IMG/VR virus record: IMGVR_UViG_3300028797_000169
Location: 1,286 to 65,285 of that record
Length of the DNA: 64,000 nt
Reading direction: 5' to 3' (one strand)
Source of the DNA: a virus
Lineage: Duplodnaviria; Caudoviricetes
In this document: piece by piece, positions 1 to 64,000 of the stretch
Layout: the number at the start of each line of letters is the position of its first letter
How positions within the stretch are numbered: the first letter of the stretch is position 1
Notes under the pieces: model-generated
What the model saw: the letters and a program-made list of their open reading frames with translations, nothing else
Told to the model about the DNA's origin: nothing
Databases searched by the model: none
Program-made: the position numbers and the translations under genes

Positions 1-20
1 AAGCGAAAAGACACGGTCAT

Positions 21-39
21 GTAAGGTGCAAATCCTTAC
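21..39 (+). ncRNA. T-arm-like hairpin, possibly the 3' part of a tRNA or tRNA-like element truncated by the window edge
   Basis: GTAAGG-TGCAAAT-CCTTAC: 6-bp stem with a 7-nt T-loop-like loop, just upstream of a tRNA cluster. No complete cloverleaf visible. Confidence 0.25.
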
Positions 40-239
40 CTGCTATTAAATAGGAATAAACTCCCTCGGGGACTAAGGATATCAACAAGTTCATTTTCTC
101 ATTTCCATTGGCGTTTAGCCCGCATAAATATAAATCAATTTCCCTTAGTTGTCCGTTAAAGTGAATAAGATATGGTTAACAGGTTGTTAAAGTGCATCTA
201 TATTTGCAAAAGGAGTTTTTAATAAAAACATTTTAATAT

Positions 240-313
240 TGAACATTAGTGTAATGGTAGCACAATTGCCTTTGGAGCAATTAGTTTAAGTTCGAACCTT
301 AAATGTTCAGCCA
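240..313 (+). tRNA. tRNA-Gln(UUG)
   Basis: Acceptor TGAACAT/ATGTTCA, anticodon arm AATTGC-CT[TTG]GA-GCAATT, T arm TTAAG-TTCGAAC-CTTAA, encoded G-CCA end. Confidence 0.93.
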
Positions 314-371
314 GAGATTTCTATGTGTTGTGTTCCATAGAATATCTCCTTTCTGATTTGATTTGACACGT

Positions 372-835
372 TGTCGGCGGCGTGGATAAATAATCACCGA
401 CACTTAGCACTTTTGAGTGTGCGACGGGTAGCACGGTGTTGGACGCCTATCGGTAATGAAGTTAGCAACTTTATTGCGCGGTAGTCGTTCGCTAAGACAC
501 AAGAGCGGGTTCGAGGCCCGTAAAAGTGGAACAGGCTTATTTTATAGACAATGGTACTTGCCATTTTTCTGCGCCTGGCAAATTGCAAGTTGTAAAACAG
601 AAAAACGGGATGTAGCCCTAGGTGACTTTTTCGGACACGGCGTTTTCAAGCAAGGTAGCGGGAGGAAAAAGCCGTGATAGTTTTAGAGTGTGAGGTTAAC
701 TCTAAACCGCCTACTCATTGAGAATGGGTGATTGGTCAATAAGTTTAGGTTCTGACGAGGGCTTAAATTTAGTGGTTGATAAGTGTTCGAGGCTAGAAGT
801 GAAGTACAAGCGGCTAGTTGAGGCACATTCTCAAT
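372..835 (+). ncRNA. Candidate large structured ncRNA between tRNA genes (ROOL/GOLLD-like class or novel)
   Basis: No credible ORF or RBS. Dense helices: 372-377/397-402, 453-463/467-477, 505-510/516-521 (TTCGAG loop), 556-561/585-590, 682-689/699-706, 717-726/826-835 (perfect 10 bp, long range), 740-752/759-771. Confidence 0.6.
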
Positions 836-871
836 TTGTTGGAAGATAGTTTAGCGGCTATCTTCCAACAA
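836..871 (+). other. Perfect 14-bp hairpin between the ncRNA candidate and tRNA-Met (processing or boundary signal)
   Basis: TTGTTGGAAGATAG (836-849) / CTATCTTCCAACAA (858-871); no U-tract follows. Confidence 0.6.
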
Positions 872-875
872 TATG

Positions 876-953
876 TGCAGAGGAGTGAAACGGAAAATCA
901 TTCGAGGCTCATAACCTCTGAGATAGTGGGTTCGACTCCCACCTCTGCTCCCA
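876..953 (+). tRNA. tRNA with CAU anticodon (Met; initiator-like 1:72 mismatch)
   Basis: Acceptor GCAGAG/CTCTGC with T876 x T949 mismatch, anticodon loop CT[CAT]AA, T arm GTGGG-TTCGACT-CCCAC, encoded CCA. Confidence 0.88.
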
Positions 954-980
954 CAAGAAGAAGTATCTAACAGTCAAAAT

Positions 981-1057
981 GCTTACTTAGCCCAATCGGC
1001 AGAGGCACAGGACTTAAAATTCTGATAGTGTGGGTCCGACTCCCACAGTAAGCACCA
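981..1057 (+). tRNA. tRNA-Leu(UAA), short variable loop
   Basis: Acceptor GCTTACT/AGTAAGC, anticodon arm CAGGA-CT[TAA]AA-TTCTG, T arm GTGGG-TCCGACT-CCCAC, A-CCA end. Confidence 0.9.
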
Positions 1058-1102
1058 GGAGACACCTCCACATAGTGTCACCTCCTTTTTAAAATTTGTT
1101 TT

Positions 1103-1134
1103 TGACGGCAGGTTTTCTGACAGGCCTGCCGTCA
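1103..1134 (+). other. 10-bp hairpin directly upstream of the RBS of the Cas4-like gene
   Basis: TGACGGCAGG / CCTGCCGTCA inverted repeat, followed by AAGGAG and ATG at 1152. Confidence 0.5.
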
Positions 1135-1151
1135 TATAAAGGAGAAAAACA

Positions 1152-1955
1152 ATGGCTAGAAAAAGTTTGAATAATGTTATAAAACTGCTGGACAGGGCGA
1201 ACAAAGATGTTCCCATTGAACAGCAGTTTTTGGACGATTTAAAAAAGTCAATAGAAATATCAGACCAGAAGAACGCAAGGAAACCATCACAATCATACAA
1301 GCCTAGTTCTATGAACTGTAAAAGGCAAATGTACTATACAGTTATGGGCTATGAGGCGGCAAATGAGAGTAATTATACAATGATAGGTATTTGTGAGGCT
1401 GGTTCTGACCGGCACGAAAGAATACAGAACGCCATTTCTCAGATGAAGGACAACGGATTTGATTGCACCTATGTAGATGTGGGTGATTATGTGAAGTCAA
1501 GGGGATTGGACAGTTATCTTGATATAGTAGAAAAGCAAGGTAATGAAACAAAACTTTATGACAAGGAGAGGAATATTAGTTTTCTTTGTGACGGTATAAT
1601 CAAGTATCAAGGCAAGTATTATATCGTAGAATTTAAAACCGAAAGTTCTTTTAAATGGAAAGATAGAAAGGGTGTGGACCCTAAGCATTATAATCAAGCA
1701 AGAACGTATAGTTTGGAACTTAAATTAGATAGCGTTATTTTCGTCTATATCAACAGGGACATAGTAGATATGAAAAGTTATATGTATGTTGTAACGGAAC
1801 GCGAGAGAACGCAAATTAAAGCACTTATAGACGAAGTACAAAGTTACGTTGATAAGCAACAAACTCCACCTAAGCAACAAGACTTACCAACTAGTCAATG
1901 TGCTTATTGTGGCTTTAAAGACAGATGTAAAAAGGACGGTGATTACGATTACTAA
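1152..1955 (+). CDS. Cas4-like PD-(D/E)xK exonuclease
   Basis: PSSMNCKRQ (N-terminal Cys), DGII...IVEFKT nuclease motif, QARTY, C-terminal CAYCGFKDRC (Fe-S-type Cys pattern); RBS AAGGAG. Confidence 0.8.
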   Translation: MARKSLNNVIKLLDRANKDVPIEQQFLDDLKKSIEISDQKNARKPSQSYKPSSMNCKRQMYYTVMGYEAANESNYTMIGICEAGSDRHERIQNAISQMKDNGFDCTYVDVGDYVKSRGLDSYLDIVEKQGNETKLYDKERNISFLCDGIIKYQGKYYIVEFKTESSFKWKDRKGVDPKHYNQARTYSLELKLDSVIFVYINRDIVDMKSYMYVVTERERTQIKALIDEVQSYVDKQQTPPKQQDLPTSQCAYCGFKDRCKKDGDYDY

Positions 1956-2463
1956 GAAAGTTACTAAGGGAAAAAAGTTTGAGGAGATTTTTAAAGAGGC
2001 TATTCAACAAGTTCCAAATGTGTCAATAGACAGAATACACGACCAAACTACAAGATATAAAGGTAGTAAGAACGTTTCTGATTTTATTACATATAAATAT
2101 CCAAGACAATATTATTTTGAATGTAAGACCACTTCCTGCACTTCTTTATCTTTTGATAATATTACTCAATGGCAAGCCTTGTTAGAGAAGTCACGAATAT
2201 ACGGAGTATCTGCCGGTGTTGTAATCTGGTTCTATGCAAAGGACGTCACGATATTTGTAGATATACGCCTATTAGAGTGTATGCGTCAAGAAGGATACAA
2301 GTCTATTTCTTATGATGAGCATTGGTCCTTAGATGAAAGGATAAGCGATTGGGCGGACTATTATTGTAAGATAAAGGGCAAAAAGAAGTTGATTTATTTT
2401 GATTATGATATGGAGAGATTTTTTAACTCTTTAGAAAATATGTACAAGGAGGACAAACCGTGA
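1939..2463 (+). CDS. recU: RecU-like Holliday junction resolvase
   Basis: GKKFEE, SDF, YFECKTT and FDNITQWQAL motifs; start probably GTG 1939 rather than 1849. Confidence 0.75.
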   Translation: MITITKKVTKGKKFEEIFKEAIQQVPNVSIDRIHDQTTRYKGSKNVSDFITYKYPRQYYFECKTTSCTSLSFDNITQWQALLEKSRIYGVSAGVVIWFYAKDVTIFVDIRLLECMRQEGYKSISYDEHWSLDERISDWADYYCKIKGKKKLIYFDYDMERFFNSLENMYKEDKP

Positions 2464-2978
2464 GCATTTATGATGATTTAGACCTTGAAAAGGTTAGCAG
2501 TATTAAACTTCACGTTGAGGACAATTCAACATTAATGGATACAATCGTTGACGAGATTATTCAACCATATGTTAGAGACCTTGATAAGTATGTGTTGTTT
2601 ATTAAGGACTGTCTTAAAGACGGAGAGAACCCACCTACTGATACAGAGTTAGAGGATTTCTGTATGAACCTTTCTGCCTATATTTACTTTGCGGGCGGAA
2701 TGTGCGAACAGTTAGGTATCCGTGATGATATTGCCAAGGCAGTTTACAAGGAAGTTTATAACTCTTCAAGAGACAGCCATTCGGGCACAATCAACGACAA
2801 GAATAGTAAAGCAGAGTTGGATTCCCAACAAGAACAACTGGTGTCTATTTGTTATGCTAGGGCATACAAGATAGTTAAATCTAAAGTCGAGAACGCACAG
2901 GAACTTTTATCTTCGTGTAAGAAAGTATTATCTCGAAGGATGCAGGAGCAAAGTCTTACGCATATAATAAATAATTAA
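2460..2978 (+). CDS. Hypothetical helical protein in the recombination module
   Basis: 172-aa ORF translationally coupled to recU; RBS AGGAGG. Confidence 0.7.
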   Translation: MSIYDDLDLEKVSSIKLHVEDNSTLMDTIVDEIIQPYVRDLDKYVLFIKDCLKDGENPPTDTELEDFCMNLSAYIYFAGGMCEQLGIRDDIAKAVYKEVYNSSRDSHSGTINDKNSKAELDSQQEQLVSICYARAYKIVKSKVENAQELLSSCKKVLSRRMQEQSLTHIINN

Positions 2979-2990
2979 GGAGAAGTATTT

Positions 2991-4040
2991 ATGGGATTTA
3001 AGTTAGATAGTTTAATGGCAGATTTAAACAAAAAGGCAAAAGAAGAAATCATTTCCAAAGGCATAAACTCGTTTGATGGTTATGACAAGATACCATTCAC
3101 ATCTCCTAGAATGAACTATTGCACGTTTGGCGGTATTCCTGTGGGCAAGTTCACAGAGTTCTTTGGAGAAGAGCATGGTGGTAAAACCACAAGCGCATTG
3201 GACATTGTCGCAAACTTTCAGGAAATGGAACGTAGACGGGCAGAAGATGATACGAACTATGTAGAAAGGTCCGTTTTGTATTGTGATTGTGAAAATGCTT
3301 TGAATGAAGAATGGGCTCGTAAGTTAGGTGTTGATGTTGATAGTATGTATGTACTTCAACCCAAGGAACAGAGCGCAGGAGAAATATTTGACCTTATTCT
3401 TTCAGTAATAGAAACAGGGGAGTGTGGTTTGTTTGTTATTGATAGTATAGGTGCCATGATTAGTAAGCAGGAACTTGATAAGGATATCGAGGACTCAACC
3501 TATGCAGGGATTTCCATGGCACTTACTAAGTTCTGTAAGAAGGCTAACCTGCTAATGAAGAAGTATAACGTGACTGGTATAGGTATTAATCAGGTGCGTG
3601 ATGACATGAATAATCCTTGGGGCGGATATACAACGCCTGGTGGAAAAGCATGGAAACATCTGTGCATGGTAAGATTACGATTTACCAGAGGGGCTTTCTT
3701 TGATAAAAATTACACTGACTTAACAAGAAGTGCGGAGTCTCCTGCAGGCAATCACGTTAAAATGAGTATCGAAAAAATTAAGAGTGCTCCGCCTACAAGG
3801 CGTACAGGAGAATACATACTCCGCTACGACATTGGAGTTGATTATCTTTATGACTTAATAGATGTTGCAATTAAATATAATGTCATAGAGAAGTCGGGCT
3901 CGTGGTATTCTTATATTGATACTAACGGCGAGGTTATAGAAAAGGTACAAGGAATATTTAAGATGTATGATATTCTTTCCGAAAACAGAGAACTTCGTGA
4001 GGAAGTGGAAATACGGGTAAATGCCTGCATAAATATATAA
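2991..4040 (+). CDS. recA: RecA/UvsX-family recombinase
   Basis: Walker A GEEHGGKTT, Walker B VIDSIGAM, INQVR, PGGKAWKH and KIK motifs. Confidence 0.95.
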   Translation: MGFKLDSLMADLNKKAKEEIISKGINSFDGYDKIPFTSPRMNYCTFGGIPVGKFTEFFGEEHGGKTTSALDIVANFQEMERRRAEDDTNYVERSVLYCDCENALNEEWARKLGVDVDSMYVLQPKEQSAGEIFDLILSVIETGECGLFVIDSIGAMISKQELDKDIEDSTYAGISMALTKFCKKANLLMKKYNVTGIGINQVRDDMNNPWGGYTTPGGKAWKHLCMVRLRFTRGAFFDKNYTDLTRSAESPAGNHVKMSIEKIKSAPPTRRTGEYILRYDIGVDYLYDLIDVAIKYNVIEKSGSWYSYIDTNGEVIEKVQGIFKMYDILSENRELREEVEIRVNACINI

Positions 4041-4066
4041 ATATACTACTATATATCATAATACAG

Positions 4067-4098
4067 TAGCACCTATATTTTATGGGTGCTATTTTTTT
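4067..4098 (+). terminator. Rho-independent terminator after recA
   Basis: TAGCACCTATA / TATGGGTGCTA stem followed by T7. Confidence 0.85.
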
Positions 4099-4110
4099 AT
4101 TTACCACGTA

Positions 4111-4200
4111 TTGCATTCCATTATAACGTGTTGTATAATGTTTACAGTAGAGTAGTATATAGTTAGGCTCTACCATAGAAATCAAATCATTTAAAGGAGG
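4111..4200 (+). promoter_or_regulatory. Sigma-A promoter with conserved early leader (copy 1)
   Basis: TTGCAT-17-TATAAT, GTTTACAGTA, hairpin GTAGAG/CTCTAC, AAATCAAATCA, AAGGAGG. Confidence 0.85.
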
Positions 4201-4208
4201 CTATTCGT

Positions 4209-4598
4209 ATGGCACTATACTGGGATTGGGAAAAGAAGGTTGGTGAGGCAATCTTCGAGAACGTTGAAGGTAAGGTTTACAACATCAACTTGTATCAGGG
4301 AAATGCGTTCCTCATTTTCATCAATGAGTACAAGGAAACAGACAAGGACGGAGTGGAGCACAATATGTATAATCTTCATTCGTTCTTTGCGGACGAGGCA
4401 CACGCCAAGAACTGTTTGGGGTTGACAAAGGGTTGCTCCAATATCTTCGTAGACGGGTTTACGGTTCTGAAGAAGATAAGGCTGGATAAGTCACGTTATC
4501 CCCATACTAGCAAACTTATCAGTATGTTGGTCAAGGCGTTTGATGAGTTGGATATCGAACTTTACAAGGAAGAGGTTAAGGAGGAGGTAGTAGCATGA
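4209..4598 (+). CDS. Early hypothetical protein
   Basis: 129-aa ORF with strong RBS directly behind the promoter. Confidence 0.8.
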   Translation: MALYWDWEKKVGEAIFENVEGKVYNINLYQGNAFLIFINEYKETDKDGVEHNMYNLHSFFADEAHAKNCLGLTKGCSNIFVDGFTVLKKIRLDKSRYPHTSKLISMLVKAFDELDIELYKEEVKEEVVA

Positions 4599-4900
4599 CA
4601 TATCAGATTTGGCAGGCTCCGGTTGAAGAGCCTTTCGTATTTAGGGATTATGAGTTCGCACAGAGGAAGGTTGAGGACTTTGCAAACAATTGGCAAGGTC
4701 ATTATGAAAAGGTATATGAAGGCGACCTTGACGCGGCTGAGATTGATAACATAAGGGACGCCCTTGAATTACTGTTTCATATCTTTAATGTGGACCACCC
4801 AAAGGATTATGAGGCTAGGTCTCTTTCAGTATCGGATATTGTAGTCTTGGACGAAGAGCCTTTCTACTGCGACAGTTTTGGCTGGAAGGGGGTGGAGTGA
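4595..4900 (+). CDS. YodL-like domain protein
   Basis: YEKVYEG...FHIFNVDHPKDYEARSLSVSDIVVL...FYCDSFGW is the typical YodL signature. Confidence 0.75.
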   Translation: MTYQIWQAPVEEPFVFRDYEFAQRKVEDFANNWQGHYEKVYEGDLDAAEIDNIRDALELLFHIFNVDHPKDYEARSLSVSDIVVLDEEPFYCDSFGWKGVE

Positions 4901-5199
4901 TGTTCGGTAATAATTGTAGTCGGTGTAAGCATTACTGGAGGGATGACTCCGTCGGAGACGTGGATTGTTTGTGTCCGGAAATCACGGAGGGCGAGTTGGA
5001 GCAGCATTTTACTTATGATGAACCGGGTTGTCCTCATTTTGAGGAATATGTCGCGGAGCCGGAACAGTGGATATTTTGCCATGATTGTCGCCACTATGAG
5101 AACGGCGGGTGTAAACTGCACGGGTACAACCAAAAGCAACTATCACAGTTATACGATTGTACGGAAATGGAGTATCCTGACAATAGAGAGGAGGTTTAG
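4897..5199 (+). CDS. Cys-rich early hypothetical protein
   Basis: CSRCKHY, CHDCRHY and other Cys pairs; coupled to the upstream gene. Confidence 0.7.
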   Translation: MMFGNNCSRCKHYWRDDSVGDVDCLCPEITEGELEQHFTYDEPGCPHFEEYVAEPEQWIFCHDCRHYENGGCKLHGYNQKQLSQLYDCTEMEYPDNREEV

Positions 5200-5201
5200 C
5201 C

Positions 5202-5426
5202 GTGTGTAAGTATTGTGTTAATAAGGACGGGGAGTTGGGTACTCCACTTATTCATTCGTCTAGGAAGTTAGGACCTATTTCTGTTGAGTTAGATGTTTGG
5301 GTTTGGAATAAGTACGGACACGGAGGTTTATGGTACACAGTTGACTTAGCCGGTGAGACCATAATGGAATTTAACCAGAAGATTAAGTATTGTCCGAGGT
5401 GCGGACGTGATTTGGAGGTGATGTAA
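5202..5426 (+). CDS. Small zinc-ribbon protein
   Basis: MCKYC...IKYCPRCGRDL. Confidence 0.7.
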   Translation: MCKYCVNKDGELGTPLIHSSRKLGPISVELDVWVWNKYGHGGLWYTVDLAGETIMEFNQKIKYCPRCGRDLEVM

Positions 5427-5623
5427 TGGCACATTGGCACGGATATATGCGTAATGGTTGGTATGCCATTGGTGTGGATGACGAGGATATAAATCACTAT
5501 CAGTGGTTTGAAACACAGGAAGAGGTTGAGAATTTTGTGTCAACTCACTTAGAGGAACACGAGGAGTGGACGATTGAACATTGGGATAAGGACACGCTTG
5601 TTTTGGTGAAAACTTTTACTTGA
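5426..5623 (+). CDS. Acidic early hypothetical protein
   Basis: 65 aa, RBS GGAGG, coupled start. Confidence 0.65.
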   Translation: MAHWHGYMRNGWYAIGVDDEDINHYQWFETQEEVENFVSTHLEEHEEWTIEHWDKDTLVLVKTFT

Positions 5624-5690
5624 CATCCGTAAGCCTATCATGTAGTATAATATTAGATAGAAGTGTTCTATCCACATCAAATCAAGGAGG
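5620..5690 (+). promoter_or_regulatory. Sigma-A promoter with conserved early leader (copy 2)
   Basis: TTGACA-17-TAGTAT(AAT), hairpin GATAGAA/TTCTATC, ATCAAATCA, AGGAGG. Confidence 0.8.
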
Positions 5691-5699
5691 TCATGGAAA

Positions 5700-5837
5700 A
5701 TGACAAAAAAGGAATTAATTCAGTTGGCAAAGGAACTTTACAACGAAGGTTGTACACGCGAAGAGGTTGAGGAAATTCTCGCGAGAATAGAGTGTGGTTA
5801 CTCCGTTGATAGCGCCATTCAGGCCGTATTGTGTTAA
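5700..5837 (+). CDS. 45-aa early protein (below the ORF-track cutoff)
   Basis: MTKKELIQLAKELYNEGCTREEVEEILARIECGYSVDSAIQAVLC; GGAGG 9 nt upstream. Confidence 0.65.
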   Translation: MTKKELIQLAKELYNEGCTREEVEEILARIECGYSVDSAIQAVLC

Positions 5838-5849
5838 GGATGTGTTTGT

Positions 5850-6167
5850 ATGGCAATTAAGGTAACAAGGAAGTCCCAACTTCGTGAACTCGCATACGCA
5901 CATAGGAGATGGGAGAGAAGTTCGGATTGTGAACTGTATCACGTTTACGGCAGGTATTCGCAGGCAAAGGCTAATGCTTGGGAGTATTGCAAGGAACTAG
6001 AGAGTAAGTTTACAGGAACTGGTCTTAGGATTATAGGACATAATTCGTGTTTCTTCTCTTGCGGTTTTGAAGGACTGGACCCGGAAACAGGTGAACTTAT
6101 CTTTATGTATATCACGGCGAGCAAGGATTGGTATGCGCCGCTTACTGATATTGAGGAGGTGGAATAA
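5850..6167 (+). CDS. Early hypothetical protein
   Basis: 105-aa ORF in the operon. Confidence 0.7.
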   Translation: MAIKVTRKSQLRELAYAHRRWERSSDCELYHVYGRYSQAKANAWEYCKELESKFTGTGLRIIGHNSCFFSCGFEGLDPETGELIFMYITASKDWYAPLTDIEEVE

Positions 6168-6172
6168 TAGAA

Positions 6173-6253
6173 ATGTTAGGATATATCTTGATGGGTATGC
6201 TCTATATCATATTCACAACCATTTTGGCAATACTTGCGTTTGAGGAGGCTTAA
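6173..6253 (+). CDS. 26-aa hydrophobic single-TM peptide
   Basis: MLGYILMGMLYIIFTTILAILAFEEA; GAGGAGG upstream; fills the gap exactly. Confidence 0.45.
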   Translation: MLGYILMGMLYIIFTTILAILAFEEA

Positions 6254-6254
6254 T

Positions 6255-6449
6255 ATGAACGAGGAATTAAAGAAAATTGTCCATGATATGGTCAGGGACG
6301 TAGTAAATACAGTTAAGGACAAAGGACTGGATATAACTTACATTGATATGGCATGGTGTGATGAACCTGATTGTCATTATATCATGGTTAGCGCAATGAA
6401 GGACGGCAAGACTGTATTTAGTAGTCACGAGGTGTTGGATGAAGAATGA
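6255..6449 (+). CDS. Early hypothetical protein
   Basis: RBS GAGGAGG, ATG 6255. Confidence 0.65.
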   Translation: MNEELKKIVHDMVRDVVNTVKDKGLDITYIDMAWCDEPDCHYIMVSAMKDGKTVFSSHEVLDEE

Positions 6450-6663
6450 GTGGAGACAAGATTTAGTCTATGAAAGGTTGGAAGGGGCATACCGTAAGAA
6501 ATATATGTTTAGATATGCTCCTCCAGACGGAGTAAACAAAAGATATAAGGTTGTGGATATGGACCTAAATAAGTCTTTTGTAGTAAACAGTAAGGAAGTG
6601 GCTTCAAAGATATACTCGGAGACACTTTATAGAAACCATATGGCACAGTTATACGAGATTTAA
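6439..6663 (+). CDS. Early hypothetical protein
   Basis: 74-aa ORF overlapping the upstream stop. Confidence 0.6.
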   Translation: MKNEWRQDLVYERLEGAYRKKYMFRYAPPDGVNKRYKVVDMDLNKSFVVNSKEVASKIYSETLYRNHMAQLYEI

Positions 6664-6667
6664 GGAG

Positions 6668-6892
6668 GTGATTTTTGTGCCAAAGTACGATTTAGTAGGA
6701 CAGGATGGAAACGCATTTGCATTAATGGGCTATACGGCTCGGGCATTGAAGAATGAGGGACTTGGAGACCTTGTTCCTGAAATGCAGAAGAAGGCTACTG
6801 AAGGTGATTACTATCACCTGATAGCAGTATGTGACACTTATGTCCAGATGGCTAATGACGCCGCTGGAGAAGATTACGACGAGGAGGAATGA
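6668..6892 (+). CDS. Conserved small phage protein (GxDGNAF family)
   Basis: LVGQDGNAFALMG...GDYYHLI motif, recalled as recurring in phage hypotheticals. Confidence 0.65.
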   Translation: MIFVPKYDLVGQDGNAFALMGYTARALKNEGLGDLVPEMQKKATEGDYYHLIAVCDTYVQMANDAAGEDYDEEE

Positions 6893-7692
6893 CTATGACA
6901 TTTGAAGAATTTAAGGATGAGGTATTTACAAAAGTTAAGGACGCAAGACCTGACCTTACACTTGAACTTACAGAGATAACGAGGTCAGCAGGAGAGAAGT
7001 ACACAGGCATTGCGGTAAGAGGTAGAACACTTGCACCGGTGGTTAATCTCAATGCCTTTTACGAGAACTATAATAACGGATCATCGGTTACGACCGTTGT
7101 AGACGAGGTGTGCAACATCTTTGAGGAAAATGCTACGCCTGAGGGCTTGAATTTTGATCCTGAGGAGACAATCAATTACGACAAGGTAAATCATTTTATT
7201 TTCCCGAGACTTGTACCAAAGAAGGATCAATATCTTGCGTTGCCACATACAGAAGTGGCAGACCTGTTGATTGTGTTTGGTATTCGTATGTTTGAGAATG
7301 ACGACGGCTTTGGTGAAGGTCTTGTAACACAGGATTTGCTTGAGTCCTGGGATGTATCTCCTGAAGAGGTATTAGGACGCTCTATGATTAATCTTTCCTT
7401 GGAGACGTATGAAGACCTGTCTATGGGACCTATGACAATGATTTCCAACAGGTTCAAGTCAAAAGGCGCGGCCATGGCACTTCATCCTGAGGTTATGACC
7501 AAGTATTCAGATTGCTATATCCTTCCATCCAGTATTGATGATATTATCGCAATTCCTAAGGATGCAGTTGATGATGTTGATATGCTTAAGGAAATGGTTA
7601 AGACCGTCAACGACAGCAAGGTTTCGGAGAATATGAGACTTTCCTACAATGTGTACGAATATCGTGACGGAAAATTGGAAGTAGCCGTATAA
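6889..7692 (+). CDS. DUF5688-like protein
   Basis: MTFEEFKDEV...APVVNLNAFYENY...DLLIVF...YILPSSIDDIIAIP...LSYNVYEY resembles DUF5688. Confidence 0.65.
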   Translation: MTMTFEEFKDEVFTKVKDARPDLTLELTEITRSAGEKYTGIAVRGRTLAPVVNLNAFYENYNNGSSVTTVVDEVCNIFEENATPEGLNFDPEETINYDKVNHFIFPRLVPKKDQYLALPHTEVADLLIVFGIRMFENDDGFGEGLVTQDLLESWDVSPEEVLGRSMINLSLETYEDLSMGPMTMISNRFKSKGAAMALHPEVMTKYSDCYILPSSIDDIIAIPKDAVDDVDMLKEMVKTVNDSKVSENMRLSYNVYEYRDGKLEVAV

Positions 7693-7701
7693 GGTTTTAA
7701 T

Positions 7702-7743
7702 AAGGCAGGCGGAGAGGTTCATTTGCTCTCCGTCTGCTTTTTT
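7702..7743 (+). terminator. Rho-independent terminator
   Basis: AAGGCAGGCGGAGAG / CTCTCCGTCTGCTTT followed by a T run. Confidence 0.9.
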
Positions 7744-7778
7744 GTTATTAGCGGATAAAAATATTTCTATGTCCACTA

Positions 7779-7852
7779 TTGTAATCCGTAAGTCCAACAT
7801 GTATAATAATGTTAGATAGAGATAGTCTATCCTGAAAATCAAATCAAAGGAG
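7779..7852 (+). promoter_or_regulatory. Sigma-A promoter with conserved early leader (copy 3)
   Basis: TTGTAA-17-TATAAT, hairpin GATAGA/TCTATC, AAAATCAAATCA, AAGGAG. Confidence 0.85.
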
Positions 7853-7860
7853 AAAAAATT

Positions 7861-8124
7861 ATGCCAAGTAGAGAATTTGTGGAAAGGTCTTGGAATATTC
7901 CATATGACCGGTGGAAGGAATATGCCGTGCCCATTAAGGGTGGGTTTGGTAAGTATTATCGAGTGTGGGCACCTAATAAAACAATGGCAAGACGATTTGC
8001 CGAAGGTGAGATAAATCCTTGGTGTAAAGTTCGTGGTAAGGTAATCGAAATACCTGAAAAGGATTGGGCACTCACATCTTCAAGGTATTATCGTGACCAG
8101 CGTATTAAGGAAGAGGTGACATAA
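7861..8124 (+). CDS. Early hypothetical protein
   Basis: 87 aa, first gene after the promoter. Confidence 0.75.
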   Translation: MPSREFVERSWNIPYDRWKEYAVPIKGGFGKYYRVWAPNKTMARRFAEGEINPWCKVRGKVIEIPEKDWALTSSRYYRDQRIKEEVT

Positions 8125-8125
8125 T

Positions 8126-8416
8126 ATGGCAAAGGTAGAGAAGAACTGGTACAGTTGGACAGTTTCAAGTAGGATGTGGCGTATGTTGCGTCCAATGATT
8201 AAGATTATTCAGGACGAGGCGTATGGTGTGGACGAGTTTGATTATTCCATTTCAGACTGTTACGCCAAGAAGTGTTTGTCCATGTGGCTTACGCACACTC
8301 AGTATATCAAGATGGATATCGCCTTGAGGGCTATGGCAGATGAACTTGAGGCTTTTGAGGAAGAAGTGGTTGAGAACACAATGGACATAGTAGAACAGAA
8401 CAGGCAAGGCATTTGA
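8126..8416 (+). CDS. Early hypothetical protein
   Basis: 96 aa, RBS GAGG. Confidence 0.7.
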   Translation: MAKVEKNWYSWTVSSRMWRMLRPMIKIIQDEAYGVDEFDYSISDCYAKKCLSMWLTHTQYIKMDIALRAMADELEAFEEEVVENTMDIVEQNRQGI

Positions 8417-8443
8417 CCTATGTAGATGAAAGGAGTTGACAAT

Positions 8444-8884
8444 ATGGCAAATTTTTATGTTACGGAATATGAGAGATATAAGGAATGGCACCCTGCAGAA
8501 GGTGGGTGTATCTTAAACGGTAGAAAGGTTATTAAGTCTTATGAAGAGGCAGACGCCTCAAGGGCTTTATCCAGACTTCTTTCTATCTTCTATTCCGCGT
8601 GTGATTGGTTTGGCGAGGGCACCAAATTTGAGAAAATGCATACTAAGGAAACGGAATGGGGATTTATTAAATCATATGATGATAAGGAAATAGGTGTTCA
8701 TATACTCCTAGTGTATGATAAGGTTAACCCTCTTTGTGCTAATCACGAAGAACAGGATGATGGTCCTATTCCAGAGGATTATTCCTCATTTGTATTAATC
8801 CATGATAACGGATTGGATTACCACTCAGAAATCTATCCAGAAACTAAAATAGGCATTCACGAACGTCCTGCAATCTATTGCTAA
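8444..8884 (+). CDS. Early hypothetical protein
   Basis: RBS AAGGAG, ATG 8444. Confidence 0.7.
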   Translation: MANFYVTEYERYKEWHPAEGGCILNGRKVIKSYEEADASRALSRLLSIFYSACDWFGEGTKFEKMHTKETEWGFIKSYDDKEIGVHILLVYDKVNPLCANHEEQDDGPIPEDYSSFVLIHDNGLDYHSEIYPETKIGIHERPAIYC

Positions 8885-8904
8885 TAAGAAAGGAGATTAC
8901 AAAG

Positions 8905-9153
8905 ATGGACAAGGAGTTTACGGAAGTGGTAAAGGAATATTTTGAACGATTTCCTGAGGCCACAAACGAAAGTCCTACAAGTGTTACATTTAGTATATTG
9001 TTAGGATTGCCAATACAGGAATGTACTTATATGTCACCTGAGCCTGAATGGTCTGATGAACAATTAGATGAGTTTGATGGCGTTATGGAAGAAGTTATGG
9101 CTATTCAAAGGGGAAAATCGGATAGAAAAACTGGACAGAAAAAGTGCTTGTAA
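8905..9153 (+). CDS. Early hypothetical protein
   Basis: RBS AAGGAG, ATG 8905. Confidence 0.65.
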   Translation: MDKEFTEVVKEYFERFPEATNESPTSVTFSILLGLPIQECTYMSPEPEWSDEQLDEFDGVMEEVMAIQRGKSDRKTGQKKCL

Positions 9154-9226
9154 TCCCAAAAATCCTCGTGATATAATGTTTACAGTAAGATAGTGATGTG
9201 GCTATCCAAATCAAATCATTAGGAGG
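9148..9226 (+). promoter_or_regulatory. Sigma-A promoter with conserved early leader (copy 4)
   Basis: TTGTAA-18-TATAAT, GTTTACAGTA, hairpin GATAG/CTATC, AAATCAAATCA, AGGAGG. Confidence 0.85.
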
Positions 9227-9234
9227 TTATTATT

Positions 9235-9603
9235 ATGGCACGTAAAAAGATTAAGGTTCAGGTATATTACTCCATTAAGGATGAGTATGATACCTACGAT
9301 TTCACCGAAGAGGCATTTTTTCAGGCATTTGATATGTGGAGAATGGCTATTCACGACGAGGGTTTATCCCTAATCAACTTCATTAAAATGGGTGGGCGTA
9401 TAGGATTATTTACTTACCGCCACGGATTTTTTAACAGGGAGTTCGGTTCTTATCATCATCAGGTTATCGCACTGGAAAAGGAGTTTGAGAAGTTAGGGTA
9501 TGTACAGGATAAGGACAACCCGAAGGTCAAGAACTGCGTAGCAGACATAGAGTTGGAATATGGTGAGGCCGCTCTGTCGGGAAAATGGGATGATTTCAAA
9601 TAA
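9235..9603 (+). CDS. Early hypothetical protein
   Basis: 122 aa, first gene after the promoter. Confidence 0.75.
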   Translation: MARKKIKVQVYYSIKDEYDTYDFTEEAFFQAFDMWRMAIHDEGLSLINFIKMGGRIGLFTYRHGFFNREFGSYHHQVIALEKEFEKLGYVQDKDNPKVKNCVADIELEYGEAALSGKWDDFK

Positions 9604-9615
9604 GGAGATGGCAAT

Positions 9616-9798
9616 ATGAACCCAGAGAACAAGACCATGACTTATGTAGATGAGGAACTTCGTTGTGAGTTTTTGGGCATAAGGAGCACGTTAGAGAGGT
9701 ATGGAGAAGTTCTCTTAACAATCTTCTCTTCCGCAGAACTTAAAAAGGCATACGGACCGGTATTTGAGGTTTGGTTCGCAAATAGAAAGGAGATTTAG
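9616..9798 (+). CDS. Early hypothetical protein
   Basis: 60 aa, RBS AAGGAG. Confidence 0.6.
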   Translation: MNPENKTMTYVDEELRCEFLGIRSTLERYGEVLLTIFSSAELKKAYGPVFEVWFANRKEI

Positions 9799-9802
9799 GA
9801 TT

Positions 9803-10237
9803 ATGGCAAAGGTAAAAAATTATAAGGTTATTGAGCGCACAGGTACGGAGCATACTATTATTGATAGAGGAACTGCCTTTCAGCCAATTGTAGTTTGTTG
9901 GTTATTGGATGAGGAAACAATGACCTGGGTACAGGGACATTATTTTCAGGAGTTAGATGACGCAAAGGATTGGCTTGCTTATTGGTATAAGGATGAGGAG
10001 CCGGAGTTAAGGGTTTATGCCAAGTTATTTAGGGTAAAGACTTTGGATGAGGAGAATTATGATGGCTCTAAGGTCAAGTATCGCTGGTATAAGCAGTATC
10101 ATACTAACCGTTTTGGAACTTGGGTAAGACATATATTTACCTATGACAGCACACAAACCAAGGATGAAGGTTATTGGGACTGGTCAACGGACAATGTCCA
10201 TGAGGCACAAGATTGGTTTTCCAATTACGGAAAATAA
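9803..10237 (+). CDS. Early hypothetical protein (Trp/Tyr-rich)
   Basis: RBS AAGGAG, ATG 9803. Confidence 0.7.
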   Translation: MAKVKNYKVIERTGTEHTIIDRGTAFQPIVVCWLLDEETMTWVQGHYFQELDDAKDWLAYWYKDEEPELRVYAKLFRVKTLDEENYDGSKVKYRWYKQYHTNRFGTWVRHIFTYDSTQTKDEGYWDWSTDNVHEAQDWFSNYGK

Positions 10238-10270
10238 CCTGAAAAATAGTTTTCCCAAAGGATAGAATAC

Positions 10271-10301
10271 GGGACTTCCCCTCGCGGAGGTCCCCTTTTT
10301 T
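10271..10301 (+). terminator. Rho-independent terminator ending the early region
   Basis: GGGACTTCC / GGAGGTCCC followed by T6. Confidence 0.85.
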
Positions 10302-10313
10302 ATGCTCCAATTG

Positions 10314-10376
10314 TTTACAAAAAGTTTACAAATCTTTCACAAAAAGTTCGCTGGCTTTTCACATTTTGTTCACATT
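10314..10376 (+). repeat. 11-bp-period direct repeats TT(T/C)ACA
   Basis: TTTACAAA at 10314 and 10325, TTCACAAA at 10336, TTCACATT at 10358 and 10369. Confidence 0.75.
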
Positions 10377-10382
10377 CCTTAT

Positions 10383-10496
10383 ATCATATTCATTGTTTTT
10401 ATGTCACATTCATTAGATTATCGTACTAGCATACTAGTTAAATTTGACAATGAATGTGATATTTTCCCGCATAAAAAACAATAAATTTGATATGAT
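10383..10496. repeat. Large imperfect inverted repeat
   Basis: ATCATAT/ATATGAT, ATTGTTTTTATG (10392) / CATAAAAAACAAT (10470), TCACATTCATT (10404) / AATGAATGTGA (10449). Confidence 0.7.
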
Positions 10497-10778
10497 GTCA
10501 AAGAAATTTGACATTTCCGAAAGTCAAAAATCTGGGAAAATCACAAAAAATTCGAAAAGTCAATAGAAATTTGAGTTAAATTTGTAAGAATTTTTAGTGC
10601 CTTTTGTGCAACGTGTACACAAATAAGTGAATATTGTACTACATATTTGTGCAAATGTACTATTGTACTTCGCTGCAATGGCGCTATACTAGAATTACAA
10701 AGAGCGAAGAGCACAGCGCCAAATTAAAGAGTGCTACTAATAAATCAAATCTAACAAAGAAAAAAGGAGATTTTAATT

Positions 10779-11330
10779 ATGGCAAAGAATACAAAGAAAA
10801 CAGTAGAACTTCAGGGAACAAAGTCCGTACGTCCTAATGGGTCATACGCATATAAGTTAAACGACGTCGTCCTTGCCTGTATCAAAGAGGGGAAAAAGCA
10901 TACGACCGTATATCTTCCTAAGCGCATGGGACAGGACCTTGATAAACTTCAGGCCGACTTCGGGAAGACGCTCGGACAGTACATTAAAGAAAATCCGACG
11001 CATATTAAGAACCCCAAGGACGCATTTTTTGCAAAGATGGACGTCCCTGTAAATGTAAAGATTGAGACGCTCCTTGCAAAGTTGGAATCACTCGGGACTA
11101 AAGTTATCGCACGACAGGAAAAAGAAAAGTCCGAGAAGTCAAAAGCGAAGTCCGAAGCAAAGAACCCCACTCCAGCAAAGAGCGAAGGATCCAAAGCAAA
11201 GTCGGAGACTCCAGCAAGAACGTCCAGCGCATCTGATACAAGAGCGGAAATGTTGGCTCTCCAGCAGGCCGCTATCGAGAAGGTTCGTAAAGAGCACGAG
11301 GAGAAGGCCAGCGCGCCCGTCCAGTCATAA
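10779..11330 (+). CDS. Standalone orphan protein with a K/E/A/S-rich C-terminal half
   Basis: 183 aa; own putative promoter (TTGTAC-16-TATACT at 10663-10690), AAATCAAATC leader, AAGGAG and terminator. Confidence 0.75.
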   Translation: MAKNTKKTVELQGTKSVRPNGSYAYKLNDVVLACIKEGKKHTTVYLPKRMGQDLDKLQADFGKTLGQYIKENPTHIKNPKDAFFAKMDVPVNVKIETLLAKLESLGTKVIARQEKEKSEKSKAKSEAKNPTPAKSEGSKAKSETPARTSSASDTRAEMLALQQAAIEKVRKEHEEKASAPVQS

Positions 11331-11345
11331 ATTGAGATACTACAC

Positions 11346-11372
11346 ACGGGCTCCTTCGGGGGCTCGTTTTTT
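11346..11372 (+). terminator. Rho-independent terminator with UUCG loop
   Basis: ACGGGCTCC-TTCG-GGGGCTCGT followed by a T run. Confidence 0.9.
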
Positions 11373-11559
11373 AAAGGATTTCCAGAGCGAGTACGAAATT
11401 TGAACTGCGAGGTATGTAGATAAAGTACGGGCGCGGTTGTTTGTATATATACGCACATAAAGAATATACTAGATGTTGTTTGGGAATAAAGGGAGCCAAA
11501 AAATATCTTATAGGGCGTATTTGTACGCCAAGGAAAAAAGTAATTTTGGCTGTTACTTA

Positions 11560-11588
11560 TTGACAATATGTAAGGTAGTTGATATTCT
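11560..11588 (+). promoter_or_regulatory. Sigma-A promoter for the terS operon
   Basis: TTGACA-17-TATTCT with TG extension. Confidence 0.65.
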
Positions 11589-11724
11589 TATGTTAGAGAT
11601 TAAGAGATACGGTGACAGATACGGGGGTCTCTGAAATGGTCCTGAGGACGAGTAGGAACGACGGGAGTAGGCGACAAATCACTTAATTTCTAAGACTTTT
11701 AACAACCCGGAGGTATTTTAATTT

Positions 11725-12045
11725 ATGCCGTCTGGAGCACAATCTAAGACTATAAGAACGTTGCAGAGAGCGTTGGAACTCGAAGGTGAGTTGATACTTA
11801 TCTCCACAAGTCAGTTTTATAGTATAGATAAACATAAGGTCATTACTAGGTACCATGTTAAGAAACAGGTGCAGAGTGATGAAAACAGGAATAAGTCTAC
11901 GCAACTGGAATTGTTCAGTTCGTGTAGTCAAATTCAAATTACCCTTTTTCTTAGGGATTATTATTATGAGTTAAAGGGTTATGAGGTTCCTACTGATAAT
12001 GAAGTATGGAATCAAATCAAAGCAGAATACTTTAAGGATAAGTGA
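11725..12045 (+). CDS. Hypothetical protein upstream of terS
   Basis: 106 aa, RBS GGAGG; contains QLELF. Confidence 0.75.
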   Translation: MPSGAQSKTIRTLQRALELEGELILISTSQFYSIDKHKVITRYHVKKQVQSDENRNKSTQLELFSSCSQIQITLFLRDYYYELKGYEVPTDNEVWNQIKAEYFKDK

Positions 12046-12047
12046 TT

Positions 12048-12491
12048 ATGGCTAAAGGACGAGAAAAAGGCGCGGAAAATAAACTTTCTGCACAAGAGAT
12101 TAAGTTTGTGGCCGCCTACATTGAAACAGGTAAGACGGCTGAGGCAGTTCAAGCCGCTGGCTATAAAACCACTGCGCCAGGACCTTATGGGCGTAAACTT
12201 CTTGGTAAAGCAAAGATTAAAGAAGAAATGCGACTGCAACTCGGTGCTTTAAGGGACGAGTTTGTGGCTTCTAATTCAGAAATCATGGAGTTCTTTACTA
12301 AGGCTATGAGAGGCGAGATTAAAGACCAGTTCGGACTTGACGCAACACTGGCTGATAGAATGAAAGCGGCTGAGGCTCTTGCTAAACGTAGAATAGATAT
12401 GGAGAATATGCTGGAGAAGGCTAAAGACAATGAAGTTAAGGTCAAAGTATTCTTCGGTGATGAAGTTTCTAATGAGGAGCAGACAATGTGA
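12048..12491 (+). CDS. terS: Terminase small subunit
   Basis: LSAQEIKFVAAYIETGKTAEAVQAAGY...GRKLL HTH, then EIMEFFTKAMRGE...DRMKAAEALAKR. Confidence 0.88.
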   Translation: MAKGREKGAENKLSAQEIKFVAAYIETGKTAEAVQAAGYKTTAPGPYGRKLLGKAKIKEEMRLQLGALRDEFVASNSEIMEFFTKAMRGEIKDQFGLDATLADRMKAAEALAKRRIDMENMLEKAKDNEVKVKVFFGDEVSNEEQTM

Positions 12492-13279
12492 TTTTACTTA
12501 TACCTGAGGTTACTATACCTAATGGTTATGAATATATTACTGGAACTGTTAATGGCGCAGATACCGTTTTTATCGCAGATACGATAATTAGTGGGCTGTG
12601 CCTTTGTTCTTGCGAGGAAAATAGCACCTATGCGTGTATTCTTAATTTTTATGACTCCTCTAGTACGATTATTAGTACAGTTAATAAGAATATCACTCAA
12701 AATACGAACAAATTTGTGTTTGACCGTACTCAGGCTGACGTGGATTATGCTAAAAATCTTAAGGCTAGTGGTCGCGCCAGCGCAAATGAGGACTTAAAAG
12801 GCTGTTTAAATGTGTCTGATATTCAAAGAGTGCTGGACGCATTTACCAGTTTAGGTGTTTTGGACGCTGAAACATTGACTGTGGCCACTATTCCTGACTT
12901 TCCTGACTCGACTTTTTTCACTTCTTGGATAGAAAATCTTGAAATTATTAAGGAATGTGGCTATCAATTAGCGATAAGTCCCGTAATTCCTGCTAGGCCA
13001 CTCAATACTTGGCAGAAATGGAACGATTTAGAGAAGATTTTATGGGATAATTTTGACATCAGGACGTCAAGATTTGAATATTTTGGTCCTGAATTGACTA
13101 TAAGGGAGAATAATTTAGTCTATCCTTTCATTTATGCGTATCAAGGAACTCCATATGTAAGCACAGTAGAGCAATGGAGCAAGTGTCCGTTATCTGTTTT
13201 TGATGGTTATTCTATCATTCAGACTTTAGAGGACATAGAAAATATGTTAGGATATGAATATGTAGAGGAAGAACGTTAA
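12488..13279 (+). CDS. Minor tail / baseplate-associated protein
   Basis: FDRTQADVD...KGCLNVSDIQRV...WNDLEKIL motif, recalled from siphophage tail-tip genes. Confidence 0.55.
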   Translation: MILLIPEVTIPNGYEYITGTVNGADTVFIADTIISGLCLCSCEENSTYACILNFYDSSSTIISTVNKNITQNTNKFVFDRTQADVDYAKNLKASGRASANEDLKGCLNVSDIQRVLDAFTSLGVLDAETLTVATIPDFPDSTFFTSWIENLEIIKECGYQLAISPVIPARPLNTWQKWNDLEKILWDNFDIRTSRFEYFGPELTIRENNLVYPFIYAYQGTPYVSTVEQWSKCPLSVFDGYSIIQTLEDIENMLGYEYVEEER

Positions 13280-13294
13280 TAGGAGGACTATTAA

Positions 13295-13672
13295 ATGGCT
13301 ATTAAACAGATTGGCGAGTTAGATACTCTTACAAATATACCTGTTGGTGCCGCTGGCGTGGTGGTAGACAACGGCAATGACGCAAATCTGGTCCCTGTTG
13401 ACAAGTTAGTGGAAGGAATTTGTGAAACACAGGTTAATTCTCTTAATACCCGTGATAAATCTGTTAGTGGTGCTATTAATGAGTTATACGCCTTTGCTAC
13501 TAACGATATATGGGTAGGTACGCAAGCGCAGTATGACGCATTACAGGAGTATGACCGTAAGTTTTATTTAATCTCTAATGCTCCTGTACTTTTATGGATA
13601 GGCACTCAAAGCGAATATGACAATTTAAGTTCATATAGTCAGGATACTCTCTATGTAATCGTGGAGGGATGA
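13295..13672 (+). CDS. Tail fibre-associated protein with two WxGTQxxYDxL repeats
   Basis: WVGTQAQYDAL and WIGTQSEYDNL...DTLYVI. Confidence 0.6.
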   Translation: MAIKQIGELDTLTNIPVGAAGVVVDNGNDANLVPVDKLVEGICETQVNSLNTRDKSVSGAINELYAFATNDIWVGTQAQYDALQEYDRKFYLISNAPVLLWIGTQSEYDNLSSYSQDTLYVIVEG

Positions 13673-14613
13673 TTATGAAGATAATAGGTGCATATTTAGG
13701 AGACGGTTCTTCTAGGGTAAAAAGACTATACCGTGGAGAGGATATAATATATGATAATCAGGTAGAGCCTGAATTATATATTGCGTCTGTGTATGATAGA
13801 TATGGTATTGCTAATTGTGGGTATATTCCTGTATTAGACCAGGGTGAGTTGTACACCAACTATAAATATGAAATTGATTGTGTTATACCTGTCAGACCTT
13901 TAGGGTATGCTTCTTGCTTTATAGGCGGTTCTTGGAATATACGAAGTGAATACCCTTCTTATCCCGGAGATACGCCGAATGGTTTATTTATTTGTTCAAC
14001 AAGGTTTGATAGATATAATAGCAGTAAAGGCTATCTCACAGGGCTTGTTGTTTTAAACATAGGGTACGGCTCCAGTTGGACAGAATCCCGTATTTTTGGT
14101 CAAAATGATTTAACCGATTATTATGCTACCCGTAACGTATTTACTGTCGTTAATAGGAACTTTACTCCACCATCAGGTCCTTCTGGTGATGTAAAAAGAG
14201 GAACTAGTGGGGGATTTTTCTTACTAAATGCTATGGATTATAGAACGGCTAATACTCCTATGATTAATTCCGGATTAATAACTGATAACTGTACTAAGGT
14301 TTATCGTATAAGCATTTATGATGAGAATGACGACCTTATAATGAACTTCTTACCGAAGATAGTTAATAACCATAAAGGTATGCTTGAAACTCTTTCAAAT
14401 ACGTTTTATCCTTGTAGTGATGATAGTAAGTTTACTGTTGAGGCGGATACCCCGCTTGTAAGGCGTAGGAGCGTACCAAATAAATTTGATGGCAAGACAA
14501 AACTGTATTTTGGAACACAAGAAATACCAAAAATGCAGATACAAGATAAGTATTTTTGGAATAAATATAATTTTGATATTAATAAATTTGAAATAGTAGA
14601 GGAGGAGGAATAA
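13669..14613 (+). CDS. Putative receptor-binding / tail-tip protein
   Basis: N-terminal IGAYLG...VKRLYRG adaptor motif; beta-rich Y/N/G body; NHKGMLETLSNTFY motif. Confidence 0.5.
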   Translation: MIMKIIGAYLGDGSSRVKRLYRGEDIIYDNQVEPELYIASVYDRYGIANCGYIPVLDQGELYTNYKYEIDCVIPVRPLGYASCFIGGSWNIRSEYPSYPGDTPNGLFICSTRFDRYNSSKGYLTGLVVLNIGYGSSWTESRIFGQNDLTDYYATRNVFTVVNRNFTPPSGPSGDVKRGTSGGFFLLNAMDYRTANTPMINSGLITDNCTKVYRISIYDENDDLIMNFLPKIVNNHKGMLETLSNTFYPCSDDSKFTVEADTPLVRRRSVPNKFDGKTKLYFGTQEIPKMQIQDKYFWNKYNFDINKFEIVEEEE

Positions 14614-15239
14614 TGTTTAACAAGAAAACTTGGAAAGACCGTGAGTCGCAGTATCCAAGAAGAAGGCTTTTAACTCCTGTCGAGGAAGGTGACGCGGCTC
14701 TTTATACTGTTTCAAGAGCAGAAGGAACAGTAACAGAAGAAGGTGACGCATTTTCGGCAGAAAATATGAATGACCTTGAAACCCGTATTAAGTCGGAATG
14801 CGACTCCATAAGAAGTGCGCTTGCTACTCAACAGGCATCCATTGGAACCGTCGCAACGAGTGTAACCACTACTAACAACAGAGTTACTGCGCTGGCTAAT
14901 AGCACAAATAATGCCATTAATTCTTTAACCAGAGATATGCAAACTACTCAGGCTATGGTAAATGAAGGTTTTGGTAAAAGAGCAAAGAGTAAATTTATAA
15001 GTTTTACTAATTTTGCTATGAGTGGCGGCGTGACTGAAGGCCTTACAGTAGATTGTAGTGACGTTTTGGACTCTCGCGTTTGGGGGCTTACAGTAACTCC
15101 TGAAGGCGGTTCAAACTTGTTTGGAGCGATTTTAACAAACGCAACACCGAGTACTGCAACGTTTACCATTAAATGTATAACAGACCCGTCCTTTACAGGA
15201 ACAATAACAAGATTAGATGTATTAGTTTGGGGGTATTAA
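14613..15239 (+). CDS. Tail fibre-like protein
   Basis: WKDRESQYP...VSRAEGTVTEEGDAFSAENMNDLETRI N-terminus, coiled-coil stalk, beta C-terminal domain. Confidence 0.6.
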   Translation: MFNKKTWKDRESQYPRRRLLTPVEEGDAALYTVSRAEGTVTEEGDAFSAENMNDLETRIKSECDSIRSALATQQASIGTVATSVTTTNNRVTALANSTNNAINSLTRDMQTTQAMVNEGFGKRAKSKFISFTNFAMSGGVTEGLTVDCSDVLDSRVWGLTVTPEGGSNLFGAILTNATPSTATFTIKCITDPSFTGTITRLDVLVWGY

Positions 15240-15242
15240 TCC

Positions 15243-16040
15243 ATGAGAAACAAAATTGTAGAGTTGGCAAAGAGTTGTGTAGGAATTAAAGAGGGTGACA
15301 GTTCTCACAAGGAGATTATTGACGTTTATAATAGTCATAAGCCCGTTGCTAGAGGATACAGAATGACGTATAACGACCCTTGGTGCGCTACATTCATATC
15401 TTTTCTTGCAATTAGATTAGGTATAACTGACATTATTCCTACAGAATGTGGATGCGAAAGACAGATAGACTTGTTTAAGAAACTCGGTGAATGGATTGAA
15501 AATGACGCATACGTTCCTGAGGCCGGAGATATTATCTATTATGACTGGCAAGATAGCGGAAAAGGTGACAACAAGGGCTGGTCAGACCACGTAGGTATTG
15601 TAGAATACTGTGATGGTAAGAATATGAGAGTTATCGAGGGCAATAAGAATGACGCAGTAGGCTACCGTGTTATTGCCGTTGACGCAAGATACATAAGAGG
15701 ATTTGGTGTTCCTAAGTATAAGACAATATCTGTAACACCTTCACCCGAATTACCTTTACAATCAATGACTGCTAGAGAAGTCGCTAAGGAAGTCATTGAA
15801 GGAAAGTGGGGTAATGGAGATGATAGAAAGAGTAAACTCACAGCCGCAGGTTATAATTATGCCGAAGTTCAAACGTGGGTCAATTGCATCCTTAACGGCA
15901 CTACCGTAGATGAGATTGCTAAGGCTGTTATTAAAGGCAGATATGGAAATGGAGACGCAAGAAAGAAGGCACTTAAACGTTTGGGTTACGATTATCAGAT
16001 AATTCAAAACAGGGTAAATGCTATGTTGCGTGGTAATTAA
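15243..16040 (+). CDS. Endolysin: CHAP catalytic domain plus two CW_7 repeats
   Basis: PWCATF (Cys), DHVGIVE (His), VIEGN; AKEVIEGKWGNGDDRK and AKAVIKGRYGNGDARK. Confidence 0.9.
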   Translation: MRNKIVELAKSCVGIKEGDSSHKEIIDVYNSHKPVARGYRMTYNDPWCATFISFLAIRLGITDIIPTECGCERQIDLFKKLGEWIENDAYVPEAGDIIYYDWQDSGKGDNKGWSDHVGIVEYCDGKNMRVIEGNKNDAVGYRVIAVDARYIRGFGVPKYKTISVTPSPELPLQSMTAREVAKEVIEGKWGNGDDRKSKLTAAGYNYAEVQTWVNCILNGTTVDEIAKAVIKGRYGNGDARKKALKRLGYDYQIIQNRVNAMLRGN

Positions 16041-16125
16041 GACACTTGACTAACTTCTCCCATACACTTCTATCAAGGACCGTCCTCCGTCTGAGATAGA
16101 AGTGTTCTTAATAGAAAGGATAATT

Positions 16126-17442
16126 ATGTCGGAAGAAAGAAATATTAATCTTACTCAATGTATTATTAAGAGGTTTAGGGACGTGTGCTATGACATTATG
16201 ACGCATAAACACGTTCACTATGTATTCCCAGGAGGACGTGGTAGTACAAAATCATCTTTCATTAGTATAATGATTGTGCTATTGATAATGCACTTTCCTA
16301 ATATTCACGCCTGTTGCTTTAGAAAAGTAGGAAATACGATACAGAACTCAATTAGGGCGCAAATAGAGTGGGCGATATATAAACTAGGCGTACAAGATTT
16401 ATTCTCAATACCTAAAACATATAGTAACCCGATTATGTATAGGCCTACAGGACAATGTATATACTTTTTAGGGCTCGACAATCCGCAAAAGATTAAATCT
16501 ATCAAACCTACTTTTGGATATATCGGAATTACGTGGTTTGAAGAGTTAGACCAATTTGCAGGTGAAAATGAGTTAAGAACAGTAACACAATCTACAATGC
16601 GTGGCGGCGACACGTTCTGGGATTTTCGTTCTTTTAACCCGCCAATATCGAAAAATAATTGGGCTAATACATACGCAGATAAGATGGAAATGCGTAATGG
16701 AAATACTGTGGTTATTCGTAATACTTATTTAGATGTGCCTGCTATATGGCTCGGACAGCCTTTCTTTGATGAGGCTAACGAACTTAAGGAGATTAATCCT
16801 AGAGCATATGAACACGAATATATGGGCGTTGCAACAGGTACAGGTGGTGATGTGTTTGCTAATGCCTGTGATTTGGATATGTCACAGTTAGTACCTGTGG
16901 AACCTTATCAAGAAGGAAATCAGATTATACGAGAGAAGCCTATGTGGCAGACATTCGATAAAATCTATAACGGCATTGACTGGGGTTTTGCCAGAGACCC
17001 ATTCAGGTTTGTTCGTATGCACTTCGACCCTAAACATTTGGACTTATATATCTTTGATGAAATGACTGCGTATAAGACAAGAAACCAAGATAACTTCAAT
17101 AGATTATATGAGGAGGAGCATAAGTTGGATTATAGCGAGTTAGTAACTGCGGACTCGGCAGAAGAAAAATCAGTAGCAGACTTTAGAGCCTATGGCGCAT
17201 TTATAAGAGGCGCAAAGAAGGGACCCGATAGTGTTAGATACGGTATTAAGTGGTTACAAGGTCTTAGACATATTTATATAGACAAAAGGCGTTGCCCTGA
17301 AACATATTATGAGTTTATTAATTATGAATATGAACGTGACCGCGATGGAAACTTTATAAGCGCCTATCCTGACAAAGACAACCACAGTATTGACGCTGTG
17401 CGTTATGCTATGGAAACATATTGCAATAGAAGAGGAAACTAA
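16126..17442 (+). CDS. terL: Terminase large subunit (PBSX/SPP1-like)
   Basis: GGRGSTKS Walker A, WFEE Walker B, SFNPP, GIDWGF, NHSIDAVRYA. Confidence 0.95.
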   Translation: MSEERNINLTQCIIKRFRDVCYDIMTHKHVHYVFPGGRGSTKSSFISIMIVLLIMHFPNIHACCFRKVGNTIQNSIRAQIEWAIYKLGVQDLFSIPKTYSNPIMYRPTGQCIYFLGLDNPQKIKSIKPTFGYIGITWFEELDQFAGENELRTVTQSTMRGGDTFWDFRSFNPPISKNNWANTYADKMEMRNGNTVVIRNTYLDVPAIWLGQPFFDEANELKEINPRAYEHEYMGVATGTGGDVFANACDLDMSQLVPVEPYQEGNQIIREKPMWQTFDKIYNGIDWGFARDPFRFVRMHFDPKHLDLYIFDEMTAYKTRNQDNFNRLYEEEHKLDYSELVTADSAEEKSVADFRAYGAFIRGAKKGPDSVRYGIKWLQGLRHIYIDKRRCPETYYEFINYEYERDRDGNFISAYPDKDNHSIDAVRYAMETYCNRRGN

Positions 17443-17472
17443 TTGCGTTAAGGTTAAATATCGTGATATAAT
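17443..17472 (+). promoter_or_regulatory. Internal sigma-A promoter
   Basis: TTGCGT-18-TATAAT, TG upstream of the -10. Confidence 0.5.
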
Positions 17473-17512
17473 AATAGTAGTAGGATATTTTATAACAAGG
17501 AGGTTAAAATAT

Positions 17513-17728
17513 ATGATTAAAGTAACAGAAATCAAGCAAGGTCCCGGTACTAAGGCAGATGTAACTTTATTTGCCGACACAAAAGAGGAAATCACCTCTG
17601 GAATGGTTGTTATAGGACTTCCTGAAGGAATTGAGCCTGCTTTTGGTAGTTCTGTTATCACCGCAGATGGCGATATTGCTTTCTTAAAGAGTGACGGAAC
17701 TTGGAACTGGATTGGCGGTGAGGCTTAA
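17513..17728 (+). CDS. Small hypothetical (possibly virion-associated) protein
   Basis: RBS AAGGAGG, ATG 17513, coupled to the next gene. Confidence 0.7.
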   Translation: MIKVTEIKQGPGTKADVTLFADTKEEITSGMVVIGLPEGIEPAFGSSVITADGDIAFLKSDGTWNWIGGEA

Positions 17729-18615
17729 TGGATAGTAAAGACATTAAAGCCTTAGTAATGGCTAAGAAGATTGCGGGCGGTTCAGGTGGCGGCACATATC
17801 AAGAAAAAGCAATTACTCCTGATTTTTCTGGTGCGGATAGTGTTGTTGTTCGTTCAGATAGTGGGTATGACGCACTTTCTTCGGTAACAATTAACAAGCA
17901 CGAAAATTTGGTTGCAGGTAATATAAAGAACGGAGTAACTATTAACGGTGTATCAGGCAGTTTTGCAGGTGAGTCAGTTAAGGCTACACTTGTTGGTTCA
18001 ATAGAAGGAACTCTTGCGACAGCCCTTAATAATCAATCCATTCAAATAACAGAGGCTGGAACATATTTATTGTTAATGTTAGCCACGAGTTACAATGCGA
18101 TAAATCCATCATCTACTAATTTTGTGCTTGTAAGCGGGATTACTCCCTTACGGGGTAACAGAACACAATGGGCGGAGGCAATTGTTTATTCTTTTGGTTC
18201 TGAGGATGTGCCGATAAATATACAAGCCGCAAGGTTTCCAGGCGGTCAACTGCCAGCAGTAATGATGGTGTTTAAGTTGGATTTGCCGTTTACTCCTTCA
18301 GCCACAGTTTACGCGGCAAGTGATGGTTCCTCTGATAGTTTTTTGTATAACACATTACCGACTAATCCAAATATTGAAGCACTGGCAGTTTTTTGTGCGG
18401 CAACGGCTAATACTAGTAGTGCCACATTAATATCTAATATGTCATACAACAGGGACGCTCAAAATAAAAACCTTAGTAGCGCGACAATACTTGAAGGTCG
18501 TACAGCGCAAAATCACGGGTATTATAGTGTTCGTATAGGTAAGTTGGGTGACTTGGCTAACATTTCTTATAAAGCCGCAAACAATTTGCCCATGGGATTA
18601 TTCATATTTAGTTAA
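17728..18615 (+). CDS. Fibre/spike-like structural protein
   Basis: GGSGGG linker; QEKAITP...DSGYDALSSVTI...NLVAGNIKNGVTINGVSG motif recalled from phage fibre proteins. Confidence 0.55.
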   Translation: MDSKDIKALVMAKKIAGGSGGGTYQEKAITPDFSGADSVVVRSDSGYDALSSVTINKHENLVAGNIKNGVTINGVSGSFAGESVKATLVGSIEGTLATALNNQSIQITEAGTYLLLMLATSYNAINPSSTNFVLVSGITPLRGNRTQWAEAIVYSFGSEDVPINIQAARFPGGQLPAVMMVFKLDLPFTPSATVYAASDGSSDSFLYNTLPTNPNIEALAVFCAATANTSSATLISNMSYNRDAQNKNLSSATILEGRTAQNHGYYSVRIGKLGDLANISYKAANNLPMGLFIFS

Positions 18616-18654
18616 AGCACTTGACCTCATCTACATATATGATAAACTTCAAGT

Positions 18655-19272
18655 ATGAGTGAGTTTTTAAATCTAAGTGACGCATTATTCGAAGGTGTGG
18701 GCGAGTATCGAATACCAAAGATACTCCCCACAACCGAGTTGTTCATCAAAGACTGGATTCAGTTCAATTATGTAGCAACAACGAAGAAACATAGAGAGGT
18801 AACAGGCGTACAGTTCTTCTTATATGACCATCAATTTGAAAGAGTATGGAACTATCCGAAAAGGTACGCAGACAGATTAAAAGAATTTGGCGCAGTTTTG
18901 AGTCCAGATTTTAGTATGTATCTGGACTTCCCAAAGGCCGTCCAGGTCTTTCAACACTATAGGAGACATTGGTGCGGTGCGTTTTGGCAAATGAATGGCG
19001 TAACAGTAATACCTACAATAAGGTGGGCATTTAAAGATAGTTATGAGTGGTGTTTTGATGGAGAGCCTGAAGGCGGCATAGTAGCCGTGTCTAACGTGGG
19101 CGCTATGGATAATAAGGAATTAAGAGCATTGTTTAAGGAAGGGTATAATGAAATGCTCACGAGATTGCAACCAAAAGAAGTATTATTCTTTGGACATATA
19201 TTTGACGATTATAAAGGACCAGTGCATTACATAAAATATCAACAAGAGAAAGGACCTCAAGGTGAAGAATAA
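18655..19272 (+). CDS. DUF4417 family protein
   Basis: QFFLYDHQFERVWNYP, VLSPDFSMYLDFP, WCGAFWQMNGVTVIPTIRW, CFDGEPEGGIVAVS; putative promoter TTGACC-16-TAAACT at 18621-18648. Confidence 0.85.
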   Translation: MSEFLNLSDALFEGVGEYRIPKILPTTELFIKDWIQFNYVATTKKHREVTGVQFFLYDHQFERVWNYPKRYADRLKEFGAVLSPDFSMYLDFPKAVQVFQHYRRHWCGAFWQMNGVTVIPTIRWAFKDSYEWCFDGEPEGGIVAVSNVGAMDNKELRALFKEGYNEMLTRLQPKEVLFFGHIFDDYKGPVHYIKYQQEKGPQGEE

Positions 19273-19592
19273 TGGGTGGTAGTTCATATAGTAAAAAAGT
19301 AACAACTAAAGAAGAAGAACCAACAATCAGAAATAAGAAAATGCCTCCTTTCAAAAATGGTGTTTTGACTGCTCAGATGGTTCAGACAGATTTGGATAAC
19401 AATGTTAACAACTTCTCTAAAAACGCTAATGCAAGCGCAGATGAGGTCGCTAAGACCGTTGCAAAGGATTTTAGAGGATTTTATGATGATAGTAAATTTA
19501 GAGCGGCTGGTAACGCCGTAAGGTATGAGGACTCTATTATACAAGTATTAAAAGACAAAAGCGGTCAATGGAAGGCTAGGAAGATTAAGTAA
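19272..19592 (+). CDS. Small basic protein starting MGGS, coupled to DUF4417
   Basis: 106 aa; TAA/ATG overlap. Confidence 0.7.
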   Translation: MGGSSYSKKVTTKEEEPTIRNKKMPPFKNGVLTAQMVQTDLDNNVNNFSKNANASADEVAKTVAKDFRGFYDDSKFRAAGNAVRYEDSIIQVLKDKSGQWKARKIK

Positions 19593-19604
19593 GAGGTGAC
19601 CTAA

Positions 19605-21371
19605 ATGTCTATATGGAGCACTATTTCAAATAAGATAAAGGAGATAGTTAACAAAATGATTGGTAAGCAAACTATTGAAAAGGAATTGCACATTGTTCCT
19701 GCAGTCTCCGATAAAATGATGAAGGCAATAGACGAGTGGACAGAGTTATATGAAGGACGTGCTCCGTGGTTGCACGAGCCCAGTGAGTCAGACCCTTTAT
19801 CTGTTCGTTCTTTAGGACTTCCACAGTTCATTGCTAGCGAAAAGGCTAGGATAGCACTTTTGGAATTTAAGTCTGAAATCACTACTCCTGTAAAAGAGGC
19901 TGAACCTGTAACCCCTAATTATATGAACCCTAACAATATAGGAACAGATGGTGCTCCTGAACCCGTAACATCAACACACGTTGTGGCCGATACTAAACCA
20001 GAAGGCTCTACAAAACGTGCAGATTATCTTAATATGCAATATAGTGCATTGAAGGATGATTTACAGACACAGATAGAGTACGGAATTGCTAAGGGTGGTC
20101 TTGTAATTAAACCCTACATTGTAAAGCATGATAGTATAGCAAGTGTTCCCGTAAATGCCAATACTAATATGCTTAGTGGTGGGGAAGTTCCGCAAAGTGA
20201 ATATGAAATTTGTTTTGACTATGTTCAGGCTAACGAATTTTTCCCGTTATCATTTAATGGTAGCGGTAAAATGACTGAGGCCGCATTTGTTGAGCGCAAG
20301 GTAGATAAAGATATAGTATATACGCGGTTAGAATACCATAAGTTAGTGGATACAACAGTAACCGTTATCAATAAGGCTTATAAATCAAGCACAACGTCTT
20401 ACAATGCTACTGACTTGGGACAGCAGATAGCACTTTCTTCCGTTCCTGAGTGGGCTAATCTTGAGGAAGAAACAAAGATAGAACACGTTAACAGGCTTAT
20501 GTTTGCATACTTTAAAATGCCTGAGGCTAATACTATTGATAGTCATTCTCCTCTTGGTGTTAGTGGTTTTGATAAGGCTATTGATTTAATCAGGGATGCA
20601 GACGAGCAGTATTCCAGAATGTTATGGGAGTTTGAGGGCGGCGAACTTGCTATTGATATTGATAGACAAGCACTTAGGTTCTTGGAGGATCCTAAAGACC
20701 CTAATCACGGACATTCTGTTATGTCAAGAGGACAGCAGAGACTTTATCGTAAGGTAGATTTAAACGAGGAGAATACTTACAACGTGTTTTCTCCCAATCT
20801 TCGTGACCAATCTCTTATTAACGGGCTTAATACTATTCTTACAAAGATTGAGGATATTTGTGGTCTTTCAAGAGGCTCTATTGCTAACATAGTTTCAACA
20901 GAGGCTAAAACGGCTACGGAGTTAAAGATTATTAAGCAAAGGTCTTATCAGACAAATGCAAGGATACAAAAAGCCATCGAGAGCGCACTCAAGGACACAG
21001 TTTATGTAATGAACGCTCTTTGTGATTTATATGAAATTACACCTGCTGGCAAATATAATGTATCGTTTGAATGGGACGATAGTATTATTACAGATAAGAA
21101 TATAGAACTTCAAAATCGTATCCTTTGCATTCAAAATGGTATTGATAGTAAACTTGAAACAAGAATGTGGATGCACGGAGAGACTAAGCAACAGGCAGTT
21201 GAGGCACTTAAAGTCGTTCAACAGGAAAATGTGCAGGCAGTTGAAGATAATATTGCCAATATGCAACTTATGGGCGAAACACCTGACTCCAAGAAGAAAG
21301 AGAGCCCTAAAAATGAAGAAGGCGGAAATAATTTTAAGAGTGGGGATAATCAATATAGCGAGGCTAAATAA
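19605..21371 (+). CDS. Portal protein (A118/SPP1-like)
   Basis: IASEKARIAL, YGIAKGGLVIKPY, YTRLEYH, SPLGVS, WEFEGGE, GLSRGS, TATE motifs. Confidence 0.9.
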   Translation: MSIWSTISNKIKEIVNKMIGKQTIEKELHIVPAVSDKMMKAIDEWTELYEGRAPWLHEPSESDPLSVRSLGLPQFIASEKARIALLEFKSEITTPVKEAEPVTPNYMNPNNIGTDGAPEPVTSTHVVADTKPEGSTKRADYLNMQYSALKDDLQTQIEYGIAKGGLVIKPYIVKHDSIASVPVNANTNMLSGGEVPQSEYEICFDYVQANEFFPLSFNGSGKMTEAAFVERKVDKDIVYTRLEYHKLVDTTVTVINKAYKSSTTSYNATDLGQQIALSSVPEWANLEEETKIEHVNRLMFAYFKMPEANTIDSHSPLGVSGFDKAIDLIRDADEQYSRMLWEFEGGELAIDIDRQALRFLEDPKDPNHGHSVMSRGQQRLYRKVDLNEENTYNVFSPNLRDQSLINGLNTILTKIEDICGLSRGSIANIVSTEAKTATELKIIKQRSYQTNARIQKAIESALKDTVYVMNALCDLYEITPAGKYNVSFEWDDSIITDKNIELQNRILCIQNGIDSKLETRMWMHGETKQQAVEALKVVQQENVQAVEDNIANMQLMGETPDSKKKESPKNEEGGNNFKSGDNQYSEAK

Positions 21372-22522
21372 TGCTTACTGAGGTAGATATTGAAAATTAT
21401 CTGTTTAAATATTCTAAGCGCCATGATGATTTCGTTCAAGGCATAGGAGAAATTTTGGCGACTAAGATAAAACATATTACGGGTATACGGTCTGCGAATA
21501 CTCCTTTTACGTTGCTTGAAACGTTTAAAACGGAACAAGATTTAAACAAGATAAGAAACCTTCAAGTACAGATGGTTACAACACAAGTATCTGAACTAGG
21601 TAAAGACCTGTCCCAAATCTCATATATTGTTTTTGCTGATTCCAGAAAAAATATTGGTGAAGAACTTTATGTAATGCCCCAAAGTGTAAAGACGGAGATT
21701 GAAAAAGAGAAGTTAGCATTATTGGCGTTAATTAATAGGCCAGTGTTTGTTATGAACAATAAAAACTATACTCCAACGGGCATTTATAATGTACTAACTA
21801 ATGAAGTGTTTATGACACACGATATGAGTGGTATCAAGTCTGTAAGGAACGCTCTAAATCGCTTTGTAAACGCGAGGAGTATGTTTGAGTATAAAGACAC
21901 AGAAACTAATGAAAATCGCGTTATAAGTGCTATAAACACGCTTAGATTAAGTGTATTATCTAGCATTAAGAATATTATTGAAAAAACTACAAATTTTATT
22001 ACAAAGAAGTTTAAATCTGATGGTGTGGAGTTGTCTGCGCATATTTGCCCTGCTCCCGACCATGCACCCGTGCAAGGCAAACAATTTTCTAACGAGGAGT
22101 TTGAAAAAATGCAAAGTGGTGCAAGTTTTACAGATGTTAGAGGAAACGTGTATGCGGGTTTTGAACGTCCAATAATGGCTTGGAATTGTAAGCACTACAT
22201 TAAGCCCATAAAGATTGGTAAAGATAAGCCTGAACATAGCGACTATGAACTTAATAAAATATTGGAAGATAATGAAAGAGGCTATACAACTTCTGATGGA
22301 AGACATTATACCTTATACGAATGTACCCAAATACAAAGAGGGTATGAACGTAAAATAAGAGAAAATAAGGAAAAAAGTATATTAGCCAAAATATGTAAAG
22401 ACACTACAAAAGAAAATGAGTATAAGGGAAAGGTTCGTGACTATTCCAGACAATACAAAGCATTTAGTAATGCTTGTAAGTTACCAATTATGTATGAACG
22501 AATAAAGGTTGATGGCTATTGA
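21371..22522 (+). CDS. Minor capsid protein (MuF / Phage_min_cap2-like)
   Basis: ELSAHICPAPDHAPVQGKQF, WNCKH, TQIQRGYERKIRENK; follows the portal gene. Confidence 0.85.
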   Translation: MLTEVDIENYLFKYSKRHDDFVQGIGEILATKIKHITGIRSANTPFTLLETFKTEQDLNKIRNLQVQMVTTQVSELGKDLSQISYIVFADSRKNIGEELYVMPQSVKTEIEKEKLALLALINRPVFVMNNKNYTPTGIYNVLTNEVFMTHDMSGIKSVRNALNRFVNARSMFEYKDTETNENRVISAINTLRLSVLSSIKNIIEKTTNFITKKFKSDGVELSAHICPAPDHAPVQGKQFSNEEFEKMQSGASFTDVRGNVYAGFERPIMAWNCKHYIKPIKIGKDKPEHSDYELNKILEDNERGYTTSDGRHYTLYECTQIQRGYERKIRENKEKSILAKICKDTTKENEYKGKVRDYSRQYKAFSNACKLPIMYERIKVDGY

Positions 22523-22579
22523 TTGTTGTTACATAATATTATATAATCAAGTCAAGAAAAGGATTAGGAGAGTAAAACT

Positions 22580-22834
22580 ATGGAACCGGGCGTCGTTGTA
22601 GCAATTATAAGCGGTATTGCGTCAATTACCGCAACTGTATTAACAATCTTGGGAAGCAACAAAAGGACTCAAAATATGTTGCAGATAAATCAAGCCGTTA
22701 CAGAAACCCGACTAGATAGTTTAACCGACGAGGTTAAGAAACATAATAACTTCGCAGAAAGGATACCGAAGTTAGAACAAAAAATAGAATATCTTGAGAA
22801 AGATGTGGCAGACTTACGAGGAGGTAAAAGATGA
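22580..22834 (+). CDS. Membrane-anchored coiled-coil protein (holin/antiholin-like)
   Basis: N-terminal TM VVVAIISGIASITATVLTIL, then EVKKHNNFAERIP. Confidence 0.55.
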   Translation: MEPGVVVAIISGIASITATVLTILGSNKRTQNMLQINQAVTETRLDSLTDEVKKHNNFAERIPKLEQKIEYLEKDVADLRGGKR

Positions 22835-23055
22835 CTTTAAGCGAATTTCTTTCCACATTAACTACAACAAACGTTACCGCAGTTATTAAAGATGTAACGT
22901 CAGGAACAGAACTTATCTCATTAAAGGTTAGCGGATATGCTAGTCTTGATAATGCGCTTGAGAGCAGGACAATCGCACAATGGAAGATTGTCGGAGCAAC
23001 GCAGATTGAGGTACTTCTTAACTCAACAGAGGAGGTATCAGATAATGTCGAATAA
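22831..23055 (+). CDS. Hypothetical protein
   Basis: 74 aa, coupled on both sides. Confidence 0.6.
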   Translation: MTLSEFLSTLTTTNVTAVIKDVTSGTELISLKVSGYASLDNALESRTIAQWKIVGATQIEVLLNSTEEVSDNVE

Positions 23056-23254
23056 GGCTTATGATATTCTCAAGTATGTGGTAACTATTTTTCTCCCTGC
23101 AATTACAACACTTTGGCTTACGTTAGCAAGTATATGGCACTTTCCGTATGCAGAACCTATCGGAGCAACTTTGGGAGCAATTACAGTATTTCTTGGCGCT
23201 CTTATTGGTATATCGAGCGCAAAATATAAGATTAACAACAGTTCTAAGAACTGA
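23045..23254 (+). CDS. Holin (Dp-1-like, two TM helices)
   Basis: MSNKAYDILKYVVTIFLPAITTLWLTLASIW...GAITVFLGALIGISSAKY. Confidence 0.85.
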   Translation: MSNKAYDILKYVVTIFLPAITTLWLTLASIWHFPYAEPIGATLGAITVFLGALIGISSAKYKINNSSKN

Positions 23255-23268
23255 GGTTATATAGTCTA

Positions 23269-23335
23269 GCCTAAGGACGTTTAAATAAGGCACATTCACC
23301 GCAGAACTGCTTATGCGGATTTATAAATTTAGCAG
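23269..23335 (+). promoter_or_regulatory. Two-hairpin cis-regulatory RNA upstream of the scaffold gene (GP20-motif-like)
   Basis: GCCT-AAGGACGTTTAAATA-AGGC and CTGCT-TATGCGGATTTATAAATTT-AGCAG, with similar loops. Confidence 0.5.
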
Positions 23336-23364
23336 ATATAATAGAATGTTTTGGAGGAACTTTT

Positions 23365-24027
23365 ATGAACATTAAAGACATTTTTGCTAAAGCAGAAAAC
23401 GGAACTTTGACTTTTGAACAGTTTGAGCAGATTGCTAAGGAAAGCGACGCAAAGTTTACAGACCTCTCCGAAGGTAAGTACGTATCAAAGTCCAAATATG
23501 AGGACGACATTAAGATTAAGGATACATCTATTGAGGAACTCAATAAAACCATCGCACAGAGGGATGTGGATTTAAAGGGCTTGAATGAACAACTTGCAAG
23601 TGCAGGAACCGACGCCACAAAATTATCTGAATTGCAAGGTAATTTTTCCTCACTTCAAAAGAAGTATGAGGATGACATCAAGACTTATCAAACTAAACTG
23701 GCTGACCAACAGTATGAGTTCGCGGTTAAGGAATTTGCTAACAGCAAGAAATTCACTTCTAATGCGGCTAAAAGGGACTTTATTAGTTCAATGCTTGGTG
23801 CAAAACTGACTTTTGACGATAAGCAAAGAATTGTAGGTGCAGAGGACTTTGTAAAGAATTATGGTGAGGATAATGCAGACGCATTTGTGGTTGAAAAGCC
23901 TGAAGAAACACCGCCTGCAGAGCCTAAGCCTCAGTTTGCAAAATCCACAACACCTAAGACACCATCAAGTGAAGGTAAAAGCCTCTTCAACTTTAGTTTT
24001 ACTCCAGTAAGAGGCGACAATAAGTAA
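23365..24027 (+). CDS. Capsid scaffolding protein (GP20-like)
   Basis: GKYVSKSKY, coiled coil, C-terminal PKPQFAKST; directly upstream of the major capsid gene. Confidence 0.8.
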   Translation: MNIKDIFAKAENGTLTFEQFEQIAKESDAKFTDLSEGKYVSKSKYEDDIKIKDTSIEELNKTIAQRDVDLKGLNEQLASAGTDATKLSELQGNFSSLQKKYEDDIKTYQTKLADQQYEFAVKEFANSKKFTSNAAKRDFISSMLGAKLTFDDKQRIVGAEDFVKNYGEDNADAFVVEKPEETPPAEPKPQFAKSTTPKTPSSEGKSLFNFSFTPVRGDNK

Positions 24028-24047
24028 ACGAAAGGACGGTAACTAAA

Positions 24048-25364
24048 ATGGCTACATTAAAGTATGCTACCGAATATTTAAGCGAACTGTCTCAATGGTT
24101 TCCTAGAGTATTGATGTTTGGTGACCTCTATGCTACACCGAACAACAATCGTTATCGTTGGACTGGTTCTAAGACAATCGAAATTCCTTCTATCAGTACA
24201 TCTGGCCGTACAAACGGCGACCGTGACTCTATCGGTACTGCACAGAGGAATTATGACAATGCGTGGGAGCCTAAGACCCTTGCTAGACACAGAAAGTGGT
24301 CTACTCTTGTTCACCCTAGAGATATTGACGAGACCAACTACGTTGCGGCCATTTCCAATATCACTCAGGTATTCAATGAGACACAGAAGTTCCCTGAAAT
24401 GGACTGCTACACGATTTCCAAGATTTATTCTGACTGGATATCTGTTGCAGGTGAAGATGGCAATCTCCACGTTGCTGATACGACTGTTCTCACAGTTGCT
24501 AACATCCTTGACGTATTTGACGCACTTATGCTCAAGATGGACAATGCAAGGGTTCCTGTAACAGGACGTATCCTCTATGTCACAAATGAAATCAATAAGT
24601 TACTCAAGAAGGCTGATGGTATTTCTCGTCAGATGGATATCACATCTGGTCCTAATGCTATCGACCGTAGAGTAAACAGACTTGACGAGGTTCAGGTTAA
24701 GCCTGTTCCTGCTGAGTTGATGAAGACCATTTATGACTTCACAGAGGGTTGGAAGCCGGGTATCGGTGCTGCCCAGATTAATATGTTCCTTGTTCACCCT
24801 ATCGCAGTTATCACTCCTATAACTTATGAGTTCGCAGACCTTTCTTCTCCGTCTGCTGTTACAGAAGGTAAGTATCTCTACTACGAGGAGTCTTTCGAGG
24901 ACGTATTCATCCTTAACAAGAAGTCTGACGCAATTCAGTTCAACATCACGGCTGCTGATGTTAGTCCTATTGCTCTTGGACCTGATGCACCTGACGCCAC
25001 ATATCCTTGGACAGACAAGAAGCCTGCTGACTTCCAGAGCAACATTGTTGTAACTGGCACAGACATTCAGGGTAATCTTGACTTTGTTGAGGGCGGTCTT
25101 TCTGCATCTGGACCTCTCGCAGGTGACGGCTACTTCTTAGCATTGAAGTTAACCGCAAGTGATTGGAGTGTATATGACTCCGTTAAGGTAGGTCTCAGTC
25201 CTTCTGCAGGCACAGGTCTTGTAGAGATTAAGGATGACCCTGACCATAACGTAGTTATGAAGGTTACACAACAGTACACGCAGGACTTCGTTATCCAGAC
25301 AACGATTAACGGTGTAACATCTTCGAGAATGTGGGCTCTTGACAGACTTAACTGCCGCGAGTGA
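24048..25364 (+). CDS. Major capsid protein with in-frame C-terminal extension
   Basis: YRWTGSKTIEIPSISTSG...NAWEPKTLARHRKWSTLVHPRDIDETN...QINMFLVHP...YYEESFEDVFILNKK, then an extra beta-rich domain. Confidence 0.9.
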   Translation: MATLKYATEYLSELSQWFPRVLMFGDLYATPNNNRYRWTGSKTIEIPSISTSGRTNGDRDSIGTAQRNYDNAWEPKTLARHRKWSTLVHPRDIDETNYVAAISNITQVFNETQKFPEMDCYTISKIYSDWISVAGEDGNLHVADTTVLTVANILDVFDALMLKMDNARVPVTGRILYVTNEINKLLKKADGISRQMDITSGPNAIDRRVNRLDEVQVKPVPAELMKTIYDFTEGWKPGIGAAQINMFLVHPIAVITPITYEFADLSSPSAVTEGKYLYYEESFEDVFILNKKSDAIQFNITAADVSPIALGPDAPDATYPWTDKKPADFQSNIVVTGTDIQGNLDFVEGGLSASGPLAGDGYFLALKLTASDWSVYDSVKVGLSPSAGTGLVEIKDDPDHNVVMKVTQQYTQDFVIQTTINGVTSSRMWALDRLNCRE

Positions 25365-25378
25365 CGAGGTAAATCAAT

Positions 25379-25714
25379 ATGGCAATAGTCAGAAGAAGTA
25401 ATGAAATCCTCAGAGTTAATGATACTTTGGTTGGACACTATCTGGATATTGGCTATGATGTTATCGACGAAACGGGCGCAGTCCTTCTTAGGGCTGTGCC
25501 CACAGATAACACTCAACTCAAAGCCGAGTTCAAGAAGTTATCTGAGGAAGTAACACAACTCAAGGACATTAACAACAGACTTAGGAAGCAACTTGCTGAG
25601 GCAGACGCAAAGATTAAGGAATTATCCTCTAAGAAAGAGCCTGCTAAAGAGAAAGTCGTCGAGAACGAGCCTGTTGTAGAAAAGCCGAAGAGGCGTAGAA
25701 AGTCTGACGATTAA
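25379..25714 (+). CDS. Hypothetical head-region protein
   Basis: 111 aa, coiled coil and basic tail; follows the MCP gene. Confidence 0.6.
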   Translation: MAIVRRSNEILRVNDTLVGHYLDIGYDVIDETGAVLLRAVPTDNTQLKAEFKKLSEEVTQLKDINNRLRKQLAEADAKIKELSSKKEPAKEKVVENEPVVEKPKRRRKSDD

Positions 25715-25733
25715 AGCGAAAGGTGGGAAATCT

Positions 25734-26153
25734 ATGTATTTAACATATGAAGAATATCGGAGTATGGGTGGAGATTTAGACGAACCCACCTTTAACTTTT
25801 ATCGCTATGATGTGGAATGTTATATAGATTGGTATACGTTTGACAGACTTCACGGTGAAACAGAAATACCTGACAGAGTAAAACAATGTGTATTCTATCT
25901 CATTAAGTTGGCACAGACAAAAGCAGGCTTAGTTTTCCCTAGTGCAAACGGTGAAAGCAGTGGAGGGATTAATGCCAAGATGGAGTCACAGTCCAATGAT
26001 GGCGTTACAATTACTTATAGCACTTTGCACGGAGATATGTTATATACTAATAGTAAGAAAGAGATGGACGAGGCCGTAAAACGTTATCTTAACGGTGTTA
26101 CGAACAGTTTAGGTAGGAAGTTATTGTATAGAGGTTTATATCCAGGTGAGTAA
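25734..26153 (+). CDS. Head-tail connector (adaptor)
   Basis: MYLTYEEYRSMGG...IDWYTFDR...SQSNDGVTITYS...LLYRGL. Confidence 0.8.
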   Translation: MYLTYEEYRSMGGDLDEPTFNFYRYDVECYIDWYTFDRLHGETEIPDRVKQCVFYLIKLAQTKAGLVFPSANGESSGGINAKMESQSNDGVTITYSTLHGDMLYTNSKKEMDEAVKRYLNGVTNSLGRKLLYRGLYPGE

Positions 26154-26586
26154 TACATATCCGATTTGGTGGGACAAAACAATTACGATATATAATAAGA
26201 TTACCGCTGATGATGGCAAGGTATCTTGGCAAAGCACGGTAATTTCTGGTTGTTTCTGGAAATACATCAATGAAACCAAGTATGTTGATAATGTTAAAAT
26301 GCAGACCAAAGAGGTTATTTGTAGAATACCTGAGCAAGACAATTATGTGCCATACCTAGAGTGGAAAACACTCGAAGATAAAACAGGTAAGTTTACTCTA
26401 CATACGGGAGATTTTGTTGTATATGGCGAAGTTAATGATGTGATAGACGAGTACACAAAAGGACAACGTGCCTCAGATGTGCTTAATAAGTATCGTGAGG
26501 TTAATCTTGCTTTTCAAATAGAGGTGTTTACAGACAATACGGGTGACGTTCTTAATTCAGAGCATTATCGTTTAGGAGGAATTTGA
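26146..26586 (+). CDS. Head closure / head-tail joining protein
   Basis: TITIYNK...WQSTVISGCFW...FTLHTGDFVVYG...HYRLGG; syntenic position. Confidence 0.7.
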   Translation: MSNTYPIWWDKTITIYNKITADDGKVSWQSTVISGCFWKYINETKYVDNVKMQTKEVICRIPEQDNYVPYLEWKTLEDKTGKFTLHTGDFVVYGEVNDVIDEYTKGQRASDVLNKYREVNLAFQIEVFTDNTGDVLNSEHYRLGGI

Positions 26587-27116
26587 TGGCCAGAAATGTT
26601 GGGTGCATAATTGAAACCCGAAGAGGTTGGAGCCCAAATAAGACACAAGAGGCTTTAATGGCAGCATTAAAGTCCGACGATTTTAAGGTCGAAATAAATC
26701 AAATTTTACTAGATGAGGCAAAAAATAAACGATATATTCCTATAGGTGAAGGCTCGTTAATGCGGGACGGTAAAGCACAAAAGAATGGTGTTAGATACAC
26801 ACTAGCCTATGCACGTTATCAGTATTGGGGTGAGATTTACGGGGATAACTGGATGTGTTATTACTGGCAAAACCATGAACCTGTTGATAAGATGGGCTGG
26901 CGTTCTCCTCCAGGTGAGGGAAGTAAACATCCTACGGGTAGAGCCATAGGCGCCGTAAAAGCAACTTTTTATGACAATTACGGCTTTGAATGGAAATTGG
27001 GTTATAGCAAAAGTACCTCACACGCAGAGTGGTTAAAATATGCGTATGATAACAATAAGAGAAGTATTGGACAAAAGATAACTGCTATGTTAAAAAGGAA
27101 AGTAAAAGAACAATGA
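26586..27116 (+). CDS. Tail completion protein (minor capsid 2-like)
   Basis: YIPIGEGSL...YTLAYARYQYWG...HAEW. Confidence 0.7.
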   Translation: MARNVGCIIETRRGWSPNKTQEALMAALKSDDFKVEINQILLDEAKNKRYIPIGEGSLMRDGKAQKNGVRYTLAYARYQYWGEIYGDNWMCYYWQNHEPVDKMGWRSPPGEGSKHPTGRAIGAVKATFYDNYGFEWKLGYSKSTSHAEWLKYAYDNNKRSIGQKITAMLKRKVKEQ

Positions 27117-27595
27117 CTAAGGTAGATAAGAACAAAGCCATGTTAACATTTTTATCAACGTGCCCCGTTGTTAAAGATAATCCCACATACTTTAATTTCG
27201 CAGATGAAACGGACAATGACACTCAATTTATCACAGAGACCAATGAAGGAAAAAGCACTACACCGTTCATTGATGGAAGTGTTAGACGACAGTTTGTATT
27301 TAGGCTTATTCTTTTCCGTAGTGTTACAAGTAATGAGATTATAGATGAGGGAGAAAATAACGAAAATATAGAGGACCTTGCAGAGTTACAGGAAATTATA
27401 GATTGGATTGAAGAGCAAGAAGATGACCACACATATCCTGAGTTTGGTGATAAAATAGAGATAGATAAGATGGAAACACTATCAGATACCCCTGTGTTTG
27501 AGGGAATAAATTCGGGCGTTAGTCCTGCATTGGCTATGTACTCCATAGCGATAAGGATTGATTATATAGATTACAGTAAAACAATTTGGTCGTAA
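27113..27595 (+). CDS. Tail terminator-like protein
   Basis: FIDGSVRRQFVF...IIDWIEEQE...YSIAIRIDY; directly precedes the tail tube gene. Confidence 0.7.
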   Translation: MTKVDKNKAMLTFLSTCPVVKDNPTYFNFADETDNDTQFITETNEGKSTTPFIDGSVRRQFVFRLILFRSVTSNEIIDEGENNENIEDLAELQEIIDWIEEQEDDHTYPEFGDKIEIDKMETLSDTPVFEGINSGVSPALAMYSIAIRIDYIDYSKTIWS

Positions 27596-27612
27596 GACGA
27601 AAGGAGCAATTT

Positions 27613-28296
27613 ATGGCAGTAAGTAAAACTTTTAATCTTAATGCCGCTACCCACGAAAGGGCGGCTCGTAAGTTACTTATTACTGTTGCAGAGTGGCAGG
27701 ACGCCGCAGGTGAATACTACACTCTCACATTAAGCAAGCCAGGTGATTGGGATACCAACTACACGAGTTACTACACAGAGAGTTCTGGAGTGTACTCCCC
27801 GGTAACAGGCACATCTGCACCTACTTGGTCTGCAAATACTTATTATGCCAGAGTTAATCGTGAATTGCTCGGTAGACGTACAGAGGACTCAAGCATTGAG
27901 TACAACCCTGACCAGGAGACATCTACTGACATTCTTGGTATTAACTATACTGACATCAATAAGACACAGCCTCAGCAGGACTTTGACCCACACCTTATTC
28001 TGGGCGGCGACAAGTTCTCCGAGTTGCTTAATGACATCAGGCGTAGGAATGCTCTTACAGAACTTAGCCAGTTCACAATGTATATCATTACCGCATTTAT
28101 TGGTGATAGTACAAATGGCTATGCGGCTGAAAGGCATGCAAACTGCACGATTAACTACAACTCAATGGGTGGCGACAGTAATGTTAACTTCCCTATTTCT
28201 GTTTACTTCTCCAATGACATCACTCTTGGTACAGTAGACAAGTTAACACCTGATTTCACGTTCTCGGCAGACAGTAACGTAAACGTAGGTGACTAA
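27613..28296 (+). CDS. Major tail (tube) protein with an inserted small domain
   Basis: LGRRTEDSSIEYNPDQETSTDILG...MGGDSNVNFPISVYFSND; followed by a terminator. Confidence 0.85.
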   Translation: MAVSKTFNLNAATHERAARKLLITVAEWQDAAGEYYTLTLSKPGDWDTNYTSYYTESSGVYSPVTGTSAPTWSANTYYARVNRELLGRRTEDSSIEYNPDQETSTDILGINYTDINKTQPQQDFDPHLILGGDKFSELLNDIRRRNALTELSQFTMYIITAFIGDSTNGYAAERHANCTINYNSMGGDSNVNFPISVYFSNDITLGTVDKLTPDFTFSADSNVNVGD

Positions 28297-28306
28297 CGTA
28301 TCTCAT

Positions 28307-28337
28307 AAGGGGAGAGGGATGTTCCCCTCCCCTTTTT
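28307..28337 (+). terminator. Rho-independent terminator after the major tail gene
   Basis: GGGGAGAGGGA-TGT-TCCCCTCCCC followed by T5. Confidence 0.8.
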
Positions 28338-28357
28338 ATTAAATGGAGGACTCTTAA

Positions 28358-28831
28358 ATGGACGAAAAAGAAATCAAGACAATTGACCTGTCAATGACAA
28401 ATAAAACACGTTTTTCTGTAAATAATGACCCTGACAGAGTAATCTGGTTAAATCTTTCTGATATGGGAATCGTATCAAGGTTAGCAGACGTTGAGCCTAA
28501 GTTACAGGAACTACTTACTGAGGCGCAATCTAAGATTGAGGGTATTTCTGATGAGGATAGTTCAGAGGCGGTTGTAAAACTTGGTGAGGCGCTGAAGGAA
28601 ATCGACCAGAAAATGCGTGCCTTAATAGATGAGATATTTGGTGATGGTGTTTCTAAGGTGTGTGCTCCTGAAGGAACTATGTACGATATGTTTAATGGAA
28701 CATTTAGATATGAGTATATCATTGAGGCACTTATCGGATTATATTCCGAGAACATTAATAAAGAATATACGGCACTTAAAGATAGGACGGCTAAATATAC
28801 AAAGAAGTACAGTAGGAAAAGCAAGAAGTAA
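28358..28831 (+). CDS. Tail assembly chaperone
   Basis: LNLSDMGIVSRL...IDEIFGDGVSKV; lies between the tube and TMP genes. Confidence 0.75.
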   Translation: MDEKEIKTIDLSMTNKTRFSVNNDPDRVIWLNLSDMGIVSRLADVEPKLQELLTEAQSKIEGISDEDSSEAVVKLGEALKEIDQKMRALIDEIFGDGVSKVCAPEGTMYDMFNGTFRYEYIIEALIGLYSENINKEYTALKDRTAKYTKKYSRKSKK

Positions 28832-29424
28832 TGTTTGATTTACCTAAGGTATTAACAGTAAATAATCGTGAGTATGCTATCCGAAGGTCTGGTGACTTTC
28901 GGATAGTCTTAGATTGTTTTGAAGTTTTAAATGATACGGAATTAAGCCAATCAGAAAGAATATTAGTGGCAATTTATATATTTTATGAGGATTTTGCCGA
29001 ATTTGATGATATACTTAAAGTAAAGGAAGACGAACTAATAAATCTGGTTGAGGCGATGTTTGATTTTATTTCTTGCGGGGCAGATAATAATGCGTCTAAG
29101 ACCAACTATAAGGCGCTAGATTGGAAACAAGATGAACAACTTATCTGTTCCGCAATAAATAAAGTAGCAGGAACTGAGGTTCGTGCATTACCTTATCTGC
29201 ATTGGTGGACATTTATGGGATATTTCTCCGCAATAGGAGAGTCTGCACTATCTACCATAGTCAGTATAAGGACAAAGATGGTAAAAGGAAAGAAACTTGA
29301 GAAGTACGAGAATGAGTTTGTTCGGGATAATCCGCAATACTTTAATTGGGACTCACGTACTGAGGAACAAAAAGAAGAAGATGAGTGGATTAGGAAAATA
29401 TGGACCGGTGAGGAGGTGCCATAA
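28831..29424 (+). CDS. Gp15-like tail assembly chaperone (A118 family)
   Basis: DFRIVLD...DWKQDEQLICSAINKV...YLHWWTFMGYF...SIR. Confidence 0.85.
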   Translation: MFDLPKVLTVNNREYAIRRSGDFRIVLDCFEVLNDTELSQSERILVAIYIFYEDFAEFDDILKVKEDELINLVEAMFDFISCGADNNASKTNYKALDWKQDEQLICSAINKVAGTEVRALPYLHWWTFMGYFSAIGESALSTIVSIRTKMVKGKKLEKYENEFVRDNPQYFNWDSRTEEQKEEDEWIRKIWTGEEVP

Positions 29425-32400
29425 ATGCCAGGTAATGACGGCTTTAATGTAAATGTAAAAACCACAGTAGAGGGTTTAGACGAACTTAAAAAAGCCATAG
29501 CAGATTTTGAGGCGTTTAAAAAGACTATTGATTTATCGGACAGGTCTATTAAAGATTTTGTTAAAGAGGGTGATAGCGCCGCAAGAACTTTAAGAGACAT
29601 TGAACGGGCCTCTCAAAAAGTACAAACTCCAGAGTTTGCTTCTTGGAGTAAAAAGTGGCATGACCAGATACCAGAAATTAAAAAATATAAGACAGAACTT
29701 GATACACTCGCGGTAAAATTAAGCAAGATTGCGGTTGACCCGGAAACAGGCAAAGCAATAGATAAAAATTTACAACCCACCTTAGATAAGTTAAATAAGT
29801 CTTATGGTGAATTAACCGCCCAAATTCATCTGGCAAGACAGGTGCAAAATGAATTTGGTCGTGAAATGGGAAAGTTGCGTTCTGACGGCAAAGAGTTTAT
29901 GCCTATTGACTATGACGCACTTAGCGAAAAAGCCAAAAATGCCAAAGTGGTTGTAACAGACACACAAACAAAAATAACAAACACATTAGAGGCTCAGGCC
30001 GCTGCACAGAAAAAAGCACAAGAGGCAGCCGCGGCAGCCGCACACACTCAAAAAAGTGCATATAAAAGTATTGATGATACTTTGTGGAATACGCAAAGAA
30101 AACTTAACGACTTAACCTTTGACGCCAAAAGAATGTCTAGTGACTTATCAAAGGCAAAAGATGTTTTATCTCGTGGTGGAAAAATAGATGGTTCTGATGT
30201 TGAGCAATACAATGATAAACTTAATGATTTGGTGAAAGGCTCTGAGGATGCTGCCAAAACCATTGATGAAGTGACGCGCAAGATTAGTGAGTTACACTTT
30301 TCTGGCGCATTGCCAGAAGATATATTTAAGCACCTGTCTAGTGAACTTATAAAAGCAAAAGATGGTGCAGAATTATTAGGACATTATTTATCAGAGATTA
30401 CTCCAAAGGGCGAAGAAACTTTTGGACCTATTATAGAGCAACTAAATGAGATAAAGGCAGTTCAAGAACAAATAAATAGTCTGGATATGGCTAAAGCAAT
30501 TGCCTTTGATGATAAGGGCACGATTGATACGTATAATGGTTTAGTTAATAATATTAACCAACTTATTGAAAAACTCGAAGAAACTGTTTATGTGGAAAAT
30601 ACCACTATTGCGACTAACAAGAACTTACAAGTTAGTTGGTTAATGGTAGACCAAACAATTGACGCAATTAAAGATGGACTTGAACAGTTAAGAGGTAGTA
30701 CGGCTGTACCTCCTGAATTGGACGCTGAATACCAAAATCTTAACAGATTGTTAGAGGCTTTAAAGTTAAAGTCTAAGGAATATTTGAACGAAACAAGGAA
30801 ATCCCTTGGTATTGAAACAAAGAGCGCAAAGAGTAAACGTGAATTAGCACATCAGGTAAAGTCTTTATCTGATGGATTAAACGACGCAAAGAAAAATATG
30901 TCAAAACTTGGTGACGCGGTTTCTGGTGTTACAAAGAGCATTAAGTCCAAAATGACTCACGGACTTAAATCAATAATGAAATACGTTCTCGGTTTTAGGT
31001 CATTGTTCTTCTTAGTTCGTAAACTTCGTTCCGCAATAAAAGAAGGATTAGAGAACTTAGTACAATTTGATAGTGCTAATAACGAGACTAATAAGTCCAT
31101 ATCTGAACTCAGGTCTTCCTTACTGTTTGTAAAGAATGCCTGGGCGGCCGCATTTGCTCCTATTATAAACTATGTAATGCCATTACTTACTTCGCTTATT
31201 GATACATTAGCACAAGTTGGTAATGCCATTGCTAGGTTCTTTGCGCAATTAACAGGACAAGCAACTGTATTACAGGCTGTAAAGGTTGATATGGGAGACT
31301 ACGCAGACAGTTTAAAGAAAACAGGTTCTGCGGCAGGTGGTGCGGCTAAAAAGGCAAAGGACTTGCACGATAGACTTGCTCCGTTTGATGATTTACAGGT
31401 TCTTGGCGTTGATAAAGATAAAGACACTTCTGGCTCAGGCGGAGGCGGCGGTGGTCTTGATGATATGTTGCCAGACCCTAATGAGATGTTTAAACGTATT
31501 CAGACAGAAAGTAATTTGGCTGATATGATTAAAGAGGCTTGGAAAAATCAAGACTTCTCAGGATTAGGTAAACTTGCTGGTGAAAAAATAAGAGACTCCT
31601 TTAACAGTATTAACTGGGCAGATATTAGAGAAAATGTATCTAAGGGAATTTCTAGTGTTACGTCCTTCATAAATGGATTTATACAGTCACCTGGATTATT
31701 TGCGTCTGCGGGTAGAACAATGGCAGATGGCTTAAACACCTTAACTGGCGCTATTAAGCAGTTCTTTACCGAGATAGACTTCTTTAACAACGCAAAGTCT
31801 GTGGGCGAAGGATTTACTTCATTTTTTACTAACTTAGATATTGGACAACTTGCTGGTGCGCTCTCTAGTGTTCTTAAAAGTCTTCCTGATACGATTTCAG
31901 GGTTTCTTGATGGCGTAAATTGGAAGTCATTAGGAAAAAGTTTATATAAAGGAATAAAATCTTTTATTACAAACTTTGATTTTGCAGGTTTAAATAAGAG
32001 TCTAGGTAAGGTAGTCGGATATATAATAAAAGCGATTGCCGACCTGGCGGTAGGAATAGGCGAAGAGTTAATAAAAGACTTACAGGCATATTTTGAAGAA
32101 CATTCAGTAGAGGAAATTTTCAAAGATATTTTCAGGTTCTTAACTGGCGATACATTACTTAACTGGATGATGAATAATTCAGGTTTCCCGTTTGCTGAAG
32201 GCATATTAGAGGCGCTTGGTGCAAGTAAGTCTGACCTTGAAAAGGCAACATCTTCAATTCGTGACACGTTAACACATCCGTTCACGTTAGCGATTGAAAA
32301 GATAAAAGAAGTATTTACAGGAATAGGTGAATGGTTTAATGACCACGTTATACAACCCATTGTTAACTTCTTTAAACCGATAGTAAATACAGTAAGTACG

Positions 32401-33189
32401 ATTTTTAAGACAATGCTGGCAATAATCGTAGGTATCTGGATAACCGCGGCTGATTGGTTTAACGAAACTGTTGTTCAACCTATAATTGAGTTCTTTGCTC
32501 CGATAGTGGATAAGGTATCTGAATTTTTCTCTAAATTATGGGAGGGAATTAAGAGTATCTGGATAAAAGTGTCTGACTGGTTTAACGAGAATGTCATTAG
32601 CCCGGTTGTGGACTTTTTTAAAGGCGTATATGATAAAGCATACAAATATTTTTCTGATTTGTGGTCTGATATTTGTGATGTTTGGGAGGCTGCAAGTAGT
32701 TGGTTTGATGAACACGTTATAAGTCCTATTGTTAAACTGTTTGATGGAATCGCCGCAGCAGTTAAAGACTCCTTCAATGATGTTCTTGGAGTTGTTGAGA
32801 AATTGCTCAATAAGATTTTACAAGGACTCAATAGTTTTATTGATAAACTCAATACTTGGGGTAAGACAGGTGCCGAGGCCCTTGGCTTTGAATATACTAA
32901 CATACCTAATTTCAAGGAAATAACAATTCCTAGATTGGCTAAGGGTGCTGTTATCCCGCCTAACAAAGAGTTCCTTGCTGTGCTCGGTGACCAGAAGAGT
33001 GGCACAAACATTGAGGCACCTCTTGATACAATAGTAGACGCATTTAGAGAGGTTATGGGAAGCCTGCAGGTAGAGACAGGAAATCAGTCTATGGTAGTAG
33101 ATGGTCAAGTATTTGCAAGACTTATGACACCTTATATTGTTAGTGAACTTGGTAGATTAGGTTACAACATAAAGATATTGGAGGCTTGA
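29425..33189 (+). CDS. Tape measure protein
   Basis: 1254 aa, helical; W/F-periodic repeats (GEWFNDHVIQPI, SDWFNENVISPV); C-terminal IPRLAKGAVIPPNKEFLAVLGD. Confidence 0.95.
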   Translation: MPGNDGFNVNVKTTVEGLDELKKAIADFEAFKKTIDLSDRSIKDFVKEGDSAARTLRDIERASQKVQTPEFASWSKKWHDQIPEIKKYKTELDTLAVKLSKIAVDPETGKAIDKNLQPTLDKLNKSYGELTAQIHLARQVQNEFGREMGKLRSDGKEFMPIDYDALSEKAKNAKVVVTDTQTKITNTLEAQAAAQKKAQEAAAAAAHTQKSAYKSIDDTLWNTQRKLNDLTFDAKRMSSDLSKAKDVLSRGGKIDGSDVEQYNDKLNDLVKGSEDAAKTIDEVTRKISELHFSGALPEDIFKHLSSELIKAKDGAELLGHYLSEITPKGEETFGPIIEQLNEIKAVQEQINSLDMAKAIAFDDKGTIDTYNGLVNNINQLIEKLEETVYVENTTIATNKNLQVSWLMVDQTIDAIKDGLEQLRGSTAVPPELDAEYQNLNRLLEALKLKSKEYLNETRKSLGIETKSAKSKRELAHQVKSLSDGLNDAKKNMSKLGDAVSGVTKSIKSKMTHGLKSIMKYVLGFRSLFFLVRKLRSAIKEGLENLVQFDSANNETNKSISELRSSLLFVKNAWAAAFAPIINYVMPLLTSLIDTLAQVGNAIARFFAQLTGQATVLQAVKVDMGDYADSLKKTGSAAGGAAKKAKDLHDRLAPFDDLQVLGVDKDKDTSGSGGGGGGLDDMLPDPNEMFKRIQTESNLADMIKEAWKNQDFSGLGKLAGEKIRDSFNSINWADIRENVSKGISSVTSFINGFIQSPGLFASAGRTMADGLNTLTGAIKQFFTEIDFFNNAKSVGEGFTSFFTNLDIGQLAGALSSVLKSLPDTISGFLDGVNWKSLGKSLYKGIKSFITNFDFAGLNKSLGKVVGYIIKAIADLAVGIGEELIKDLQAYFEEHSVEEIFKDIFRFLTGDTLLNWMMNNSGFPFAEGILEALGASKSDLEKATSSIRDTLTHPFTLAIEKIKEVFTGIGEWFNDHVIQPIVNFFKPIVNTVSTIFKTMLAIIVGIWITAADWFNETVVQPIIEFFAPIVDKVSEFFSKLWEGIKSIWIKVSDWFNENVISPVVDFFKGVYDKAYKYFSDLWSDICDVWEAASSWFDEHVISPIVKLFDGIAAAVKDSFNDVLGVVEKLLNKILQGLNSFIDKLNTWGKTGAEALGFEYTNIPNFKEITIPRLAKGAVIPPNKEFLAVLGDQKSGTNIEAPLDTIVDAFREVMGSLQVETGNQSMVVDGQVFARLMTPYIVSELGRLGYNIKILEA

Positions 33190-33190
33190 T

Positions 33191-33571
33191 ATGGGCAAGT
33201 ATCTTATAATTGATGGTATAGAATATCCTGTCGGTATTATTGAGATGAAACGTAAGGGTGATATACTTGATAAGACGGCTAACCGTACAGAAGATGGTGA
33301 TTTGCATAGAGAAGTAATAGGCACTTACTATAACTTCTCTTTGGAAATCCGCCCAGGAAATGATACAGCACTTTATGACAGGTTATTTTGGGTGCTTACC
33401 GAACCTGTGCCGTTTCACGAAGTACAATTACCAGGACAAAATGAGCCCGCTAAGATGTATTTTGGTAGTGTTCAGGATAAAGTATCATATACAGATGGAG
33501 AAACAACGCATTATGCGAAACTCACTTGTAATGTAGTATGTAAACTTCCTTCGAGGTATGCAAATGGCTAA
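33191..33571 (+). CDS. Distal tail protein
   Basis: RTEDGDLHREVIGTYYNFSL; follows the TMP gene. Confidence 0.75.
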   Translation: MGKYLIIDGIEYPVGIIEMKRKGDILDKTANRTEDGDLHREVIGTYYNFSLEIRPGNDTALYDRLFWVLTEPVPFHEVQLPGQNEPAKMYFGSVQDKVSYTDGETTHYAKLTCNVVCKLPSRYANG

Positions 33572-35312
33572 TTATACTAATTTTTATGTTGACTATGCTT
33601 TGGACAATGACGACGCGCAGGACGACGCAACGATAAGCGCCACAGGTGCAGGTAACTTATCAAACTTATCGTCATTACCAGAGGGATTAGAAATCAATAA
33701 TGCTTTTTCTAAAGAGCATAATTTTGTTGTGCTTGATGGCTCATATGACGAAATAGATGGCTTGTTTGGATTTATTAGTGCCAACAAGAGTGATAGTACA
33801 GGACACTTTGCCACCAATCCTATGATTACGGCTACATTTTCCTCACAACATACTTCCTATGTGTTATCTCTTAAATTTGTAGAGGACGCACCGACACAGA
33901 TAGAGGTTAAGTGGTATCTTGGAACAGCAGTTATGTACGGTATGATAAAGGAAATAAACCCTAATGACACCGTCTGTGAGATACAGTATCCTATCGAGGC
34001 GTACGATAAGATTACGATAGAGTTTTTAGAGGCATTACCTGATAGATATATTAAACTTGAACGCATAGAGTTTGGTACAACAATGCATTGGGACGAAACT
34101 ATTGTTAAGAGCGCAACAATGGTAAAAGGCTGCGACAGGCTTTCTAATATGCTTTCCGTTGACACACTTACGTTTGAATTGGTCGATACATCTAACTCAA
34201 TGAACTTTGGTAACCCTAAAGGACTTCATACGTTACTTAAAAGAAATCAGGCTATGTATCCTTATGAAGTTCTTGATGGGCAGATACTTCCACTTGGCAA
34301 ATTTTATCTCAATACTTTTACAACCGAAGGAAATGTTGGCAAAGTACAAGCAACATCTTTTCTAGGTGTTATGGATAAAATACATTACAAAGGTTCACAG
34401 AGTACATCATCAATAAGTTATTTAATAGAGGATATTTTTCTTACTGCAGGATTAACTTCAGATGATTATGAAATTGACGAAGAAACTTTACACCAATTTG
34501 TTTATGGTGTAATTAAGCCAATGAGTTGTCGTGAGGCATTAAGAGAGGTTTTATTTGCTTGTCATTCTGTTATTGATACTAGTAATCCAAATAAAATAAA
34601 AATTTATAAATATTCAGACACCGTTATTACGGGATTAGACAGGTCTAATAAAATTTTTACAAAAGTATGTGGCACAGAACCTGTAACTGGGGTGAGGTTA
34701 AATTATTCTACTTATAGGCAGTCAGAGGAACTTACCACGCTAGTCAATGATGTGTACAATAAGGGTGTATATACTGTTATATTTGATAAACTTTATTATT
34801 ATGGCACCTATGTGGAGCCTAATTATAGGGTTATAAACAACTCGGCTAGTTGTGTAACATTTGAAGTATTGGCAGACGCGGTAACAGTAACTATTCGTGG
34901 GTATGAAACGATAGAAACACAAAAAAGCGTGGTTATTAAACGTGAGCCTGCTGATGGTGAGTTAGAAAAGATAGAGGAGTATAACACTACACTATGTAAC
35001 GATACCTCCGCAAGAGCATTGGCACAAACAATATACGAGTATCACAACAGCACAAACCTGTCATTACAGGTTCAGCATTATGCGACAGAAATTAGTATGG
35101 ATTACTCAAGATATGTGGAAAACCCGGTTCAAGACTTAGATGGTTTTGTGTCAATGTTTACGCAAAGAACCTTTAATCTTACAGGGGGTTTTGTTGATAC
35201 GGCGCAGATGATTGGCAAGTTTAACGTTGCAGACAGATACTACTTTACAGGTAGAGAGGACACTAACTCAACTATTGAACTTTACGCAGGCGAGGGCACA
35301 GAGATTATATGA
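33564..35312 (+). CDS. Tail hub / baseplate (Tal-like) protein
   Basis: 582 aa; LGKFYL, SCREALREVLFAC; follows the distal tail gene. Confidence 0.75.
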   Translation: MANYTNFYVDYALDNDDAQDDATISATGAGNLSNLSSLPEGLEINNAFSKEHNFVVLDGSYDEIDGLFGFISANKSDSTGHFATNPMITATFSSQHTSYVLSLKFVEDAPTQIEVKWYLGTAVMYGMIKEINPNDTVCEIQYPIEAYDKITIEFLEALPDRYIKLERIEFGTTMHWDETIVKSATMVKGCDRLSNMLSVDTLTFELVDTSNSMNFGNPKGLHTLLKRNQAMYPYEVLDGQILPLGKFYLNTFTTEGNVGKVQATSFLGVMDKIHYKGSQSTSSISYLIEDIFLTAGLTSDDYEIDEETLHQFVYGVIKPMSCREALREVLFACHSVIDTSNPNKIKIYKYSDTVITGLDRSNKIFTKVCGTEPVTGVRLNYSTYRQSEELTTLVNDVYNKGVYTVIFDKLYYYGTYVEPNYRVINNSASCVTFEVLADAVTVTIRGYETIETQKSVVIKREPADGELEKIEEYNTTLCNDTSARALAQTIYEYHNSTNLSLQVQHYATEISMDYSRYVENPVQDLDGFVSMFTQRTFNLTGGFVDTAQMIGKFNVADRYYFTGREDTNSTIELYAGEGTEII

Positions 35313-35533
35313 GAATATACAACTTTATAAAGCCTGAACTTGATTACTTCCGTGAGAACTGTAATTTCTCTGAGGATGAAATGACGTTCTTTAATTATCG
35401 GGCGCAGCATTATAGCCATCACGAAATAGCCGTGAAAATGATTTGTAGTCAAGGTAAAGTTGCTAGATTGGCAACAAGTGTAAAAGCAAAGATACGAAGG
35501 GTTAAACTCCCTGGAACAGAAAATCTTGAGTAG
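35309..35533 (+). CDS. Small HTH DNA-binding protein (LuxR/sigma region-4-like)
   Basis: NFSEDEMTFFNYRAQHYSHHEIAVKMICSQGKVARLATSVKAKI. Confidence 0.7.
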   Translation: MRIYNFIKPELDYFRENCNFSEDEMTFFNYRAQHYSHHEIAVKMICSQGKVARLATSVKAKIRRVKLPGTENLE

Positions 35534-35577
35534 AAAAGTAGTAGATTTTTAGTAGTTTTATAGTAGTTTTTTAGTAG
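35529..35577 (+). repeat. Five AGTAG direct repeats at exact 11-bp spacing
   Basis: AGTAG at 35529, 35540, 35551, 35562 and 35573. Confidence 0.85.
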
Positions 35578-35580
35578 AAA

Positions 35581-35618
35581 AATAGCGCATTTGTAGCAGT
35601 ACAGGTGCGCTATTTTTG
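35581..35618 (+). terminator. Terminator-like hairpin ending the tail operon
   Basis: AATAGCGCATTT / AGGTGCGCTATT followed by a T run. Confidence 0.7.
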
Positions 35619-35656
35619 TTACACTTGCAAACATATGAACAGAAAGTGAGGTTTAT

Positions 35657-36037
35657 ATGTTTATTTTTAGAAATCCTAATCCTTGCAAGACGCTTGTGGG
35701 CGATTGTGTTATTAGAGCAATATCAATAGCCGAAAACACAAACTGGGAAGATGTGTTTGTATCTCTTTGTGCCAAAGGTTTTGAAATGTGTGATATGCCA
35801 TCTTCTAATGATGTTTGGGGAGAATATCTTAAAGATAAAGGCTATCACAGATATATTTTACCAACAACGTGTGGTGCTTGTTATTCCGTGGAAGACTTTT
35901 GTGACGAGTATCCAGATGGGTTATATATCCTAGCAACAGGCACCCACGTTATTACAGTAATAGACGGAGACCACTACGATACGTGGAACTCTAAAGATGA
36001 AACGCCGATATATTATTGGCAGAAGGAGGCTATCTAA
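35657..36037 (+). CDS. Putative papain-fold cysteine peptidase-like protein
   Basis: GDCVIRAI (Cys), THVITV (His), YDTWNS (Asp) in triad order. Confidence 0.55.
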   Translation: MFIFRNPNPCKTLVGDCVIRAISIAENTNWEDVFVSLCAKGFEMCDMPSSNDVWGEYLKDKGYHRYILPTTCGACYSVEDFCDEYPDGLYILATGTHVITVIDGDHYDTWNSKDETPIYYWQKEAI

Positions 36038-36429
36038 TGGCTTATAATTATTTTCCGATGAACTATCAACCCCTTCAATTTGCACAGCAACAGTATCAAC
36101 CTGTGGCACAAGCACAGAGCAATACAGGTATTATTTGGGTACAAGGTGAGGCAGGCGCTAAAGCATATCCTGTAGCGGCTGGTAATTCTGTGTTGCTTAT
36201 GGATAGTGAAGGTTCTTACTTTTACATTAAGACAACGGACAGTAGTGGAATACCTCAGCCCATTCGTAAGTTTACATATACTGAGGAAACAGGCAAAAAA
36301 GAAGTTGCGCCCGTTGTTCAACAAATAGATACATCTAACTTTATAACAAGGGAAGAGTTTGAGGAACGTTTCGCTAAACTTACTGAACCCGTAAAAGAAA
36401 CAGTTAAACCTGCTCCGCAAAAGAAATGA
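36037..36429 (+). CDS. Q/Y-rich protein with conserved WVQGEAGAK domain
   Basis: Low-complexity N-terminus, then IIWVQGEAGAKAYPVAAGNSVLLMDSE...FYIKTTD. Confidence 0.75.
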   Translation: MAYNYFPMNYQPLQFAQQQYQPVAQAQSNTGIIWVQGEAGAKAYPVAAGNSVLLMDSEGSYFYIKTTDSSGIPQPIRKFTYTEETGKKEVAPVVQQIDTSNFITREEFEERFAKLTEPVKETVKPAPQKK

Positions 36430-36437
36430 GGTAAGTT

Positions 36438-36671
36438 ATGAGTAATCCTTTATACAATTCATTAAACAATAATGGTATTATGTCACAGTTCCAAACATTT
36501 CAACAGAACCCTATGCAGTTTCTAATGAGTAGGAACATAAACATACCACAACAATATTTGAATAACCCTAAAGACGCCATTCAGTATCTTCTTAATTCGG
36601 GAAAAATGACACAGGCTAACTTCAACCAACTGTCACAGATGGCGTCACAAATGGGAATTAAATTACATTGA
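36438..36671 (+). CDS. Q/N/M-rich small protein
   Basis: MSNPLYNSLNNNGIMSQFQTFQQNPMQFL. Confidence 0.75.
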   Translation: MSNPLYNSLNNNGIMSQFQTFQQNPMQFLMSRNINIPQQYLNNPKDAIQYLLNSGKMTQANFNQLSQMASQMGIKLH

Positions 36672-36728
36672 TATTCAATAACTAGGCGCGCAAGTTTTGG
36701 ATAAATAATTTTTTAACGGAGGCTTATT

Positions 36729-37517
36729 ATGGCTATTTCAGAAAACAACAACGGCTTAGTTATGCCAGTATCACCTATGGGTTACGGAGAAGGTGGTTTC
36801 GGTAACTTCGGTGGAGACGGCTGGTGGATAATTCTTTTCCTCTTTGCTCTTATGGGCGGATGGGGTAATGGATTTGGTGGTTGCAACGGTAACAACTCTT
36901 TTGTTCCTTATTATCTGTCCAATAATACAGATAATTCCGTACAGAGAGGATTTGATACTGCGGCGATTTCAGGTCAGTTAAATGGCATACAGAGCGCAAT
37001 TACAACAGGCTTTGCAACGTCTGAGGTTGCAGATTGTGGCAGAGCAATGGACTCTATGCAGACCGCTTACAACAATCAGATTGCAAGTATGAACCAGAGG
37101 TTTGCAGATGTAACGACACTTACAGGACAGTTAAATAATCTCGCTATGGGATTACAGAATTGTTGTTGTGAGAACCGTGCCTCTATTGCAGATGTTAAGT
37201 ACACTATCGCAACAGAGGCTTGTGCTAGCAGGGCAACAGTAAATGACGCATTGAGGGATGTTCTTACTGCTAACCTGGCTAATACACAGAAGATACTTGA
37301 CCAGATGTGTCAGGATAAGATTGACGCCAAGAATGAGAAGATTGCAGACCTTGAAAGACAACTTACCATGGCTAGTCTTTCTGCAAGTCAGAACGCTCAA
37401 ACGGCTACAATCTTGGCTAATAATGACGCACAGACCAATGCTCTTGAACGTTATTTAGCACCTGTACCGGTTCCTGCTTATATTGTAGCAAATCCTAATG
37501 CTCCTACAACAACTTAA
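36729..37517 (+). CDS. Gly-rich, single-TM, coiled-coil protein with CCC motif
   Basis: GFGNFGGDGWWIILFLFALMGGWGNGFGG...LQNCCCENR...ILDQMCQDKI. Confidence 0.8.
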   Translation: MAISENNNGLVMPVSPMGYGEGGFGNFGGDGWWIILFLFALMGGWGNGFGGCNGNNSFVPYYLSNNTDNSVQRGFDTAAISGQLNGIQSAITTGFATSEVADCGRAMDSMQTAYNNQIASMNQRFADVTTLTGQLNNLAMGLQNCCCENRASIADVKYTIATEACASRATVNDALRDVLTANLANTQKILDQMCQDKIDAKNEKIADLERQLTMASLSASQNAQTATILANNDAQTNALERYLAPVPVPAYIVANPNAPTTT

Positions 37518-37538
37518 TGTTAAGAAAGGAGGAATAAT

Positions 37539-37922
37539 ATGCGTTCTTTATACGACATTAAAGATTTAATTGAGGAAGAACTTAAGGATATATCCAAAAA
37601 AGACGAACTCAATGAGACAGACCTCGATAATGTTTTTAAAATGGTAGATATTTGCAAAGATATTGCAACTATTGAGGCTATGAAAGAACATAGATATTCC
37701 AGAGATTACGATGATTATCCTATGAGTTATGGAGGACGTTCTTATGCTAGATACGGTCGTGATGGTGACGGTGATGGCAGATATAGTGAACGTGGTAGTT
37801 CTTATCGTGATGGAGGTTATAGCGGTCACGATAGTACGAAAGAGAAGTTGGAACAAATGATGAGAAAAGCAGGTTCTGAACAAGAACGTGAAAGTATCCG
37901 CAGAGTTCTTGAACAACTTTAA
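37539..37922 (+). CDS. Protein with helical ends and a G/S/Y/R/D-rich disordered core
   Basis: YSRDYDDYPMSYGGRSYARYGRDGDGDGRYSERGSSYRDGGYSGHD. Confidence 0.8.
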   Translation: MRSLYDIKDLIEEELKDISKKDELNETDLDNVFKMVDICKDIATIEAMKEHRYSRDYDDYPMSYGGRSYARYGRDGDGDGRYSERGSSYRDGGYSGHDSTKEKLEQMMRKAGSEQERESIRRVLEQL

Positions 37923-37980
37923 CCTTTGTGCTATTATATTAATACATCACAAATACACCTCAAGTGAGTATTAACTTACT

Positions 37981-38014
37981 GAAAATGTCGGCAAATATGT
38001 CGGCATTTTCTTTT
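37981..38014 (+). terminator. Terminator after the low-complexity cassette
   Basis: GAAAATGTCGGCA / TGTCGGCATTTTC (wobble stem) followed by a T run. Confidence 0.65.
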
Positions 38015-38030
38015 GTAAAAAAAAATAGTA

Positions 38031-38069
38031 TTGACATATCAATAAACGTGTTATATAATGTTTACAGTA
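38031..38069 (+). promoter_or_regulatory. Sigma-A promoter of the GTTTACAGTA class
   Basis: TTGACA-17-TATAAT-GTTTACAGTA. Confidence 0.85.
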
Positions 38070-38104
38070 AAGCAAAATATCACACAGAAAGAGAGCATAG
38101 GAGA

Positions 38105-39841
38105 ATGATAAATATTAGGATTGAAAGAGCAAACAAGTGCAACGGAGATTTAGCACTATTCGTATCATTTGATTATGATATGAGTATAGTAAGTACAATA
38201 AAAGGATTTCCCACACGTTATTATGATATGAACAATAAAACGTGGGAACTGCCTTTTAATCAGTTAAATAATGTTATAAAAGCATTGGATAATTATGATA
38301 TGGAAATTACCAGTGATGAATATACTTCAATGCAAAAAGAAGAAGTGGAAATTCCCTCTGATTTTGAATTTAAGACAAAGCCTTTTTTACATCAAGTAGA
38401 TGGATTTAAATTTGGGCTTTCACACGATAAGTGGCTACTAGGAGATGAACAGGGATTAGGTAAGACAAAGCAAGTTATTGATATTGCGGTAGCAAGAAAG
38501 GTAAAGCATTGTCTTATTATTTGTTGTGTAAATTCTCTAAAGTGGAACTGGAGAAACGAAGTTCATACTCACTCTAACGAAGGTGCATGGATACTTGGTC
38601 AGCAGACAAAAGCAAATGGAAAGATTGCTATTGGCAGTAATGCAGATAGACTTGAGGATTTAAAGCATATAGACGAACTTCCGTACTTTATCATTACTAA
38701 TGTGGAAACACTTAGATATAAGGCAAAGACAGGAAACATGGTTAAAAAGCGAGTAAAAGGTAAGTGGGAATTAGTTGAGGAATATTGCTATCCGATTACA
38801 GATAAGATACAGGAACTCGTTAATAAAGGCGAAATTGGAATGATTGCTATTGACGAGGCCCATAAGTGTAAGAACCCTGACGCAGACCAGGCACAGCAAA
38901 TGCTTAGTCTCGAGGCACCTCTTGAAATCGCCATGACAGGAACTCCTCTTATGAACCAGCCGCTTGACTTATACGTTCCGTTGCACTGGTTAGGTTTTGA
39001 AAAGCATAGTTTCTATCAGTTTAAAATGCACCATTGTGAAATGGGCGGGTATGGTGGATATTCAGTTATAGGTTATAAGAACCTTGATGAATTATCGCAG
39101 ACACTTGATGAGGTTATGTTGCGTAGATTAAAAGAGGACGTACTTGATTTACCTGAAAAGACTTATATTAATGAGTATGTGGAAATGAATGAAAAGCAAA
39201 ATGCTATTTATATAGAGGCTATGGCAGATGTTCGCAATAACATAGATAAAATAGTGGCAGCAAATAATCCTCTTTCACAATTAATTAGATTACGTCAGGC
39301 AACAGGCTATACAGGAATTTTGTCAACCTCTGTTAAAGAGAGCGCAAAACTCGATAGAATGGAAGAGATTGTAGAGGACGCAGTAGAAAACGGAAAGAAA
39401 GTCGTTATCTTCTCTAATTGGACACAAATCACTGGCCCGGCATACAGGAGATTATCAAAGAAGTATAGTGGAGCAGTTATAACAGGTGATACCCCTGATA
39501 GTGATAGACAGGCTTACGTTGATAAGTTCCAGAATGACGACAACTGTAAATTTATTTTGGGCACGATTGGCGCTATGGGAACAGGTCTTACACTTACCGC
39601 AGGTACCGTAGAAATATTCTTAGATGAGCCTTGGAACATGGCTCTCAAAGAACAGGCAGTTGATAGGTGTCATAGAATTGGACAAAACAACAACCTCACA
39701 GTTTATACGTTAATGTGTAAGGATACCATTGACGAGAGAATAAACGAATTAGTAACAAAGAAGGGAGAGATGTCAAAGATTTTAGTGGATGGAAAAATAG
39801 AAGGAAGTAAGACTGACCTCATAAACTTCTTGCTATCTTAA
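38105..39841 (+). CDS. SNF2-family helicase/ATPase with N-terminal HARP-like domain
   Basis: DEQGLGKT, IDEAH, MTGTP, LRRLKEDVLDLP, KVVIFS, GTGLTL, QAVDRCHRIGQ. Confidence 0.92.
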   Translation: MINIRIERANKCNGDLALFVSFDYDMSIVSTIKGFPTRYYDMNNKTWELPFNQLNNVIKALDNYDMEITSDEYTSMQKEEVEIPSDFEFKTKPFLHQVDGFKFGLSHDKWLLGDEQGLGKTKQVIDIAVARKVKHCLIICCVNSLKWNWRNEVHTHSNEGAWILGQQTKANGKIAIGSNADRLEDLKHIDELPYFIITNVETLRYKAKTGNMVKKRVKGKWELVEEYCYPITDKIQELVNKGEIGMIAIDEAHKCKNPDADQAQQMLSLEAPLEIAMTGTPLMNQPLDLYVPLHWLGFEKHSFYQFKMHHCEMGGYGGYSVIGYKNLDELSQTLDEVMLRRLKEDVLDLPEKTYINEYVEMNEKQNAIYIEAMADVRNNIDKIVAANNPLSQLIRLRQATGYTGILSTSVKESAKLDRMEEIVEDAVENGKKVVIFSNWTQITGPAYRRLSKKYSGAVITGDTPDSDRQAYVDKFQNDDNCKFILGTIGAMGTGLTLTAGTVEIFLDEPWNMALKEQAVDRCHRIGQNNNLTVYTLMCKDTIDERINELVTKKGEMSKILVDGKIEGSKTDLINFLLS

Positions 39842-39893
39842 ATGTTTCGTAGTATAATATTAGTGTACTATAATAAATGTTTGGAGGACAAGT

Positions 39894-40169
39894 ATGAAAA
39901 CATTGTTAAAAATAGAAGAGGTTGCGGTACTCATTGGGGTATCAGTTCAAACTATAAACAACTGGTATGCTTTTAAGAGAGCAGAGCCTGATAATGAGTA
40001 CGCAAAGATGTTGCCTGATTATCAACAATCAGGCGAAAGACAATTACGCCTTTGGGATAAGAATGATATTCAAAAGTTCGTTGCTTTTAAAAGGGCTATT
40101 CCTAAAGGATGTAAGGGTACAATGGGAGTAATAACACAGAGGTATGTAAAGAATGGAAAATCAGAATAA
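39894..40169 (+). CDS. MerR/excisionase-like HTH protein
   Basis: LLKIEEVAVLIGVSVQTINNWY; promoter TTGCTA-17-TATAAT at 39830-39858. Confidence 0.7.
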   Translation: MKTLLKIEEVAVLIGVSVQTINNWYAFKRAEPDNEYAKMLPDYQQSGERQLRLWDKNDIQKFVAFKRAIPKGCKGTMGVITQRYVKNGKSE

Positions 40170-40551
40170 AGACCCAGAGTTTACATTAGAAGATTATGCG
40201 AACAGGTATATTAAATTAAAACAAGAGGAGTCTTTGTTGAAAAAAGAACTTGAGGCGGTGAATAAGCGCCTTAAAGAACTTATGAAAGAGCAAGACCAGA
40301 CAGAGGCACATTGTTCTCTAGGTGTTGTAAAATATACGGTTCAACATAGAACAGAGTTTGATGAAGAACGGGCACTATCTATTCTTAAGGCATCCGGAAA
40401 TCTTGATTGTATAGGTCTTAAAGAATATGTTAATACAGATATATTGGAAAAGAAACTATATAATGAGGCCATTGATAGAGATACTGTCGAAAAACTTGGA
40501 ACGTGTAATAAACCTAAAGATGTTGTTACATTAACTATTAAGAAAGGGTGA
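40153..40551 (+). CDS. Hypothetical coiled-coil protein
   Basis: 132 aa in the operon. Confidence 0.7.
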   Translation: MENQNKDPEFTLEDYANRYIKLKQEESLLKKELEAVNKRLKELMKEQDQTEAHCSLGVVKYTVQHRTEFDEERALSILKASGNLDCIGLKEYVNTDILEKKLYNEAIDRDTVEKLGTCNKPKDVVTLTIKKG

Positions 40552-40555
40552 GTTT

Positions 40556-40699
40556 ATGACTATACCGGCATTTTGGGCAGGTGTTTTATGTGTAATTTTT
40601 GCGGAAATGCTTATCTTTTTCGTGACGATTTTAATATATGCTTTGGGGCATACATCTAAAACGCACGAAAATACGTCTAAAAACGATAGGAGCGAATAA
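40556..40699 (+). CDS. 47-aa single-TM membrane protein
   Basis: MTIPAFWAGVLCVIFAEMLIFFVTILIYALG...; fills the gap exactly. Confidence 0.5.
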   Translation: MTIPAFWAGVLCVIFAEMLIFFVTILIYALGHTSKTHENTSKNDRSE

Positions 40700-40939
40700 A
40701 TGAGTAACGATACTAAATATGAGAGCCAAGCGAAAATAACGACAATTAGAGCGACTTCAAGAGCATCCGTTAAAGTTCGTGATAATTATTTCACAGTAGA
40801 GTATTCTGAGGAGAGAGTTATCCCTGAAATTGAAGGAGTAAACATTGAAGAGGAACGCAAAATTTTGTGGGATGTTGTTAATGGAGAGTGTGATAACCAA
40901 ATACTTGACATTAAAGAACTTTACGGAACACAAAGATAA
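40700..40939 (+). CDS. Conserved phage hypothetical protein
   Basis: RATSRASVKVRDNYFTVEYSEER; RBS AGGAG. Confidence 0.7.
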   Translation: MSNDTKYESQAKITTIRATSRASVKVRDNYFTVEYSEERVIPEIEGVNIEEERKILWDVVNGECDNQILDIKELYGTQR

Positions 40940-40943
40940 CTAC

Positions 40944-41106
40944 TTGACAGAAACAACAGGTAGTTATATAATGTTAAGTGTTGACAAAGACAATCGTTAG
41001 TTATATAGTGCGGGATATAACTGACCTATATAACTAACAAAGCAACCAAGTAAAAAAGACTTGCAAATAGAACTTTCCGCACAATAGTTCTATGCGCAAG
41101 TTTTTT
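40944..41106 (+). promoter_or_regulatory. Promoter plus structured leader/attenuator upstream of the replication initiator
   Basis: TTGACA-17-TATAAT (40944-40972); hairpin 40996-41038; terminator-like hairpin 41052-41106; the two loops are complementary. Confidence 0.7.
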
Positions 41107-41129
41107 ATTACTTAAAATTGGAGGTATAT

Positions 41130-41966
41130 ATGCCAAAAACAAATAATGTTGGTTCTGATAACTATTTTTCAATACAGGGGTGGATGATAACAGACCTCCA
41201 TTTAAAAGGGAATGACTTACTTGTGTATGCAATTATCTATGGATTTTCTCAAACTAAAAATCAAAAATTCACTGGAAGTTTGCAATATTTAGCGGACTGG
41301 TGTTCTTGTACTAAGCAAGGTATTCAAAAAAATTTAAAGAACTTAATTGATAGGGGATTAATAATTAAGCACGATATTGAAGTTAAAGGAATTAAACTTT
41401 GTGAATATGAGGCAGTTGATAGAAATAGTGTGACCTATACAACTGAGTTGCATACTATACAACTGAGTTGTACCAATAATATAGATAATATTAATATATC
41501 TAGCGATATATTAAAAAAAGATATTACTAACGTAATATCATCGGACGAGCCGATTAAAACAGATACATTCTTTGATACACCCTCTTTAATAGCGAAGCCT
41601 AAAAAGAAAAAAGTTTCGCTTTATGAAGGGTGTATGCTTTTAATAGATGAATTTACTCAGGATGAAGAAGTAAGAAATAAGTTAAAGGAATATTTTAAGG
41701 TAAGATTAGAAAGAAAAGATATTCCGTTAGGCAAAGCGTCTTTTAAGGGAAGTTTAAATAAACTTCGTGAGTTAACCACATCTAAAAAAGAAGTTCTACA
41801 AATTATTCAACAAAGTATAGATAGAAGTTATCCGTCATTTTATCCATTAAATAAGCCAAGATATACGAGAGAATACACTTGTCCTGAAATTATTAGCGCA
41901 GGAGAAAAGAGAGAAATAACCGACGAAGAATATGAGGAGGCTATGTTAAATGGAGAGAAATTCTGA
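41130..41966 (+). CDS. Replication initiator / replisome organiser (winged helix)
   Basis: GWMITDLHLKGNDLLVYAIIYGFSQ...GSLQYLADW...IQKNLKNLIDRGLI; directly upstream of the DnaC-like gene. Confidence 0.85.
   Translation: MPKTNNVGSDNYFSIQGWMITDLHLKGNDLLVYAIIYGFSQTKNQKFTGSLQYLADWCSCTKQGIQKNLKNLIDRGLIIKHDIEVKGIKLCEYEAVDRNSVTYTTELHTIQLSCTNNIDNINISSDILKKDITNVISSDEPIKTDTFFDTPSLIAKPKKKKVSLYEGCMLLIDEFTQDEEVRNKLKEYFKVRLERKDIPLGKASFKGSLNKLRELTTSKKEVLQIIQQSIDRSYPSFYPLNKPRYTREYTCPEIISAGEKREITDEEYEEAMLNGEKF
41435..41470. repeat. Iteron-like tandem repeat (probable origin) inside the initiator gene
   Basis: CTATACAACTGAGTTG at 41435 and 41455, each containing the CAAC-TGA-GTTG palindrome, followed by a very AT-rich tract. 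Confidence 0.65.
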
Positions 41967-42624
41967 ATGTTGGTATGTTAGTGCTTGTGAAGATGATTGC
42001 ACAGGCTGTCTAATATATAAACAGATGAAGTGGCAATTTGATAATAGTGGATTGCCCAAAGCAAAATATAAACCCATACAGTTAACCGCCACAAAAGAGA
42101 CACGTTCTGTATTTGTGCAGTTAGCAGGAATAAGAAAAAGTATAAACCAGTTTGTTAAGGACGGGAAAAACTTATACATATGTGGCAGTACACCTGGTAC
42201 GGGAAAAACATCTTGGGCAATTAAGATGTTACAGACATACTTTCATTACATGGCAGTAGGTAATCACGGGCGTGTAATTGGAATGTTTGTATCTACCACA
42301 GAATTGCTGTTACAATTAAAAGATTTTCAGAACCCTTTACCTCAAGAGTATAAGGACAATCTAATAAATGCAGATTTAGTTATTTGGGACGATATAGCGG
42401 TGTCTGGAATGTCAACGTATGATTATAACCAGTTATTTACGATTATAGATAAAAGGATATTGAATGAGAAATCCAATATATTTACATCAAACTGCACCGA
42501 TAAAGACACACTTATTAAATCTTTGGGAGAGAGATTAGCGAGCAGAGTTTGGTGCACTAGTGAGATAGTTGAAATAAAAGGTGGTGACTGGCGTGGCCGT
42601 AGTAGTAGTTCAGATAATAAGTAA
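41950..42624 (+). CDS. dnaC: DnaC/IstB-like helicase loader
   Basis: N-terminal Cys cluster, GSTPGTGKT, IWDDI, IFTSN, LGERLASR. Confidence 0.88.
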   Translation: MERNSECWYVSACEDDCTGCLIYKQMKWQFDNSGLPKAKYKPIQLTATKETRSVFVQLAGIRKSINQFVKDGKNLYICGSTPGTGKTSWAIKMLQTYFHYMAVGNHGRVIGMFVSTTELLLQLKDFQNPLPQEYKDNLINADLVIWDDIAVSGMSTYDYNQLFTIIDKRILNEKSNIFTSNCTDKDTLIKSLGERLASRVWCTSEIVEIKGGDWRGRSSSSDNK

Positions 42625-43900
42625 AGTCCTTAATACAGGGGAATATGGATTCTTTGATAATAATCTGATAACAGACGAAGATTTTAAAGGAACAGGATAT
42701 GAGGAAGAGTATGAGTTTATAACAAGTCATTATAAAAAGTATGGGAATGTTCCAGATAAGACAACATTCTTGTCTAAGTTTCCTGAGTTTGAAATAGTGG
42801 AAGTTCAGGACTCCGATAAGTATCTCATTGATACTTTTAGAGAGGAAAAACTATATCGTAAGGCTGTGCCCATAGTACAACGTGTTGCCGAGTTGTTGCA
42901 AACTGACGCAAATGCGGCTAGTGAATATATGATACAAGCCATAAAAGATTTGCAACCCAATTATGATTTAAGCGGAGTAGATTTAATATCACAGGGAGAG
43001 CAACGTTTAGAACATTTTAAGGACAGACTAGAAAATCAAGATGATTGGTATTTTACAACAGGGTTTAAAGAACTTGATGATGTAATACACGGAATACAAA
43101 GAGGCGAAGAATTGTTTGTTATCTTTGCTAGAACAAATCAAGGTAAGTCCTGGGTGTTAGAGAAGATAATGACGCATATATGGCAGACAGGTTTTAATGT
43201 GGGATATATATCTCCCGAAATGAGTGCTGATAGTATAGGTTATAGGTTCGATACTCTAAATTGTAATTATTCTAATAAAGGACTTCTTTGGGGCAATAGT
43301 GATGTTGATTTGGAAGCATATGAAGAATATATTGAAGGTCTAAAAGAACATAAAAACTCCTTTATCTGTTCTACACCAATAGATTTTGACAGGAAGATAA
43401 CAGTAAGCAAATTAAGGCGTTGGGCGCAAATAAATAAACTTGACGCAATAGCAATAGACGGAATAACATATATGACGGACGAGAGAATGAAAAGGGGTGA
43501 TAATAAAACAACATCATTGACCAACATAAGTGAGGACCTAATGATGTTAAGTATTGAGTTAAAGATACCTATACTTGTAGTAGTACAAGCAAATAGAACT
43601 GGCGTAGTTGACGCAGAGAAAGGAGGAACACCCGACCTAGAGAGTATAAGAGATAGTGACGGCATATCTCATAACGCCAGTAAAGTTTTATCTATAAGAC
43701 AAGATAAAGATGGTATGCTTGAAATGGGAATTAAGAAACAACGTTTCGGGGCTGTCGGTGGTAAGTTAAAGTATTCTTGGAATATTGACAAAGGAATATT
43801 TGAGTTTGTTCCTGAGTATGATGATACACAAGAAGAAGAACATACGGAAAGACAGATACGCCGTGAACGTAAAAATATAGAAAAGACTGATATGTTCTAA
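42581..43900 (+). CDS. dnaB: DnaB-like replicative helicase (start uncertain by a few codons)
   Basis: TTGFKELD, ARTNQGKS, SPEMS, IDGITY, VVQANR, DSDGISHNA, KQRFG. Confidence 0.9.
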   Translation: MVTGVAVVVVQIISKVLNTGEYGFFDNNLITDEDFKGTGYEEEYEFITSHYKKYGNVPDKTTFLSKFPEFEIVEVQDSDKYLIDTFREEKLYRKAVPIVQRVAELLQTDANAASEYMIQAIKDLQPNYDLSGVDLISQGEQRLEHFKDRLENQDDWYFTTGFKELDDVIHGIQRGEELFVIFARTNQGKSWVLEKIMTHIWQTGFNVGYISPEMSADSIGYRFDTLNCNYSNKGLLWGNSDVDLEAYEEYIEGLKEHKNSFICSTPIDFDRKITVSKLRRWAQINKLDAIAIDGITYMTDERMKRGDNKTTSLTNISEDLMMLSIELKIPILVVVQANRTGVVDAEKGGTPDLESIRDSDGISHNASKVLSIRQDKDGMLEMGIKKQRFGAVGGKLKYSWNIDKGIFEFVPEYDDTQEEEHTERQIRRERKNIEKTDMF

Positions 43901-43912
43901 GGAGGAATTATT

Positions 43913-44083
43913 ATGGACGAAGAAATGTTAAGAGAGTATGCGGAAGAAATTAAGGAGTATTGCAGTACACATACGGGTAAATGTGTCGGATGTATATTTT
44001 ATAGGACACTTCGAATTGGGGAAACAGTTGTTGATGGTGAGTGCATTTTAAGAAATGACGACCCGGAGAATTGGGAAATATGA
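43913..44083 (+). CDS. 56-aa Cys-containing protein
   Basis: MDEEMLREYAEEIKEYCSTHTGKCVGCIF...; RBS AGGAGG; ATGA overlap with the primase gene. Confidence 0.6.
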   Translation: MDEEMLREYAEEIKEYCSTHTGKCVGCIFYRTLRIGETVVDGECILRNDDPENWEI

Positions 44084-45078
44084 TAATCAATGATACCATG
44101 TTTGCTGTTGACCTGAGAACGATTATACAAGAACTTAGGTCACAATTAATCGTTAATCATATACCGCTACTTAACAAAATACAAGATAGCGGCAGTGATA
44201 TTATGATATGTTGTCCGTATCATAAAGAAGGTCAAGAAAGAAGACCGAGTGCAGGCATACGAAAATCAGATGGACTGTTTCATTGTCTTGCGTGTGGTGA
44301 AACACATTCGTTGCCCGAAGTCATTAGTTACTGTTTAGGATATAATGACCCATTAGGTAAAGAAGGATATAAATGGCTATGCAGATATTTTAGTAATGTA
44401 GGAGTAGAAAATCGTGAAAGTATTAAGATTAATTTGGCGCGTGATAACATTTCCAATAAGAGCAATATTTTGGTTAATCGTAATTATTCTAAATCTGATG
44501 GCGTAAGCAAGGAAGAATTGGATAGTTATAGATATACTCACCCATATATGTATAAGAGAGGTTTAAATGATACTGTTATTGATTTGTTTGACATCGGATA
44601 TGATATTGCTACGGACAGTATTACATTCCCCGTCCGTGATAAAGATGGTACTGTTTTGTTTGTGGCTAAGCGTTCAGTTGGTCGTAAGCGGTTTAATTTA
44701 CCAAAAGGAATAGATAAGCCACTTTATGGATTGTATGAAGTAGATAATTTATCATTTAGTGCTAGTGGTGACTGGTTAAATGAAGTATATGTATGTGAAG
44801 GATTATTCGATTGTCTTAGATTATGGTGTAACAATAGACACGCAGTAGCAGGTTTTGGATGTTTATTTAATAAGCAACAAATAGAGCAACTAAACAGTTT
44901 GCCAACAAGGAAACTCATTTTAGCGACGGACAATGATGAAGCAGGAAGAAAGGCAAATGCTCGATTGCGTAGTCTAATAAAAGGTAAACTAATAACTGAG
45001 GTAGAGTTACCGAAAGGTCGTAAAGATGTTGGGGAGTGTACTGATGAAGAACTTTTGAACCTGAAAGAAATCTTTTAA
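44080..45078 (+). CDS. dnaG: DNA primase (CHC2 zinc finger plus TOPRIM)
   Basis: CCPYH...FHCLACG, ITFP, VCEGLFD, LATDNDEAG. Confidence 0.92.
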   Translation: MIINDTMFAVDLRTIIQELRSQLIVNHIPLLNKIQDSGSDIMICCPYHKEGQERRPSAGIRKSDGLFHCLACGETHSLPEVISYCLGYNDPLGKEGYKWLCRYFSNVGVENRESIKINLARDNISNKSNILVNRNYSKSDGVSKEELDSYRYTHPYMYKRGLNDTVIDLFDIGYDIATDSITFPVRDKDGTVLFVAKRSVGRKRFNLPKGIDKPLYGLYEVDNLSFSASGDWLNEVYVCEGLFDCLRLWCNNRHAVAGFGCLFNKQQIEQLNSLPTRKLILATDNDEAGRKANARLRSLIKGKLITEVELPKGRKDVGECTDEELLNLKEIF

Positions 45079-45084
45079 AGGCAC

Positions 45085-45113
45085 TTGACAACCTAGTGAT
45101 TGTGTTATATAAT
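45085..45113 (+). promoter_or_regulatory. Sigma-A promoter for the ssb-polA-glycosyltransferase operon
   Basis: TTGACA-17-TATAAT. Confidence 0.8.
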
Positions 45114-45164
45114 AATATTGTGTATAAGGCACAACAATAAACCGATAGAAAGGATTTAGAACAA

Positions 45165-45878
45165 ATGGCAAGATTTAGTGGAAAAGACTTTGACAAGTAC
45201 AGTTACTCCAATGACGAAAGAAAAACAGGATTCTTTCAGTTAAAGGACGATAAAGATACGGCAAAGGTTCGTATTCTTTATGAGAGCGCCGACGAGATTG
45301 ATGGTCTGTCAGTTCACGAAGTACAAATTAACGGTAAGAGGAAGTACGTTAACTGTCTTAGGGAATATAATGACCCGATTGATAAGTGCCCGTTCTGTCA
45401 GGCAAAGATGAAGACCTACGCAAAGTTGTATATTCCTTTATACAATGAGGACGCACAACAGTTTCAATTTTGGGAAAGAGGCAGAACATTCTACGGTAAG
45501 ATTTCAGGCCTTGTTAGCAGGTATAAGAATATCGTATCAAGAACGTTTGAAATTGAACGTAATGGTGTTAAGGATGATACAAAGACTGATTATTCCTTCT
45601 ATCCAGTAGATGACCCTGACGGCACAACAATTCAAGATATTCTTGATGACCTTGGGTTCGACGAAATGCCTTCACCTATAGGAACAATCATTCTTGATAA
45701 AAGTGCTAGGGATATGGACTACTATCTTGATAATGGGGCATTTCCTGACAATGATGTTCCTGTTCGCAGACGTAATTCTAATCCGCCGGATACTTCTGAA
45801 GTACCGTTTGAGGAGGATGCACCCACCCCCCGTAGAGGCGGCAGAAGAACACCTGCAAGAGGTACAGATAGATTTTGA
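45165..45878 (+). CDS. Single-stranded DNA-binding protein (gp32-like)
   Basis: FFQLKDDKDTAKVR, HEV, CL...CPFC, FEIERNG, acidic/disordered C-terminal tail. Confidence 0.75.
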   Translation: MARFSGKDFDKYSYSNDERKTGFFQLKDDKDTAKVRILYESADEIDGLSVHEVQINGKRKYVNCLREYNDPIDKCPFCQAKMKTYAKLYIPLYNEDAQQFQFWERGRTFYGKISGLVSRYKNIVSRTFEIERNGVKDDTKTDYSFYPVDDPDGTTIQDILDDLGFDEMPSPIGTIILDKSARDMDYYLDNGAFPDNDVPVRRRNSNPPDTSEVPFEEDAPTPRRGGRRTPARGTDRF

Positions 45879-45897
45879 TTTTTAGGAGGACTGCTAT

Positions 45898-48195
45898 ATG
45901 CAACAGTCGTTGTTTGGCGATATTGTTCGCCCATCTGATAAACAATCTGATATGGCAATAGCAAAAAAGTCAAAATCAAGTAAGAAAGCGCCCACTACTG
46001 TAAAAGGTGGTGGGCTACTTGCTCGAATAGAGTTTATCCGTAAATTTGTTGAAAAGCATTTAGGTAAGTATAAAGACCAGTATCTTTGTATTAGAGACAT
46101 AGAGACCTTACATAGTTACGTGGATACTTGTATAGAAGATGGTAGACTTGCACTTGATACAGAGACAACAGGTCTTAATGTATATAGAGATAAGATTGTG
46201 GGCATAAGTTTACATTCCAAAAATAATAAGCCTGCATATATACCAATTAATCACGTTTCATATGTGACTATGGAGAGATTAGATAATCAACTTGAACCCG
46301 AGCAGATACGTCCCGAACTTGAGAGAATGTTAGACCTTGATTGTGATATGTTCAATGCGGCATTTGACCGTAGAGTAATAAGACATAATATAGGAATAGA
46401 TTTTCCATGCACTTGGGACGCCTCTATTGCGTCAAGAATGATGAATGAAAATGAGCCAAAGAGTTTAAATGGTTTAAAGCCACTTCACTCAAAATATGTG
46501 CTTAACGGACAAGAGGATGAATTTTCATTCGGCGATATATTCAATAACATAGGTTTTGATAAAGTTCCAATAGATATAGCAACACTTTATGCGGCTCACG
46601 ACTCCGTTGTAACAACTGAATTAGCAGATTTTCAGAGAAGATACCTTTATTATGAAGAGGCTGAAGATTTTAGTGCTAGGAATGGTATGAATGGGGTTGC
46701 ATGGACATTTTTCAATATAGAAATGCCGTGTATAGACTGTACTATTGAAATGGAGGAAAATGGCATTAGTCTTGACATAGAGTATCAACAAGAATTATCC
46801 GAGAAGTATCATAAAATAGAGGATGATATACTTGATAAGTTCTATGTGGAGTTAGAGCAGTATGAGCCTCAACTTGATAAGTTACGTTTAAGAGGTATAA
46901 AGATAGACACTCCAATAAACATAAATAGCCCTTCACAATTAGCCAGTCTTATTTATGATGTGCTTAATGTGGGTGTTATTGATGAAAAGAAGCCTAGAGG
47001 CACCGGTGAAGATATATTAGCACAAATAGATAATCCAATAATTAAGTTGTTAATGGAGTATCGTAAGGTCGAGAAACTTATAACCACATATATTGATAAA
47101 ATGCCTAACTGTGTTGAAAGCGATGGTAAGATACATTGTAAGTTTAATCAGTACGGAGCAGATACAGGTAGATATAGTTCTAGCGACCCAAATATGCAGA
47201 ATATTCCTTCTCATAATAAAGACATTCGTAAGATGTTTGTGGCAGATGAAGGCTATGTTCTTTTGTCCAGTGACTTCTCACAGCAAGAACCTAAGTGTTT
47301 AGCCGCTTTATGTAAACGAGACGGTGACCCACAGATGTATGATACATTTATGGCGGGCAAAGACATATATAGTGAACTTGCCAGTAAGTCTTTTCATAAG
47401 TCTTATGAGGAGTGTTTAGAGTTTAGACCTGATGGCTCTACTAATAAAGATGGTAAAGAACGTAGAGGGCAAGCAAAAATAATCCTACTTAGTGTGTTGT
47501 ACGGAAGAGGAGAAGAGAGTATTGCCGAACAACTTAATTGTAGTATAGAAGAGGCTAGGGCTATTAAAGAAAGTGTGTTTAAAGGTTTTCCTGCTATACG
47601 CAAGTTTGAAAAGGACTCACTTGACTTTGCATATTATAATGGGTATGTTACAACAGTTTGCGGACGTAAGAGAAGATTGCCTGACTTAATGCTTGATGAT
47701 TATGAGGTTAGGTGGGCAGATGAAACTGCAGGTTCTGGTGACGCATTAGACTTTGATGATTTATCAAATGAAGTGCCACAGTCAATACAAGACAAGTGGA
47801 TATATAGAATATCGAGGGCCTCGTTTAAAGACCGTAGAAAGATATTTGAGCAGGCGAACAAGCAGGACGGTGTTTGGATAGTAGACAATCGTAAGAAGAT
47901 AAGTGAGGCTACAAGACAATGTGTTAATAGTAGAATACAAGGTAGTGCCGCTGACTTAACCAAACTTGCTATGATAGAATTATTAAATAACGGAAAGTTG
48001 ACCAAATTAGGTTTTAAATTGTTGTTACAAATACACGACGAGGTAATAGGAACTTGTCCTAAGAAAAATGCAAAAGAGTGTGCAAGATTGTTAGCCGAAA
48101 CAATGTCAAAAGCGGCAGAAAAAATATTAGAAATGCCTATCAAGTGTGATGTTGAAATAACAGAATGTTGGTACGGAGAAAGTGTGACAGTATGA
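45898..48195 (+). CDS. polA: Family A DNA polymerase with 3'-5' exonuclease
   Basis: Exo DTETTG, NAAFD, YAAHD; GRYSSSDPNMQNIP; motif A DFSQQEP, motif B RGQAKIILLSVLYG, motif C QIHDE. Confidence 0.95.
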   Translation: MQQSLFGDIVRPSDKQSDMAIAKKSKSSKKAPTTVKGGGLLARIEFIRKFVEKHLGKYKDQYLCIRDIETLHSYVDTCIEDGRLALDTETTGLNVYRDKIVGISLHSKNNKPAYIPINHVSYVTMERLDNQLEPEQIRPELERMLDLDCDMFNAAFDRRVIRHNIGIDFPCTWDASIASRMMNENEPKSLNGLKPLHSKYVLNGQEDEFSFGDIFNNIGFDKVPIDIATLYAAHDSVVTTELADFQRRYLYYEEAEDFSARNGMNGVAWTFFNIEMPCIDCTIEMEENGISLDIEYQQELSEKYHKIEDDILDKFYVELEQYEPQLDKLRLRGIKIDTPININSPSQLASLIYDVLNVGVIDEKKPRGTGEDILAQIDNPIIKLLMEYRKVEKLITTYIDKMPNCVESDGKIHCKFNQYGADTGRYSSSDPNMQNIPSHNKDIRKMFVADEGYVLLSSDFSQQEPKCLAALCKRDGDPQMYDTFMAGKDIYSELASKSFHKSYEECLEFRPDGSTNKDGKERRGQAKIILLSVLYGRGEESIAEQLNCSIEEARAIKESVFKGFPAIRKFEKDSLDFAYYNGYVTTVCGRKRRLPDLMLDDYEVRWADETAGSGDALDFDDLSNEVPQSIQDKWIYRISRASFKDRRKIFEQANKQDGVWIVDNRKKISEATRQCVNSRIQGSAADLTKLAMIELLNNGKLTKLGFKLLLQIHDEVIGTCPKKNAKECARLLAETMSKAAEKILEMPIKCDVEITECWYGESVTV

Positions 48196-49067
48196 GAGAG
48201 TTTGCCATATTTATTATCACGCACAGGCGACCAGAATTACAACACACTTATTCTTCTTTATTGCGCTGTGGATATACAGGTCAGGTGTATTTTGTCCTTG
48301 ACGATACAGACGATACCATACAACAATATATAGATTTGTTTGGAGCAGATAATATCTATATCTTTAATAAAAACCACTATATTAATTCCGCAGAGTATGA
48401 TAATGGTGATTGTAAAGAAGTGTTTGCTAGTGCCGTATATGCTAGACGTGCCGTTGAGGACATTGCAGTTCATTTAGGACTAAAGTATTTTGCCGTGGCA
48501 GACGACGATATATTGGATTTTGTCATTCGCTATCCCATAAATAATAGTTTGAAAAGGTTTAAAATAACAAACTTCGATGGTATAATAGAGGCATATTTAG
48601 ATATACTAGACTGCGGTGTTGCGTGTGTTGGATTTGGAAGAGCAAATTCTTATTTTGGTGGAGCAATTGCATTTTCTCCAGAAAAAATGAATAAGAGGGT
48701 GATAGTTACAAATTTCTTCATAAGAAACGGCTCGTACAAAGTTAGTTGGCGGGCGTGGACATTTGAAGATGATATTACTGTTTTGTGTGACAGTTTATCA
48801 GGAAACCTATGGTTATCAATACCGTATGTTCAGCAAGTGCCGTCAGAGTTTACAAATGTTCGAGGTAAAGGAGGTAATGTTGAATTATATCAGAAAAATG
48901 GTAGATATGAGGGATGTTTTACTGAGGTAAAGTACATGCCATCTACCATACAGATAAAGTGCGAGGACATTAATAATATAAACAACGTAAAAACTACAAC
49001 ATTGTTACGCCATGTGGATAAATGTTATCCAAAAATACTTAGTAGTTCATATAGAAAGGAGAAATAA
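48192..49067 (+). CDS. GT-A fold glycosyltransferase 1 (TAGT/GREB1-like)
   Basis: FIITHRR, VLDD, ARRAVEDIAVHLGLKYFAVADDD, FEDD, C-terminal PKILS. Confidence 0.75.
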   Translation: MREFAIFIITHRRPELQHTYSSLLRCGYTGQVYFVLDDTDDTIQQYIDLFGADNIYIFNKNHYINSAEYDNGDCKEVFASAVYARRAVEDIAVHLGLKYFAVADDDILDFVIRYPINNSLKRFKITNFDGIIEAYLDILDCGVACVGFGRANSYFGGAIAFSPEKMNKRVIVTNFFIRNGSYKVSWRAWTFEDDITVLCDSLSGNLWLSIPYVQQVPSEFTNVRGKGGNVELYQKNGRYEGCFTEVKYMPSTIQIKCEDINNINNVKTTTLLRHVDKCYPKILSSSYRKEK

Positions 49068-49068
49068 T

Positions 49069-49455
49069 ATGCAGACACAGTATGAACTTTTTGGAAAACC
49101 TGAGGTTAATGATAACTCTCATTATACAAAGAAAATTCAGGTGCCACAATATTTGCCATCAGAGGTTGAACCAAAACCCTTTGAATTAGTGGATAAGTCA
49201 CGTTACACAAAGTTAATGGCAAGCATAAACACAGCCAACATATCAGATGAGGACAAAGAGTTTTTAAAGTTGGCTGCAACTCGACACCTGGTGTTTAATT
49301 ATGCAAAAATTGCGGATTACTATGCTCACGCCGATAAAACAGTTCAGGAGTTAATGGAACAGTCCGCTTTAGTTATTATTGATGTTGACGACGCCATAGC
49401 AAATGGATATGTTAGATTAAGTTCCACAATGAAAAAGATAATAGAAGGTAAATAA
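49069..49455 (+). CDS. Small glycosyltransferase-associated protein
   Basis: YTKKIQVPQY...EFLKLAATRHLVFNYAKIADYYAHA...LMEQSALVIIDVDDAIANGYV; N-terminal QYELF. Confidence 0.8.
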   Translation: MQTQYELFGKPEVNDNSHYTKKIQVPQYLPSEVEPKPFELVDKSRYTKLMASINTANISDEDKEFLKLAATRHLVFNYAKIADYYAHADKTVQELMEQSALVIIDVDDAIANGYVRLSSTMKKIIEGK

Positions 49456-50309
49456 TGATGCGTTCAGATTTTGCGGTGTTTGTGTTAAGTCATGGAAGAG
49501 CCAGCACATTAAAAACCATTCCAACCCTGCTAAGTAAAAACTACACAGGTCGATGGTATATAATTGTAGATGATGAGGACAATCAAATAAACGAGTATAT
49601 TCAAGTTTGGGGAGAAGAACATATTATAGTCTTTAATAAGAGGGAAGTCGGTAAAACATTTGATATAATGGACAATTTTACTGGCAGACAGGTGCCCACA
49701 TTTGCTAGAAATGCCGTATATGATATTGCTAAGAAACTAGGTTTAAAATATTTTTTTGAGGCAGATGATGATTTAGTAAATTTTAGATTTAGGGTTGTTG
49801 ACGATACTGGCTCGTTAAAAACAGTTTATATACAAAATATGGATGAAGTAATTACTGCCTACTTAGAATATATGGATAGTGCGCCAATTGATATTTTAGC
49901 ATTCGGACAAACTGGCGATTTAATAGGAGGAAAACAATCTAAATTATTTTCCAAGATATTTCTTAGAAAAGCCATGCAGGGTTTTTTTGTTAGGGTATCA
50001 AATCCAATACAGTATGTGGGCAGATTTAATGATGATGTTAATGCCTATGTACACGCAGGAAAAGTAGGATATTTGTTGATAACTTTTCGTGACGCTATAA
50101 TGGACACATTGCCTACCCAAGTAAATAAGGGAGGCATTACTGAGAATTATTTAAAGTATGGTACATATGTTAAGTCTTTTTATTCGGTTATGTTAGAACC
50201 AAGTGCAGTATCAATAGATGTTATGGGGGACGGTAATTATCGAATACACCATAGTATTTCTTGGAATAATGCGGTACCAAAGATAATAAGCGATAAATAT
50301 AAAAAATAG
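49455..50309 (+). CDS. GT-A fold glycosyltransferase 2 (TAGT/GREB1-like), paralogue of GT1
   Basis: FVLSHGRA, IVDDED, ARNAVYDIAKKLGLKYFFEADDD, GRFNDDVNAY, NKGGITE, PKIISDKYKK. Confidence 0.8.
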   Translation: MMRSDFAVFVLSHGRASTLKTIPTLLSKNYTGRWYIIVDDEDNQINEYIQVWGEEHIIVFNKREVGKTFDIMDNFTGRQVPTFARNAVYDIAKKLGLKYFFEADDDLVNFRFRVVDDTGSLKTVYIQNMDEVITAYLEYMDSAPIDILAFGQTGDLIGGKQSKLFSKIFLRKAMQGFFVRVSNPIQYVGRFNDDVNAYVHAGKVGYLLITFRDAIMDTLPTQVNKGGITENYLKYGTYVKSFYSVMLEPSAVSIDVMGDGNYRIHHSISWNNAVPKIISDKYKK

Positions 50310-50323
50310 GAGGACAAATATTT

Positions 50324-51064
50324 ATGAAAATAGGATTATTTCCAATGGTTGCAGATGTTATGCACGCTGGACACATACTTGCTATGAAAGAGGCAAAGGA
50401 ACACTGTGATTATTTGATTGTGGCACTATACTGTTTGCCAAAAAGAAAGCCAAACATTGTTCAAAGTATTTTTGAGAGATATACCCAATTAAGTGCGGTT
50501 AAGTATGTGGATGAAGTAATACCGTACGAAGATGAGGCAGATGCGCACAGGGTGATACTTTCATTAAAATTTGATGTGTACTTTTTAGGTTCAGATTATA
50601 TAAATAAGCCGTTTGAGGGAAAAGAGTTACTTAAAAATCTTGGTAAAGAAGTTTATTATTTGTCAAGAAACCACACAATGAGTAGCACAAAATTAAAATC
50701 AGATATTATAGGTGGTAATGTTCAAAAATCTGCCTCGGATCCTAAGGTTATTGCTGTTGATTTTGATGGTTGTATTTGCAAGTTTGCCTGGCCAGATATT
50801 GGTGAGCCTAACTTAGAAGTTATTGAGGCGCTAAAAGAAGAAAAACGTAATGGCACAAAAATAATCTTGTGGTCTTGTAGGTGTGGTGAGTTATTAGATG
50901 AGGCTATTAAGGCATGCTCTAATTGGGGCATAAGTTTTGACGCAGTTAATGAAAATATTCCAGAGAGATTAATACGATACGGATATTCAGAGTCAAGAAA
51001 AATAAGTGCCGATGAGTATTGGGATGATTTAGCCGTAATAAAGGGAAAAACAGAAAGTGTTTGA
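50324..51064 (+). CDS. Cytidylyltransferase (TagD-like) fused to a HAD-family phosphatase
   Basis: DVMHAGH (HxGH), VDEVIPY, GSDY, RNHTMSST; then IAVDFDGCI, ILWSCR, ADEYWDD. Confidence 0.85.
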   Translation: MKIGLFPMVADVMHAGHILAMKEAKEHCDYLIVALYCLPKRKPNIVQSIFERYTQLSAVKYVDEVIPYEDEADAHRVILSLKFDVYFLGSDYINKPFEGKELLKNLGKEVYYLSRNHTMSSTKLKSDIIGGNVQKSASDPKVIAVDFDGCICKFAWPDIGEPNLEVIEALKEEKRNGTKIILWSCRCGELLDEAIKACSNWGISFDAVNENIPERLIRYGYSESRKISADEYWDDLAVIKGKTESV

Positions 51065-51089
51065 AAACCAAATAATTGTGTAGTATAAT
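51061..51089 (+). promoter_or_regulatory. Sigma-A promoter for the sliding clamp gene
   Basis: TTGAAA-17-TATAAT. Confidence 0.65.
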
Positions 51090-51121
51090 ATTAATACATT
51101 TATAAATAGGAGGCATAAATT

Positions 51122-52249
51122 ATGAGATTTAGTATTAATGCAAAAACAATGTTGGACCTGGTGTCTGATGTATCAAAAGGAGTAGGTAACAATAAACTTC
51201 TTCCTATTACTAGTATGATAGGCATTAAGTATCTGGGTAATGTTGTAGCCCTGTCAAGTTTTGACGGTTCTAACTTATTGAGAGTTAAAGCGATTGCCAG
51301 TGGACAAGATATTGAAGATGGTGAGGTTACTGTAAATGCAGATATGTTTATAGGACTTATTTCCAAGTTATCTGACTGCTCCTTGATTTCATTTGAAACG
51401 GACAAAGAAAGACCTATTCTTAATGTACTTGCATATCAAGGTGTAAAGAGTGTAGGTTCTTATAAACTTGAGTTACCGCTTAATGAAGATGGTGAAGTAA
51501 TTAAATATCTTGACCTTGACAGTAAAATAGGTGATAAGAGTAACGCGGTTGTTTGTGAGTTGCTCATAGACACCATTAAAGATATGATTGCAAGTTGTAA
51601 GCCTGCACTTGCTACTGATGTCGCCGAAAGTTGTTACACGAACTATCTTGTTTCCGAAAAGATTATTTCAACAGACAGAACAAGGGCGGTATTCTTAGAT
51701 AATGCAAGTTTCAAGGAAGGTGATAAGCATTATCTTTTAGGCAGACAGTTCGTAGACCTGTTGACATTGACAGGACCTAGTGTTGAATTGTATTTCTTTG
51801 ATGACCACATTTACGCAACAGATGAATGGGGCACCGAAATAGTGACAAGCAGTAACGGAGCACTCAATGAGTTTGATGAAGCGGCTACGGAGAAGATGTT
51901 GAAAATTGATTTTCCGTCTATGTGTAAGGTTAAGAAGTCTGAATTGCTTAATACCTTAAATCGTATGTCCTTATTCTGTTCAAAGTATGATAATAATAGC
52001 ATTGATATATCCTTTGATGATACCTCAATGAAGATTAGTTCCTTGAAGAACAGCGCGGTTGAAAGTATAGACTATACAGAGTTTATGAAGGTATCTCCAT
52101 TTGACATAAGGATTGATGTAACACTTCTTTTGCCGCATATTAAGTCTTATGCGTCAGATATTGTGGAGTTGCATTTTGGAAACAAAATGTGTATAAAGTT
52201 AGTAGATGGTTCGGTTACTCACATTATTGCGTTAATAACCAAATCATAA
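51122..52249 (+). CDS. dnaN: DNA polymerase III beta-like sliding clamp
   Basis: 375 aa (beta-clamp size); LPITSMIGI, ISTDRTRA, ELLNTLNRMSLF, IELHF; three-domain spacing. Confidence 0.8.
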   Translation: MRFSINAKTMLDLVSDVSKGVGNNKLLPITSMIGIKYLGNVVALSSFDGSNLLRVKAIASGQDIEDGEVTVNADMFIGLISKLSDCSLISFETDKERPILNVLAYQGVKSVGSYKLELPLNEDGEVIKYLDLDSKIGDKSNAVVCELLIDTIKDMIASCKPALATDVAESCYTNYLVSEKIISTDRTRAVFLDNASFKEGDKHYLLGRQFVDLLTLTGPSVELYFFDDHIYATDEWGTEIVTSSNGALNEFDEAATEKMLKIDFPSMCKVKKSELLNTLNRMSLFCSKYDNNSIDISFDDTSMKISSLKNSAVESIDYTEFMKVSPFDIRIDVTLLLPHIKSYASDIVELHFGNKMCIKLVDGSVTHIIALITKS

Positions 52250-52272
52250 TTCATAATTATACCTCTTATATG

Positions 52273-52309
52273 AAGTAGTACGGCATTGTAATAGTGCCGT
52301 ACTACTTTT
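52273..52309 (+). terminator. Rho-independent terminator
   Basis: AAGTAGTACGGCA / TGCCGTACTACTT followed by T. Confidence 0.85.
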
Positions 52310-52321
52310 ATGAAAAAGTTA

Positions 52322-52393
52322 TTGACAATGTATGAATGATGTTGTATAATGTTTACAGTAGTGAAGATGTACTACAACAAATCAGATAGGAGG
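52322..52393 (+). promoter_or_regulatory. Sigma-A promoter with conserved early-type leader
   Basis: TTGACA-17-TATAAT-GTTTACAGTA, hairpin GTAGT/ACTAC, AAATCA, AGGAGG. Confidence 0.85.
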
Positions 52394-52397
52394 TTAA

Positions 52398-52982
52398 GTG
52401 ATGTTATCTCTAATGACAGAGCATAAAGGTAAAGTCGAAATTAACGGCACTATGTATGATGATATTTCAAGCGCAATAAACACGTTTAAATCGTCAGGCG
52501 GTTCTGTATGTATTAGATTATTATCTAAGCACGACAACGCAAGAGAACGCGAAATAGACGCACTAGAGCGCAAGGAAATACATAAGATAACAGTCAAAGC
52601 ATATATGACACGTCCTGCGACAGTTGATTTTGACTTTATGCTTAGGATGAACAAAGATGTACCAATGCCGTATCGCACAATGATTGGTACAATAGAAAAA
52701 GAGACTCCTGGAATGTATTATATGAAACTTCACGCCGACATCACAGAGGAAAGAACAATGAGGTGTATGTGCTGTGGAAGAACATTAACAAATCCAGTAT
52801 CACAGTATTTTGGAATAGGTCCTGAGTGCGGAGGACATAACTACGTTAACCCGTTCTACTCAAAAGAAGAATTACAGGCCGCGGTTGCAGAATATAGGAA
52901 GCAACTTCGTAACGTGACTTGGGATGGTTGGGTTATTAAGAGTGCTATAACAGAGGATGAAATTTTAAAGGAGGAATTTTAA
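52398..52982 (+). CDS. Zinc-finger protein (DUF6011-like motif)
   Basis: CMCCGRTLTNPVSQYFGIGPECG. Confidence 0.7.
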   Translation: MMLSLMTEHKGKVEINGTMYDDISSAINTFKSSGGSVCIRLLSKHDNAREREIDALERKEIHKITVKAYMTRPATVDFDFMLRMNKDVPMPYRTMIGTIEKETPGMYYMKLHADITEERTMRCMCCGRTLTNPVSQYFGIGPECGGHNYVNPFYSKEELQAAVAEYRKQLRNVTWDGWVIKSAITEDEILKEEF

Positions 52983-53228
52983 ATGGCAAAAGAAGTTACA
53001 GGAAAAATCGTATCAAAAGTCACATCCGCGGAAGAGCAGATGTTGGGGTGCGCTAAAGCACTTCAGGAGGCCATGTTGAAGGTAGATACTAACGGAGTAA
53101 TCGCCTGTTTCACAATGACACTGGTTAACTATTGCAGAGAGGCAAAGGTTAATCCGATAGCAGTATCACAAATTATTCACGAGGCTATCGAAGACCATAT
53201 TGAAGAAATAAAGAGAGGAGAAGTTTGA
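52983..53228 (+). CDS. Hypothetical protein
   Basis: 81 aa, RBS AGGAGG. Confidence 0.7.
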   Translation: MAKEVTGKIVSKVTSAEEQMLGCAKALQEAMLKVDTNGVIACFTMTLVNYCREAKVNPIAVSQIIHEAIEDHIEEIKRGEV

Positions 53229-53431
53229 TTATGGAGTATAACGAAATTAGAAAGCCATTAGAAGAATTAACAATAAAGCACGGAAAGGACGGTAGTGTGG
53301 CAGCATTTCATGCTACACTTTGCACTTTGATACACGGTTTTTGTGAAATCACAGGCTGTGATGCAGTTGATATTTCTGGACAGGTATTCGCAGAATTTCT
53401 TACAGATAGGGCGTCTAATAAGGAGGAGTAA
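53225..53431 (+). CDS. Hypothetical protein
   Basis: 68 aa, coupled. Confidence 0.6.
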   Translation: MIMEYNEIRKPLEELTIKHGKDGSVAAFHATLCTLIHGFCEITGCDAVDISGQVFAEFLTDRASNKEE

Positions 53432-53433
53432 TT

Positions 53434-53667
53434 ATGTTGACAGATAATCAGAAAGAAGGTCTTATGAAGATACATAAGTTGACAAACCTTCTGGCAGAGA
53501 ACCAATTAGATATTGACTTATACACAAACATAGTCAAGAGACTTATGGACATTATGGTAGACTTCACAGGGCCTGAAGGGCTTGTGTATAGTGCCAATAT
53601 TGAACGTAAGTATCTTCAGGAGAGAGGTATTCTTGACGAGAATGGAAACGTCATAGAAGGATGGTAG
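53434..53667 (+). CDS. Hypothetical protein
   Basis: 77 aa, RBS AGGAGG. Confidence 0.65.
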   Translation: MLTDNQKEGLMKIHKLTNLLAENQLDIDLYTNIVKRLMDIMVDFTGPEGLVYSANIERKYLQERGILDENGNVIEGW

Positions 53668-53671
53668 ACCG

Positions 53672-53827
53672 ATGTATAAGTGCTATTGTTGTAAACAGGA
53701 ATTTGACGAGCCTGCTGTTCATACTGAATATCACGGAGAAGTAGATTATAGTGAGCATTGGCATTGTTGCCCATACTGTGGAGAGGCAGACTTTGAAGAA
53801 GTAGAGGAAGAAGATGGCGACCTGTAA
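53672..53827 (+). CDS. 51-aa zinc-ribbon protein
   Basis: MYKCYCCKQEFDEP...CCPYCG. Confidence 0.6.
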   Translation: MYKCYCCKQEFDEPAVHTEYHGEVDYSEHWHCCPYCGEADFEEVEEEDGDL

Positions 53828-54108
53828 AGAAAAGAAGGAAGATAATGGAATAATCTTCTGTGGTAAAACTAAACTTTCTTGCGCGTTAAGACAACAACAA
53901 GGAACGTGCCCTTTAAAGAAAGGAGAAAAGAAAGGAAGATAAAGTATGGTTGAGATAATTTTAATATCAGTAGTGGTAGCAGTTGTTGGTTCATTCTTTT
54001 TTATTCTTTGGAAGGATGGAAAAAATGATAAGTAGTCAATTACGTCATTTGGTTCAAAATGATGTAATTGAGTAATAAATGATGTAATTAAAAAGTGAGG
54101 AGTGATTT

Positions 54109-54345
54109 ATGAAAAGGATTAACCTTGATGAAATAAATCTTGCCATTGAGAGCGTGCATATACTGGGTGATACAATTATCATTCGATGGAGTTCAGATAT
54201 TGGTTTCGGAGAATATGTAATACATCAGTTTGGAAAAACCCAAAAGTTTTTTGCTGAAAGTGAGTGTATAGACAACAATGAAGATAAGGCATTTGGCACT
54301 AAACTTCTAGCATTGTGGATGAAGCAGATAAAGGTAGTAGGCTAG
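54109..54345 (+). CDS. Hypothetical protein
   Basis: 78 aa, RBS GAGGAG. Confidence 0.65.
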   Translation: MKRINLDEINLAIESVHILGDTIIIRWSSDIGFGEYVIHQFGKTQKFFAESECIDNNEDKAFGTKLLALWMKQIKVVG

Positions 54346-54439
54346 TTGGAGGTAATATTATGGAATGGGCTTTAACATTCTTTGCAGGTTGGCTTGCTTG
54401 TATGATTTATGAAGGTATTAAAAGAAGAGGTGATAAAGA

Positions 54440-54799
54440 ATGAAGTATATAATTGACATTCCCGAACACATACGCTGGAACGCAAAAAACAATCTTTTGT
54501 TAGGTGGCGATTTGCCGTCATTGAACAAGATTATTGGAAACGGCACGCCATACAACGACACAGGCGACTTGATAAGCCGTGAGGCGTTGAAAAAGGATTT
54601 GAATAGACCTTTTATTGAAGATTGGGAATATAAAGCAATATGTAACATTATCGACAATGCCCCGACAGTTGATATTACGGAAGATAAGATTAAACTTGCC
54701 GAAGAACTAGGACAGGAAATGGCAGACGACTTAGAATTTGCCTATAACAACGGATATAAGCAGGGACAGATTGACGCAAGGCAAGAAGAGGAGGAATAA
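54440..54799 (+). CDS. Phage hypothetical protein (DLISREA...NAPTV motif)
   Basis: GDLISREALKK...IIDNAPTVD. Confidence 0.65.
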   Translation: MKYIIDIPEHIRWNAKNNLLLGGDLPSLNKIIGNGTPYNDTGDLISREALKKDLNRPFIEDWEYKAICNIIDNAPTVDITEDKIKLAEELGQEMADDLEFAYNNGYKQGQIDARQEEEE

Positions 54800-54800
54800 T

Positions 54801-55220
54801 ATGGCTTATTGCGATTATGGTGCTTTTGTTTACAAGAACGGTGAACGTCGCAAAGATAAAGAAGATGTTCCATTGTTTAAACCCAATGAAGGGACTTTTA
54901 AAAGTAACGAAATTCTTATAGATTGGATAGACCATATCCATCATGGAATTTTGGGTGATGGAAACATTCGTGTTCTTTGCCACAAACAAGGTCTTCCTGA
55001 AATCTACGAACTCACCGAAGACGGAATCAAAGAGATTTCGTATAAAACCGACGAAATGGATTGGTGGGATTATGGTGAAGTTGAGTTTGAGTACAATGAC
55101 TACAAGTTCAGATTTACTTCAGGATACAACACTAATAATCCTTATGTTGCAGAAATGATTGAACCTGATGGTACTGTATGGAAGTGTGAATACGATTACG
55201 GTTATGGAGTAGAATTCTAA
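54801..55220 (+). CDS. Hypothetical protein
   Basis: MAYCDYGAFVYKNGERR; RBS GAGGAGG. Confidence 0.7.
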   Translation: MAYCDYGAFVYKNGERRKDKEDVPLFKPNEGTFKSNEILIDWIDHIHHGILGDGNIRVLCHKQGLPEIYELTEDGIKEISYKTDEMDWWDYGEVEFEYNDYKFRFTSGYNTNNPYVAEMIEPDGTVWKCEYDYGYGVEF

Positions 55221-55243
55221 TTGAGGAGGAATCTAAAAGACAA

Positions 55244-55609
55244 ATGAGTAAGTGGCTATATAGATTAGAAAGTCTTAATGAAGATAACGGTCTTTGGTAT
55301 AACACAAAAGGAGAGTTAGTTTGGGGTATAGGCGAATTGTCTGAATGTACTACAAAATATCTGCCTATGGGCTATGATATACGTTATCACAAAGACGGCA
55401 GAAATTGGTTTTCTAGTTGTAGTCGTAAAGAAGACTTAACTCATTGGTATTCATTACAGGACGCACTAGATTTAATAAAGAAGGGATTTGTATTTACAAG
55501 GTATCTTGCTACTGAGTATGTGGAGTATGAATTAGAAACCACATTCATTAAAGATACTTGTCTTAAACGAGAAGTATTAGATATAGAGGAGGTGTTTGCG
55601 AATGAGTAA
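55244..55609 (+). CDS. Hypothetical protein
   Basis: 121 aa, RBS GAGGAGG. Confidence 0.7.
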   Translation: MSKWLYRLESLNEDNGLWYNTKGELVWGIGELSECTTKYLPMGYDIRYHKDGRNWFSSCSRKEDLTHWYSLQDALDLIKKGFVFTRYLATEYVEYELETTFIKDTCLKREVLDIEEVFANE

Positions 55610-55753
55610 CGAAATTACAGAGTTTGAACAGTGGGATGAACTTGTTGAAAAACTGGATGAGGTTTTAAAGAATTATAATCTTGAGATAAAGAGTTTAGTC
55701 GGACAGTTAAAACATCCGTTAGAAATTGATGTTTATATTGAGGAGAAAGAATA

Positions 55754-55945
55754 ATGGCAGACGCAAAACAATGTGATAGGTGTAAGAAGTATTATCCATA
55801 TGAATTAAGTTGGGACAGAGATTACGTTATTAAAAGAAGTAATGTTAGCACAATGGATATTTGTCCTGAGTGTTATTTGAAACTACTTGATTTTCTTGGA
55901 GTAAAGCCTACAGAAGAAGAAAAGAAGAAAGGTAAAAAGAAATGA
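55754..55945 (+). CDS. Small zinc-binding protein
   Basis: KQCDRCKK...DICPECY. Confidence 0.65.
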   Translation: MADAKQCDRCKKYYPYELSWDRDYVIKRSNVSTMDICPECYLKLLDFLGVKPTEEEKKKGKKK

Positions 55946-56205
55946 AGGTAAAAGCAATAATTAAAGTAGATGTGCCGGAATGGCAAATAGGTGAAGAGGC
56001 ACAAATATTTTTCCCCGACAGTATGTGTGCAAAAGGCATATGTGAACTTGCCACTAAGGACAATGATATAGAAACCTTATTGAATGAGTTTATAACGTAT
56101 GTGTATGCCGTTCAAAATCCTGTTGAGGCGCATAACGGAGTAATAACAACAAGTACATTAAGTGAGGCTAAAAGAGGTTTCTTAAAGAAGTATGACAACA
56201 GATAG
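55942..56205 (+). CDS. Hypothetical protein
   Basis: 87 aa, coupled. Confidence 0.6.
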   Translation: MKVKAIIKVDVPEWQIGEEAQIFFPDSMCAKGICELATKDNDIETLLNEFITYVYAVQNPVEAHNGVITTSTLSEAKRGFLKKYDNR

Positions 56206-56377
56206 GCTGTTAGAACTATTAGCAATAGAGAGGCTATGTGTATTACAGAACGTTCTGGAGCGGTGTAATAGAGATTGTGCTAACTGTAATCTAGTGCAGA
56301 AGGATATGGAGATAATCGAAATGTATGAGGCACTAGAACATATAGTGGCTAATTACAGATTAAGGAGGAAACAATGA
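56192..56377 (+). CDS. Hypothetical protein (CNRDCANC motif)
   Basis: 61 aa, coupled. Confidence 0.6.
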   Translation: MTTDRLLELLAIERLCVLQNVLERCNRDCANCNLVQKDMEIIEMYEALEHIVANYRLRRKQ

Positions 56378-56601
56378 CAGAAAAAGATTTAAAAAGAGGT
56401 AAGCAAATACAAAAGAACTTAGAGACCTTAAATCTCTTAGGCGGTATTATGAAGTCCGGTTTTCCTAAAATGACTGATAGTTACAGAGAGGTTTGGTTCG
56501 CTGACTTAGATACAGTTACTTGGGAAAAATTTAAAACGGCGGTGTTAAGTGTTGTTGACGAAAGAAAGGCCGCATTGAAAAAAGAGTTTGAGGAACTTTA
56601 A
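56374..56601 (+). CDS. Hypothetical protein
   Basis: 75 aa, RBS AGGAGG. Confidence 0.65.
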   Translation: MTEKDLKRGKQIQKNLETLNLLGGIMKSGFPKMTDSYREVWFADLDTVTWEKFKTAVLSVVDERKAALKKEFEEL

Positions 56602-56753
56602 TGGAGGGAGATATGTCACGATTTGAGATTTTTGTATGCGTGGTTCTTGTGGCACAATGTATTCACAATATGATGATGTTTTATGCCGTTTCTGATATAA
56701 CAAGAGCAATAAGAGAAGGCAACAGAAAAGCATAAGTTGGAGAGAACTTCTAC

Positions 56754-56782
56754 TTGACATTTATATAATCGTGTAGTATAAT
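56754..56782 (+). promoter_or_regulatory. Sigma-A promoter for the MoxR-vWA operon
   Basis: TTGACA-17-TATAAT. Confidence 0.8.
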
Positions 56783-56842
56783 GATTGTGTAGTCAAAAAG
56801 ACTATATTATAAATAAAAAGATTCCAATGGAGGACAAAAAGT

Positions 56843-57817
56843 ATGAGTACCACGAAAAAGAGTACCAAAGAAGTAACATCGGCAGTGCTAATACCTGCAA
56901 ATTCTAAGCCCGCAGGTTTTGCAGAACTCGAAACAGGGTTCGGAGTAATGCTTGAGGGCATTAAACAGGAAGTTCGTAACTTCATTTCCACAGAATACGG
57001 GCCCATAAAGAGAACAATCACCCTTAACGTAGACGGAAAGCACAAAGAACTCAAAGGCTATCTCCACGAGAAGTTTGATACGGTTCTCAAGTTCGTATCA
57101 AACAATGAGCCTGTGTTCTTGTCAGGTCCTGCAGGTTCAGGTAAGAACTATATCTGTAAGCAGGTTGCAGAGTCTTTGGGCTTGAAGTTTTACTTTTCCA
57201 ACGCAATTACACAAGAGTACAAGTTGACAGGCTTTACAGACGCAATGGGTAAGTACCAGCAGACACAGTTCTTTCAGGCGTTTACTAAGGGCGGTTTGTT
57301 TATGCTTGACGAGGTAGACGCAAGTATTCCTGAAGTTCTTGTCATTCTTAATGCGGCTATTGCCAACAAGTATTTTGATTTTCCAGCACCTATCGGATAC
57401 AGAGAGGCACACCCTGACTTTAGAGTTGTAGCCGCGGGTAATACAACAGGTCATGGCGCAGATTATGAGTACATTGGTCGTAATCATCTTGACGGAGCAA
57501 GTTTGGATAGATTTGCTTTGGTAAGCATTGATTACAGTAAGGCAATCGAGGACGGTCTCGCAGGTAACATAGAATTGGCTGATTTCTGCCGAGAGTTTAG
57601 AAATGCTAGTAAGAAGGCAGGTATTAGTACCATTGTTTCTTATCGTGCCATTGAAAGACTTGCTAAGATGATACCAATAATGACACTTGAGGACGCATTG
57701 AAGTACTGTCTTGTAAAAGACTTAGAGAAGGACGATTTACATCAGATACTTTTGGAGTTAGGGTGGTCAAAGTATAAGGACGCACTTGACAACTTGTACG
57801 CCAGTATGGAGGGATAA
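56843..57817 (+). CDS. MoxR/CbbQ-type AAA+ ATPase
   Basis: GPAGSGKN, LDEVDA, AHPDFRVVAAGNT, LDGASLDRF, SYRA. Confidence 0.88.
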   Translation: MSTTKKSTKEVTSAVLIPANSKPAGFAELETGFGVMLEGIKQEVRNFISTEYGPIKRTITLNVDGKHKELKGYLHEKFDTVLKFVSNNEPVFLSGPAGSGKNYICKQVAESLGLKFYFSNAITQEYKLTGFTDAMGKYQQTQFFQAFTKGGLFMLDEVDASIPEVLVILNAAIANKYFDFPAPIGYREAHPDFRVVAAGNTTGHGADYEYIGRNHLDGASLDRFALVSIDYSKAIEDGLAGNIELADFCREFRNASKKAGISTIVSYRAIERLAKMIPIMTLEDALKYCLVKDLEKDDLHQILLELGWSKYKDALDNLYASMEG

Positions 57818-57818
57818 T

Positions 57819-58682
57819 ATGTCGGTCATAAAAGAAAAAGATATTACCTTAGATGGTAAAAAGTATTCAGTCCATGCCGAACTATATAACTCTACAAAAA
57901 GTGTTCTTGACGACCTAAAGTCAAGAACTACCAGAATAAGTGGTTATGAAATGAAGGACTCCGATATACACAAGAGTTGGCACGGCGTTGATAACTGGAA
58001 TGAGGCTTTAGAGTTGCTGAGAGACGGATATAAGCCGATAGTTGAACAACTCAAGTCAACTTTGAAAAGTAAGACCAGAACAGAAAAGAAAACCGCAGTA
58101 GTTAATGCAGTACAGGGATTTATGCCGTCTGTTCCCCTCGCGTTAAAAAACCTTCCTGAGTGTATGCTCACAGTGGATAGAAATGTTCCTGCAGCCCGAG
58201 TTATTGACCTGTATTATGATATGTCCTCAACCTACAGTAAAACTGTTGATGATTTTCTTAAGGCGGGCAAAGTTCTGCTTTCTGTGATAATTGGACTTGA
58301 AAAGCAAGGCTATAGGTTTAATATGTACGCGGTACAAAGTTATCCTAGATATTCTAGCGGTACTGTGGATTTCTTATGTGTAAAGGTGAAATCTAGCGAC
58401 AAACCTTTGGACATTAAGCGAATGAGTTTTTCCTTAATACATCCTGCGTTTTTTAGAGTTATTGGATTTGACTGGCAGGGCAAATCTCCGATTACGAGAG
58501 ACCTGGGTTCTGGTAGAGGTGGGGACTTTTTTAGAGATTTTTCAACTTATACCAGAAATCTTATTGTAAAAGAAATGTTTGGAGAGAATGCCCATTATGT
58601 GTCAAGCACTAACTTGATTGATGGAAAGTATGAGCCTAATATTGTCAAGGAGGCACTTGAAGATGGAAAAGATAAAAAATAA
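57819..58682 (+). CDS. vWA-like partner of the MoxR ATPase
   Basis: Degenerate MIDAS YYDMSST; HPAFFRVIGF; adjacent to the MoxR gene. Confidence 0.65.
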   Translation: MSVIKEKDITLDGKKYSVHAELYNSTKSVLDDLKSRTTRISGYEMKDSDIHKSWHGVDNWNEALELLRDGYKPIVEQLKSTLKSKTRTEKKTAVVNAVQGFMPSVPLALKNLPECMLTVDRNVPAARVIDLYYDMSSTYSKTVDDFLKAGKVLLSVIIGLEKQGYRFNMYAVQSYPRYSSGTVDFLCVKVKSSDKPLDIKRMSFSLIHPAFFRVIGFDWQGKSPITRDLGSGRGGDFFRDFSTYTRNLIVKEMFGENAHYVSSTNLIDGKYEPNIVKEALEDGKDKK

Positions 58683-58833
58683 GGATGAGTGGGTTCGTTG
58701 CAAGTCTTGTGGACATAAACTTATGAAAGTAGTGGACATATGCGATACTTGTGGCGGCAAACTTGAAATAAAGTGCCATTCTTGTAAGGCAATAAATCTA
58801 ATAGATTTTGGAAAGGAGAACGATAGTGGATAA
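58663..58833 (+). CDS. Com-like zinc-ribbon protein
   Basis: RCKSCGHKL...LEIKCHSCKAIN. Confidence 0.7.
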   Translation: MEKIKNKDEWVRCKSCGHKLMKVVDICDTCGGKLEIKCHSCKAINLIDFGKENDSG

Positions 58834-59155
58834 ACCAATAAGACCCACACGTTTTTACTCAAAGAAACAGGAAGAACATATCGCAAAAGCATTGGGAGGT
58901 AAAAGAACTGCCAACAGCGGTGCGACCGCGTTCTACAAAGGTGATGTAACCACTGATGAATGGCTTTTTGAGGCAAAAACGTGTACTACATTAAAGAAGT
59001 CCTTTTCCATTAAGAGAGAATGGATAGACAAGAACAGAGAAGAGGCTTTCGCTATGCGTAAACCCTATAATGCGCTAGTGATAGACTTTGGAGATGGCGA
59101 ACAGTTTTATCTGGTAGACGAAAAAACATTTAAGGAACTTATAAATAAGAGTTGA
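58826..59155 (+). CDS. Small PD-(D/E)xK nuclease (Hjc-like resolvase)
   Basis: KQEEHIAK...SGA...KGDV...LFEAKT. Confidence 0.7.
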   Translation: MDKPIRPTRFYSKKQEEHIAKALGGKRTANSGATAFYKGDVTTDEWLFEAKTCTTLKKSFSIKREWIDKNREEAFAMRKPYNALVIDFGDGEQFYLVDEKTFKELINKS

Positions 59156-59221
59156 CTTTATTTGTATTGTGTTGTATAATATTTATAGTAGTGAAGTGCT
59201 ACAATCAAATTAAATTGGAGG
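59152..59221 (+). promoter_or_regulatory. Sigma-A promoter with variant early-type leader
   Basis: TTGACT-17-TATAAT-ATTTATAGTA, hairpin GTAGT/GCTAC, AATCAAATT, GGAGG. Confidence 0.8.
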
Positions 59222-59228
59222 TTTAATT

Positions 59229-59636
59229 ATGCAGACGTTTGAAAAAGGTAACAAGGACCTGAGTAAGTTTACTTGGGTAACAAAGAGTAAGAATTGGTGT
59301 AAAATTGAAAATGATATTGCTATTTCGATAGCGAGAGCAAGCGGTAACTGTAAACGTGAAAGGGCGATGGTTCACTTTCACAACTTTGCCGCAAAGAGGA
59401 TAAGTAATTCCAATTACGTTATGTTCGGTATTGACGGTGATAGGCTTTACTTTGCCGAGAGTGACTCAACTTCTGGATTTAAAATGTCCGCGAAGTGTGA
59501 GGATAAGAGGATGGCCACATCACAAATATCAGACGATAAGTTTGTTGAATGGGCTAGAGAACATAGAGGTGAATATACACTTCATCAAGACGCAGGTTCT
59601 GGATTGTATTACATTGATACAAGGAGGCTCATATGA
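59229..59636 (+). CDS. Hypothetical protein
   Basis: 135 aa, first gene after the promoter. Confidence 0.75.
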   Translation: MQTFEKGNKDLSKFTWVTKSKNWCKIENDIAISIARASGNCKRERAMVHFHNFAAKRISNSNYVMFGIDGDRLYFAESDSTSGFKMSAKCEDKRMATSQISDDKFVEWAREHRGEYTLHQDAGSGLYYIDTRRLI

Positions 59637-59851
59637 CTTGGCAGATGATTATTTTCGTGGCGATAATGTTTATCGCCAGTTTCTTCTTTGGCGCAATCTT
59701 TGGTATGTATTTGCAAAGAAGTGAGGATATGAAAATCCTCAAAGAGCAACAGGACGACCTCAGAGAGATTAACAATCGCATACAAGAAGAAAATGCGAGG
59801 TTAAGAAATGAGATACAGTCTAAGGACGATATTAAGATAGGAGGGTTTTGA
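59633..59851 (+). CDS. Membrane-anchored coiled-coil protein
   Basis: N-terminal TM IIFVAIMFIASFFFGAIFGMYL. Confidence 0.65.
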   Translation: MTWQMIIFVAIMFIASFFFGAIFGMYLQRSEDMKILKEQQDDLREINNRIQEENARLRNEIQSKDDIKIGGF

Positions 59852-59853
59852 CT

Positions 59854-60537
59854 ATGTCAAAGTTTGGGGTCGGTGACATTGTTAGAGTTAAGAAGTTTTT
59901 GAACGAGATACCGCTATTTTTTCATGGTTATACTGACCATATGCAGGAGTGGGAAGGTAAACTTGTTCGTATCCGCAAAGTGGTAGACTTAGGAGAAGGG
60001 TATAACGTTGAAACTCTTGGAGGTGAACATATACCTTTTGATTGGGACCCAAGAGCGTTTACTAAGGTAACCATATGCCCATCAAGCGGAAAGTATAAAG
60101 TTGGAGACTTAGTTATTGGTAATGACGTGGCAACAGAGTTGTATCGCAATAACTATACAACGAAGGGCTGGGTAGGAAGAGTAGTAGATGTGTACGACAA
60201 ATGGATAGATGTTGAAGGACATTGTTTTCAGAAGGGTATAAACGGTGACCGTACAAGCACTTGTTATGATAGGTTTACAGTAAATCCGGAGGCGTTTGAC
60301 CTTCTTGACAAGGAAAAGAGTCAAGCGTATAAGTTCGGTATTAAGAAGGTTATCTTCAATAAGCCTGCAACTATTGTTATTTGGACAGATGATACAAAGA
60401 CAGTAGTTAAGATACAAGATGGAGATAAATTTTCAAAAGAACTGGGCCTCGCCATGTGTATTGCTAAAAAGCATTTTGGCAATAAAGGCAACTACAACGA
60501 GGTGTTCAAACAGTTTTGTAAGGAGGGTGAACAATGA
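59854..60537 (+). CDS. Phage protein with two KOW/SH3-like repeats
   Basis: KFGVGDIVRVK and KYKVGDLVIG; C-terminal IKKVIFNKPATIVIWTDDTKTVVK. Confidence 0.7.
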   Translation: MSKFGVGDIVRVKKFLNEIPLFFHGYTDHMQEWEGKLVRIRKVVDLGEGYNVETLGGEHIPFDWDPRAFTKVTICPSSGKYKVGDLVIGNDVATELYRNNYTTKGWVGRVVDVYDKWIDVEGHCFQKGINGDRTSTCYDRFTVNPEAFDLLDKEKSQAYKFGIKKVIFNKPATIVIWTDDTKTVVKIQDGDKFSKELGLAMCIAKKHFGNKGNYNEVFKQFCKEGEQ

Positions 60538-60992
60538 ATGATTGTAAGTTTAAAGTCGGTGATAAGGTGAGGCTTAGAGACCCTAAAGATGTTCCTCAAA
60601 TAGATAGAGATACCGTAGTATCAGATATGAACTTTAAAGGTTTTCGTACGATAGTGGACGCATATCAAGCAAAAACCGCTAACATATACAAAGTTGCTGG
60701 CAAAGGTAATTATCTTTATACAGAGGCATTATTGGAGAAGGGTGAAGAAGGAGAACAAGAGATAGAGGACTTCAAAGAAGTATCTTTATCACAGGAAAAT
60801 ATTACGCTTTCTAGGGACGATTTTCACGACGTAGCCGTGGACGTTATGGCTGATTTTGTTGCCAATCCTCCTAAAGATAAATTAGGCAGAGATACTAGCA
60901 AGGCCTCATTTCTTTTGGCTATGGCAGTTCCGGTTATAGCAGACAAGATAGAAGAAAAGTTGTTCGGTAAGAAAGATAAGGAGGATGAGTAA
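60534..60992 (+). CDS. Hypothetical protein with a KOW/SH3-like N-terminus
   Basis: KFKVGDKVRL. Confidence 0.65.
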   Translation: MNDCKFKVGDKVRLRDPKDVPQIDRDTVVSDMNFKGFRTIVDAYQAKTANIYKVAGKGNYLYTEALLEKGEEGEQEIEDFKEVSLSQENITLSRDDFHDVAVDVMADFVANPPKDKLGRDTSKASFLLAMAVPVIADKIEEKLFGKKDKEDE

Positions 60993-61210
60993 TGGATACG
61001 CAGACGTTGATGGTGCTTAAACACTTACAATCTGGTAAGACGATTACAAATATCGAGGCAACAAACTTATACGGAGCAACAAGGCTCGGTGATATAATTT
61101 TCAGGCTTCGTAAGAAGTATAAGATTTCAACCGTTATGACAGGTGGTGTTAATAGATATGGCAGAGTAACACGTTACGGAGTTTATAAGTATATCGGTGA
61201 GAAGGAATAA
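60992..61210 (+). CDS. Small winged-HTH protein
   Basis: LKHLQSGKTITNIEATNLYGATRLGDIIFRLRK. Confidence 0.75.
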   Translation: MDTQTLMVLKHLQSGKTITNIEATNLYGATRLGDIIFRLRKKYKISTVMTGGVNRYGRVTRYGVYKYIGEKE

Positions 61211-61214
61211 ATAA

Positions 61215-62258
61215 ATGGAAAGTTTAGCAATTAAATATCGTCCAAAAACGTGGAGCGATGTGGTTGAGCAGAGTGCTACAAAGACAATTTTGCAAAACCA
61301 ATTGGATACTGGTGAGATTAAAAATGCTTATCTCTTTTGCGGCGGTGCAGGAACGGGCAAGACCACCTGCGCTCGCATTTTTGCGAATGAAATAAATAAG
61401 CACGTTGGAACACCGATAGAGTTAGACGCGGCTAGTAATAACTCGGTTGATGATGTAAGGAAACTTATAGAGCAGGCTCAATCCGCAAGTATTGATAGTG
61501 AGTACAAAGTGTTTATAATGGACGAGGTTCACGCATTGTCTAATAGTGCTTGGCAGGCTATGTTGAAGATACTTGAGGAGCCGCCAAAGAAGTCTGTATT
61601 TATAATGTGTACTACTGACCCACAAAAGATACCTAATACAATCTTGTCGAGAGTGCAGAGGTTTGACTTTAAGAGGATAAGTCAAGAAGGTATTGTTAAT
61701 AGGCTTTCACTTATTGTTAGCGAGGAGAATGTTGGCGGTGATACTAAGGAAGAATGTGCTATTGTTGACGAGGCTTTAAAGTATATCGCTAGATTGGCGG
61801 AAGGTGGTATGCGTGACGCAATCACAATGTTGGATAAGTGCTTAGCATATTCAACTAAGTTAACACTGGACAATGTCTCTAGTGCGTTAGGAACGGCTAA
61901 TATTGTTACTATGCTTGACCTTACAAATAGTATCCTGAGTAAAGAGTTAAAGCGCATTGTAGGCACAATAAATATACTTCATAGCGAAGGAAAAGACCTG
62001 AAGTTGTTTATAAGACAGTACACAGATTTTATCCTGGATATAAACAAGTTGTATCTACTTGGTGATGTTAAATACACAAAGTTACCTGACATTGCCGAGA
62101 TTAGACAACTTACGGAAGAGAGTAGTGAATACTTTGACGCAACGATGGACTTACTTGATGAATTAATTAAGTTAGGCGTAGCGATAAAGTGGGACAGTTC
62201 ACCAAAGTCCGTGATAGAGGCAACATTAATTATGTTTAGTAGGAGGATTGAAACGTGA
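61215..62258 (+). CDS. dnaX: Clamp loader gamma/tau-like subunit
   Basis: KYRPKTWSDVVEQ, GGAGTGKTT, ELDAASN, DEVHAL, LKILEEPP, TILSRVQRF, GGMRDA. Confidence 0.93.
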   Translation: MESLAIKYRPKTWSDVVEQSATKTILQNQLDTGEIKNAYLFCGGAGTGKTTCARIFANEINKHVGTPIELDAASNNSVDDVRKLIEQAQSASIDSEYKVFIMDEVHALSNSAWQAMLKILEEPPKKSVFIMCTTDPQKIPNTILSRVQRFDFKRISQEGIVNRLSLIVSEENVGGDTKEECAIVDEALKYIARLAEGGMRDAITMLDKCLAYSTKLTLDNVSSALGTANIVTMLDLTNSILSKELKRIVGTINILHSEGKDLKLFIRQYTDFILDINKLYLLGDVKYTKLPDIAEIRQLTEESSEYFDATMDLLDELIKLGVAIKWDSSPKSVIEATLIMFSRRIET

Positions 62259-63061
62259 TTGGACAAACAAGATTAAAGGAGCAAATAGAGAGACAATGGG
62301 AGACAGATAAGTTTCCCTCTTTTGCTATCTTTGTGGGACCGAGGGGTTGTGGTAAGCGAACAATGATAAAGGAGATTGTTAAAGACAATAACCTTATTTT
62401 TAGTGAAATTCCAACAACAGTTGATGGCGTAAGAGAGTTACAATACTTAATCAACAGGTCAAGTGACGTGGTTTACAGTATAAACAACATTGACAGTTTA
62501 TCTCAGGCCGGGTGTAATGCACTTCTGAAAATTGCAGAAGAACATGATGATAATACAATCATAGCCACTTGTGAGAATATCGAGAATGTTCCAACAACAA
62601 TAAGAAGTAGGGCAGTGGTATATCAGTTTGACGAATACACACAGGACGAGTTATGCGATTTTTGTGAGGAGCGCGGTTATGAGGTAACTGACTTTGTAAT
62701 GTCCGTTTGTGAGACACCTGGCGACATTGAGGAACTTAATAAGTATGATATTGAGGAATTTAGGAACTTTATATTTAAGGTAATAGAGAATGTTGCGTCT
62801 GTGTCTGGTGCAAATGCTTTTAAAATAGCGGATAAGATTTGTATTAAGAGTGACGAAGGATATGACTTAAAGTTATTCTTAAAGGCGTTTTCCAGTATTT
62901 GCGTTGATTATATGATGGACAAAGATGTAAACAATAGTTTGAAGTTTGCTAAGGCCGTTGCTATTACCGGAAACATATTAGCAGACCTTAACATAAAGTC
63001 CATAAACAAACAGATGTTGTTTGATACATGGTTGCTTGATGTAAGGAGTGCATGGTCGTGA
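62255..63061 (+). CDS. holB: Clamp loader delta-prime-like subunit
   Basis: FVGPRGCGKRT, ALLKIAEE, TTIRSRA (SRC-like). Confidence 0.75.
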   Translation: MIGQTRLKEQIERQWETDKFPSFAIFVGPRGCGKRTMIKEIVKDNNLIFSEIPTTVDGVRELQYLINRSSDVVYSINNIDSLSQAGCNALLKIAEEHDDNTIIATCENIENVPTTIRSRAVVYQFDEYTQDELCDFCEERGYEVTDFVMSVCETPGDIEELNKYDIEEFRNFIFKVIENVASVSGANAFKIADKICIKSDEGYDLKLFLKAFSSICVDYMMDKDVNNSLKFAKAVAITGNILADLNIKSINKQMLFDTWLLDVRSAWS

Positions 63062-63981
63062 ATATAACAGATGTTAAAAAGCAGATAAAGGAAAAGTCTT
63101 TATCTTCCTTTTACATCTTCACGGGAGAAGAAATAGAGGTTCAACGCATATACATAAACAAGATAGCCGAAGTGGCCAATATGTCAGTAGTCAGGGCTAA
63201 TAGTATATCAGATATATGGTACACAATGACTAGACCTTCATTGATAGATGAAAAGCACGTTTACGTGGTGCGTGACGATAAGGACTTTAACTCTAATACA
63301 ACCTTGCAAAAGCAATTACAGGAAGATGTGCTTAATGGTAACATACTGATTATCTTGTTAACTAGTGTCGATAAAAGAACAATACTCTATAAGACGTTTA
63401 AAGACGCTATAATCACGTTTGAACATTTAAGCACAGATGTACTCATTAAATATGTCCAACGCGAAATAGCACTAAATACAAGCGATATAAAGCACTTAAT
63501 AGAGTTATGCGAAAATGATTATTCAAGAATATTGTTGGAGATAGATAAAATAAAGCGGTATGCAACGAATGGTGTAGATAAGGCATTTAAAGAACTTGTC
63601 GAGCAGGGCGTAATATATTCTCCGCCAAAAGATGCAATCTTTGATTTTGTGGATGCAGTATTGCGTAGACAGGTTGGAAGAGCATATAATCTATTAGAAC
63701 AATGTTATGCAGTCGGTGAAAGTAATGTGGCTATATTGTCTGTGTTATATACAACGGCTAAACAAACGTTACAGGTGCAAAGTTGTGAAAGCCGTGACAT
63801 AGCACAAGCAACAGGGTTAACCGCATGGCAAGTTAAATGTGCTAAAGAACGTATGGGTAAGTATTATATAGGCGAACTAGTAGGTATGTTAAGACTTATC
63901 CAGAAGATACAAAAAGATATTGTAACAGGGCAGATGGACGAAAGTATGTCCGTAGAGTATTTTTTGGTGAATGTACTATGA
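63052..63981 (+). CDS. holA: Clamp loader delta-like subunit
   Basis: FYIFTGEE, ELCENDYSRILLEIDKI, IFDFVDAV, IQKDIVTGQMD. Confidence 0.8.
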   Translation: MVVNITDVKKQIKEKSLSSFYIFTGEEIEVQRIYINKIAEVANMSVVRANSISDIWYTMTRPSLIDEKHVYVVRDDKDFNSNTTLQKQLQEDVLNGNILIILLTSVDKRTILYKTFKDAIITFEHLSTDVLIKYVQREIALNTSDIKHLIELCENDYSRILLEIDKIKRYATNGVDKAFKELVEQGVIYSPPKDAIFDFVDAVLRRQVGRAYNLLEQCYAVGESNVAILSVLYTTAKQTLQVQSCESRDIAQATGLTAWQVKCAKERMGKYYIGELVGMLRLIQKIQKDIVTGQMDESMSVEYFLVNVL

Positions 63982-64000
63982 GAGATTATAAGGCTAACTA

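Follow-up and report, generated by a model that had tools for sequence, protein, structure and literature searches.

The 563-nt spacer between the tRNA-Gln and tRNA-Met genes of a cattle-rumen phage (positions 314-876) probably encodes a real, expressed and so far uncatalogued phage ncRNA, and we consider it likely that this is a structured RNA of about 430 nt, located at about 408-835 on the + strand, whose family is absent from Rfam. The window, i.e. the whole stretch of 64,000 nt that was analysed, is nearly the whole of an IMG/VR virus record of 65,285 bp (CheckV completeness 91%), and 97% of its sampled words were found in two DNA runs of one bovine-gut sample. All long open reading frames (ORFs) are on the + strand and include those for an SPP1-type portal protein, RecA and a PD-(D/E)XK nuclease. 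A first-pass annotation had already placed a large structured ncRNA at 372-835; its structured and non-coding nature was upheld by our analysis, while its start is probably near 408 and not at 372.

The tRNA-Gln gene (UUG; 240-313, +), which encodes its CCA and forms the upstream edge of the spacer, was detected by ARAGORN and by Rfam (64.3 bits), as were tRNA-Met (CAU; 877-951, +) and tRNA-Leu (UAA; 981-1057, +), which together close the operon. A promoter-like site (TTAACA, 17 nt, TATATT; 176-204, +) lies 36 nt upstream of tRNA-Gln and is a candidate start of a tRNA/ncRNA operon; it is a consensus match only, such sites being no more numerous in this region than in its shuffles. A weak hairpin with a U-tract (1057-1104, +) was seen 3' of tRNA-Leu. 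As the promoter-like site, three tRNA genes and the hairpin with U-tract surround the spacer, it was assigned to a tRNA operon. The hairpins previously described as bounding the RNA are both present, namely an AU-rich hairpin directly 3' of the tRNA-Gln CCA (314-348, +; -10.1 kcal/mol, z -3.3) and a perfect hairpin of 14-16 bp, which ends 5 nt before tRNA-Met (inverted repeat I1; 836-871, +; -20.9 kcal/mol, z -7.3) and is not reached by the RNA-derived contigs described below.

In agreement with the first-pass annotation, the spacer is without a credible coding sequence. Its longest ORF comprises 73 aa (456-677), and the ATG of this ORF is changed to ATA in a 91%-identical, RNA-derived homologue termed variant b, whose substitutions within the frame fall on codon positions 1, 2 and 3 in numbers of 4, 2 and 5, showing no third-position bias. 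The translations of this ORF and of a 64-aa ORF on the minus strand had no relatives among 5.8 billion proteins. Altogether, no ORF was found that keeps its start and a Shine-Dalgarno (SD) sequence among variants and carries third-position-biased substitutions. An SD-like GGAGG at 662-666 followed by a frame of 15 codons was also considered and was dismissed because the variants destroy the GGAGG.

Homologues were obtained solely from Logan contigs, compared over 150-1150. Three bovine-gut metatranscriptome runs, all from one study other than that of the window's source sample, yielded one contig each (379, 401 and 405 nt), spanning 436-812, 423-823 and 422-826. Over their full length, without unaligned tails, these contigs represent a 91%-identical homologue that has about 35 differences, and nothing from the RNA runs aligned on the flanks 314-421 or 827-876. 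The stand-alone contigs, which answer the earlier call for a transcript, provide good evidence for the existence of a homologue in RNA form. They also hint at a stable species spanning roughly 408-835; this is only a hint because contigs cannot prove transcript ends and the RNA runs belong to one study. Contig breaks may also result from strain variation, and the uncovered flanks were not counted as proof of RNA ends. With contigs ending at 812, 823 and 826, the stretch 826-835 is probably the 3' limit of the stable RNA. In addition, a DNA run from a third study contained more diverged variants, covering 320-640, 408-545 and 612-836. With regard to habitat, only aligned contigs were considered and not the small word shares seen in runs X3-X7.

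The description of the spacer as dense in helices proved accurate, and all helices and repeats listed before could be located. On the + strand, 314-876 gave a minimum free energy (MFE) of -186.3 kcal/mol compared to -155.8 ± 6.2 kcal/mol for shuffles (z -4.9), far better than the shuffled controls that had been named as a test, and the minus strand gave -138 compared to -113.3 ± 5.8 kcal/mol (z -4.3). For 408-835 the values were -137.5 and -118.4 ± 4.8 kcal/mol (z -4.0). When folded alone, the 306 nt of 530-835 (-83.4 kcal/mol vs -78.2 ± 4.2 kcal/mol, z -1.2) were no better than shuffles, and 349-407 was not notably structured (z -0.7). The fold signal is real and, because 530-835 alone reaches only z -1.2, uneven; it stems mainly from the two flanking hairpins, a module at 408-529 and a hairpin at 731-780.

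Among the individual helices, the perfect 10-bp pair 717-726/826-835 is present as part of a 17-nt, 82% inverted repeat (I3), of which 826-835 (+) forms the 3' arm. By our estimate, about 0.15 complementary 10-mers of this kind would be expected in a stretch of 563 nt, which makes its occurrence only weakly improbable; this helix was absent from every MFE structure, and variant b alters its position 724. The 13-bp stem 740-752/759-771 was found inside a long, wobble-rich hairpin of 50 nt (731-780, +; z -4.3), the most variable part of the RNA. From the two nested stems reported, 682-689/699-706 is a perfect 8-bp helix, whereas 655-661/707-714 forms only with a bulge and is not preserved in the variants. 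Another variable hairpin (639-673, +) carries offsetting 1-nt indels in the variants, at 643 and at 660-664. Both the MFE and the centroid structure of the whole spacer contain an interrupted long-range duplex of 31 bp (350-386/568-603) that encloses the 408-529 module. As its 5' strand lies outside the RNA-derived contigs, this predicted duplex could be confined to a precursor.

To judge covariation, variant b was rebuilt from a difference table listing 34 of the 35 substitutions and both indels. The analysis is one pairwise comparison of the window with variant b, on helices predicted from the same sequence, and within this frame it revealed covarying pairs of the kind asked for earlier. Four pairs show two-sided compensatory changes (641/671, C-G to U-A; 737/774, C-G to U-A; 744/767, U-A to C-G; 749/762, G-C to U-G), the first of them in hairpin 639-673 (641 C>U with 671 G>A). 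Another 14 one-sided substitutions keep their pair in the full-length helices, all via G-U, and five pairs are broken compared to 10.6-10.9 ± 2.1 for random substitutions of the same type (P about 0.005 for each of three reference folds). Hairpin 731-780 accounts for the remaining three two-sided changes (737/774, 744/767 and 749/762) and for seven one-sided changes that keep pairing, one of which, 739 A>C, creates a new 739-772 C-G pair in the variant b fold; two further changes break a pair. On the + strand, 131 of 136 predicted pairs remain in variant b, and a minus-strand reading keeps 106 of 136 in the window and 99 in the variant. The predicted pairs include 31 G-U pairs, and on this basis the RNA was assigned to the + strand.

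The differences are distributed unevenly. A 94-nt block (525-618, +) is identical in window and variant b (permutation P about 0.001) and contains the stem-loop 532-536/574-578 and 550-555/560-565. A second block (775-826, +) is without a listed difference in variant b, the one unlisted difference of the 35 being able to fall within it; the joint P for both blocks is about 5e-5. This second block holds the second occurrence of GUUCGAGGC, and a pairing of its positions 783-791 with 630-638 is predicted. Functional structured RNAs show such a pattern, in which invariant junction blocks adjoin peripheral hairpins that vary but stay paired; here it is based on a single pairwise comparison.

The T-loop-like hairpin at 505-521 (GCGGG-UUCGAGG-CCCGU) had been correctly recognised, but a complete tRNA-like module around this T arm had been missed (M1; 408-529, +; MFE -48.1 kcal/mol when folded alone, P(acceptor) 0.96). 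The predicted cloverleaf consists of a 7-bp acceptor stem (408-414/522-528, CACUUUU/AAAAGUG), a D arm (419-422/431-434, GUGC/GCAC) with the GG-containing loop GACGGGUA, a single G between D arm and anticodon arm, an anticodon arm of about 27 bp (436-440/496-500 plus 441-490) with a possible 7-nt tip loop UUAGCAA, a variable loop of 4 nt (AAGA) and the T arm (505-509/517-521). After the discriminator G529 comes AACA instead of CCA, and the RNA continues for another 300 nt. In its MFE structure M1 thus has the 7-bp acceptor stem, D arm, short variable loop and UUCRA-containing T arm of a tRNA, and it has neither a 5-bp anticodon stem carrying a 7-nt loop nor a CCA or a free end at its 3' side. 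It was recognised neither by ARAGORN nor by the tRNA model RF00005 of Rfam (E<=10 in the scan of 395-845). With an anticodon arm about 22 bp too long, the module as modelled would be unable to decode. An interpretation as attP core, i.e. a copied tRNA 3' half, was dropped because both acceptor strands exist in M1.

Up to a transcript end at 620 the cloverleaf is the favoured fold (P about 0.7). At full length, the MFE folds give up the M1 acceptor stem for alternative pairings, which are more stable by 5-6 kcal/mol; as this lies within the error of such models, the cloverleaf is an inference. Under this model all seven substitutions of variant b in M1 helices keep their pairs, six of them in the long arm; the seventh, 524 A>G, turns the acceptor pair 412-524 from U-A into U-G and concerns a position that is unpaired in the full-length MFE.

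The motif GTTCGAGGC indeed occurs twice, at 509 and 785, as had been noted; that it marks a second, degenerate module copy had escaped attention (M2; 678-801, +; direct repeats D1 and D2). The direct repeats 411-421/682-692 and 509-517/785-793 have near-equal spacing (271 and 276 nt), and a global alignment of 405-533 with 675-806 scored 62.5 compared to 37.2 ± 6.9 for shuffles (z 3.7), a score reached by 0 of 300 shuffles. Equal spacing and alignment score together indicate that 678-801 is a degenerate second copy of M1. Common to both are UUUU(A)GAGUGUG on the 5' side and GUUCGAGGC..A(A/G)AAGUG on the 3' side; M2 is without the 3' strand of the T stem. At the sequence level this suggests that the RNA evolved from tandem tRNA-derived units.

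We were further interested whether the RNA belongs to a known family. A cmscan search with all 4227 models of Rfam 15 detected only the three tRNAs and, elsewhere in the window, a GP20-a motif (RF02991; 23260-23360; 49 bits, gathering score 47.2), which is located immediately upstream of an ORF (23365-24027) in the structural module. Scans with lax filters (E<=10) of 1-1200 and of 395-845 as a 451-nt query added only noise. The first-pass annotation had proposed either membership in the ROOL/GOLLD class or a new large phage ncRNA, and had suggested a cmscan against Rfam with ROOL, GOLLD, tmRNA and group I intron in mind; the search gave no match to any of these. ROOL (RF03087; model of 574 positions, threshold 99.1 bits) and GOLLD (RF02032; model of the conserved 3' domain, 416 positions, 150 bits) remained without a match at E<=10 when the whole record was searched, which speaks against the former proposal, and a structured, non-coding element without a match in Rfam 15 agrees with the latter. 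A tmRNA was found neither by ARAGORN nor by Rfam at the locus: the pair in question is C3-G70 and not G3-U70, there is no terminal CCA, and the ends are not closed by an acceptor stem. The RNase P-like strings GGGAGGAAAAAGCC and ACAGAAAAACGGG were rejected, since they occur in the wrong order and no RNase P model matched. Being phage-encoded, ORF-free, adjacent to tRNA genes and variable in a way that preserves pairing, the element occupies the niche of ROOL and GOLLD, which is a statement on genomic niche and not on homology.

In the closest phage that was found, whose neighbouring nuclease shows 69% identity, the nuclease gene follows immediately on tRNA-Gln and the element is absent. No BLAST match to the element was obtained in 15 related IMG/VR records and two metagenome-assembled genomes (MAGs; a Clostridia MAG and a sheep-rumen Bacilli MAG) with related portal genes, and a covariance model of the tRNA-like module found only itself in the 17 records searched (G001-G017). 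Searches by blastn of 50,697 phage records and of 468 genomes from the orders of both portal-gene MAGs gave no usable homologue. Exact and gapped patterns from variant-conserved segments returned nothing usable from IMG/VR, where two matches were unrelated high-GC tRNA arrays, nor did a pattern search of GTDB genomes, and in JGI metagenomes there were four matches, to a 19-mer only. ORF-free gaps in tRNA arrays of related phages (L038:1061-1459, z -1.2; L039:2184-2892, z -2.1) showed no detectable relation to the element. The latter, from a related 104-kb phage record (G003), is a 709-nt gap in an array of 10 tRNA genes; it holds T-loop-like hairpins, has no Rfam match and may be another uncatalogued RNA or decayed tRNAs. 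When the locus was compared with that of the closest relative (L003:3539-4000, L002:295-1524, window 1-1151), two extra ORFs were observed upstream of tRNA-Gln, for a 122-aa protein and a SleB-like cell wall hydrolase, as well as a gain of the RNA, tRNA-Met and tRNA-Leu downstream of it. The tRNA island is thus a hypervariable insertion hot spot and the element a rare accessory. Its absence from the closest phage and 16 other related records makes it a young or narrowly distributed one.

For the origin of the RNA the following route may be envisaged. It would share a transcript, initiated at a promoter near 176-204, with tRNA-Gln, tRNA-Met and tRNA-Leu, would have neither promoter nor terminator of its own, and would be excised by tRNA-processing enzymes, RNase P setting the 5' end by a cut at 407/408 and the 3' side by a cut at tRNA-Met (876/877) with subsequent trimming. 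The earlier suggestion of a release by tRNA processing is thus retained for the position in a tRNA operon, with the processing route as a model. The 5' third would represent a tRNA mimic (acceptor stem, D/T elbow and T loop), and the rest would comprise two invariant core blocks, variable hairpins that keep their pairing, and the decayed second module copy, because of which the RNA was probably born by duplication of tRNA-derived units in the phage tRNA island. As function, a stable tRNA mimic might bind a tRNA-recognising host or phage factor as decoy or scaffold, candidate partners being a tRNA-targeting defence nuclease or a processing, modification or ribosomal site. Such mimicry is suggested with low confidence, as the modelled head keeps the acceptor/T stack and the elbow, could not decode, and belongs to an RNA in a phage tRNA island. 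A point against the reading as a whole is that the RNA contigs run across 529, where a good RNase Z substrate would be cut. A more specific picture, possible but doubtful, is that of an intact tRNA 'head' carried by a 27-bp stalk, to which a conserved body of some 300 nt, derived from the duplicated unit, is covalently attached, with the head docking on RNase P, a tRNA-targeting defence nuclease or the ribosomal E/L1 site, and the body delivering or sequestering something. If true, an RNA-only device for anti-defence or for the control of translation would have arisen inside a tRNA island.

Instead of one RNA, the spacer might give two products, RNase P and RNase Z excising a 122-nt irregular tRNA-like RNA (408-529, with CCA added later) and leaving an RNA of about 300 nt (530-835). 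The 7/5 acceptor-T stack, elbow, discriminator and lack of an encoded CCA would suit RNase P, RNase Z and a CCA-adding enzyme, the invariant block begins at the 3' end of the module (525), and irregular tRNAs in polycistrons have been described (Mukai et al., PMC5389517). We regard this as unlikely, all three RNA contigs being continuous over 529/530, although they may originate from a precursor and would be compatible with later cleavage. Rather unlikely in our view is also a functionless remnant, in which debris of duplicated, decaying tRNA-like genes and a recombination scar (the inverted leader described below) is transcribed owing to its position in the operon and its hairpins resist degradation. 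The visibly decayed M2, the inverted leader fragment at 345-400, the absence of the element from all related phages examined and the unremarkable fold energy of the 3' part (530-835, z -1.2) would all fit such debris. However, the two long invariant blocks adjoin regions of 12-35% divergence, four compensatory pairs and the deficit of pair-breaking changes indicate purifying selection on sequence and structure, and at least three or four diverged lineages from two habitats keep the element.

A cis-acting spacer, with the 350-386/568-603 duplex or the flanking hairpins serving as processing stems like those of rRNA operons, or with 314-407 acting as antisense to an SD leader, seems quite improbable. 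It would account for the presence of the duplex in both MFE and centroid of the whole spacer, and it draws on a peculiarity at 345-400. There the minus strand carries an inverted copy of the phage's recurrent mRNA leader, which could be aligned with seven leaders of + strand genes (compared, e.g., at 4138-4222, 7795-7880, 9170-9250 and 10700-10790). The leader is laid out as hairpin, CAAATCAAATC, AAGGAG, 7 nt and ATGG, with only five codons following at 345-400, and its 10-mer occurs in five copies where 0.44 are expected. On the + strand, 340-372 is the exact antisense of the leader motif plus SD, and of all its duplexes in the window the most stable are those with the leaders at 4163-4207 (-25.9 kcal/mol) and 9188-9232 (-25.0 kcal/mol; mean -9.9 ± 3.3). 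This fragment may be a recombination scar or, as an antisense RNA, be directed at the SD leaders of several operons; unrelated sites, however, reach -23 to -24 kcal/mol with 340-372. Moreover, 349-407 alone folds with z -0.7, the conservation of 604-826 would be left unexplained, and the contigs run through 568-603 and are without 350-421, which argues against the duplex in the abundant species. A very divergent member of ROOL, GOLLD, tmRNA, RNase P RNA or the group I introns, missed by the covariance models, would explain the tRNA-like domain, as in tmRNA, and the niche shared with ROOL and GOLLD in rumen phage tRNA islands (10.1101/2024.12.08.627333). This is very improbable and already largely refuted, as 0 of 4227 models match at E<=10 with lax filters, ROOL and GOLLD have no match when tested directly, and ARAGORN finds no tmRNA, with G3-U70 and CCA missing and the T arm in the 5' third.

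The favoured structured ncRNA of about 430 nt resembles tmRNA (SsrA, including its phage forms) in that a tRNA-like domain with a long helix for an anticodon arm is joined to a large structured body. It differs in having neither the G3-U70 alanine identity pair nor a 3' CCA nor a tag frame conserved in the variant, and both its acceptor strands are found in the 5' third, whereas those of tmRNA form its two ends. Irregular tRNAs, including 'polycistrons of irregular tRNAs', have been described from metatranscriptomes and phages, and allo-tRNAs are defined by 8/4 or 9/3 stacks (Mukai et al., PMC5389517). Like irregular tRNAs, M1 is part of a polycistron with real tRNAs, has a predicted 7/5 stack, a D-loop GG and a UUCRA T loop, and occurs in metatranscriptome assemblies. 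In contrast to these, its anticodon arm comprises about 27 bp where 5 are usual, its acceptor and D stems are separated by 4 nt and not by 2, and it is without CCA and continuous with a further 300 nt of conserved RNA; unlike allo-tRNAs, it is without an 8/4 or 9/3 stack.

To our knowledge, ROOL and GOLLD are the only large phage tRNA-island RNAs in the literature, and their function is unknown despite cryo-EM structures. Both are large, highly structured ncRNAs encoded by phages or prophages, often beside or inside tRNA islands; ROOL was discovered in cow rumen, and GOLLD, which sometimes has tRNAs in its variable 5' region, adjoins tRNA-Met (10.1101/2024.12.08.627333). The RNA described here differs from them in size, with about 430 nt compared to 574 positions of the ROOL model and more than 800 nt of many GOLLDs, in the weak thermodynamics of its non-tRNA-like part, in matching neither model at E<=10, and in being known from one phage lineage and close environmental variants. 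What it has in common with them is a place in a tRNA operon, here that of a rumen phage and immediately before tRNA-Met, and a tRNA-shaped unit on the 5' side. Most likely, an RNA that matches no catalogued family hereby joins the few large phage RNAs beside tRNA genes. It would be visibly built from tRNA-derived modules, with one intact tRNA mimic kept, and would illustrate how tRNA genes of phages, once duplicated and diverged, can give rise to new structured RNAs. Being smaller, it might also be a more tractable case in which to approach a tRNA-binding partner of the head and RNase P as setter of the 5' end. That an unrelated RNA shares the niche of ROOL and GOLLD suggests that such RNAs and tRNA biology are connected in a general way.

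Follow-up and report, generated by a model that had tools for sequence, protein, structure and literature searches.

The occurrence of two glycosyltransferase genes within the replication operon of a cattle-gut phage raises the question of what these enzymes glycosylate and with which sugar. The phage genome closes on itself (65.3-kb record), and the window analysed is a 64,000-nt stretch of this record; all features located below are on the + strand. Four translationally coupled genes occupy positions 48192–51064 within the SSB-PolA operon, with the ORFs exactly as given in the preliminary description, and encode glycosyltransferase GT1, a small partner X, glycosyltransferase GT2 and a nucleotidyltransferase-HAD fusion (NT-HAD). 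The operon starts with a consensus sigma-70-type promoter, TTGACA-17-TATAAT (45085–45113, 12/12 match), and a scan from this promoter to position 51064 found no + strand terminator-like site. The cassette is preceded by the genes of SSB, a phage single-strand DNA-binding protein of 237 aa (45165–45878; phrog_14578, E 2.7e-47), and PolA, a family A DNA polymerase with a 3′-5′ exonuclease (45898–48195; Pfam DNA_pol_A, 1.7e-88); synteny of SSB upstream of PolA is conserved in 12 relatives. The ATG of GT1 overlaps the polA stop codon (ATGA), X starts 1 nt past the GT1 stop with a ribosome-binding site, GAAAGGAG, 7 nt upstream, GT2 is coupled to X via a TAATG overlap and the 14-nt spacer before NT-HAD contains an AGGAGG site. 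A near-consensus promoter, TTGAAA-17-TATAAT (51061–51089, 11/12 match), then precedes the gene for a phage beta sliding clamp of 375 aa (51122–52249; DNA_pol3_beta, 3.3e-10; phrog_947), whose profile aligns with solved beta clamps across nearly the full length (E 1.7e-12).

Both glycosyltransferases are true TAGT-family GT-A enzymes, exceeding the 27.5-bit cut-off of the Pfam TAGT profile PF20691. GT1 (291 aa, 48192–49067) scores 60.4 bits (3e-16) and GT2 (284 aa, 49455–50309) 99.2 bits (3.8e-28), the latter also matching phrog_842 (7e-55). The two are paralogues with 32% identity over 291 columns (E 3e-36), and the two pairs of motifs quoted previously were both found (ARRAVEDIAVHLGLKYFAVADDD and ARNAVYDIAKKLGLKYFFEADDD; PKILS and PKIIS). 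GT1 retains the DxD motif and every invariant column of alignment A2, and is placed in a separate, rare and divergent accessory clade of four members (support 99/99). GT2 belongs to a widespread core clade that adjoins the partner in Lactobacillus, E. coli, Vibrio, Nocardia and Haloarcula phages, and is the probable primary transferase. The model of GT2 (pLDDT 89.4) has a GT-A fold (Z 13) and matches the models of viral TAGT enzymes with TM values of 0.86–0.90. The solved structures nearest to it belong to generic GT-A enzymes, the wall-teichoic-acid transferases TarP and RmlT among them; TM is at most 0.51, Z about 12 and none stands out.

The PF20691 assignment and the GT-A DxD fold are shared with the glycosyltransferases associated with 5mYOX (TET) and ThyS enzymes (bioRxiv 10.1101/2023.12.21.572611; PMC8256090). 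TAGT clusters can contain tandem glycosyltransferases, one for priming and one for extension (Burke et al. 2021, PMC8256090; bioRxiv 10.1101/2023.12.21.572611), and can co-encode sugar-nucleotide enzymes, either an epimerase or a HAD-kinase with a cytidylyltransferase; DNA polymerase, clamp and ParB-like genes are among TAGT neighbours in the published survey (bioRxiv 10.1101/2023.12.21.572611; PMC8256090). The two-step sugar addition envisaged earlier is plausible by comparison with such priming and extending pairs, with GT2 as the conserved core enzyme and GT1 as the accessory paralogue, which suggests the order of action. GT2 is also homologous to the T2/T6 beta-glucosyl-HMC-alpha-glucosyltransferase, after which phrog_842 is named (HMM 7e-55; TM 0.63 to the GT2 model). 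The T2/T6 enzyme puts a second sugar on an already glycosylated DNA base and is a plausible model for GT1. In T-even phages, however, hmC is made by gp42 and the first glucosylation is carried out by GT-B enzymes, all of which are absent here.

The absence of base-priming enzymes, noted previously for the window, holds across the entire 65.3-kb record, in which no TET/JBP enzyme, thymidylate-synthase homologue or C5-methyltransferase was found at E ≤ 1. A Pfam search of all + strand ORFs of at least 50 aa not overlapping a longer ORF gave no methyltransferase, radical SAM or TGT enzyme. Three complete relatives also have no thymidylate-synthase homologue or TET/JBP enzyme, and a hydroxylating or hydroxymethylating enzyme was found neither in the closed genome nor in these relatives. 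Since the C5-methyltransferase, 5mYOX and thymidylate-synthase homologue are absent from the closed genome, the known acceptors 5hmC and 5hmU would not be made by the phage. To our knowledge, no glycosyltransferase acts on canonical DNA bases.

Partner X (128 aa, 49069–49455) is composed of an N-terminal tail with two motifs, followed by a compact helical domain; in the model, residues 1–30 are disordered and the core has pLDDT >90. The protein is 50% identical to residues 134–239 of the ParB-like protein of phage phi jlb1 and 47% identical to a stand-alone Vibrio phage protein, and its homologues form 1183 clusters at E ≤ 1e-3. Among the 150 best-scoring cluster representatives, 102 are longer than 200 aa and carry X at the C-terminus, and at least 19 of the 40 scanned from these 102 contain a ParB N-domain. 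Judging by homology, X corresponds to the C-terminal part of the ParB-like proteins found with TAGT glycosyltransferases elsewhere, detached and with the ParB N-domain absent. X lies beside a glycosyltransferase gene in 15 of 19 loci, and the pair is found in Lactobacillus, E. coli, Salmonella, Vibrio, Nocardia and Haloarcula phages. The hosts of these phages have DNA in common, and not cell walls. In three further metagenome contigs, X genes bearing the clamp motif overlap a TAGT gene and adjoin DnaB or a beta clamp.

A ParB-like helper has been described for the 5mYOX176 thymine dioxygenase, which requires the dedicated partner ParB176 on dsDNA (O'Toole et al. 2026, PMC13229309). ParB176 pairs an N-terminal domain that binds nucleotide with a C-terminal domain, and lacks a DNA-binding domain (PMC13229309). 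At the family level, X proteins mostly match the C-terminal portion of ParB-like proteins of this kind; the enzyme served here is a glycosyltransferase rather than a dioxygenase, and the ParB N-domain is wholly missing from X, which has a short clamp-binding-type motif instead. Closer to the locus under study are the orphan pairs of a ParB-like and a TAGT gene in temperate phages (Lactobacillus phi jlb1, c5 and Ld17, E. coli vB_EcoS-611R4-type and Haloarcula HHTV-2), where the priming enzyme is missing too. Their glycosyltransferases share 36–44% identity with GT2, and the C-terminal 110 aa of their ParB-like proteins share about 50% with X. In contrast to the present cassette, these pairs immediately precede the terminase genes, the partner keeps the ParB N-domain, a single glycosyltransferase is present and there is no nucleotidyltransferase.

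The N-terminal tail of X contains the sequence QYELF (residues 4–8, 49078–49092), a beta-clamp-binding motif predicted from conservation, enrichment and a docking model. A hydrophobic-F dipeptide occupies the same N-terminal position in X of the window and in all 11 relatives of the replication-module family. Among the library representatives, the dipeptide was found in 16/32 stand-alone X proteins vs. 7/102 fused ones (Fisher p 3e-7), and strict QxxLF, including QLDLF and QLRLF, in 6/32 vs. 0/102 (p 1e-4). PolA begins with MQQSLFG, a clamp-binding-type motif, and N-terminal LF/LW motifs recur in PolA of the relatives, one of which (L011) has the canonical QLSLF. The predicted complex of the clamp with X residues 1–35 reached an ipSAE of 0.65 vs. 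0.44 for the best control, a margin (+0.21) barely clearing the required 0.20; the ipSAE mark is reached by 58/80 solved complexes and 2/110 mismatched pairs. X residues 2–10 touch clamp residues 184–189, 252–259 and 368–375, the canonical pocket, with a partner pLDDT of 45–47 and at least 49% of contacts common to three runs. As beta-clamp-peptide complexes have already been solved, the model may pass by mere likeness to them. Taken as modelled, X probably hooks the glycosyltransferases to the sliding clamp, which is predicted to be a docking platform for both PolA and X. The described TAGT pathways do not include the partner X and its clamp motif.

A donor-activating enzyme is attached to the cassette, as had been proposed, in the form of the fourth gene, NT-HAD (50324–51064). 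The fusion combines a HIGH-signature nucleotidyltransferase domain (residues 1–130, 50324–50713; CTP_transf_like 1.2e-9 over residues 11–123) and a small HAD-type phosphatase domain of the BT0820 family with a DFDG motif (residues 140–238, 50729–51064; NF046079 4.5e-24; PDB 2OBB 3.9e-16). The NT domain aligns with TagD 1COZ (6.5e-12) and keeps HxGH, K40/K42 and R52, as do TagD and RfaE/HldE domain II (HxGH, the K-x-K pair, K44/K46 in TagD, and R55). The attribution to TagD is not supported: rfaE_dom_II (3e-15; the ADP-heptose enzyme) and g3p_cytidyltrns (1e-14) score equally, each at about one third of the equivalog cut-off, and RTEGISTT is retained only in part, as RNHTMSST. Nor was the suggested transfer of a CDP-activated polyol-phosphate borne out, with no TagF-like or LicD-like phosphotransferase found; DxD GT-A enzymes move glycosyl groups from NDP-sugars. 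A phosphatase and a nucleotidyltransferase are the final two steps of ADP-heptose synthesis, and annotations place cellular HAD-CTP_transf fusions in the same pathway, although its GmhB-type phosphatase differs from the BT0820-type phage domain and the phage has no kinase or isomerase. Because no sugar kinase was found, the host would have to provide the substrate for the donor pathway to be complete. Heptose on 5hmC required a phage cytidylyltransferase, a HAD-kinase and a glycosyltransferase (bioRxiv 10.1101/2023.12.21.572611), and the NDP-arabinose (reported as UDP-arabinose) that serves RB69 DNA is produced by a kinase-HAD-nucleotidyltransferase logic (PMC13326640). The NT gene is conserved beside a glycosyltransferase gene in 12 loci including the window, following it in 11 and lying just upstream of X in the remaining one; the HAD domain is present in the window and in 3 of the 11 relatives having the NT gene. 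The closest precedent for the donor is an ADP/CDP-heptose-like sugar.

Prophage TarP and Gtr systems block superinfection or change the receptor, and the cassette might similarly glycosylate an envelope polymer (wall teichoic acid, cell-wall polysaccharide or a lipid-linked precursor), with NT providing a CDP- or NDP-activated building block. The CHAP and CW_7 endolysin suggests a Gram-positive-like host, TarP, TarS and RmlT are among the closest solved folds and, among solved structures, the NT domain is closest to TagD, an enzyme of teichoic-acid synthesis. We consider this reading improbable, as the structural matches are generic, the genes lie in a replication operon instead of a lysogeny or moron site, X is of ParB-like origin with a clamp-binding motif and neither a flippase nor a transmembrane-like segment was found, the products of all four cassette genes being soluble. 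In addition, E. coli, Vibrio and Haloarcula have no teichoic acid, yet their phages carry the GT2 clade with its partner, at 36–44% identity.

A protein acceptor, namely a protein of the replisome or virion, or else X on its own invariant Tyr/Thr/Pro-rich segment YT.K...PQY.P (Y19, P26, Y28), with the clamp tether only delivering the enzyme to its substrate, would fit the disorder of this segment in the monomer model, the lack of a DNA acceptor pathway and the fold matches to the peptide-glycosylating GT-A enzymes SunS and GalNAc-T. The segment is equally explained as a glycosyltransferase-binding peptide, DNA bases or the sugars linked to them are the substrates of the characterised TAGT/phrog_842 members and of the phage GT-A enzymes tested, and one to five glycosyltransferases per locus with a dedicated donor enzyme resemble DNA glycan diversification under restriction pressure, so a protein target seems quite unlikely. 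Unlikely as well, in our estimation, is a conventional O-glycosylation in which the hydroxylated DNA base is supplied by an unrecognised oxygen-independent enzyme, either an unannotated phage protein or a host enzyme in the role that radical SAM may have in some relatives. Fe/2OG dioxygenases require O2, and TET-type oxidation could not work in the anoxic habitat; several conserved phage proteins have no family assignment, and in a bovine-metagenome relative two TAGT genes flank a radical SAM gene, next to a QLDLF-bearing X. However, the genome has no candidate of the classes searched, no unannotated gene is conserved beside the cassette, where the neighbouring slot is taken by SSB, PolA and the clamp, and the temperate phages of 31–38 kb have the ParB-like and glycosyltransferase pair only.

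DNA is the most likely target of the cassette, since X is ParB-derived and bears a clamp motif, and the core pair also occurs in phages of teichoic-acid-free hosts; this agrees with the DNA modification proposed in the preliminary description. We favour, with moderate confidence, a replisome-tethered phage DNA glycosylation cassette fed by a phage-made NDP-sugar. GT2 would act together with X, which would hold the enzyme through a conserved linear motif (YTKKIQVPQYLP) and the helical domain, and the N-terminal QYELF would anchor X to the clamp, so that newly replicated phage DNA would be glycosylated during synthesis. GT1 may add a further sugar, and NT-HAD would perform the last two donor steps, from sugar bisphosphate to sugar-1-phosphate and on to the NDP-sugar. 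Neither a hydroxymethyl-pyrimidine nor a 5-hydroxycytosine from a known route would be the acceptor, which would instead be a canonical base or a product that an unrecognised enzyme makes. Such orphan glycosyltransferases have already been listed, without a solution, in published surveys, and the predicted clamp tether is the new element. The resulting sugar coat would shield the phage DNA against host nucleases.

The DNA derives from a 65,285-bp IMG/VR virus record of a bovine gut metagenome, bases 1286–65285 of which form the window, and all genes of the window are carried by the + strand. The glycosyltransferase cassette belongs to an operon with a consensus promoter (TTGACA-17-TATAAT, 45085–45113, + strand) ahead of the gene for SSB (45165–45878, phrog_14578). 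The latter is followed, on the same strand, by the genes for family A DNA polymerase (PolA, 45898–48195), the glycosyltransferase GT1 (48192–49067), the 128-aa partner protein X (49069–49455), the second glycosyltransferase GT2 (49455–50309) and a nucleotidyltransferase-HAD fusion, NT-HAD (50324–51064). No terminator-like site was found on the + strand between this promoter and the end of NT-HAD; a second, near-consensus promoter (51061–51089, + strand) precedes the gene for the beta sliding clamp (51122–52249, + strand). The polA/GT1 junction is ATGA, the GT1/X junction is TAA-T-ATG with the ribosome-binding site GAAAGGAG, the X/GT2 junction is TAATG, and GT2 is separated from NT-HAD by a 14-nt spacer with AGGAGG. 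The ORF positions and junctions as read therefore bear out the coordinates, gene count and translational coupling proposed in the preliminary description. The possibility that SSB (u237) is a base-modifying enzyme in disguise was ruled out, as the protein belongs to phrog_14578. The 6.3-kb region had no megablast match among GenBank phages.

GT1 and GT2 have 32% identity (E = 3e-36) and contain the two motifs given earlier, in agreement with their recognition as paralogues. Both exceed the gathering cut-off of 27.5 bits for PF20691, the TAGT family of phage DNA glycosyltransferases, with 60.4 bits for GT1 and 99.2 bits for GT2 (Pfam; also found on the whole genome), and both match phrog_842, a family that takes its name from the T2/T6 beta-glucosyl-HMC-alpha-glucosyltransferase. 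GT2 was modelled with AlphaFold2 from 55 sequences, with a pLDDT of 89.4, and the model is of the GT-A fold (VIA Z 13.3 at rmsd 4.0 over 204 aligned residues), so that the proposed TAGT/GT-A type holds; many GT-A enzymes score within one Z unit of each other, and hence no single match stands out. Predicted viral structures with a TAGT domain were matched at TM 0.86–0.90 and that of a T-even beta-alpha-glucosyltransferase at TM 0.63; Foldseek against the PDB yielded generic GT-A matches only, with TM of at most 0.51. A phmmer search of PDB sequences with GT2 gave no match at E ≤ 1. The DxD aspartates D105/D106 and eleven other columns are invariant in 55 of 55 sequences, GT1 included, so both copies look catalytically competent from their residues.

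In a maximum-likelihood tree of 23 glycosyltransferases, GT2 belongs to a 19-member core clade together with the single glycosyltransferase of most relatives (phages with the same replication module) and those of three further phages, namely Lactobacillus phage phi jlb1, Vibrio phage pv27 and a jumbo phage. GT1 and three counterparts form a fast-evolving 4-member clade with a support of 99/99. The core pair of glycosyltransferase and partner is spread over phages whose hosts are Gram-positive, Gram-negative or archaeal. In five relatives (L005, L006, L009, L011 and L014), the slot between polA and X that GT1 occupies here is held by a conserved protein of about 400 aa, c13 (e.g., L006:5516–6724), for which no Pfam or PHROG match was found. 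In a relative of 115 kb, a single X and a single nucleotidyltransferase are surrounded by five TAGT paralogues (L007:5797–11221).

Protein X has no Pfam family. It shares 50% identity (E = 1e-33) with residues 134–239 of the ParB-like protein encoded directly upstream of the glycosyltransferase gene in phi jlb1, and 47% identity with a stand-alone 139-aa protein of Vibrio phage pv27, whose gene is likewise upstream of the glycosyltransferase; positions 154–216 of phrog_620 are also matched. An exhaustive phmmer search (E ≤ 1e-3) placed the X family in 1183 clusters at the 50% level. Among the best-scoring 150 of these, 102 representatives exceed 200 aa and carry X as their C-terminal domain, and 48 are short; at least 19 of 40 long proteins scanned from the 102 contain a ParB N-terminal domain. 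ParB_N (PF02195) is absent from X and from the entire genome at E ≤ 1. In the model of X, residues 1–30 form a disordered tail and residues 31–100 a confident helical core, for which the fold search found no solved structure above Z 3.5, a result that is not proof of a new fold; phmmer against PDB sequences gave chance-level matches only. Two linear elements are conserved within the tail: QYELF at the very N-terminus, and YT.K...PQY.P, a segment with hardly any variation. ParB-like proteins have been described as activators of DNA-modifying enzymes (PMC13229309). Taken together, the sequence comparison suggests that X derives from ParB-like partners in which the ParB domain was replaced by a clamp-binding motif.

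The first residues of X are MQTQYELFG. An N-terminal hydrophobic-F dipeptide occurs at the same position in X of 11 of 11 relatives, in contexts such as MPLFK, INLFG, VSLFD, FDLFD, LEFFN and others, and is absent from the ParB-fused, Vibrio and jumbo-phage forms of X examined. An analogous motif is present at the N-terminus of PolA (MQQSLFG in the window, the canonical QLSLF in the relative L011 and LW variants elsewhere). In library representatives, the loose motif [LIMFV]F was counted within the first 14 residues in 16/32 stand-alone X proteins, 7/102 fused ones and 73/423 unrelated ORFs, and the strict QxxLF in 6/32, 0/102 and 4/423, respectively. Both are commoner in stand-alone than in fused X (Fisher p = 3e-7 for the loose and 1e-4 for the strict form, matches to the latter including QLDLF and QLRLF). 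Three genes for motif-bearing X were looked up in other metagenomes; every one of them overlaps with a TAGT gene and lies near DnaB or the beta clamp.

The phage clamp aligns with solved beta clamps over nearly the full length. A complex predicted from the clamp alignment and X residues 1–35 reached an ipSAE of 0.65 (0.66, 0.65 and 0.63 in three runs) against 0.44 for the best control; the mark applied is one that 58 of 80 solved complexes and 2 of 110 mismatched pairs attain, and, given the narrow margin over the control and the existence of solved clamp-peptide complexes, passing it signifies likeness, not proof of binding. The pLDDT of the partner is 45–47, and at least 49% of contacts are common to the runs. 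In the model, X residues 2–10 contact clamp residues 184–189, 252–259, 290–293, 330–332, 356–357 and 368–375, which we take, from the E. coli beta clamp, to be the canonical peptide pocket between domains II and III and the C-terminal tail. QYELF is thus a predicted beta-clamp-binding motif. Besides its own clamp and family A polymerase, the genome encodes a complete clamp loader of the bacterial type (DnaX-like, delta-prime-like and delta-like subunits, 61215–63981), a set that fits a replisome built around clamp-binding motifs. In two relatives (L007 and L008), an additional ORF of 326 or 556 aa, which is intein, intron or homing-endonuclease-like, divides polA into two parts.

NT-HAD consists of a nucleotidyltransferase domain with the HIGH signature (residues 1–130; PF01467, 38.9 bits, cut-off 21; TIGR00125, 37.5 bits, cut-off 27.7) and a small HAD phosphatase domain of the BT0820 type (residues 140–238). 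The latter is a relative and not an equivalog of NF046079 (85.3 bits, equivalog cut-off 165) and matches PDB 2OBB with E = 3.9e-16 and DFDG aligned. Among solved structures, B. subtilis TagD comes nearest to the first domain (E = 6.5e-12). The domain retains R55, HxGH and the K-x-K pair (K44/K46 of TagD); it differs from TagD in having RNHTMSST in place of RTEGISTT and a 4-residue deletion. In NCBIfam it reaches neither the TagD equivalog TIGR01518 (54.7 bits, cut-off 165.4) nor the RfaE/HldE domain II equivalog TIGR02199 (56.3 bits, cut-off 181.5), and, as the two scores are equal at about one third of the cut-offs, neither the nucleotide nor the phospho-substrate can be assigned. The fusion of a nucleotidyltransferase with a HAD domain thus stands as previously described, but a TagD-type cytidylyltransferase identity falls below the equivalog level. 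NMN adenylyltransferase (NAD salvage) was set aside, the nearest families being TagD, ECT and RfaE and the gene lying beside a glycosyltransferase gene in 12 loci. In 11 of the 12, window included, it is 3′ of the latter; in the remaining locus it immediately precedes X.

The HAD domain is fused to the nucleotidyltransferase in the window and in 3 of 11 relatives, the others having a 65–72-aa ORF in its place; NT-HAD-like fusions form several virus-only clusters, and HAD-CTP_transf fusions of cellular organisms carry an ADP-heptose synthesis annotation. The donor-making logic is the same as in two published phage pathways. Placing heptose on 5hmC required a HAD-kinase, a cytidylyltransferase and a glycosyltransferase together (bioRxiv 10.1101/2023.12.21.572611), and in RB69 and DLP3 kinase, HAD phosphatase and nucleotidyltransferase steps make the NDP-arabinose donor for DNA, reported as UDP-arabinose (PMC13326640). 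No kinase for donor synthesis is encoded in the genome, so the host must supply a phosphorylated precursor. The transfer of CDP-glycerol or another polyol-phosphate, the latter being among the donors first proposed, was rejected: enzymes of the DxD GT-A type depend on a glycosyl donor, which makes an NDP-sugar likelier than a CDP-polyol, and no TagF-like or LicD-like transferase is present. Some relatives encode nucleotide-pool enzymes that are absent from the window: the stretch from polA to the clamp includes a gene for an HD-domain protein, and the nucleotidyltransferase gene is directly followed by one for a dUTPase (L012:5783–6433 and L012:9426–10052).

The record, classed as 'linear, 91%', is effectively complete. 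An exact 119-bp repeat is present at its ends (genome 19–137 and 65164–65282, the latter being window 63879–63997 and the former just outside the window), and the assembly therefore closes on itself, as a circular assembly or with a terminal repeat. The lack of TET/JBP, hydroxymethylase and DNA methylase genes reported for the window extends to the rest of the genome, as searches of the whole 65,285-bp record with Tet_JBP, Thymidylat_synt and DNA_methylase found no TET/JBP, thymidylate-synthase homologue (the hydroxymethylase type included) or C5-methyltransferase at E ≤ 1. Pfam scans of all + strand ORFs (at least 50 aa, not overlapping a longer ORF) revealed no methyltransferase, radical SAM, TGT or 2OG oxygenase. 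The genome thus differs from TAGT systems with a 5mYOX or thymidylate-synthase-type acceptor maker in missing such a partner. Thymidylat_synt and Tet_JBP had no match in five relatives either, three of which are 99–100% complete, one of these three with terminal repeats.

Several other features of the genome were recorded. Three tRNA genes (Gln-TTG, Met-CAT and Leu-TAA) lie at 240–1057, the first being about 560 nt away from the second. The genes for the large terminase and portal are separated by three genes (17728–19592), one of which encodes a DUF4417 protein; the other two are a 106-aa ORF and the gene for a 295-aa protein without family assignment. The DUF4417 protein (18655–19272; Pfam, 8.8e-54) matches only the C-terminal half (positions 166–339 of 388) of phrog_940 'nuclease' and, by this match, could be one more domain split off from a larger phage protein that acts on DNA. 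Between the clamp and clamp-loader genes, an AAA_5 (MoxR-like) ATPase gene and an overlapping gene for a DUF7192 protein form a conserved-looking pair (56843–58682).

On balance, we consider it somewhat probable that the cassette glycosylates DNA at the replication fork. GT2 would act as the primary transferase and GT1 as the extender, by analogy with tested two-GT clusters (bioRxiv 10.1101/2023.12.21.572611). DNA as the target is argued for by the TAGT family assignment, by the apparent origin of X from ParB-like activators of DNA-modifying enzymes, by the putative replacement of the ParB domain with a clamp-binding motif, by the fact that the cassette lies within the SSB-PolA operon and by the spread of the core pair over phages of such different hosts. 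In addition, the two forms of the partner, ParB-fused and clamp-motif, would both ride on DNA, which points to a DNA substrate. The PDB matches of GT2 are generic, and therefore the fold search does not discriminate the acceptor, which might also be a protein or an envelope polymer; we regard the former as quite improbable and the latter as slightly more so.

A DNA target could also have its base primed by an enzyme that escaped recognition. In one bovine-metagenome relative (ENA contig of sample ERZ27270767 and L022:716–3046), a 304-aa radical SAM gene is located between two TAGT genes, directly after an X starting with MKQLDLFG, and adjoins DnaB and the beta clamp; its product is a possible candidate for an oxygen-independent base-priming enzyme. 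However, this gene has no counterpart in the genome studied here, and we consider such priming unlikely. The preferred reading, co-replicational DNA glycosylation, may be carried further: anaerobic gut phages would glycosylate canonical, non-hydroxylated bases (or another oxygen-independent acceptor) during replication, the TAGT enzyme being borne on the clamp via an adaptor and, in temperate phages, on a ParB-type CTP clamp through fusion. This extension is a speculative one, and we hold it as rather doubtful.

About two thirds of roughly 25,000 phage contigs with DNA-type glycosyltransferases have no known acceptor-making enzyme, and the function of these orphan enzymes is an acknowledged open question; the same survey lists, without explaining them, orphan TAGT-type glycosyltransferases beside polymerase, clamp and ParB-like genes (bioRxiv 10.1101/2023.12.21.572611). 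A full-text literature search found no paper on a clamp-binding motif together with phage glycosyltransferases, and hence an adaptor with a clamp motif, and the way in which this form and the ParB fusion exclude each other, appear to be new. The cassette offers a concrete, testable handle on the orphan question. If the target is not DNA, many phage 'DNA glycosyltransferase' annotations would need revising; if a sugar is placed on DNA without a hydroxylated base, this would be new nucleic-acid chemistry, with a bearing on restriction evasion, gut-virome sequencing and enzymatic DNA labelling. Should co-replicational glycosylation of canonical bases prove true, it would also be the first case in prokaryotic viruses of a DNA hypermodification enzyme tethered to the clamp.
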